Made by a program: the position numbers and the translations under genes
Shown: positions 1 to 27,608 of the stretch, in pieces
How positions within the stretch are numbered: position 1 is the first letter of the stretch
Layout of the letters: every line of letters starts with the position of its first letter
Notes under the pieces: model-generated
What the model saw: the letters and a program-made list of their open reading frames with translations, nothing else
Told to the model about the DNA's origin: nothing
Databases searched by the model: none
Source: a virus
Taxonomy: Duplodnaviria; Caudoviricetes
DNA length: 27,608 bases
Reading direction: 5' to 3' (one strand)
IMG/VR virus record: IMGVR_UViG_3300006029_000060
Span: 1 to 27,608 of that record

Positions 1-273
1 TCTTACAGTTGGGATACCAGGAGGTGGTCTAAGCTTAAGGATAACGGATGGATAAGTCTATTTGCTAAAAGGAATAGGACTACAACAAAAAGTAATGTAT
101 ATAAGGTTTCATTCAAGGGCAAACAACTTATAAGTAGAATGTATAGAATAATGCTGGGTGAAGAGGACATACCTACAAGCCCACAGAGAAATACTATAAT
201 GAAAGGTAGCACATACTCTGACAAAGTACTAAAAAAATCAATCAAAAACGTAAACAACGATAAATCAATATAG
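1..273 (+). CDS. 3' part of a hypothetical phage protein (5'-truncated by the window; not in ORF track)
   Basis: Frame +1 is open from base 1 (SYSWDTRRWSKLKDNGWISLF...YKVSFKGKQLISRMYRIMLGEEDIP...NNDKSI) to TAG 271-273. It is co-oriented with all downstream genes. The L..GW....R......Y..S.KG pattern loosely resembles a winged-helix C-terminus (inference). Confidence 0.75.
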   Translation, partial: SYSWDTRRWSKLKDNGWISLFAKRNRTTTKSNVYKVSFKGKQLISRMYRIMLGEEDIPTSPQRNTIMKGSTYSDKVLKKSIKNVNNDKSI

Positions 274-294
274 CTAACATTAAAGAAAAAAACA

Positions 295-804
295 ATGAAC
301 AACAGTAAAGGATTTAAAATGAAGTCAGCCTATGGCTCTGGATTAAAGCAAACAGGTAAAATGGAAGCCGTAGGTTCTATGGCGAGAAGAGCTCAGTATG
401 ACAAATTAGGATGGGCTTATGATGAGACAATTCCAGTACAAGGACCTTTAAAAGGAAGAGAAGCTAGGCCTACTACTAGGTCATCAAATGCAGGATTTCC
501 TGTGGTGAATGTTCCAGCAAAAAAAGCAGCCGTTAAAAAACAAGCACCAATGAAAAAAGTAGCACCTAAGGGAGTTGTTTCTGTAAAATCTGCTACTAAA
601 GAAGCTAAACCTAAAACAAGTGCAACTCCTCAAAAAGCTAGCACAGCTGCTCAGAAATCACTTGTAAAACAATTTACTCCTAAAAAAGAAGTTAGAAAAG
701 AAAAAAGAACAGTAAAGAAAGTAGCCAGAAAAAGTGCTAAGTCAACCAAGAAAGTAAGTAGATTGGAAGGTAAGCTAGAAGCTGCAAAAAAAGCAAAGAA
801 ATAA
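295..804 (+). CDS. Lys/Ala-rich basic disordered protein (histone H1-like composition), possible internal virion/DNA-binding protein
   Basis: ATG follows an A-rich leader. The C-terminal half is K/A/P-rich (PAKKAAVKKQAPMKKVAPK). It carries the SxxRxAQYxxxGWAxDxT motif. Confidence 0.75.
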   Translation: MNNSKGFKMKSAYGSGLKQTGKMEAVGSMARRAQYDKLGWAYDETIPVQGPLKGREARPTTRSSNAGFPVVNVPAKKAAVKKQAPMKKVAPKGVVSVKSATKEAKPKTSATPQKASTAAQKSLVKQFTPKKEVRKEKRTVKKVARKSAKSTKKVSRLEGKLEAAKKAKK

Positions 805-832
805 TTAAGTATTAATCTTTTAAATAAAAAAA

Positions 833-1627
833 ATGAAAGATATATCAGAAAGTTTTGGAGCCAAGAGAGCTGAAAGAAAAGAATATAGAGCTGCAAAAAA
901 AGATGCTTTTGAAAAAGCAAGAGATAGAGGAGAGTTAAAGTTTGATGCAACAACTCCTTTAGATTCATCTTTTACTTCTTTGACAGCAGCAACAGCAGCA
1001 AACATTTTTGCTAAAAATAAAGCAAGGAAAGCTGTTAAGAGAGATTTTGACAAAAGTTATTTAGCAAGCAAAACAAAGCAAAAAACAAGTGGTGCAAACA
1101 CTAGTATTCCTAAAGTAGAAACTAGTACTGGTACTACGGTACGTGGCTCAGATTCTTCTGAAGCAAACTACAATAAAGAATTGGCAGAAATAAAAAGTAG
1201 AATTAATACTACCAATACTGCTCCTAATACTGCTCCTAATACTGCCACTAAAACTGCTCCTAAAACTGCTCCTAATACTGCCACTAATACTGTTAGTAAC
1301 AAACCAAAGTCAAAAGGCATGGCTGCTGCTTTTAGTCCAGAAAGAATAGCTCAGTATAAGGCAAAAGGTTGGGCTATGGATAACACTACTCATAGAAATT
1401 CTTCAAGTAAATCATCAGGAATGTCAACTGGAGAGAAAAACATTCAAAATAGAATTAAAGAACTTGAAAAAACTGGAGAGATTAAATTAAAACCAAACAG
1501 CAGTCCTAAACAAGTCAACAAATCTACTAGCGCAATAGCTAATAATCCAGTGCAGGTTATACGAGAAAACAATCCTCTTAGAAGTTTAAGAAATAGTATT
1601 CAATCATTTAAAAATGACAAAAGATAA
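833..1627 (+). CDS. Basic, low-complexity K/S/T/N-rich protein with internal tetrapeptide repeats
   Basis: 264-aa ORF with an A-rich leader and NTAP/KTAP repeats. It carries the second copy of the AQYxxxGWAxDxT motif. Confidence 0.75.
   Translation: MKDISESFGAKRAERKEYRAAKKDAFEKARDRGELKFDATTPLDSSFTSLTAATAANIFAKNKARKAVKRDFDKSYLASKTKQKTSGANTSIPKVETSTGTTVRGSDSSEANYNKELAEIKSRINTTNTAPNTAPNTATKTAPKTAPNTATNTVSNKPKSKGMAAAFSPERIAQYKAKGWAMDNTTHRNSSSKSSGMSTGEKNIQNRIKELEKTGEIKLKPNSSPKQVNKSTSAIANNPVQVIRENNPLRSLRNSIQSFKNDKR
1214..1292 (+). repeat. In-frame 12-bp tandem repeat (about 6.5 copies of AAWACTGCYMCT) encoding NTAP/NTAT/KTAP
   Basis: aatactgctcct x2, aatactgccact, aaaactgctcct x2, aatactgccact, aatactg. 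Confidence 0.9.
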
Positions 1628-1642
1628 ATAAATAATAAAAAA

Positions 1643-1909
1643 ATGGATAATACAATAGACCAAACAGGTATTGCAGAAGCAAACATGATGGGAGTTGCTG
1701 CTATAAATGCAGCACCACCTTCACAACAACCTGTAGTACAACCTGTATATAACAAGGCAATAGGTTCTCCTATGGGAGTACAAAGAACTCCAGCAGACCC
1801 AACAGGTCAAGTTACAACTACAACGCCTACAGATTTAAACTTTAATGCAAAAACTAGAGATATGGGTTTAATGATGTACGGAGGAAATAAATCTAGAGGT
1901 ATAAAGTAA
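1643..1909 (+). CDS. Small hypothetical protein (P/Q/T-rich, likely disordered)
   Basis: 88-aa ORF with an A-rich leader, tightly packed in the operon. Confidence 0.7.
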   Translation: MDNTIDQTGIAEANMMGVAAINAAPPSQQPVVQPVYNKAIGSPMGVQRTPADPTGQVTTTTPTDLNFNAKTRDMGLMMYGGNKSRGIK

Positions 1910-1923
1910 TAAAAAATAATATT

Positions 1924-2145
1924 ATGAAAAGCAAGAAGATGGTAGAAACAAAAAGACCTTACGCAGAAGAACAGGGATTTGATTCAATTTGGGCTGGGCC
2001 ATTGAATATGGACAATATGCCAAAAGGTAAAGGAAACAGTAGAGGTGCAAATGGTATTCAGCTATTAGCTAAAAATATGCCAGCTTATATTCCAGGGCCT
2101 ATCACAGAGAAAGCAAAAGGGTATGACGATGATGATATGAGTTAA
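1924..2145 (+). CDS. Small hypothetical protein
   Basis: 73-aa ORF with an AT-rich leader and operon-like spacing. Confidence 0.7.
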   Translation: MKSKKMVETKRPYAEEQGFDSIWAGPLNMDNMPKGKGNSRGANGIQLLAKNMPAYIPGPITEKAKGYDDDDMS

Positions 2146-2149
2146 AATT

Positions 2150-2314
2150 GTGAGTGATTTTAAGCTTTATATTGCTAATACCTTAGTGATGATGATAACT
2201 ATGTCAGACATAGAGGTCATACTTAAGATACTCTTATTAGTTGTTACAATAGGTTACACTGCTTTTAAGTGGTTGGCTGTTGTTAAAAAATACAGGGATG
2301 AAAAAAATAAGTGA
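2150..2314 (+). CDS. Small membrane protein, putative holin (not in ORF track)
   Basis: GTG at 2150 to TGA at 2312-2314 encodes MSDFKLYIANTLVMMITMSDIEVILKILLLVVTIGYTAFKWLAVVKKYRDEKNK (54 aa). It has 1-2 hydrophobic helices and a charged C-terminal tail, fills the gap between genes, and overlaps the endolysin start. Confidence 0.7.
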   Translation: MSDFKLYIANTLVMMITMSDIEVILKILLLVVTIGYTAFKWLAVVKKYRDEKNK

Positions 2315-2759
2315 ACATATATCATATAAGGAGGCAGTCAGAAGTGACACAGCGGATAGATTAAACATAATTAACCTCCCTAACGAGTCCGAATTGGATA
2401 ATATGAGTACTATATCAGAAAAGATATTTGAGCCTCTTAGAAGTCACGTAGGAGGCCCTATACGCATTAATAGCTTCTTTCGTTCAGTTGAATTAAACAA
2501 AGCTATTGGGGGAAGCTCTACTTCGCAGCACTGCAAGGGACAAGCTTTTGATTTAGATGACTCATATGGATGCATGACTAATGCTGAGATGTATAAGTTT
2601 GTAAAAGATAACTTAGACTTTGATCAGATGATATGGGAATTTGGCGATAATGAAAATCCTAATTGGATACACATATCTTACGTTTCTCAAGAGAAGAATA
2701 GGAATAGATGCCTAAAGGCTTGGAAGGAACATGGTAGGACTAGATATACAATAATATAA
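2298..2759 (+). CDS. Peptidase M15 family (Zn-dependent peptidoglycan peptidase), probable endolysin
   Basis: Motifs INSFFRS..LN..IGG...SQH..GQAFD and WIHISY provide the M15 H/D/H zinc ligands. ATG 2298 is preferred over the track's 2280 start. Confidence 0.88.
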   Translation: MKKISEHISYKEAVRSDTADRLNIINLPNESELDNMSTISEKIFEPLRSHVGGPIRINSFFRSVELNKAIGGSSTSQHCKGQAFDLDDSYGCMTNAEMYKFVKDNLDFDQMIWEFGDNENPNWIHISYVSQEKNRNRCLKAWKEHGRTRYTII

Positions 2760-3025
2760 TGGTTAAGAAAGGAGACATGGCTTGTAATAAGCCAAAGAGA
2801 ACACCTGGACATCCTAAGAAGTCTCACGTTGTAAAGGCTTGTGAGGGTGGAAAAGAAAAGATAATTAGGTTTGGTCAGCAGGGTGCTAGTACGGCAGGAA
2901 AGCCAAAATCTGGAGAGTCTGCTAAAATGAAGGCCAAGAGAAAAAGTTTTAAGGCTAGGCACGGAAAGAATATAGCTAAAGGTAAAATGTCTGCTGCATA
3001 TTGGGCGGATAAAGTTAAGTGGTAA
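2759..3025 (+). CDS. Small very basic phage protein (RFGQxG...RKSFKARH...SAAYWA type)
   Basis: 88 aa and K/R-rich. The motif pattern is recognised from a widespread uncharacterised viral family. Its start overlaps the endolysin stop (TAATG). Confidence 0.75.
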   Translation: MVKKGDMACNKPKRTPGHPKKSHVVKACEGGKEKIIRFGQQGASTAGKPKSGESAKMKAKRKSFKARHGKNIAKGKMSAAYWADKVKW

Positions 3026-3038
3026 ACATATATAAAAA

Positions 3039-3389
3039 ATGGCGTTCAAACTATCTAACCCCCCATATAACAGTGAGCCGACTCCAGTCTATCAAGCAGA
3101 ATTGGGGCCTGGCGTTCTTGGGCAAAGTAATAACAACGGCACTATCATAATAAATGAGAAGCTAGACCCTAAGTTTCACGATGAGGTTATTAGACACGAA
3201 GAAGTCCACATAAATCAAATGTCACGAGGCGACTTAGATTATGATGATAGCAACATTTATTGGAAGGGTAAGAAGTACTCAAAGAATAATCCTAAGATAG
3301 CTATGGCAAGTCCATCTAATTCTCCTTGGGAGAAAGAGGCTTATAAGAAATCTAAGACTAAATATAAAGATAAAAAATACAATGTCTAA
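3039..3389 (+). CDS. Small zincin-like metallopeptidase (HExxH)
   Basis: G.IIIN strand followed by VIRHEEVHINQ (HExxH), then PWEKEAY supplying a probable third-ligand Glu. Confidence 0.75.
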   Translation: MAFKLSNPPYNSEPTPVYQAELGPGVLGQSNNNGTIIINEKLDPKFHDEVIRHEEVHINQMSRGDLDYDDSNIYWKGKKYSKNNPKIAMASPSNSPWEKEAYKKSKTKYKDKKYNV

Positions 3390-3825
3390 AAAATTCAAAG
3401 AAACAAAACTTGGTATTTTCTTAGGGAATACTGCCCCCCATATACTAGAAATAGCTGGGGACTTTTTGCCAGACGCAGGGGTGTTAGGTATGGTTAAGAA
3501 CCTTATTGAAAAGGATGAAAAGATTAAGCCCGAAGATAGGAAGGTAGCACTAGCTCAAACAAAAGAAATGTATGAGTTAGAAGTAAAGGATAGAGAATCT
3601 GCTAGAAATAGAGAGGTTGAAGTTAAAAAGGCAGGTGGAAAAGATACTATGATGATGCTTACAGGTATCGTTGGGTTAGCTTCTTTCTTATTTATCATAT
3701 ACGCAGTAGTTTACGAGGAAGGAGTTTTACATAATGAACTCTTTGTACATTTAATGGGTATGGTTGAAGGAGTAGTAATTTCAAACATATTTGCCTATTA
3801 TTATGGGACTTCAGCAGAAAAATAA
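3382..3825 (+). CDS. Holin-like membrane protein with two C-terminal TM helices
   Basis: Amphipathic N-terminus, DRESARNRE linker, then hydrophobic MMMLTGIVGLASFLFIIYAVVY and LFVHLMGMVEGVVISNIFAYYYG. It lies close to the endolysin. Confidence 0.65.
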   Translation: MSKKFKETKLGIFLGNTAPHILEIAGDFLPDAGVLGMVKNLIEKDEKIKPEDRKVALAQTKEMYELEVKDRESARNREVEVKKAGGKDTMMMLTGIVGLASFLFIIYAVVYEEGVLHNELFVHLMGMVEGVVISNIFAYYYGTSAEK

Positions 3826-3876
3826 TAAAACATAGGTAATAATAATATAGAAGACAATTTAATCAAATTTAATATA

Positions 3877-4113
3877 ATGAGAATAACAGACGAAGAGCTT
3901 GAACTTATCAGAGAGCAACAAACAAAAATTGCTCAAATTAAACAAGACATCGGAACACTAGAACTTAGAAAGCACGAGGTCATGAGTGTTATGCTTGATG
4001 TGAATCAAGAGGTTGAAGAGACAAAGACTACACTTGAAGAAAAGTATGGTCGTGTAAACATTAACCTTGACGATGGCAGTTACACTGCTGTTGAGGAAGA
4101 AGAATCTAAGTAA
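3877..4113 (+). CDS. Small acidic coiled-coil protein
   Basis: 78 aa with a heptad pattern, ending LEEKYGRVNINLDDGSY. Confidence 0.75.
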   Translation: MRITDEELELIREQQTKIAQIKQDIGTLELRKHEVMSVMLDVNQEVEETKTTLEEKYGRVNINLDDGSYTAVEEEESK

Positions 4114-4340
4114 TGAGTAGTGTTATAAGAAAAATCAGTATAGGGTCTGATTATAAAAATGATGCGATGCACTACTCCGTTGGACAACAGGTGTATGGTG
4201 GTCATGAAATATCTGATATTCTCTTTGATGAGAAAGATAGTTCTTATAACATATACATAAAGAAAGGTGATGAGATCTTGCCTTGGAAAAAGTTCAATAG
4301 TAATATGGCTATTTCAGTCGAATACGACTTGCAGTATTAA
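4113..4340 (+). CDS. Small beta-rich hypothetical protein
   Basis: 75 aa, translationally coupled (TAATG) at both ends. Confidence 0.75.
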   Translation: MSSVIRKISIGSDYKNDAMHYSVGQQVYGGHEISDILFDEKDSSYNIYIKKGDEILPWKKFNSNMAISVEYDLQY

Positions 4341-4936
4341 TGAAAAGTATCCACGATTTTATCGTAAAACCCATCGAGGGTCGATACAACAATACTGTTA
4401 AGGTTGACGATGTTGACCTCATTATAAATACAAGAATTGAGGAATTTAAAAGTGTAAGCAAGGTGGCAGAAGTTGTCGCTTTGCCTTTATCTATAAAAAC
4501 TGACATTAAAGTTGGAGATAAAGTAGTAGTACACCATAACGTATTCAGAAGATTCTATGACATTAGAGGCAACGAAAAAAACAGTAGAAGTTTTATTAAA
4601 GAAGATATGTATGCTTGCTCACCTGAGCAAATTTATATGTATGGAGCAAATAAGGCTCATCTGGATTATTGTTTTGTAAAACCTTTAGTAAGCCATGACA
4701 TTTTCTCTTTAGATAGAGAGAAGCCTCTTGTGGGATTGTTAAAGCACGGAAACAAAGGTCTTGAGGAAATGGGTATAAACGAAGAGGATTTAGTGTCCTT
4801 CAGGCCAACGTCAGAATTTGAGTTTATCATTGATGGTGAACTATTATATTGTATGAAATTAATTAACATTGTTGCGAAACATGGACGTAAAGGAAACGAA
4901 GAGGAATATAATCCAAGCTGGGCAAAGAGCAGTTGA
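4340..4936 (+). CDS. GroES/cpn10-like protein, apparently two tandem GroES-like domains
   Basis: First half: FIVKP...AEVVALP...DIKVGDKVVV. Second half: YCFVKPL...EKPLVG...GINEEDLVSF....EFIIDGELLYCM...I. Both follow the GroES strand pattern. Confidence 0.65.
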   Translation: MKSIHDFIVKPIEGRYNNTVKVDDVDLIINTRIEEFKSVSKVAEVVALPLSIKTDIKVGDKVVVHHNVFRRFYDIRGNEKNSRSFIKEDMYACSPEQIYMYGANKAHLDYCFVKPLVSHDIFSLDREKPLVGLLKHGNKGLEEMGINEEDLVSFRPTSEFEFIIDGELLYCMKLINIVAKHGRKGNEEEYNPSWAKSS

Positions 4937-5165
4937 GGAATTAATAAAGGTTGCTAAAGAGGCCATTGTTGATTCAGACGATGACTTAACAGCGGACAAA
5001 TTAAAGAATGCTGCAGCAACTAAAAAGCTAGCAATATTTGACGCCTTTGAAATTCTAAACAGGATTGAGCAGGAGGAAGAGATGTTAGAGGATAAGCCTA
5101 AAGACGACACTAAGAAGAAGAGTGAGTTTAAAGGGTTCGCAGAAGGTAGAGCTAAATTCAGTTAA
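4881..5165 (+). CDS. Probable terminase small subunit
   Basis: 94-aa helical protein (ATG 4881) ending 1 nt before the terL start. The call is positional inference only. Confidence 0.5.
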   Translation: MDVKETKRNIIQAGQRAVEELIKVAKEAIVDSDDDLTADKLKNAAATKKLAIFDAFEILNRIEQEEEMLEDKPKDDTKKKSEFKGFAEGRAKFS

Positions 5166-5166
5166 T

Positions 5167-7380
5167 ATGTACGAACAGACACTATATAAAGTACTGGACA
5201 ACTACATAAAGGCATCTACAATAAAAAAGAAGAACAGGCACAAGTCCTGGAAGTACGGTTATGATGCAGATCATGACATGGTCATTATAAGTAAAACTGG
5301 TAAGATAGGAGAGATTTACGAAATACAAAATCTCAAGATAGCTTTACCTGCTGAATTTGAAATTCAAAACTTTAAAGGCCAGCGATGGGTTAACACAGAA
5401 TACCCTAAGGAATTAAGTAGAATAAAAACAATATTTGATTGGAAGGACTATCCTGAAGATTTTAAAGAAGAATGGTACGATTACATTGAAAAAGAATTTG
5501 AAAGAAGGGAACAAGGATTTTGGTTTAATAATAAGGGTAACCCTACTTACATTACTGGCACTCATTATATGTACTTGCAATGGTCAAAGATTGATGTTGG
5601 TCCACCAGACTTTAGAGAAGCAAACAGATTGTTTTATATATTCTGGGAAGCCTGCAAAGCCGATTATAGATGTTTTGGAATGGACTACCTTAAAAACAGA
5701 CGGAGTGGATTTTCGTTCATGTCATCTGGAGAAATTGTCAACCTTGCAACCATGTCTACTGACTCTAGATACGGCATACTTTCAAAGTCAGGGCCTGATG
5801 CAAAAAAAATGTTTACCGACAAGGTTGTACCAATATCAGTCAATTATCCGTTCTTCTTCAAACCCATCCAAGATGGTATGGATAGACCGAAAACAGAATT
5901 GGCATATAGAGTCCCTGCTTCAAAACTTACAAGGAGGAAACTTGACGCTAATGAGAACCCAGAGGATCTCAAAGGATTGGATACTACGATTGACTGGAAA
6001 AATACAGGTGACAACTCCTATGATGGAGAAAAATTAAAGTTACTTGTACACGATGAATCTGGTAAGTGGGAAAGACCTAACAACATACTTAATAACTGGA
6101 GGGTAACAAAAACTTGTCTTAGATTAGGTAGCAGAATTATTGGAAAGTGTATGATGGGTTCAACATCAAATGCTTTAGATAAGGGAGGTGACAACTTTAA
6201 AAAACTATATTATGCATCAGACGTTACAAGGAGAAACAGCAATGGACAGACTGCTTCAGGATTATATTCTTTGTTCATACCTATGGAATGGAACTACGAG
6301 GGATACATTGATTCTTATGGACTACCTGTATTCGATACTCCCGAAGAACCAATCGAAGATCAGTATGGAATACCGATAACAACAGGTGTAATAGATTACT
6401 GGAATAACGAAGTAGCTGGTTTAAAAGAAGATCAGGACGGCTTAAATGAATTTTACAGACAGTTTCCTAGAACAGAACAGCACGCATTTAGGGATGAGGC
6501 AAAAGAATCTTTGTTTAACCTAACAAAAATATACCAGCAGATAGATCATAATGAATCTATGGCTGCTAGCACATTGGTTACAAGAGGAAATTTCCAATGG
6601 GAGAATGGTATTAAGGACACAAAAGTAATGTTTATGCCGCACAAGGATGGCAGATTTTACGTTTCTTGGATACCACCTTTGGGTATGCAAAATAGGATTA
6701 TAAATAAAAACGGCACCAATTACCCTGGCAATGAGCATTTAGGGGCTTTTGGATGTGATAGTTATGATATATCTGGTACGGTAGATAGTAGAGGATCTAA
6801 CGGAGCATTGCACGGATTAACTAAGTTTAGTATGGAAGAGGCTCCAAGTAATCATTTCTTTTTAGAATACATTGCAAGACCTCAGACAGCTGAAATATTT
6901 TTTGAAGACGTATTAATGGCTTGCGTATTTTATGGTATGCCAATATTAGCAGAGAATAATAAACCTAGACTTCTATATCATTTTAAGAACAGGGGCTACA
7001 GAGGGTACTCAATGAATAGACCAGACAAAACATATAATAAGTTATCAATTACAGAAAGAGAAATAGGTGGTATTCCTAACTCAAGTCAAGACATTATGCA
7101 GGCACACGCTGCTGCAATAGAAACATATATTGAGGAACTTGTAGGAATTTTAGGTGATGATGAAATGGGGGACGTTTACTTCCAAAGAACTTTAGAGGAT
7201 TGGGCAAGGTTTAATATAAACAATAGGACAAAACACGATGCTTCTATAAGTTCTGGATTAGCTATTATGGCTTGTAACAGAAACAGGTACGCACCAGTAA
7301 ACAAAGTAGTAAGAAAAAATATAAATCTAGGATTGAAGAGATACGACAACTCTGGAAGTTATTCAAAAATAATAAATTAA
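5167..7380 (+). CDS. terL: Terminase large subunit
   Basis: Walker A-like LKNRRSGFS, Walker B LLVHDESGKW, coupling motif MMGSTSN, and RNase H-like nuclease motifs FGCDSYD...HDASISSGLA. It precedes the portal gene. ATG 5167 is preferred. Confidence 0.93.
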   Translation: MYEQTLYKVLDNYIKASTIKKKNRHKSWKYGYDADHDMVIISKTGKIGEIYEIQNLKIALPAEFEIQNFKGQRWVNTEYPKELSRIKTIFDWKDYPEDFKEEWYDYIEKEFERREQGFWFNNKGNPTYITGTHYMYLQWSKIDVGPPDFREANRLFYIFWEACKADYRCFGMDYLKNRRSGFSFMSSGEIVNLATMSTDSRYGILSKSGPDAKKMFTDKVVPISVNYPFFFKPIQDGMDRPKTELAYRVPASKLTRRKLDANENPEDLKGLDTTIDWKNTGDNSYDGEKLKLLVHDESGKWERPNNILNNWRVTKTCLRLGSRIIGKCMMGSTSNALDKGGDNFKKLYYASDVTRRNSNGQTASGLYSLFIPMEWNYEGYIDSYGLPVFDTPEEPIEDQYGIPITTGVIDYWNNEVAGLKEDQDGLNEFYRQFPRTEQHAFRDEAKESLFNLTKIYQQIDHNESMAASTLVTRGNFQWENGIKDTKVMFMPHKDGRFYVSWIPPLGMQNRIINKNGTNYPGNEHLGAFGCDSYDISGTVDSRGSNGALHGLTKFSMEEAPSNHFFLEYIARPQTAEIFFEDVLMACVFYGMPILAENNKPRLLYHFKNRGYRGYSMNRPDKTYNKLSITEREIGGIPNSSQDIMQAHAAAIETYIEELVGILGDDEMGDVYFQRTLEDWARFNINNRTKHDASISSGLAIMACNRNRYAPVNKVVRKNINLGLKRYDNSGSYSKIIN
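5435..6037 (+). CDS. Candidate overlapping gene nested in terL (+1 frame): signal-peptide/lipoprotein-like or membrane-anchored protein
   Basis: 203 stop-free codons (5426-6034). A hydrophobic stretch FGLIIRVTLLTLLALII is followed by CTC. terL avoids synonymous NTA codons before purines across this span. Possible TTG starts are 5435, 5486 and 5498. Confidence 0.45.
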   Translation: MIGRTILKILKKNGTITLKKNLKEGNKDFGLIIRVTLLTLLALIICTCNGQRLMLVHQTLEKQTDCFIYSGKPAKPIIDVLEWTTLKTDGVDFRSCHLEKLSTLQPCLLTLDTAYFQSQGLMQKKCLPTRLYQYQSIIRSSSNPSKMVWIDRKQNWHIESLLQNLQGGNLTLMRTQRISKDWILRLTGKIQVTTPMMEKN

Positions 7381-9789
7381 ATGAACGTAGGCGCAAACCC
7401 AAACAGTGTATTTCCTAGCCAAGTAGTTAGTGACGGAGAAAAATCAAGCTACGAGTATGGCGTTCAAGTTGGCAGGGCTATTGAATCGGAATGGTTTAGA
7501 CAAGGCGTGAACGGCAATAGGTTTTCAACTAACTATAATCAATTCCATACATTAAGACTTTATGCAAGAGGCGAACAGCCAGTACAGAAATACAAAGATG
7601 AGCTTGCTATAAATGGAGACCTTTCTTATTTAAACTTAGATTGGAAACCAGTGCCTGTAATTTCTAAGTTTGTAGACATTGTTGCAAACGGTATGACTGA
7701 AAAGAAATACGAAATTAACGCTTACGCCCAAGACCCAAAGGCGTTAAAAGAAAGAACAGATTACGCAACAGCTATAATGGAAGATATGGCTGCAAAAGAA
7801 GGTTTGTTAGAATTACAAGAAACAATTGGAGTTAATGCATTTAACACTAATGATGTTGACGCTCTTCCTGAAGATAAAGAAGAATTGGAACTTCATATGC
7901 AACTTGACTACAAGCAGTCAATAGAAATAGCTGAAGAAGAAGTTATAAATCAAGTGCTTGCAAAGAATAAGTTTGATGAGATTAGAAAAAGATTTAATTA
8001 CGACTTAACTGTACTAGGAATTGGTGCTGTAAAGACTACTTGGAATAAAGCAAATGGAGTAGTTACAGATTATTGTGACCCTGCAAGAATGGTTTACTCT
8101 TACACAGATGATCCAAACTTTGAAGACATATACTATGTAGGAGAAGTTAGAGCTGTAACGATACCAGAATTAAAGAAACAATTTCCAAACATTCCTAACG
8201 AAGAGTTAAAGCGTATAGAGGATATGCCTGGAAACAGGCAAATGATTACTGGATGGAACGGGTATGATGAGAATACTGTTCAGGTATTGTATTTTGAGTA
8301 CAAGACTTACAACAATCAAGTGTTTAAAATTAAACAAGGTCCAAACGGATTAGAAAAAGCCATTCAAAAGAATGATGAATTTAATCCTCCTGAGAGCGAT
8401 ACATTTAAAAAAGTATCTAGAAGCATAGAAGTTCTTTATAGTGGGGCTAAGATTTTAGGTAATAACCAAATGCTAGAGTGGAAGCTTGCGGAGAATATGA
8501 CAAGACCTTTCGCTGACACGACTAAAGTTGAAATGAATTATGCCATATGTGCTCCAAGAATGTACAATGGAAGGATTGATTCTGTTGTAAATAAAATTAC
8601 TGGATTTGCAGATATGATTCAGTTGACACACCTTAAACTACAGCAGGTAATGTCAAGAATGGTTCCTGATGGAGTATTCTTAGATGTAGATGGATTGGCT
8701 GAGGTTGACTTAGGTAATGGAACTAGCTACAACGCTGCTGAGGCTTTAAATATGTATTTCCAAACAGGTAGTGTTTTAGGTAGGTCTATGACACAAGATG
8801 GAGAATTGAACAGAGGAAAGATTCCAATTCAAGAACTTCAGTCTTCTAGTGGTGGTGCTAAAATAAACTCACTAATCCAAACTTATCAGTACTACTTGCA
8901 AATGATAAGAGATGTTACAGGATTGAACGAAGCAAGAGATGGTTCAACGCCATCAAAAGATGCACTCGTAGGACTTCAAAAGATGGCCGCTAATCAATCT
9001 AATGTTGCAACTAGACACATACTACAGGCTAGTTGTTATTTAACTCTTAGAACGTGCGAAAACATCTCTAAAAGAATTGCAGATTCCATAGATTTTGCTT
9101 TAACAAATAACTCTTTGCAGAATAGTGTTAGTAAGTATAATGTGGCAACACTTTCTGAAATTAAATATCTAAACTTGCATGACTTTGGTATATTTTTAGA
9201 CCTTGAGCCAGATGACGAAATTAAAGCTCAGTTAGAACAAAACATACAAGTTGCTTTGCAGACTGGTGGGATAGATCTTGAAGATGCGATAGATATTAGA
9301 CAAATAAAAAACATTCAGTTAGCAAACGAAATGCTAAAGAATAAAAGAAAGAAAAAACAAAAAGCATCTCAAAAAGCTCAACAAGACAACATACGGGCAC
9401 AAGCTCAAGCAAATGCTGAACTTGCAGAGAAAGCAGCAATGTCTGAAGTCCAAAAACAACAAGCATTAACAGCAGAAAAAGTAGCTATTGAACAATCTAA
9501 ATCTCAGTTTGAGATACAAAGGATGCGAACTGAGGCTCAAATAAAGAGAGAGCTTATGGCTGAGGAGTTTAATTATCAGATGCAATTAGCACAAGCAAGA
9601 ATTAAATCTGAGTCACAGAGAGACAAAGAGATTGAAGATAGAAAGGATAAGAGAACAAGAATATCTGGGACACAACAATCTGAAATGATTGAACAAAGAC
9701 AAAATAACTTATTACCAAAAAACTTTGAGTCTAAAGGTAATGATGTATTAAGTGGCAACTTTGGTTTAGGCCAATTTGACCCAAAATAA
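7381..9789 (+). CDS. Portal protein
   Basis: 802 aa, directly after terL. It has a P22/crAss-like portal layout (PVISKFVDIV, IRDVTGLNEARDG) and a long C-terminal Q/E/K coiled-coil barrel. Confidence 0.88.
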   Translation: MNVGANPNSVFPSQVVSDGEKSSYEYGVQVGRAIESEWFRQGVNGNRFSTNYNQFHTLRLYARGEQPVQKYKDELAINGDLSYLNLDWKPVPVISKFVDIVANGMTEKKYEINAYAQDPKALKERTDYATAIMEDMAAKEGLLELQETIGVNAFNTNDVDALPEDKEELELHMQLDYKQSIEIAEEEVINQVLAKNKFDEIRKRFNYDLTVLGIGAVKTTWNKANGVVTDYCDPARMVYSYTDDPNFEDIYYVGEVRAVTIPELKKQFPNIPNEELKRIEDMPGNRQMITGWNGYDENTVQVLYFEYKTYNNQVFKIKQGPNGLEKAIQKNDEFNPPESDTFKKVSRSIEVLYSGAKILGNNQMLEWKLAENMTRPFADTTKVEMNYAICAPRMYNGRIDSVVNKITGFADMIQLTHLKLQQVMSRMVPDGVFLDVDGLAEVDLGNGTSYNAAEALNMYFQTGSVLGRSMTQDGELNRGKIPIQELQSSSGGAKINSLIQTYQYYLQMIRDVTGLNEARDGSTPSKDALVGLQKMAANQSNVATRHILQASCYLTLRTCENISKRIADSIDFALTNNSLQNSVSKYNVATLSEIKYLNLHDFGIFLDLEPDDEIKAQLEQNIQVALQTGGIDLEDAIDIRQIKNIQLANEMLKNKRKKKQKASQKAQQDNIRAQAQANAELAEKAAMSEVQKQQALTAEKVAIEQSKSQFEIQRMRTEAQIKRELMAEEFNYQMQLAQARIKSESQRDKEIEDRKDKRTRISGTQQSEMIEQRQNNLLPKNFESKGNDVLSGNFGLGQFDPK

Positions 9790-9799
9790 TTTTTTTTAA

Positions 9800-9820
9800 T
9801 TTATATTATATTATATTATG
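9800..9820 (+). promoter_or_regulatory. Translation-initiation leader TTTATATTATATTWTATTATG, copy 1
   Basis: 20/21 identical to 12583-12603; both end at the ATG. Confidence 0.5.
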
Positions 9821-10999
9821 TCAGAAGAAGTAAAACAAGAAGGCGACTTTAAAATAAAAAAGAAGCAATCAATGAAGAAATTAGGTGAGACTCCAGAAGT
9901 TATAAAGGTAGATTTATCTTCAAAAAAAGAAGATGTAGAATCTGAAGTAACAAGAGTTGAAATAAAATCAGACAATGCCAATAAAGAGCAAGAAACAACA
10001 ACAGTGGTTGAAGATAAACCAACCGAAGTTATACGAGAAGTGGAAACAGAAGTACCACCAAGGGAAAGCACCATTCAAGATGTTGGGTTTTCTGGGATTG
10101 AAGAAGTAACAGAAGATGAGGTAAAAGAAATAACTCAAGAAGTAAAAGAAGCTATAAGAGACGAGCGTGTATCTGGTAAGCCTCTTCCTGAGAATATTGA
10201 AAAACTTGTTACATTCATGGAAGAAACGGGTGGCAATCTAGAAGATTATGTTAGGCTAAATGCTGACTATAGTTCAGTAGATAGCAATACATTATTAAAA
10301 GAGTATTATAGAAAAAGAAAACCACATCTTGATGATGATGAGATAAAATTCCTTTTAGAGGATAATTTTTCGTATGACGAAGAATTAGATGAAGAAAGAG
10401 ATATACGCAAGAAAAAACTTGCATTTAAAGAAGAGGTTTCGGAAGCCAAAAACTTTTTAGAAGACTTGAAGGGTAAATATTACGATGAGATTAAGTTAAG
10501 ACCAGGCGTAACCCAAGAGCAGAAAAAAGCAATGGATTTTTTTAGCCGATATAATGAAGAGCAAAACTTATCAAAGCAGCGACAAGACAGGTTTAAACAA
10601 GCTACGTCTAATCTTTTAAATGATGATTTCAAAGGTTTTGAATACAACATCGGAGAAAAGAAATTTAGATATGGCGTAAATAACCCAACTAAGATTGCAC
10701 AGCAACAGTCTGACATGACCAACTTCATCGGAAAGTTTCTGAATGACAAAGGGGAGGTCTCAGACCACAAGGGCTATCACAAGGCAATGCACGCTGCTGA
10801 GAATATGGATCAGATTGCAAGTCATTTTTATGAGCAAGGCAAAGCGGATGCTGTTAAGGACGTTGTAAATAGTTCAAAGAACATTTCAGACACTCCAAGA
10901 CAAACAGCTGGCGATGCAGTTTTTGTAAATGGCATTAGGGTTAAAGCTGTAACAGGAGCGGATTCTTCAAAATTAAAAATTAAAAAATCACAATTTTAA
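9818..10999 (+). CDS. Acidic scaffold-like protein between portal and capsid genes
   Basis: E/K-rich disordered N-terminus and helical C-terminus, located between the portal and MCP genes. Confidence 0.65.
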   Translation: MSEEVKQEGDFKIKKKQSMKKLGETPEVIKVDLSSKKEDVESEVTRVEIKSDNANKEQETTTVVEDKPTEVIREVETEVPPRESTIQDVGFSGIEEVTEDEVKEITQEVKEAIRDERVSGKPLPENIEKLVTFMEETGGNLEDYVRLNADYSSVDSNTLLKEYYRKRKPHLDDDEIKFLLEDNFSYDEELDEERDIRKKKLAFKEEVSEAKNFLEDLKGKYYDEIKLRPGVTQEQKKAMDFFSRYNEEQNLSKQRQDRFKQATSNLLNDDFKGFEYNIGEKKFRYGVNNPTKIAQQQSDMTNFIGKFLNDKGEVSDHKGYHKAMHAAENMDQIASHFYEQGKADAVKDVVNSSKNISDTPRQTAGDAVFVNGIRVKAVTGADSSKLKIKKSQF

Positions 11000-11023
11000 C
11001 AATTTAAAAACTAAAAAAACAAA

Positions 11024-12517
11024 ATGGGAAATTTTGGAACGGGTATAGACCCACTAGGCAAATTTAGCTTAGTACCAACACCAACAAAAACCGCCTTAGT
11101 AGGCAATTATTTAGACTTCACAGATGCTGGAGCAAATTCAAATAACTTTGCACAACAATATTTACCAGAGCTTTACGAGGCTGAGGTAGAGCGATATGGA
11201 AACAGAACTTTATCTGGATTCTTACGTATGGTTGGTGCTGAAATGCCAATGACTTCTGATCAAGTTGTATGGTCTGAGCAAAACAGATTGCACATCGGGT
11301 ACGAAAATGATGCAGTAACTGCTAACTCTACAGTGTCTATTGTAGCTGCTACAGGAGTTGTTACATTAGGTTCTGCATTAAACAATTCAGTAAGAGTTGG
11401 AAACACAGTAGTAGTATCTAGCGCTGATGGACTAAGAACCTTGAAAGCATATGTATCTGTTGCGACTCCAGGAGCTCAAACTTTTACTTTATTGCCTTAT
11501 ACTCAACAATTGTTTTCATCGAATGCTGCTGGCGACGTAACTTTTGGGAACGAGGCTGTAAATTTATTCGTTTACGGTTCTGAGTTTGCTAAAGGAACAA
11601 ATGGAATGTTAGGTTCTTTAGAGGCTTCTTTTACTCAGTACAGTAACAAGCCAATTATTATTAAGGACACTTATCAAATAAGTGGCTCCGATGCTGCCCA
11701 AATTGGATGGGTTGAAGTTGCTACTGAGGATGGAGCATCAGGATACCTATGGTACTTGAAGTCTGAAGGAGAAACAAGATTACGTTTCCAAGATTACTTA
11801 GAAATGGCAATGGTAGAAGGTGAATTAGCTGGCAATGGATCAACTGTAGCCGCTGCATTGAATGCAACAGTTACATCTGCTGGTACTGAAGGTTTATTTG
11901 CTGCAGTAAAAGCAAGAGGTAATGTATACCAAAACTATGCAAGTGGTGATGTAACTCCAGGAGTTGGAAACAGAAGTGCTTTGCAAGACTTTGATTTCAT
12001 TCTACAGAATCTTGATAAGCAAGGAGCAATTGAGGAGAATATGTTATTCTTGAACAGATCTACTTCTTTAGATTTTGATGATATGTTAGCTGCACAAAAT
12101 TCTTACGGAGCAGGTGGTACATCTTATGGTGTATTTGAAAACTCTGAAGAAATGGCGTTGAACTTAGGATTCGATGGTTTTAGAAGAGGTTCTTATGACT
12201 TTTACAAGACTGATTGGAAATATTTAAACGATGCTTCTACAAGAGGTTTAGTTAAAGATATCGACGGTGTTATGGTCCCTGCTGGAACAAGCACAGTATA
12301 CGATCAAATGTTAGGTACTAACATCAGACGACCATTCTTACACGTACGTTACAGAGCTTCTGAAGCTGACGATAGAAGAATGAAGTCTTGGCTTACTGGA
12401 TCTGTTGGAGGTGCTACTACTTCTGATTTAGATGCAATGACAGTTAACTTCTTATCTGAAAGATGTTTAGTTACTCAAGCTGCTAACAACTTCGTATTAT
12501 TTACGGCGACTGTTTAG
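11024..12517 (+). CDS. Major capsid protein (crAss-like/Bacteroidota podovirus type)
   Basis: 497 aa with QQYLPELYEAEVERYGNRT...WSEQ.RLH, GTEGLFAA and FLSERCL motifs. It follows the portal and scaffold genes and is followed by a terminator-like hairpin. Confidence 0.88.
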   Translation: MGNFGTGIDPLGKFSLVPTPTKTALVGNYLDFTDAGANSNNFAQQYLPELYEAEVERYGNRTLSGFLRMVGAEMPMTSDQVVWSEQNRLHIGYENDAVTANSTVSIVAATGVVTLGSALNNSVRVGNTVVVSSADGLRTLKAYVSVATPGAQTFTLLPYTQQLFSSNAAGDVTFGNEAVNLFVYGSEFAKGTNGMLGSLEASFTQYSNKPIIIKDTYQISGSDAAQIGWVEVATEDGASGYLWYLKSEGETRLRFQDYLEMAMVEGELAGNGSTVAAALNATVTSAGTEGLFAAVKARGNVYQNYASGDVTPGVGNRSALQDFDFILQNLDKQGAIEENMLFLNRSTSLDFDDMLAAQNSYGAGGTSYGVFENSEEMALNLGFDGFRRGSYDFYKTDWKYLNDASTRGLVKDIDGVMVPAGTSTVYDQMLGTNIRRPFLHVRYRASEADDRRMKSWLTGSVGGATTSDLDAMTVNFLSERCLVTQAANNFVLFTATV

Positions 12518-12528
12518 TATTAACTATT

Positions 12529-12585
12529 GTAATGTTACCCTCGTCTTTTAGATGGGGGTAACTATTACTCTTATTATTAATTTTT
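12529..12585 (+). terminator. Probable intrinsic terminator after the capsid gene
   Basis: 12-bp stem GTTACCCTCGTC (12534-45) / GATGGGGGTAAC (12551-62) including two G-U pairs, extendable by GTAAT/ATTAC, then a T-rich tract. Confidence 0.65.
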
Positions 12586-12603
12586 ATATTATATTTTATT
12601 ATG
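12583..12603 (+). promoter_or_regulatory. Translation-initiation leader TTTATATTATATTWTATTATG, copy 2
   Basis: 20/21 identical to 9800-9820. Confidence 0.5.
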
Positions 12604-13455
12604 GCAACAAAAGCCCAAAAATCAAAGGTAGCCCCAAAAAGCGCGGCACCTAAACAAGAAATTATGCAAGAAGAGACTTTAATAGAAGCTCCTATTGCTG
12701 AAGTAAAAAACTCAAAGCCTAAGTGGGAGATTAAAGATAGAAGATACTATCTAGCGAACGGCACGTCACCACTAACTTTTACACTTTGTAGCAAGCATTC
12801 TTCAAGGTTTCCTTTATTACATTTTGATGAAGAAACGGGACAACAAAGAGAGCTAAGATATGCAACAAATCAAAACTCTCCTTTTGTAGATGAGCAGAAG
12901 GGCCATGTAACGATCGCTCACATTGTGTTTGTAGATGGAGTACTTTTAGTACCAAAGGCTAAACAAAATTTACAAAAGTTACTTTCTTTATACCACCCGC
13001 AAAAAGGTGGGACGTATAGAGAGCAAGATGATGTTGCAATTGCAGTAGATGAGTTAGAAGATATTGAGCTTGAAATTGAAGCGTTGATATTGGCTCGGGA
13101 GTTAGATGTAGATCATGCAGAAGCAATCCTTAGAACAGAATTAGGGACTGCGGTTAATAAGATGACAAGCAAAGAACTTAAACGAGATTTGATGTTGCTT
13201 GCTAAAAATAATCCAGCTTTATTTATAAGTCTAGCAAATGACGAAAATGTAGAGCTCAGAAACTTTGGTATTAGAGCTGTTGAAGCAGGAATACTATCTA
13301 TATCAGGTGATCAAAAAACCTTTATGTGGGCGGCAAATGGAAAGAAACTTATGACTGTACCATTTGATGAACACCCATACTCTGCATTAGCAAGTTGGTT
13401 TAAAACTGACGAGGGTATGTTGGTTTATAAAAGTATAGAGAAAAAATTCTCTTAA
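12601..13455 (+). CDS. Head-module protein downstream of MCP (function uncertain)
   Basis: 284 aa with a disordered N-terminus and globular C-terminal region. It occupies the post-MCP slot of crAss-like head modules. Confidence 0.7.
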   Translation: MATKAQKSKVAPKSAAPKQEIMQEETLIEAPIAEVKNSKPKWEIKDRRYYLANGTSPLTFTLCSKHSSRFPLLHFDEETGQQRELRYATNQNSPFVDEQKGHVTIAHIVFVDGVLLVPKAKQNLQKLLSLYHPQKGGTYREQDDVAIAVDELEDIELEIEALILARELDVDHAEAILRTELGTAVNKMTSKELKRDLMLLAKNNPALFISLANDENVELRNFGIRAVEAGILSISGDQKTFMWAANGKKLMTVPFDEHPYSALASWFKTDEGMLVYKSIEKKFS

Positions 13456-13472
13456 TACGTAACTATATTTAT

Positions 13473-13506
13473 AGGGGTAGGTCAACTTCGGTTGGCCTAT
13501 TCTTTT
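13473..13506 (+). terminator. Intrinsic terminator-like hairpin with C(UUCG)G tetraloop
   Basis: AGGGGTAGGTCAAC-TTCG-GTTGGCCTATTCTT followed by TT, in an intergenic position. Confidence 0.8.
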
Positions 13507-13526
13507 AAATAAAACAAAATATTAAT

Positions 13527-14579
13527 ATGGCAATAAATATAAATACGGTATACAAGACTGTATTGTTAATACTTAACAAAGAGGAAAGAGGCTATGTTAC
13601 TCCAGATGAGTTTAACAAAATTGCCAACCAAGTACAATTAGAAATATTTGAAAAATATAGCGATGACTTAAATCAACAGCTAAGGGTTCCTCAAAGTGAT
13701 ACAGATTACGCAGACAGGATTGCCAATATTGATGAAAAGATTTCAATATTTAAAACATTTGGTGGTACAACGTATAATGCGAATGTTCCATCTGACACAT
13801 ACTTTGAATTAAAAGAAGCAGGGCAGGACTTGCCAATTTACAGACTAGGGGCTGTAACATACAAAGACGAAGTTGAACTACAAAGACTTCAAAGAATGGA
13901 GTTCTACAACATCCAAAAATCTCCCCTAACAAAATCCACAGAATCATTTCCAACATACTTACTTGAGAATAATAGGCTTTATGTAAAGCCAAGTACAATA
14001 ACATCTTCAATAGGTGTTAGCTACTTAAGAATACCTTCTGAACCTAGATGGGGTTATTATGTTGGTAGTGTTGGACAATACATATACGACAGTAATGTAT
14101 ACAACGTAACATCTATAAACACAGGCCCTGGATCATTAACGAATAGTGTTATTAGTTCAGTTGAAGATTATGTAGATGGGACATACGGAGGAATTGTTAA
14201 TGACCCTTTGTACCCTGAATGGAACTCCTTAGGTCCAGGCTCTGACTTGCAGCTTTCAATTACGGTAGATAATGGAACTATTTCAAGTGTTGATGTTATT
14301 AAGCCAGGGATAAACTACCTACCATCAGGAGGCCAACAAATTACTGTAGCTGCAACTGCTTTGGGAGGAGGAAGTGGTCCTGCTGAAATACTTTTACAGG
14401 CATCAGACTTTAATGGAAATAGTACGTATGGTTCCACTCAAATAGAGTTAGATATTTCAGAGCAGACTAACTTTATACTTAGAACATTGTTTTACTTTGG
14501 TGTTGTAATAAAAGACCCACAGATTATACAGGTTGCTGCAAGCCAAGTACAAAGAGATGAAATAAACGAAAAAAGCTAA
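13527..14579 (+). CDS. Head-tail connector/ring protein with an inserted beta-rich domain
   Basis: N-terminal VYKTVL.ILNKE.RGY.TP.EFN helix pair, YLR.P..P.W motif, and C-terminal helical closure (QIEL...EQT..I). Synteny supports the call. Confidence 0.65.
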   Translation: MAININTVYKTVLLILNKEERGYVTPDEFNKIANQVQLEIFEKYSDDLNQQLRVPQSDTDYADRIANIDEKISIFKTFGGTTYNANVPSDTYFELKEAGQDLPIYRLGAVTYKDEVELQRLQRMEFYNIQKSPLTKSTESFPTYLLENNRLYVKPSTITSSIGVSYLRIPSEPRWGYYVGSVGQYIYDSNVYNVTSINTGPGSLTNSVISSVEDYVDGTYGGIVNDPLYPEWNSLGPGSDLQLSITVDNGTISSVDVIKPGINYLPSGGQQITVAATALGGGSGPAEILLQASDFNGNSTYGSTQIELDISEQTNFILRTLFYFGVVIKDPQIIQVAASQVQRDEINEKS

Positions 14580-14585
14580 TAAGAT

Positions 14586-15746
14586 ATGCCAAATCCAAAT
14601 GGTGGTTTAATCACCGAAACTAATGCACAATACTATGCTGGACAGCAGGCTTTTACTGGAGATGCAGTCAACAGGATTTTTATATGCACGTTTAACACTG
14701 ATTTAGTTGCAACGGTAGCAGGTGTTTCTAATACAAACTTTTCTGTAACAGTTAATGGAGTAATTGTAACTAACTATACCTTATCTGCAACAAATACAAT
14801 TACATTCAATGTAGCACCTATTAACGATGCCGCAGTTGTTGTAAGTCTTGTTGAAACAGCAAAAGAAGGGAACTACGGAGGTTATCAGTACACATCGTTA
14901 AGTGATGTTATAAATAACTTTATCGTTGCTTACGTTGGAGCAGGGAAGCTTATACCAAGTGCTAAGAGAACTGACATAATATTTCACGCAAAACGTGGAA
15001 TGCAAGAGTTTAGTTACGATACACTAAAAAGTATTAAGTCACAAGAGCTAACCATATCACCAAGTTTAACAGCAGTTATACCACAAGACTATGTGAACTA
15101 CGTTAGGCTATCTTGGATTGATAGCTTAGGTATAAAAAGAATCATATACCCAAACACAAACCTTACGATAAATCCAGCAGAAGCTCCAGAACAAGACTCA
15201 ACAAGTGAGATTGTTCAAGATAATCTTGGGGAGAATGTAGACACAGACCCATCTCAAACGGTGGAAAGATGGAGAGCAGCAGACACTAAAAAAGTAACTG
15301 GGCTATACACTGAAGAGTCTATAAATGCAGGATACAATGTTGACGATATGTACGCTAACAGTTTATATTGGGGAGGAGCATACGGACAAAGATATGGAGC
15401 AGACCCTGTACTAACTCAAAATAACGGATGGTTTGGAATTGATGAGGCGAGAGGAGTGTTTACTTTCTCAAGTAATTTAAAAGGCCGTATAATCGTCATA
15501 GAGTACATTTCAGACGGTTTAGCGTATGATTTGGATACTAGAGTCCCTAAGATGATAGAAGACGCTATGTACGCTCATATAAGCCACGCAATTATTTCTA
15601 CAAGAATTAATCAGCCTGAGTACATTGTTAATAGATTAAAAAGAGAGAGGAGTGCAAAGCTAAGAAACGCTAAGATAAGATTATCTAATATTAAGATAGA
15701 AGAGCTTACTCAACTTATGAGAGGTAAATCTAAGTGGATAAAATAA
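14586..15746 (+). CDS. Second ring/tail tubular protein with an N-terminal Ig-like module
   Basis: IPQDYVNYVRLSW and IVIEYISDGL ring-type motifs. The N-terminus has a VTVNGV...YTL...ITFNVAP module typical of phage tail or fibre-anchoring domains. Confidence 0.65.
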   Translation: MPNPNGGLITETNAQYYAGQQAFTGDAVNRIFICTFNTDLVATVAGVSNTNFSVTVNGVIVTNYTLSATNTITFNVAPINDAAVVVSLVETAKEGNYGGYQYTSLSDVINNFIVAYVGAGKLIPSAKRTDIIFHAKRGMQEFSYDTLKSIKSQELTISPSLTAVIPQDYVNYVRLSWIDSLGIKRIIYPNTNLTINPAEAPEQDSTSEIVQDNLGENVDTDPSQTVERWRAADTKKVTGLYTEESINAGYNVDDMYANSLYWGGAYGQRYGADPVLTQNNGWFGIDEARGVFTFSSNLKGRIIVIEYISDGLAYDLDTRVPKMIEDAMYAHISHAIISTRINQPEYIVNRLKRERSAKLRNAKIRLSNIKIEELTQLMRGKSKWIK

Positions 15747-15752
15747 TATAAT

Positions 15753-18700
15753 ATGCCAGAAGTTAAAAATATATTTGTCGGGGCTAAGATGAACAAAGAC
15801 CTTAACCCTAGATTAATTTCAAAAAATGAGTACATAGACGCAAGAAATGCAGAAGTTGTAAACTCGGAAGGAATGGATTCTGGATTATTGCAAAATGTTA
15901 GCGGAAACTCAATAGAAACATCGTTCGGTTCTGATGGAATAGAACTAGATGGGATTAATTTAGAAATAATAGGATTTTTTATTGATTCTACAAATAATAG
16001 GCTTTTTGCATTTATAACAGATTGGAACGATACCTCTTCTGATGGTTTATCTAATTACGCTTCATCTACATCTCATCATTATATATGTATGTATGATGTA
16101 GGTTCAAGAAGAAGCACAACGCTAGTTAGCGGAAGTTTTTTAAACTTCGCTAAAGGGAACCTTGTACTAGGCATAAATTTGTTAGAAGATTTATTGTTTT
16201 TTACAGACAATAGAAATCAACCAAGAAAAATAAACGTAAGCACTGCTATTGGAGATACTTCATACTACTCAAAAGAAGAAGATATATCTGTTGCAAAGTA
16301 TTACCCTTGGAAGCCAATTAGTTTCCTTAAGAACAAGGTAACTCCAGACATAACACCTTACTCTTTACAGCCAAACACTTCTTTAGAAATAAAAAATCAA
16401 GTTTATGCAGAGACAACAGCTTTGCCTGCTACTGCTTTTGATGGTGACATTAATTTTACTAATGCAACTTATGGTGATTTAGAAATTAAAGCTACATTTA
16501 TAAGTGGTTGGTTGTCTGCTGCTATTGTAATTGAAAAAGGTGAAGGTTTAAGCGAAGACCAAGAATTATTATTCTCATCTCCTTCAAGTTTAATATTTTA
16601 CGACTCCCCATCTCTTGGAACTCCAATACAGGCAACACTTATAGTTAGAGATATTAATATTGAGAAGGAAAATACAATGAAAGACGTTACGTCTATAGAC
16701 CTTCCGTTGACTCAAACTTTAACAATTGTAAGTGCTGCCTCTTCAGAGTTTGTTACATCTGACGCTGTAAATGAAAATTGGATAGGGTCTACATTGTATG
16801 TTTTGGATAGTGATAATAACCCAGAAACTCTTCCTTCAAGTGGAGTAACTGTGACTGCGATTGACGTTGTTGGTGGTAATTATAAAATTACTCACACACC
16901 AGCAAACCTTAATCTAAATTTAGGCAAAAAAGTTGTTCTTGGAGGTAATCCATACTATGATAGTTTATTTAAAGGAGATACAAATTTTATATCAGATAGA
17001 TTTATAAGGTTTAGTTATAGATTTAAGTACGATGACGATGAGTACTCTTTAGACGCTCCTTTCTCTCAAATTGTATTTATACCAAACCAAGATGGATACT
17101 TTTTAGAAGACAAGGTCCCATCTAGTATAAACGATGAACCTGCAAATTCAGACGAAAATAATGCTATTAAAAGTAGTATCATTAGCTTTTTTGAAAATAA
17201 AGTTAATCAAGTAGACCTATCAATACCTATGCCTGACGGTATCTCTTCTTCTGCACAATTAACAAAAGATTTAAATGTTAAAGAAATAGAAATTCTTTTC
17301 AAAGAGTCTGATAAAACATCTATCCAAGTATTAGAAAGTATATCTACAGATGAATTAAATTTAAGTACATCTAATAAGTATGTCTATGCATATAATTCCC
17401 AGTCTCCAGTCAAGACATTAACTTCAAAAGAATCTACAAGGGCTTCTGATAAGATACCAATAAGAGCAAAAGCTCAAGAAATTTCTGGTAATAGAGTTAT
17501 TTATGCAAACTATTTAGTTAGAACAGCTAGACCATCTACATTAGATTACAATTTACTTAGTTCAGAGAAACCAAAACTTGGAAATTTAAATTCTTTAAGC
17601 GAGTTAGAGTACCCTAATAGTGTTGTAAAACAAAATAGGTCTTATAAGGTTGGCATTGTTTTAGTGGATAAGTTTGGTAGACAATCAGATGTAATTACTT
17701 CTAAAAACTCAACTATATATACGCCTTACGAAACTATAGGAGGATTTATTGACAGTCTTGACAAAAGTGTTTATAGAGGGGAGTCGTTGAAGTTAGACTT
17801 TTTAACACCAATTCCAGAAGACAAAGGATACCTTCCAGGGTATGCAGGATTATATAGTGCAACAAATCCATTGGGTTGGTATACCTACAAAGTAGTTGTA
17901 CAACAAAAAGAGCAAGACTACTACAATGTTTACCTACCTACCATATTAAACTTTGCTCCTCAGTTAAATGGAGCATTAGTTTCTTCTTCAGGAGTAGCGT
18001 ACATAACATTATTTTCGGACAACATAAATAAAGTACCTAGAGACTTAAAAGAAGTTGGAGCGCAAGATTTACAGTACTCAAGCTCTGCTAATTTATATGG
18101 TCGTGTTTTTAATGATAAATTTAAAACCGCAGAAGCAACTTCAAAGCAATTCTTGCCTAGCCCAACTCCAGACAAGGTTATTTTAATAGGTACTAGGGAT
18201 GATGTTGGAATGAATAAAACTAATGATGGAGGTGATTACAATGTATCTCCATTTTACAGCATACCTAGTACAGCCACTACAGGTCCTCCTCCAGTTTATA
18301 ACACTACAAACTTAGGTGCAAACCCATACATTGCAAAAGTATCTACACAAAAATTAATAGGTGCACCAGGAGGAGATGTTGTAAGCCCTGGTGCAATAAA
18401 TCAATCTCAAGTTGATTTCAATAGAGTTAGACTTAATGTATATGAGACTAAGCCTGTAGAATCTAATTTAGATATATTTTACGAAACAGGAACTGGTGGA
18501 TTAATATCTGACTTAAACAATCAAATAAAAACAGCAGAAAGTAGTCTTAGACCATCTAGGATAAACGGTTGGTCATGGTACTTGTCTGAGGCAACACAAC
18601 CTTTATCTTTTGCAACTCCATCGGATTTTGACATAGTTACAAATGAAGGAGTATCTCTTTGCGACATTGCTGCTGTTGATCCTAACTCTGTTATAACAGG

Positions 18701-19721
18701 AGAAATAATTAGTATTAGGAATAGGGTTACTCCAGAACCTTGGAAAATTGAAGATTTAGGTTTATTTGAATTGGTCCAAGATATTAATACTAAAAAATTT
18801 AGAATTAAAGTAAACGCAAACAAATATTTTGTTCACACAGCTGGAAGTTATATTACAGCGAGTTATATTTTTAATTTTAAATTTACAAATACAGTAACAG
18901 AGGGTTCTGTCACAAAAAACTATTCTATAAATATTCAAGAATCTTCTGATAATGATTTAACAAATGAGCAGCCAATAGCTGTAGGAAAAACATTTTCAGC
19001 ACCAGAATTTTTAGAGTGGTGTTACGGTAGAAGTAAATTAGGCTTAACTCAAGACGAACCTTTAGGGCTTATAAATGGGCGGCCTGCTTTAAATCCTGCG
19101 CCTATAAATACTGGGGGGTTATACCTTAATTATTGGAATAGCTCTCCATTTACTTTTGCTATCTATGCAGACACTCGAGAAGGAGTAGGGCCTAATGGTA
19201 GAAAAGTCACTAGGATGACTCCAAATCTTCCAAATATTGCTAAAAGACAATCTAGCAATGGATGGAATCTTTTAGAGGTTTTTGACTTCAACAATGGCTC
19301 TGCCTCGCCTAATAATATTGACAAAAAGAAAGGCATGATTCTTACTTTAGAGGCCTTAAGGTTTTGGGATGTTTGGAGGCAACCTCCAGCATATGCTCAA
19401 AACTCAAAGTGGGTGGACTTAACAAATAGGCCTTATCAACAAAGATGGCGAAAAAACAACGATAATGGTTATACAGACTATCCTGAAATGAAAGACATAT
19501 TCCGTCTTGCAGAACAACCAGATGGAAAATACAATCTTGAGTTTAACAATAATGAAATAGTGTATCAAAATAAAACTGATGGAGGTACTAAGTATAGATT
19601 GTTTTTTAGAATTTATGACTCTTCAAGAGATGCTCAAGGTAATGTAGTTGGTTGGGGTAGAAACAAAAAAGGTTTTGAGCGTTTATCTATTGACGTAGAG
19701 GTTTTTAATGGGCCAAGGTAA
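15753..19721 (+). CDS. Tail stabilisation/muzzle protein, N-terminal part (P22 gp10-like beta-propeller)
   Basis: KMNKDL..RL....EYIDA.N start, LLFFTDNRNQPRKIN, RFSYRFKYDDDEYS, GNRVIYANY and YKVGIVLVDKFGRQSDV motifs; 1322 aa. Confidence 0.72.
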   Translation: MPEVKNIFVGAKMNKDLNPRLISKNEYIDARNAEVVNSEGMDSGLLQNVSGNSIETSFGSDGIELDGINLEIIGFFIDSTNNRLFAFITDWNDTSSDGLSNYASSTSHHYICMYDVGSRRSTTLVSGSFLNFAKGNLVLGINLLEDLLFFTDNRNQPRKINVSTAIGDTSYYSKEEDISVAKYYPWKPISFLKNKVTPDITPYSLQPNTSLEIKNQVYAETTALPATAFDGDINFTNATYGDLEIKATFISGWLSAAIVIEKGEGLSEDQELLFSSPSSLIFYDSPSLGTPIQATLIVRDINIEKENTMKDVTSIDLPLTQTLTIVSAASSEFVTSDAVNENWIGSTLYVLDSDNNPETLPSSGVTVTAIDVVGGNYKITHTPANLNLNLGKKVVLGGNPYYDSLFKGDTNFISDRFIRFSYRFKYDDDEYSLDAPFSQIVFIPNQDGYFLEDKVPSSINDEPANSDENNAIKSSIISFFENKVNQVDLSIPMPDGISSSAQLTKDLNVKEIEILFKESDKTSIQVLESISTDELNLSTSNKYVYAYNSQSPVKTLTSKESTRASDKIPIRAKAQEISGNRVIYANYLVRTARPSTLDYNLLSSEKPKLGNLNSLSELEYPNSVVKQNRSYKVGIVLVDKFGRQSDVITSKNSTIYTPYETIGGFIDSLDKSVYRGESLKLDFLTPIPEDKGYLPGYAGLYSATNPLGWYTYKVVVQQKEQDYYNVYLPTILNFAPQLNGALVSSSGVAYITLFSDNINKVPRDLKEVGAQDLQYSSSANLYGRVFNDKFKTAEATSKQFLPSPTPDKVILIGTRDDVGMNKTNDGGDYNVSPFYSIPSTATTGPPPVYNTTNLGANPYIAKVSTQKLIGAPGGDVVSPGAINQSQVDFNRVRLNVYETKPVESNLDIFYETGTGGLISDLNNQIKTAESSLRPSRINGWSWYLSEATQPLSFATPSDFDIVTNEGVSLCDIAAVDPNSVITGEIISIRNRVTPEPWKIEDLGLFELVQDINTKKFRIKVNANKYFVHTAGSYITASYIFNFKFTNTVTEGSVTKNYSINIQESSDNDLTNEQPIAVGKTFSAPEFLEWCYGRSKLGLTQDEPLGLINGRPALNPAPINTGGLYLNYWNSSPFTFAIYADTREGVGPNGRKVTRMTPNLPNIAKRQSSNGWNLLEVFDFNNGSASPNNIDKKKGMILTLEALRFWDVWRQPPAYAQNSKWVDLTNRPYQQRWRKNNDNGYTDYPEMKDIFRLAEQPDGKYNLEFNNNEIVYQNKTDGGTKYRLFFRIYDSSRDAQGNVVGWGRNKKGFERLSIDVEVFNGPR

Positions 19722-19763
19722 ATTTAATAAATTTACAATAAAAATAATTTATAATAAAAAAAT

Positions 19764-21500
19764 ATGGGATTTATTGAAGAGATAACATACTTTAACTCTT
19801 TTTTACTAAAGAAGGTAATACAGGGAGGTGATGATGCTAGTTACCCTGATCTATCAGTAGGGGCTGCTACTTGGCCTGCTCTTCCTTGGAATCCAGTAGG
19901 GTACCCTCAATTTCCCTTGCTAGCATCTTCCACGCCTGAATCTAATCGTGTTTCTTGGTACATTGAGGAGGCTAGAATAAGAGGCGGATATAATAACAAG
20001 CAAGTTGATTTTGGTTCAAAAGCTTATTTGTCGGAATCGGAAGATAGCGAGCTTTTTCTTTCAAATGGGTTAATATATTCTGGTTTGTATAATTCTAGAA
20101 GTGGTGTAAATGAAACAAATGTTTTTTCTACAGGAGAAAACATAACAAAAGAAGTAGACCCTAGGTATGGTGACATACAGAAGTTATATACGTCTGATAC
20201 AAATTTAATTATTTTTCAAGAGGACAAAGTTAGTAGTGCGTTAATTGATAAAGATGCAATATACACTGCTGATGGAAACCCTACACTTACAGCTACTCAA
20301 CTTGTTTTAGGTCAAATAACACAATACAATGGAGAGTATGGAATAAGTGACAATCCAGAATCATTTGCATTCAAGGGAGGAAGAATGTACTTCTCTGATA
20401 AAAATAGAGGGGCAATTATGAGGCTATCAAGAGACGGCCTTACTGAGATAAGTTCATACGGAATGAGAGATTACTTTAGAGACAGTCTATCTGTTATATC
20501 AGAGTCATTAAAGACTATTCAAATTCAATTATCTCTTCCATCTATATTGCCATCAACTCCAACAAACTTATTAACACTTACAAGCACTCCAGAACACAGC
20601 ATTTCAGAAATCCAATATGGAATGAGATTATCTGGAGGAGAGATACTTCCAGAGTCTTTATATGTTATAGATATAGATAATACTGTTGTTGATCAAGTTA
20701 CTATAACTCTTAGTGGAAACATAACAAGTTTCCCAGGGCAGGGAGGGGTTCTTCCTACGTTGGCTACTTTTTATAGTAATGTTTCAGATAAAATTGTTGG
20801 AGCTTATGACAACTATAATGATAAGTACGTTGTATCAATGCAAGACTGGGAGAGAGACTCTTACAACTACGAAACTCTTTCTTTTAACGAAAGCAACAAT
20901 GGTTGGTCTAGCTTTTGGGATTATGACCCTAGTTTTGGTGGGACATTAAATAGCACTTATTATACTTGTAAATTAGGTTCTCTATGGAAACATTACGATG
21001 AAAGTGTAATTAATAATAGGGGGACTTTCTATGGAGTATACCATCCAACATCTGTTCAGTTATCATTTAACCCAATGGTGTCTGTATCTAAAAACTTTCA
21101 AACAGTAAACTACGAAGGAACTAACGGTTGGCAGGTTGATTATTTTTTATCAGACCCAACAGGGACATTGCTTTTGGACTCGTTAAATAACTCATACAGA
21201 GATGAGTCATCTTTTATTAGAAGTTACGACCAAGGTTCTTACATTGAGTCTGGTATTACATATAGGAGTGGGTTTAACTTAAAAGAGAACAAATATTTTG
21301 CTAACTTAGTAAATAATGGAGCTTTGTTAAATCAAAATCAAGTAATACCACAGGGCATCCCAGGACAGGTTCTTCCAGGCTCTAGTATGAGTGGCATTAA
21401 AGGGTTCTTTGCTACAGTTCAATTAAGCACAGACAACACTACAGATTTAGGTGAGCAAAAGAATTTATTTGCAGTATCATCAAATTTTGTAAAATCTTAA
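19764..21500 (+). CDS. Tail stabilisation/muzzle protein, C-terminal part
   Basis: YGDIQKL, LIIFQEDKVS, GEYGISDNPESFA, YFSDKNRGAIMRLS.DGLTEIS.YGM.DYF, GWSSFWDY.P and KENKYF, which are typical of the C-terminal half of this family. Confidence 0.72.
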   Translation: MGFIEEITYFNSFLLKKVIQGGDDASYPDLSVGAATWPALPWNPVGYPQFPLLASSTPESNRVSWYIEEARIRGGYNNKQVDFGSKAYLSESEDSELFLSNGLIYSGLYNSRSGVNETNVFSTGENITKEVDPRYGDIQKLYTSDTNLIIFQEDKVSSALIDKDAIYTADGNPTLTATQLVLGQITQYNGEYGISDNPESFAFKGGRMYFSDKNRGAIMRLSRDGLTEISSYGMRDYFRDSLSVISESLKTIQIQLSLPSILPSTPTNLLTLTSTPEHSISEIQYGMRLSGGEILPESLYVIDIDNTVVDQVTITLSGNITSFPGQGGVLPTLATFYSNVSDKIVGAYDNYNDKYVVSMQDWERDSYNYETLSFNESNNGWSSFWDYDPSFGGTLNSTYYTCKLGSLWKHYDESVINNRGTFYGVYHPTSVQLSFNPMVSVSKNFQTVNYEGTNGWQVDYFLSDPTGTLLLDSLNNSYRDESSFIRSYDQGSYIESGITYRSGFNLKENKYFANLVNNGALLNQNQVIPQGIPGQVLPGSSMSGIKGFFATVQLSTDNTTDLGEQKNLFAVSSNFVKS

Positions 21501-21504
21501 TTTA

Positions 21505-21951
21505 ATGAAATTAAAAAAACGCAACATAGAAACAAATGCAATCCAAGAATTTATTGTGTCAAACAATAACTTGGAAGGATTTTGTGGTGATGGTACTAGC
21601 ATTATAGATACTCCTGACTTAGAAATAAAACATTCTTTTGCAGACCAAGTATACATAAGACAGATGACGATGCTGCCTAATCAAATTGTTGTTGGAGCAA
21701 TACACAATCATGAACACGTTTGGTTTCTTTTGAAGGGTAGGGTTTCTATAAATGACAATGGAGTAGTTATAGATCATGTAGCTCCGTGTTATATGGTATC
21801 ACAACCAGGCTCTAAGAGAGCCATATACGCTCATGAGCATTCAATCTTTGTAAACATCCATAAGAATCCTTCAAACACAAAAGATATAGATAAGTTAGAA
21901 AAAGAAATTGTATCTATAACAGAAGAAGACTTTAATAAAAAAAATAATTAA
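21505..21951 (+). CDS. Cupin-fold protein
   Basis: HSFADQVYIRQM....VVGAIHNHEHVWFLLKG.V and PG.KR..YAHE...FVNIH match cupin strand motifs, with candidate His metal ligands. Confidence 0.7.
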   Translation: MKLKKRNIETNAIQEFIVSNNNLEGFCGDGTSIIDTPDLEIKHSFADQVYIRQMTMLPNQIVVGAIHNHEHVWFLLKGRVSINDNGVVIDHVAPCYMVSQPGSKRAIYAHEHSIFVNIHKNPSNTKDIDKLEKEIVSITEEDFNKKNN

Positions 21952-21953
21952 TT

Positions 21954-22586
21954 ATGTCATTTGCAATAACATTAGGAGTAGTTGGTATTGGTACAAAAGT
22001 ATTTGGGGCAGCTCAAAGCTACAAAGCATTAAAAAAGCAGGCTGGCGAAGACAAACAAAGAGCCGAAGACCAAAGATTGCTTCTTGAAAATTTAGAGAAC
22101 AACAGACAAACATTGACTAATCCATACGCTAACTTAGGGGTTGCTACGCAGGCTGCTGAGATGCAGATAGAACAGACGGATATTGCATTAGCAAATACGC
22201 TTGACACTATACGTGCAACAGGTGGTGGTGCAGGAGGTGCTACAGCACTTGCACAGGCGGCCTTACAGAGCAAGAAAGGAGTTGCTGCAAGCATAGAGTC
22301 ACAAGAGGCGAAGAACGAGCAGCTAAGAGCACAAGGAGAGGTCGGTCTTCAGAACATGAGAGAAACTAGAGAGACTGCTAAATTAGATAGATACTCAGCG
22401 CTATCAGACCAAGCAACTGCTCAAGCAAGAGCAAGTGCTACTGGTCAGACTATGGCTAAACAAGCTATGTTTGACCTTGGGGGAGATGCTTTAATGGCAA
22501 CAGCTACTGGGATATCTGGAGGAGGAGGAACTACAGGCAAGGAGGCAATAGAAAACTTAGTAGATCCTAACGCACCAAAAACATAA
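21954..22586 (+). CDS. Probable small ejection/pilot protein (P22 gp7-like composition)
   Basis: Hydrophobic Gly-rich N-terminus, A/Q-rich coiled coil and GGGAGGATALAQAA. It is the first of three genes of increasing size after the tail module. Confidence 0.6.
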   Translation: MSFAITLGVVGIGTKVFGAAQSYKALKKQAGEDKQRAEDQRLLLENLENNRQTLTNPYANLGVATQAAEMQIEQTDIALANTLDTIRATGGGAGGATALAQAALQSKKGVAASIESQEAKNEQLRAQGEVGLQNMRETRETAKLDRYSALSDQATAQARASATGQTMAKQAMFDLGGDALMATATGISGGGGTTGKEAIENLVDPNAPKT

Positions 22587-22594
22587 TAACAAAA

Positions 22595-24250
22595 ATGAGT
22601 TATAGAAACCCCACATCACAAGTAGATACATCATTGAGTGATTCTTTTATTAAAAAAATTAATAAGCTTGGTGAAGACATAAGAACTACAGCCACTAACG
22701 CATCAATGATGGGTCAGGCTAGAAGAAATGCTAACCTGAAACTTGTCAATCAGATTGAGAACAATGTAGAGAAACTTGTTGGTCAAGCACAAGATAAACT
22801 TATTTCTGAAAATCTTGAGGCAGATGGATTTGCAGCGTCACTTCAGGAGCAAGCAGTAGCCTATAAAAAAGCATCACTAAACTTAGCTACCAAGGGAGAT
22901 TACCCTGAGAGAGCTGCAGACCTTGCAAAAAAATCAGAATTTCAAAACTACACCAAAAGATTGCCTACAGATATTGCTGCATTTAACACTACGGCAGAAG
23001 CCTTTAAAAAAGCTAGGGCAATAGGACTTTCAGGTAAACCTGGGTCTATAGATCCATACCAAACAGATCCTGCATATTTAGCTACAGAAGCTATAGAGTC
23101 TGGACAAAAGGACGGGTTTGTTACATATGAGTCAAGAGTAAATCCGAAGACTAAACAAATGGAAACTGTAAAGGTAGCAAGAGGAGAAGCTATAAGAGAA
23201 GCAAACAAACAGCAGAATATTGAAGGTGATGAGTATGTTTTATTTTCTAGTACTTTAAAGAAGGCCCAAACAGGAGCAGATGCTAGTAAATACAATCTTG
23301 GTGTTGGAGGTATAACTCCAGAAATATTTAATGGAGATGGTGGATTAAAAGCTAATTTTATTGAAGAAGGAATATATGACAAGAATGGTGTTTTAGTTGA
23401 AAGATTTAAAGGAGAGCCTCAAACTGTAATTAAGGTTGACAATGTTGGTAGGTACCCAGTTCAAGTTAGAAATTACAATGTCGATATGATGTCTGAAGAA
23501 ATGAAGCCAGCAGTCAATGCTAGAGTAGAAGGTTTGGCAAAAATAAATAATGAAGACCTAAACGCATTAGTTAGGTCTATGACTTATTCTAGGACGATAG
23601 ATGGAGTAACCCAATCCTTTTACAAATTTGTAAAAATGGATGGAGGTCAACCAGTAAGAGATGAGTCTGGAACGGTAATGTATGAACCAGAAATACAAGT
23701 AGGTAATGGTAGAAGAATAGGTAAAGAGTTTAATGAAGAAAATCAAGACACAAATGGATACACTCCTAGCGATTTTGAATTAATTAAAAAAATTGCTCTT
23801 CAAGAGACGCTTAATAAATCAGGGGCATACAACTCTTCTGTAGAGGAGTATAAAATAGAAAAGCAGTATATAGCTGAAGAAAAACCAACGGAAGCAAAGA
23901 CCTCTGAAGGAGATAAGAAAAGAATTGCTTACAAAAGTAAAATTGATAAGGCAATAGGTGACGTAAACTCTAAAGATATCAAAGGTCTAGTCAAAAGGCT
24001 TCAAGACCAACTAACTAATTTAGGTAAAAGTGATGACAAATATAAGCTTATGCCAGACCCTAATAATCCTAATATAATTACCCTAATTACTCCAGACAAA
24101 CTAAGTGGGTTTAAGGGCGAAGAAGATTTTGATTTGAGCAATAGTGATGGAATCATTAGGTTGAAAAATACATTGTATAATAGATACGATGTATTAGAAT
24201 CGGCAGAAGAGTCTTCAGGGAATGGAAGTACTAGCAGATTTAATAAATAA
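22595..24250 (+). CDS. Probable internal virion/ejection protein
   Basis: 551 aa with a helical N-terminal half, located between the pilot-like gene and the giant gene. Confidence 0.55.
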   Translation: MSYRNPTSQVDTSLSDSFIKKINKLGEDIRTTATNASMMGQARRNANLKLVNQIENNVEKLVGQAQDKLISENLEADGFAASLQEQAVAYKKASLNLATKGDYPERAADLAKKSEFQNYTKRLPTDIAAFNTTAEAFKKARAIGLSGKPGSIDPYQTDPAYLATEAIESGQKDGFVTYESRVNPKTKQMETVKVARGEAIREANKQQNIEGDEYVLFSSTLKKAQTGADASKYNLGVGGITPEIFNGDGGLKANFIEEGIYDKNGVLVERFKGEPQTVIKVDNVGRYPVQVRNYNVDMMSEEMKPAVNARVEGLAKINNEDLNALVRSMTYSRTIDGVTQSFYKFVKMDGGQPVRDESGTVMYEPEIQVGNGRRIGKEFNEENQDTNGYTPSDFELIKKIALQETLNKSGAYNSSVEEYKIEKQYIAEEKPTEAKTSEGDKKRIAYKSKIDKAIGDVNSKDIKGLVKRLQDQLTNLGKSDDKYKLMPDPNNPNIITLITPDKLSGFKGEEDFDLSNSDGIIRLKNTLYNRYDVLESAEESSGNGSTSRFNK

Positions 24251-24259
24251 AAAATTGAC

Positions 24260-27200
24260 ATGAACGAAGAGGCATTTAAAGAATCTTATAGATTATTTTC
24301 ATCACAAGGTTACAATGGGACTATAGATGAATACAAAAATCTTATTAGCACAAATTCAGAGGCAAAGAAAGAGTCTTATCGTTTGTTTTCAAGCGAAGGA
24401 TATAACGGAGACGAAAACGAATTTAACTCGCTAATAGGTATTGAATTGGGAAAGACAGGAGCTGTTGTGGAAGGGGATGCGACCACATCAGCAGATATGG
24501 GTTCAGCATCGGTGGATGGTTCTTTGGAGCCTCAAGAAGAGCTTCGTGATACAAGCTTAGAAGGCATTTATAAAAAAGCTACAAAAGACACTCCTACTGA
24601 CTACAATGTAGAAAATCCTATAGCTCAATTTTTTATTGACAAGACTGCTGCATTTGTCTCTGGAGCAGGTAGCCTATTGGCTGGTGCTGCGGATTTGGTG
24701 GAGGCTGTTCCAGATGCTTTAATATCTAGCGGAATAAATGCTTACAATTGGTTTGGTGATGATGATACTGACATTACTCAAGAGACAAAGAATGAAGTCT
24801 CAAACTTTATTGAAGACATCTTTTTTGTGGATGATGCCCTTAGAATTGTTTCATCGGAAGCTAGTAAATTTAAAACAGTAAGAGACTCAGATGACGGAGA
24901 GGGGATACTAGGGGCCTTTGAAAAAGGTAATTACTTGGAGGCTATAGATAGGACTCTTTCTGGAGCATTTGAAGCAGCTCCCTCCGTAATAGCGGCAATT
25001 GTACCTGGAGGTATATACGTAGTCGGTGCTTCGGCAGTGGGTAGTCACTATGAAGAGAAGTCTGAGTTTAGCGACAAAGATAGAGGACTAGGAATGCTTA
25101 CTACATCTTTAGCCCAAGGTGGAGTAGAAATGGTTTCAGAAATGGTCACAAGGGGTATATTTAAAGGTGCTGCTAAAACATTTAAAATAGCAGGTAAGTC
25201 TACTAAGGAATCCATCAAGGAGACAGCAAAGCTAATGGGCAAGGATATGTTTTATGAGGGAGCTTCAGAAGTAGGGTCGGAAGAGGTTAACAATGCAATA
25301 GACCAAATGTATGGCTTGAATAAGTTTTACGATAAGAATGGAGATTTTGACGGTACAGCACTACTTCAAAGAAGTTTTGACACCTTTATAATTTCTTCTA
25401 TTTTAGGTGGAGCAACTAGTGCAGGTGGAACTTTATCTAAAAAGCAACAAGCATACAAGGAAGACAGAATGATGTCCCCTGAAATGAGAGGTGAGAACTT
25501 AAAGATTAAAGAGACCATAAAAAAACTAGAGAAAGAAAACGAAGGCGTTAATAACGAACAAGTAAACGATAAGATTTCTAGTTTAAAAACTCAATTGGAT
25601 TCTAATGTTTCTTCAAACAGGGCTATTGTGGATAGCATGACAAAAGAAGATTCTAAAGAGTACTTTGATTTATTAGATAAAAACATAGATTTAAAGGCTG
25701 AAGCTAATAACTTAGACCTTACTGATTCGCAGAAAGAAATAAATTTAAGCTTATTAGAACAAAACAACAACAGGCTTAACGAAATATACAATAATACAGT
25801 AGCTACTAATAACGAAGCTGTTATTCAAGAAGTTGAATCTATAGAGGAAGATGTAAGTGCAGAAACTGATAATGCATTTACTCAAGATGACGCAACCGTA
25901 TATACAAATCCTACCGATGATAAATACGCCACTATAAATAGAGGTGATCAAAAAGGTAATGTAAACCTAACCAAAGAGGAGTTTGATGCTCTTGATAAAG
26001 CTCCTGCCGAACAAACCAAACCTCAGACAGTTCAAGAACTTGAACTCGAAAGAAATGCAAAGTTGGATGAAATAAATCTTGCAATAAAAGAATCAGAAGC
26101 TAAAGGAGATACACCTATGGTTGATGGTAAGCCAGTAACGAGAGAAGATTTAGATTTAGTTAATAAAGACTATCGCTCTAAGATAGAAGAAGCATCCAAG
26201 ACACAAGAGGAAGTTGTTGAGGAAGTCGTTGAGGAAGTAAAGGCAGAGGACGAAGTACCAGCAGAGGTTGTGAGACTAAGAGAAGAAGCGATAGATGCAG
26301 AACCAACAGCAGAAGAATTTGATTTAGGAAAGAAAGAGGTTGAAGATTTAAATACTGGAACCACTACTATATCTAAAGATATAAAAATATTTAAAGGTCT
26401 TGGAGGAAAGAAAGACTTAAAAGGCCAAAGGCTTAGTGCTCACGATGGAGTGAGTGGAGTATTTAGTGCAATTGATGAAGACATTGCTAACGACTATGCT
26501 AGAGGAGAAGGCGTTTCAGAGATATCGGTTCCTTCAGGAACGACAGTTGAAGTCATAGAGATACCTAGGTCTAAAGGGATGACAATGAGTGAATACAGGG
26601 CTAAAGAAGTAGAAGCCATAAATAACTCTGATGCTCAAATCGTAAAACTTATAACTTTAGACTCTAAAATTAAAAAAGGAAGCAAAAGCAATAAGCAATC
26701 TCAGTACATAATAAAAGACTCTGGGTTGATAGCTGATATGTATGACTCTAAAGGTAAAGCTAAAAAGAAAGGCAAAACAAAGACTCAAAAATCCATAGAC
26801 AAACAAGTTGATAAAAAAATAGATTCTTCAGAAAAAGTTACAATTACGGCCAAGTCGGCTTTGTATAAGATGTTAAAAGATGTCGATAGGGGAGGAAAGT
26901 ACGCAGCGAATGAAATAAAAGCATTTAGAAAAGACCTTCAGTCAAAACTAAAAGAACTTACAGAGGGGAAGAAAGGAGAGATAACTACAAAGCAAGCAAG
27001 TGCAATCATTAAAAAAATAAACACCGTAAATCCTAATAACTCAAACCAAGTTGATGATTTGCAAAATTATGTAGAGAAGGTATTTAACGATGCAGACTAC
27101 TCGGATAAGATTTCTAAAGCAGAGAATGTAAGAAAACAAGTAAAGAAGGGTGCTAAAGATAAGAATCAAGAAGCAACTCTTGTAGAGTTAGCCAAGAGGT

Positions 27201-27608
27201 TTGCTAAGATAAACCCTAAGAACGTAAAAGACATAGATGCTTACATTGAGATGGCCAATAAGATTAAGGACGGTGTAGTAACCTCTAAGGTCATTAAGAC
27301 AGACGTAAACTGGACATCTTCTCCAGACGTTGTAAGTGCTGATGCATACATATCTGATCAGATGGAGGTTCAGAATGAAATTGAATTAAAAAGAAAGTCT
27401 GAAGAGTTTGAAAGAGTTACAGGTATACCTAGCGGAGACTTAAATTATAATCAGATGATGGAAGTTCTATCTAGCGAAAAAGAAGTTGATAGTACAAAGG
27501 ATACATTAATTAGAAAGGGTATAGATAAAACATTTGAGACCTATAAGAGTATAATAAACAGTATTATATCTCAAGGTGTTGACCCATTCACTGGGGAGAA
27601 CCTTAAGT
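24260..27608 (+). CDS. Giant multidomain virion/ejection protein (3'-truncated, >1116 aa; not in ORF track)
   Basis: ATG 24260, translated by hand to the window end without a stop. It has an N-terminal ESYRLFSSxGYNG duplication, G/A-rich hydrophobic segments, coiled coils, an acidic linker, an ART-like domain and then helical regions. Confidence 0.88.
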   Translation, partial: MNEEAFKESYRLFSSQGYNGTIDEYKNLISTNSEAKKESYRLFSSEGYNGDENEFNSLIGIELGKTGAVVEGDATTSADMGSASVDGSLEPQEELRDTSLEGIYKKATKDTPTDYNVENPIAQFFIDKTAAFVSGAGSLLAGAADLVEAVPDALISSGINAYNWFGDDDTDITQETKNEVSNFIEDIFFVDDALRIVSSEASKFKTVRDSDDGEGILGAFEKGNYLEAIDRTLSGAFEAAPSVIAAIVPGGIYVVGASAVGSHYEEKSEFSDKDRGLGMLTTSLAQGGVEMVSEMVTRGIFKGAAKTFKIAGKSTKESIKETAKLMGKDMFYEGASEVGSEEVNNAIDQMYGLNKFYDKNGDFDGTALLQRSFDTFIISSILGGATSAGGTLSKKQQAYKEDRMMSPEMRGENLKIKETIKKLEKENEGVNNEQVNDKISSLKTQLDSNVSSNRAIVDSMTKEDSKEYFDLLDKNIDLKAEANNLDLTDSQKEINLSLLEQNNNRLNEIYNNTVATNNEAVIQEVESIEEDVSAETDNAFTQDDATVYTNPTDDKYATINRGDQKGNVNLTKEEFDALDKAPAEQTKPQTVQELELERNAKLDEINLAIKESEAKGDTPMVDGKPVTREDLDLVNKDYRSKIEEASKTQEEVVEEVVEEVKAEDEVPAEVVRLREEAIDAEPTAEEFDLGKKEVEDLNTGTTTISKDIKIFKGLGGKKDLKGQRLSAHDGVSGVFSAIDEDIANDYARGEGVSEISVPSGTTVEVIEIPRSKGMTMSEYRAKEVEAINNSDAQIVKLITLDSKIKKGSKSNKQSQYIIKDSGLIADMYDSKGKAKKKGKTKTQKSIDKQVDKKIDSSEKVTITAKSALYKMLKDVDRGGKYAANEIKAFRKDLQSKLKELTEGKKGEITTKQASAIIKKINTVNPNNSNQVDDLQNYVEKVFNDADYSDKISKAENVRKQVKKGAKDKNQEATLVELAKRFAKINPKNVKDIDAYIEMANKIKDGVVTSKVIKTDVNWTSSPDVVSADAYISDQMEVQNEIELKRKSEEFERVTGIPSGDLNYNQMMEVLSSEKEVDSTKDTLIRKGIDKTFETYKSIINSIISQGVDPFTGENLK
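24448..24510 (+). other. Putative programmed -1 ribosomal frameshift signal
   Basis: Correctly phased X_XXY_YYZ heptamer G_GGA_AAG (24448-54), 6-nt spacer, and stem GCTGTTGTGG/CCACATCAGC (9 of 10 pairs). Loop GATGC is complementary to downstream GCATC (24506-10). Confidence 0.6.
26207..26239 (+). repeat. Short in-frame 12-bp tandem repeat (EEVV x2.75) in an acidic linker
   Basis: gaggaagttgtt gaggaagtcgtt gaggaagta. Confidence 0.7.

Follow-up and report, generated by a model that had tools for sequence, protein, structure and literature searches.

The lipoprotein Llp of bacteriophage T5, the product of a standalone gene, is reportedly a small protein of the inner leaflet of the outer membrane that binds FhuA. 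An out-of-frame gene within another phage gene is known from bacteriophage lambda, where Rz1 lies inside Rz and forms an embedded two-component spanin (PMC6139136, Kongari et al. 2018); the same source gives the lipobox consensus as [LVI][ASTVI][GAS]C. Phage phiKT, which lacks spanins, encodes the disruptin gp28, a 56-aa cationic amphipathic helix (bioRxiv 10.1101/515445). Viral genes born de novo by overprinting have been described as having a new frame confined to a subclade and a shifted codon usage (PMC3744397). For flavophages, the part of PMC8776804 covered here lists u-spanins for some phages but not for Calle, a member of the Pervagoviridae, and the word "overlap" was not found in it.

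The window, by which we mean the whole 27.6 kb stretch of DNA analysed here, is a whole virus record that carries genes for an M15 endolysin, a GroES-like protein, TerL, a portal protein and structural proteins in the same order as in Elemovirus. Judged by TerL, which is 64.9% identical to that of MW202828, the nearest cultured relatives are Elemovirus (44.5%) and then Cellulophaga phages (36–37%), and this kinship together with the gene order leads us to infer a host among the Bacteroidota. Host assignment through MAG membership was also tried and was rejected as inconsistent, the contigs looking like mis-binned phage, and a PDB search with TerL returned nothing useful. A GTG at 5122 is an alternative terL start. 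Immediately 5' of terL lies a conserved 94-aa ORF (4881–5165), probably terS; Elemovirus has a single 876-aa terminase ORF across the equivalent span, which suggests a fusion there. The GroES-like gene (198 aa, 4340–4936) is conserved just 5' of the terminase genes, and relatives additionally carry a groEL/groES pair farther upstream. What we take to be the Walker A-like motif of TerL (5692–5715, + strand) lies beneath the nested frame described below, and what is presumably the Walker B-like motif (6040–6057) lies just past its end.

Table 1. Positions in the window of terL, the nested frame and its parts, and the lysis genes
Feature	Position	Strand	Remarks
Endolysin (peptidase M15)	2280..2759	+	phrog_894, PF08291
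Holin-like membrane protein	3382..3825	+	Role suggested by hydrophobic segment and distribution; present in open and closed relatives alike
terL, terminase large subunit, 737 aa	5167..7380	+	phrog_6681, E 6e-163; host frame of the nested frame
Nested +1 reading frame, 203 codons stop to stop	5426..6037	+	Over TerL codons 87–290
Candidate TTG starts 5435, 5486, 5498	5435..5500	+	Precursors of 200, 183 or 179 aa
h-region of predicted signal peptide	5528..5569	+	TerL codons 121–134
C-T-C-N-G motif	5570..5584	+	Cys at 5576 (codon 137), predicted lipidated residue
Predicted mature chain, 153 aa, hydrophilic	5576..6034	+	No transmembrane segment, no confident fold

The original prediction, made from the letters of the window, placed a hidden gene in the +1 frame of terL, and recomputation returned the same 203-codon stop-free interval, 5426–6037, closed by a stop codon at 6035–6037. 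The accompanying hand count was exact: NTA makes up 0 of 16 Ile, Leu and Val codons that precede a purine and 5 of 10 that precede a pyrimidine, and in the rest of the window NTA is, as had been claimed, common before purines (515/993, with 219/442 before pyrimidines). The longest other +1 run among the 23 genes of the window is 74 codons, versus 203 in terL. Runs of at least 203 codons anywhere in terL were obtained in 0 of 20,000 synonymous resamplings and 0 of 20,000 within-gene codon permutations, so that the shuffling proposed as a check reproduced no run of this class under either null; a window-wide null also gave 0 of 2,000, and the two results together answer the objection that the interval had been chosen post hoc. 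A search for an antisense gene found no reverse run of 60 codons within the nested span. A second +1 run in terL, of 66 codons, occupies 6179–6379; in many homologs with a closed nested frame the longest +1 run likewise begins at TerL codon 337, and this run may merely reflect few stop-capable sites.

Conservation of the frame was scored over TerL codons 110–244 in the best 80 terL loci from viral contigs together with the window. The frame is open in 57 of 81 sequences including the window, or 56 of 80 after removal of one copy identical to it, against 0.052 of 80 expected from the codon usage of each sequence. Scattered +1 stops, which had been named as evidence against the gene, do occur in the closed minority (mean of 4.75 in the 24 closed homologs of this sample, 5.84 expected), but the majority of homologs stay open. 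In a second collection of 75 loci, reduced to 60 by removing 13 partial and 2 duplicate ones, 34 are open and 24 of the 26 closed loci carry at least 3 stops; the state of the frame is therefore two-valued. The avoidance is specific to stops, since the proportion of NTA before pyrimidines stays at 0.61.

Elemovirus, MW202828 and the scored relatives at 36–49% identity are closed, so that the ancestral TerL frame is more widespread than the open nested frame; at the level of sequence, frame conservation and this distribution mark the nested frame as very probably a de novo overprinted gene. In TerL trees calculated from the sequence beyond the overlap, open loci are interspersed with closed ones, with 18 changes of state among 263 rows, at least 12 of which are forced by well-supported branches. 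Repeated loss, or recombination, is the simplest reading of this pattern on trees whose root is insecure. Three loci (L073, L188 and L190) have an open frame and the same type of signal as the window (type A, below) in a terL at 68–74% identity; the C-terminal tree puts L073 and L188 beside the closed sequences, recombination being a possible cause, and a type-A signal is thereby placed outside the A clade.

A profile search with the nested product matched 153 clusters; the 26 viewed were judged by eye to be terL +1 products or frameshift chimeras, with no standalone homolog outside terL among them. Pfam and PHROGs gave only weak single-member matches for 54 type-A products and NCBIfam gave none for the nested products, leaving no family of these three collections common to the members; in the ESM Atlas the best score was 0.88, to clusters without a name, with nothing usable for type B. 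Two clusters (P0102 and P0108) hold +1 products of 150–180 aa, without an h-region, from a more distant terL lineage, and a locus scan for this product returned only type-A loci. No description of the nested gene was found in the openly accessible main texts and abstracts searched.

The product begins with a predicted signal peptide. In the first sample, Leu occurs in the +1 frame at codon 130 in 55 of 55 open and 7 of 24 closed sequences and at codon 132 in 54/55 versus 12/24; hydropathy of the h-region averages 2.12 in open and 0.90 in closed frames, and the mean charge of the n-region is +2.3 and +1.6, respectively. Thr136 (53/55 versus 9/24) and Cys137 (52/55 versus 9/24) follow in this first, unbiased sample, Cys137 recurring in 29 of 30 open and 13 of 26 closed loci of the second collection; the pooled counts for Cys137 (136/141 versus 40/98) are inflated, as one scan used the motif as its pattern. 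None of Leu130, Thr136 and Cys137 is required for stop avoidance. At codon 137, TTG or CTG is used in 52 of 55 sequences and CTC in none, although CTC, which would give Ser, is available and is used elsewhere in the span; Cys137 thus appears to be specifically selected over an equally available Ser. The earlier translation, with Cys at 5570 and 5576 and six Cys in total (four of them after Cys137), was right, but the emphasis on both residues was only half borne out: the Cys at 5576 bears this mark of selection, whereas those at 5570 (Cys135), 5720, 5753 and 5810 are forced by TerL Met codons. A Cys-rich domain was rejected, as 4 of the 6 Cys are forced in this way. Constraint on synonymous sites, another proposed check, was found in one part of the frame: across 33 independent close type-A pairs, the TerL-synonymous difference is 0.192 in the signal and 0.233 outside but 0.305 under the mature part, and in 11 closed pairs the signal gives 0.299 versus 0.240 outside.

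Nine of the viewed products from the profile search had another N-terminus, and their loci form a single clade (type B; 48 rows, support 94 and 98). In these loci an h-region lies at codons 104–118, about 16 codons upstream of the type-A position (hydropathy 2.23, versus about 0.2 in type A and closed sequences), and is followed by I/T-G-S-C with Cys at codon 121; the type-A h-region is hydrophilic (0.12) and Cys137 is absent in 58 of 58. The TerL amino acids themselves differ in type B beneath its h-region. Counts at codons 114–122 are circular for this clade, the scan pattern having covered them; evidence free of this circularity comes from the ATG, from codons 104–113, from the disappearance of the type-A signal, from the nine seed proteins and from the 4 type-B loci that the unbiased collection contains. 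The grouping of A and B has a support of 81, which fits one origin followed by a shift, the alternative being two origins.

These two placements of a start, an h-region and a Cys within one frame are the best evidence that the product is a lipoprotein, which on the strength of its sequence it probably is. A protein exported without lipidation, either cleaved by signal peptidase I or anchored in the inner membrane, and serving another envelope role such as lysis timing, is improbable, though several features suit it. The type-A lipobox (T/I/L-C-T-C, I-C-T-C in the window) is off consensus at −2 and −1, TerL permitting only T or I at type-A −1; the type-B one is off at −2, with Leu at −1 in 10 of 58. 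Small residues round both motifs (T-C-S-G and G-S-C-A) can also be read as signal peptidase I sites, and Cys121 in type B may partly stem from avoiding TGA after TerL Met121. The preference for Cys over Ser at codon 137, and the retention in either clade of a Cys immediately behind that clade's h-region, argue instead for lipidation.

Some start codon precedes the signal in 141/141 type-A and 57/58 type-B loci, versus 35/98 closed ones. In type B it is an ATG in 57 of 58, mostly at codon 90 and in a context like that of real genes. The proposed check for a conserved start gave a mixed answer among type-A relatives: 129 of 141 have an ATG, but TTG supplies the only candidates before the h-region in the window and in 5 of its 6 closest relatives, all three TTGs being present in all seven. 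The TTG at 5486 favoured in the original prediction is present, but it is one of three and has the lowest context score (−3.8, versus 2.9 at 5435 and 0.3 at 5498; real starts average 2.9 and internal +1 ATGs −2.7). Type-A contexts are weak (best mean −0.6), which suggests low expression. No internal promoter is evident, with six sigma-70-like matches against 4.5 expected, and a Bacteroidetes −7 motif has no match within 4800–6300; translation would therefore proceed from the late terL mRNA. Contigs from two metatranscriptomes cover parts of 5265–6037, but such contigs show neither strand, frame nor level and were given no weight as evidence for the gene.

It is against this background that the possibility of there being no protein has to be weighed, the open frame then being owed to chance, to base composition, to RNA structure or to a frameshifted product. 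The absence of a family match and the weak type-A start context speak for it, yet it is very improbable: the null models fall short by orders of magnitude, GC content beyond the overlap is no higher in open loci (GC3 0.24 and 0.21) than in closed ones (0.32), folding z stays above −1.1 in windows spanning 5317–5976, TerL residues differ in clade B at its h-region, and an N-terminal signal requires a start of its own. The nested frame is, in all likelihood, a real protein-coding gene, as judged from these sequence comparisons. A folding z of −3.1 was noted at 5977–6096, at the end of the nested frame, only 1 of 15 windows falling below −2.

Beyond the signal, the mature chain has little recognisable anatomy. 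Its maximum 19-residue hydropathy is 0.51 in the window and 1.37 and 1.29 in types A and B, with none above 1.6, and a C-terminal transmembrane segment or second hydrophobic stretch was found in 0 of 199 open products. AlphaFold predicts one N-terminal helix and no strands (pLDDT 42, under 50 over most of the chain), which fits a largely disordered chain but is no proof of it, the predicted fold being of too low a quality for structural searching. The composition is enriched in Ser, Pro, Thr and Arg and depleted of Leu, Ile, Val and Phe, third codon positions beneath the mature part taking the composition of codon position 2. The length ranges from 83 to 207 aa, with C-termini between codons 220 and 324; no open product ends before codon 220, partly by the definition of open. 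The close-pair comparison gave no sign of sequence-level purifying selection in the mature part, and few unforced conserved residues are common to A and B, so the mature part appears constrained in length and composition and hardly in sequence. A selected basic tail or cationic peptide was rejected, the net charge per residue being no higher in open products (0.074 and 0.099) than in closed read-through (0.102).

The claim that no spanin-like lipoprotein lies near the lysis genes of the window was borne out. In relatives we looked for u-spanin-like genes, by which we mean standalone genes encoding both a lipobox and, at the C-terminus, a transmembrane segment; they belong to no named family, and the predicted product has a short helix, strands and a terminal helix. 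Among loci with at least 5 kb upstream, such a gene is present in 6/36 closed and 0/57 open ones (Fisher p 0.003, uncorrected for descent), and among 19 of 25 handled records, which are near-whole contigs, in 3/8 closed and 0/11 open ones. Loci fetched by means of u-spanin-like genes and holding the terL region (36 + 4 distinct) are all closed. Two loci, L072 and L152, are secondary losses within the A clade and each has a u-spanin-like gene; the association is confounded by descent, because all but these two carriers belong to the closed clade or the outgroup. Of the four closed genomes with a completeness of 99% or more, three lack both the nested gene and any u-spanin-like gene, so the function is either dispensable or otherwise supplied.

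The suggestion of an overprinted envelope protein therefore stands as regards a selected overprinted gene with an export signal, but its spanin-like part fails, there being no C-terminal transmembrane segment and no consistent i-spanin partner. A true o-spanin, paired with an i-spanin from a distant gene of the same genome, would account for the lipoprotein-type signal and for the +1 embedding, as in Rz1, and a family with an N-terminal transmembrane segment and a coiled coil (i-spanin-like topology), without an adjoining lipoprotein, does occur in 5 type-A and 2 type-B records (examples at L059:942-1367, L330:11424-11708 and L177:838-1155). It is also found in 2 closed loci, however, and in only 3 of 7 near-complete open genomes, with none in the 27.6 kb of the window; as, moreover, the C-terminus varies from codon 220 to 324 and most Cys are forced by TerL, an o-spanin is quite improbable. 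Small standalone lipoproteins of 59–88 aa without a C-terminal anchor were seen in three type-B and two type-A records (L336:13264-13443, L343:548-733, L352:12389-12595, L090:2335-2601 and L091:1552-1818).

The reading we prefer, with somewhat less than even confidence, is that an exported, lipid-anchored and largely unstructured nested product disrupts the outer membrane at lysis and replaces a spanin. Internal initiation on the late terL mRNA would yield the nested product, which would be exported by Sec, lipidated at Cys137 by Lgt and LspA and sorted to the periplasmic face of the outer membrane; there, as a guess, it would build up late in infection, and its long hydrophilic chain would weaken or bridge the envelope after the action of the holin and the M15 endolysin. 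The lack of an inner-membrane anchor in the nested chain counts against a role in lysis, which we hold only tentatively. Ranked second, and rather unlikely, is a lipoprotein of lytic conversion or superinfection exclusion that blocks or masks a receptor from the periplasmic side in the manner of T5 Llp, protecting the infected cell or the progeny. The predicted location, the inner leaflet of the outer membrane, is the one reported for Llp, and both repeated loss (the forced changes of state) and the fast change of the mature part in type-A pairs suit an accessory, arms-race gene. That fast change is, however, roughly what the shifted base composition predicts, the mutual exclusion with u-spanin-like genes is left unexplained, and receptor binding would usually need a defined surface, for which a chain with no fold and few unforced residues conserved between A and B is ill suited.

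Returning to lysis, the most far-reaching version of our preferred reading is that a widespread group of aquatic Bacteroidota phages evolved, de novo and over the terminase ATPase, an unstructured, anchor-less lipoprotein that disrupts the outer membrane and made the u-spanin dispensable, its signal arising twice or moving by 16 codons and TerL residues being reshaped in the process; as a whole this is unlikely, though a role in lysis, if true, would reveal a new way for phages that lack spanins to get through the outer membrane. In any case the locus lets the birth of a gene by overprinting be followed in tailed phages, in a natural series with unusually many replicates and on a gene that is among the most constrained in the genome: in hundreds of sequences the nested frame is open, closed, lengthened or provided with a different signal peptide. 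How a new gene acquires targeting ahead of a fold thereby becomes open to testing. It also means that annotation of a very common group of phages misses a protein and that terL phylogenies are biased by the second frame.

Among the known systems, T5 Llp resembles the nested product in its location, the predicted one here being the inner leaflet of the outer membrane, but no similarity or shared family was detected and Llp reportedly binds a defined receptor, FhuA. As with lambda Rz1, an out-of-frame gene for a predicted outer-membrane lipoprotein lies inside another phage gene; unlike Rz1, its host gene is terL and not an i-spanin gene, it has no consistent partner and no sequence similarity, and its mature chain of 83–207 aa has a variable end. 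The predicted N-terminal lipoylation-type signal is shared with u-spanins of the T1 gp11 type (PMC6139136), and the same step of lysis may be filled, u-spanin-like genes having been seen only in closed-frame relatives; unlike u-spanins as described there, the nested product has periplasmic Cys and neither a C-terminal transmembrane segment nor a beta-rich domain. Measured against the parts of PMC6139136 covered here, it lacks the defining features of both the o-spanin (the host gene) and the u-spanin (the C-terminal anchor). Both it and gp28 of phiKT (bioRxiv 10.1101/515445) are candidates for disrupting the outer membrane on behalf of a phage that has no spanin, but the nested product carries a predicted export signal, has three times the length and shows a charge that is not selected. 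A parallel in origin is with the overprinted viral genes of PMC3744397, in that the older of the two frames is the more widespread one, the new frame is limited to a subclade and codon usage is shifted; in the present case the nested frame overlies the conserved core, the ATPase, of the terminase of a tailed phage, has been repeatedly lost and carries two alternative signals.

Follow-up and report, generated by a model that had tools for sequence, protein, structure and literature searches.

A predicted -1 frameshift cassette near the start of a giant gene in aquatic phages

Background

Whether the giant gene that ends the virion module of an uncultured phage is read as one protein or as two is the question addressed here. 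Close to its 5' end this gene carries a G_GGA_AAG heptamer with a potential pseudoknot behind it, and the original prediction, made from this single sequence, was that a -1 shift at this site yields a 96-aa isoform of a protein of more than 1100 aa, which was taken for an ejection protein. The gpG/gpGT switch of phage lambda itself uses GGGAAAG. According to passages of PMC5009743, G_GGA_AAG is highly shift-prone in E. coli, and it is also the sequence used at the g-t site of phage HCTV-5.

We found no prior description of the cassette in the literature outside subscription papers. The main texts of PMC13288928 and PMC5335546 contain neither "frameshift" nor "gp101", their supplements being places that may bear on the cassette, and the main text of PMC10172136 does not contain "frameshift". 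RNA-seq of phi38:1 is deposited as SRP066570 (SOLiD reads; PMC5335546). The comparison with known work also took in bioRxiv 10.1101/2025.10.02.679949.

Results

The phage and its late virion module

The DNA analysed, called the window below, is a 27,608-nt (27.6 kb) fragment of an uncultured phage that encodes terminase, portal and virion genes. Its closest cultured kin are Flavobacterium elemo phages and Cellulophaga phi38:1/phi18:3-like phages; the terminase reaches 44.5% against that of elemo, and the portal gives the same affiliation. From these phi38:1/elemo-type relatives we infer a Bacteroidetes host. The final three genes of the window code for a 210-aa protein, a 551-aa protein and the giant, in the order of phi38:1 gp99-101 and elemoA gp88-90, and this small-medium-giant order at the end of the virion module is the one seen for podophage ejection/cargo genes. 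Gene order and PHROG matches thus place the locus in a phi38:1/elemo-like podophage, and not between a major tail protein and a tape measure. Two genes anchor the analysis:

21954..22586, + strand: conserved 210-aa gene upstream of the giant gene, homologous to phi38:1 gp99, which is annotated as a virion structural protein (E 5.5e-12 in a 33-protein database)
24260..27608, + strand: giant ORF in the 0 frame, last gene of the virion module, running off the window; presumed ejection/cargo protein

Elsewhere in the window, at 4340-4936 and 2280-2759, a GroES-like co-chaperonin that immediately precedes the terminase gene, and an endolysin of the M15 peptidase type, recall phi38:1-like phages. 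Consecutive same-frame ORFs at 15753-19721 and 19764-21500 match separate parts of one PHROG (14478), the second carrying the crassvirus muzzle C-terminal domain (PF25729); a separate ORF start lies at this point in many relatives, and the split looks natural.

The giant protein is indeed large, as the original prediction had it, and its full length is corrected to about 1,965 aa (P0002), the ORF being truncated by the window. We found no Pfam or PHROG family match for it and no detectable similarity to the giants of cultured relatives (gp101, gp123 and gp90). Its naming as an ejection protein is based on gene order and is kept here as a presumption about an ejection/cargo role. A related giant protein, P0016, has an AAA_33/zeta-toxin-like kinase domain at residues 2382-2539, which suggests that some giants may deliver enzymatic cargo. 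A 13-nt perfect inverted repeat, A/T-rich, lies at 24246-24258 and 24625-24637, 366 nt apart; one arm sits just before the start codon of the giant gene, and the arrangement may be due to chance.

The shift site, the pseudoknot and the -1 frame

The elements of the candidate cassette lie in the first part of the giant ORF:

24260..24447, + strand: N-terminal module common to both products, two repeats of about 30 aa, predicted helical and lineage-variable
24448..24454, + strand: slippery heptamer G_GGA_AAG at codons 63-65 (TTG GGA AAG), in phase with the ORF from 24260
24455..24460, + strand: 6-nt spacer, read from the sequence
24461..24492, + strand: predicted pseudoknot stem 1, 24461-70 with 24483-92, 9/10 pairs, with a U24465.U24488 mismatch
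24476..24510, + strand: predicted pseudoknot stem 2, GATGC at 24476-80 with GCATC at 24506-10, 5 bp
24493..24528, + strand: conserved -1-frame motif RYGFSIGGWFFG, predicted beta-hairpin
24547..24549, + strand: -1-frame stop TGA, which would end the 96-aa transframe product

The coordinates of the phased heptamer, the spacer, the complementary arms of both stems and the stop codon were all as predicted. So was the length of the product, since the -1 frame runs for 31 codons to the TGA and 65 + 31 codons give 96 aa (10.8 kDa), with YGFSIGGWFFGASR as the expected peptide. The N-terminal module is duplicated as had been noted, in the form of a 51-nt repeat (24268-318/24358-408, 73% identical, 90 nt apart), and the module of a homologue was modelled as four helices at low confidence (mean pLDDT 54). 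The GC-rich patch also proved real: G+C is 0.53 in 24448-24549 vs 0.32 upstream and 0.39 downstream, so that among all 102-nt windows of the giant ORF this stretch ranks within the top 0.06%.

There are 65 phased XXXYYYZ heptamers in the 8,867 codons of the window, and the site at 24448 has the best pseudoknot score of the 65 (-25.1, the next being -17.7) on our own stacking sum, which is not a validated program. The 36-nt hairpin folds better than its shuffles (z -3.4, 1/200), while the 61-nt and 102-nt stretches show no such advantage (z -0.86 and -0.03); within the 102 nt, stem 1 has to compete with a nested fold and reaches a pair probability of about 0.3. Within this one genome the evidence for the cassette is only modestly above chance, and single-sequence folding alone is not decisive. 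Near-identical strains in four public DNA runs differ at 24495, inside the cassette, by a change that is silent in the -1 frame and replaces Asp with Gly in the 0 frame. A contig from an RNA run spans 24363-24514 without a gap and with a single difference; it shows neither transcription nor lack of slippage.

Recurrence of the cassette among relatives

Relatives were gathered through the upstream 210-aa gene, without reference to the cassette; two of the collections were the best 80 of 498 and the best 80 of 474 matches. From 187 loci, 51 were set aside because they did not contain both the middle and the giant gene, and the remaining 136 giant starts were reduced to 83 lineages below 60% identity. 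These were scanned, frame-blind and with leave-one-out scoring, with a DNA profile seeded on 24493-24531 (39 nt). The motif was found in 49 of the 83 lineages, this phage included, with scores of 14.6-55 and all other lineages below zero; control stretches of the middle gene scored above zero in 0/83, and the phase of the motif was identical in all 49 matches. The cassette is the same in all 49: a shift site, a predicted pseudoknot whose stems show compensatory changes, and a -1 frame that stays open.

A strict XXXYYYZ heptamer stands 30-80 nt before the motif in 30/49, vs 17.1% of 9,800 control windows, which bears out the prediction that an in-phase heptamer is conserved. When near-canonical sites are admitted, in five classes that were defined after inspecting the data, the figures are 49/49 vs 10.5%. 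The sites are G_GGA_AAG (17), G_GAT_TTT (14), A_AAT_TTT (5), A_AAA_AAG (4), A_GTA_AAG (4) and others (5), so that 19/49, among them G_GAT_TTT and A_GTA_AAG, depart from the strict form. Across the 83 lineages, 21 phased copies of GGGAAAG were counted in the 7,055 early codons (positions 25-110) vs a single one in the 57,410 late codons (170+), and Gly-Lys is encoded as G_GGA_AAG in 21/51 early vs 1/386 late cases.

The spacer measures 4-7 nt in nearly all relatives, and a putative H-type pseudoknot recurs with differing sequences, with roughly 9-11 bp in stem 1 and 5-7 bp, mostly 6, in stem 2. On our own stacking score it is better than 30 dinucleotide shuffles in 38/49 at p<=0.07 (mean z -2.06), and a score of -25 or lower is reached by 2/676 late heptamers. 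Compensatory changes, another of the checks proposed with the original prediction, appear in both stems in a set of 17 loci hand-picked for similar geometry. Stem 1 aligns there without gaps, with 95.3% of cells paired vs 29-61% in slid controls, and shows two-sided changes in 6/10 pairs (0/500 shuffles); in stem 2 the pairing of each locus with its own arm was better than in 10,000/10,000 arm permutations. Together these features have the layout of canonical -1 frameshifting, namely a phased X_XXY_YYZ, a 5-9 nt spacer with a computationally predicted 3' structure, and a selected -1 frame that has no start. On this comparative evidence the predicted cassette is far beyond chance.

The N-terminal modules that precede the site fall into 33 groups among the 83 lineages. 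P0006 has a near-identical cassette and giant body, whereas the module fused to them immediately ahead of the Gly-Lys site is unrelated, which implies that modules are swapped at the shift site. A pattern scan for the heptamer with the stem 1 arms gave mostly chance hits (4/119 loci passed the filter and two were true relatives) and was excluded from the statistics.

Selection acts on the -1 frame

In the -1 frame the motif reads (R/E/K)-Y-G-(I/F/L/V)-x-(I/F/A/V)-G-x-(W/Y)-F-(F/I)-G, typically RYG-h-x-h-G-x-(W/Y)-FFG, and its G, G, F and G are invariant in 49/49. The frame is open for 14-41 codons upstream of the motif and closes 15-22 codons after the motif start, giving products of 69-130 aa. 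ATG, GTG and TTG are absent from the open stretch in 49/49, and reading it would therefore need recoding.

Over the 49 lineages, pN/pS in the motif is 0.37 in the -1 frame, vs 1.49 in the 0 frame and 1.69 in the +1 frame. As a control, the core of the upstream 210-aa gene behaved like any normal coding sequence, with 0.09 in the true frame vs 5.84 in -1. The contrast between -1 and 0 at the motif is seen again in each site class (0.34-0.36 in -1 vs 1.29-1.69 in 0), under bootstrap (0.33-0.41 vs 1.34-1.67) and in 13 disjoint close pairs (0.08 vs 1.17), in which 22/29 isolated changes are silent in -1 yet replacing in 0. Changes within lineages are less one-sided, with 20 silent in -1, 6 silent in 0 and 21 replacing in both. 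Variation is concentrated at the -1 wobble position (entropy 1.19 vs 0.58-0.76), the exchanges at the motif being W/Y and F/I in -1 and G/T/I and L/S in 0, and 0-frame Thr at the motif is ACG in 31/31 vs 6.8% usage elsewhere. These patterns indicate purifying selection on the -1 peptide and none on the annotated frame over the same stretch, and the conserved -1-frame peptide of the original prediction is borne out. All the checks put forward with that prediction which sequence data allow thus favoured it.

A possible second route through a run of ten A's

To describe an A-run class, and for that purpose only, we used loci selected by the motif DNA alone: 79 loci, from which 10 not at the 5' end of the giant gene and 8 duplicates were removed, leaving 61. 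The A-run type was scored in 22/61, with exactly ten A's in 21/22; six further A-run loci, in which the -1 stop overlaps the run, were put under "other". No run of at least 10 A's occurs in 172,789 nt of control ORF sequence. The distance from the run to the motif ranges from -1 to 42 nt, and this combination of a fixed run length with no fixed spacing suggests RNA-polymerase slippage, by which the A10 relatives would reach the same -1 frame. The class has what is expected of such slippage, a conserved homopolymer of at least nine that goes without a fixed 3' structure. Ribosomal slippage on A_AAA_AAA may be an alternative for this class, and phi38:1 nevertheless scores a pseudoknot of -26.8.

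The cultured phages phi38:1, Calle_1 and elemoA have A10 at the corresponding place, and their -1 tails are aromatic and loosely motif-like, with profile matches that are not significant. A spring phage has A11 instead of A10. The phi18:3 record has an A9 run and a split giant gene, gp122/gp123 (L087:25310-31440), where relatives have A10; the split probably reflects an error in the homopolymer, or natural variation, within a single gene. No giant gene was present in the stretch of Gundel_1 examined.

Absence of the cassette and divergent tails

The cassette is absent, with neither site nor pseudoknot, in 25/83 lineages. Nine further lineages have a site, a predicted pseudoknot (score of at most -26) and a divergent tail. 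L108 (giant codon 67) and L124 (codon 72) have G_GGT_TTT or G_GGA_AAT and a strong pseudoknot with no aromatic -1 motif, and are possible intermediates of cassette decay or carriers of a different tail. On a quick rather than a careful tree the state "none" requires at least 5 changes, and sisters of carriers show loss (L091 vs L090, L167 vs L131). Because the cassette is missing in 25/83 and repeatedly lost, the short product is probably accessory and not essential. No association of cassette presence with the upstream gene was evident.

The motif had not moved elsewhere in the six frames of the 34 motif-negative loci, which are stretches of 5.7-10.5 kb each and not whole genomes. In L104 (7341-7750) a degenerate second copy of a cassette-like stretch follows the first inside the giant gene. 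A stand-alone gene for the short protein was also considered and rejected: a profile search among 1.84 billion proteins gave 20 small ones, which resemble in-frame fusions of module and tail, and the 10/20 that were looked up are all singleton clusters of 1-2 contigs each. From this singleton status we read them as sporadic indels.

Discussion

Two probable products from one gene

The giant gene very probably yields a 96-aa isoform by -1 recoding, and we consider it highly likely that programmed -1 ribosomal frameshifting at the conserved site and predicted pseudoknot is what gives the two proteins, of about 1,965 aa and 96 aa. Following established frameshift biology, ribosomes would pause at the pseudoknot while GGA AAG occupies their P and A sites, and the Gly and Lys tRNAs would re-pair from GGA AAG to GGG AAA; the slipped fraction would then translate 31 new codons and stop at 24547. 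In A10 relatives, slippage of RNA polymerase would lead into the same frame. The isoform would consist of the lineage-variable N-terminal module and a constant predicted beta-hairpin. Its module, identical to that of the giant, might associate with the giant or with the giant's partner while the hairpin docks on a conserved particle surface, and the shift rate would fix the ratio of giant to isoform. We tentatively propose for the isoform an accessory role as an adaptor, in assembly or in the virion, that links the giant to the particle; this assignment is speculative.

What the short protein might do

Searches for relatives of the short product gave none in the PDB (best E 0.76), no match in PHROGs, and in the ESM Atlas a best value of 0.82, to be taken as a lead only. 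The model of the 33-aa tail has beta strands at 15-21 and 24-30 at low confidence (pLDDT about 64-73), and the predicted hairpin is flanked by basic residues. Tails contain 16% Gly, 14% Arg and 8% Phe, with few acids.

This composition, with the basic flanks, would also suit a real frameshift whose product is aimed at the host, either as a basic aromatic hairpin that binds a membrane or a conserved host protein or as a decoy exposing the giant's variable N-terminal module to the defences of the host. The diversity and swapping of the modules, as in P0006, fit such a role, and so does the repeated loss in sister lineages, which accessory host-interaction genes often show. We nevertheless regard a host-directed peptide as somewhat less likely than the adaptor: the gene ends the late virion module, so its product would appear late; the hairpin is strongly conserved, not diversifying; and strands of seven residues would be short for a membrane-spanning hairpin.

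A small chaperone, as first suggested for the protein, that would bind metal through its Cys/His motif had its appeal in the pseudoknot-type tails, which hold 2-5 Cys in all 49 and C-x-C in 44/49, at a Cys rate of 0.186 per codon vs 0.049 in control -1 frames. It now seems improbable, because the CC-x3-C-x-H motif turned out to be private to this phage (1/49) and His precedes the motif in only 12/49. Nor does "Cys-rich" survive as a defining feature, since the linker Cys is absent in 20/22 A-run tails, which keep the aromatic motif. The codons for Cys fall within the stems, where UGC/UGU serves pairing, and the enrichment in pseudoknot-type linkers may follow from this. The constant part of the tail is thus better described as a predicted beta-hairpin than as a Cys/His motif, and we favour the adaptor over a metal-binding chaperone as well as over a host-directed peptide or decoy.

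It could also be argued that the shift serves only to reduce the output of the giant and that the -1 peptide is a by-product, as truncating shifts can set ratios and as the nine lineages with a divergent tail, and L124 and L108 with no recognisable motif, might suggest. A chance stop would be expected early, whereas a -1 frame open for 27 codons is found in just 2.7% of control windows, and the low -1 pN/pS, the four invariant residues and the retention of the motif in the A10 class largely refute this view already, leaving it a very small probability. An equally slight chance attaches to there being no recoding at all, with the stretch acting as a DNA or RNA element, as a 0-frame D-G-S-L peptide motif or as a small overlapping gene that starts independently: the DNA of the 39-nt motif shows good conservation and single copies can form hairpins (mean MFE -6.3 vs -6.0 codon-resampled, 19/200), but variation sits at the -1 wobble with exchanges that are conservative in -1 and not in 0, RNAalifold finds no common structure in the motif, a start codon is missing in 49/49, Rfam has no match to the cassette, and there is no terminator-like site.

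Comparison with known recoding

The nearest parallels are truncating shifts described in passages of PMC5009743. In E. coli copA an early -1 shift gives the 70-aa CopA(Z), a putative chaperone, vs 834 aa for the full protein, with which it shares the N-terminal domain. The phage cassette likewise sits early in a long gene, where a -1 shift would cut the product short and leave it the N-terminal part of the full protein; copA, however, encodes a bacterial transporter with no homology to the giant, and in the phage the -1 frame contributes 31 residues that carry a conserved motif of their own. For dnaX the same source describes the tau/gamma pair, in which the shorter product arises by frameshifting in E. 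coli or by transcriptional slippage in Thermus thermophilus. There too, lineages differ between a ribosomal and a polymerase route, as the pseudoknot and A10 classes appear to, but Thermus slippage ends at nearby stops in both other frames, whereas the phage uses one frame with a selected peptide. In alpha-carboxysome csoS2 a truncating -1 shift in a large shell-associated protein is predicted in 79/162 species (PMC5009743, in part), a similarly patchy distribution; according to the same passages CsoS2A keeps 570/869 residues, 3 of them from the -1 frame, in contrast to a tail of 31 aa in the phage. The cassette works like the truncating recoding of copA, dnaX and csoS2 and is set apart by its long selected tail.

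Phage systems offer a looser likeness. Like lambda gpG/gpGT, the cassette is a -1 shift in a phage morphogenesis gene that would fix a ratio, but gpG/gpGT belongs to long-tailed phages and its shift, near the 3' end, extends the product. The cassette lies in podovirus-like phages, its shift at codon 65 of about 1,965 (3%) truncates, and it is often lost; the defining features of the G/GT tail-assembly chaperones are not present. Part of PMC9965538 describes a -1 shift at GGGAAAG in the major capsid protein gene of Kuravirus, apparently lost in SU10. With this gene and with T3/T7 gene 10 the cassette shares a -1 shift in a podophage structural gene, the heptamer being common to the kuraviruses, but those shifts extend the C-terminus of the major capsid protein and do not truncate an internal giant.

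Significance

The conserved frameshifts known from phages lengthen tail chaperones or capsid proteins, whereas the shift in the giant gene would truncate its protein and add a selected peptide. The cassette would thereby give many aquatic phages, among them the cultured phi38:1, Calle_1 and elemoA, a small protein that their annotation lacks. It supplies dozens of natural, sequence-diverse candidate bacterial pseudoknots, with several shift sites (G_GGA_AAG, G_GAT_TTT, A_AAT_TTT, A_GTA_AAG) in one shared geometry, and what appears to be a swap between ribosomal and polymerase slippage inside one gene family. The deposited proteomes (virocell and virion, PXD066074 / MSV000098485, from PMC13288928) and transcriptomes of phi38:1 allow direct testing. 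If the adaptor role were to hold, which we put forward with reserve, this would be a portable cassette that grafts a constant hairpin onto interchangeable N-terminal tags, read by pseudoknot frameshifting or A10 slippage, and may represent a new class of virion or ejection adaptors in aquatic Bacteroidetes-type podophages.
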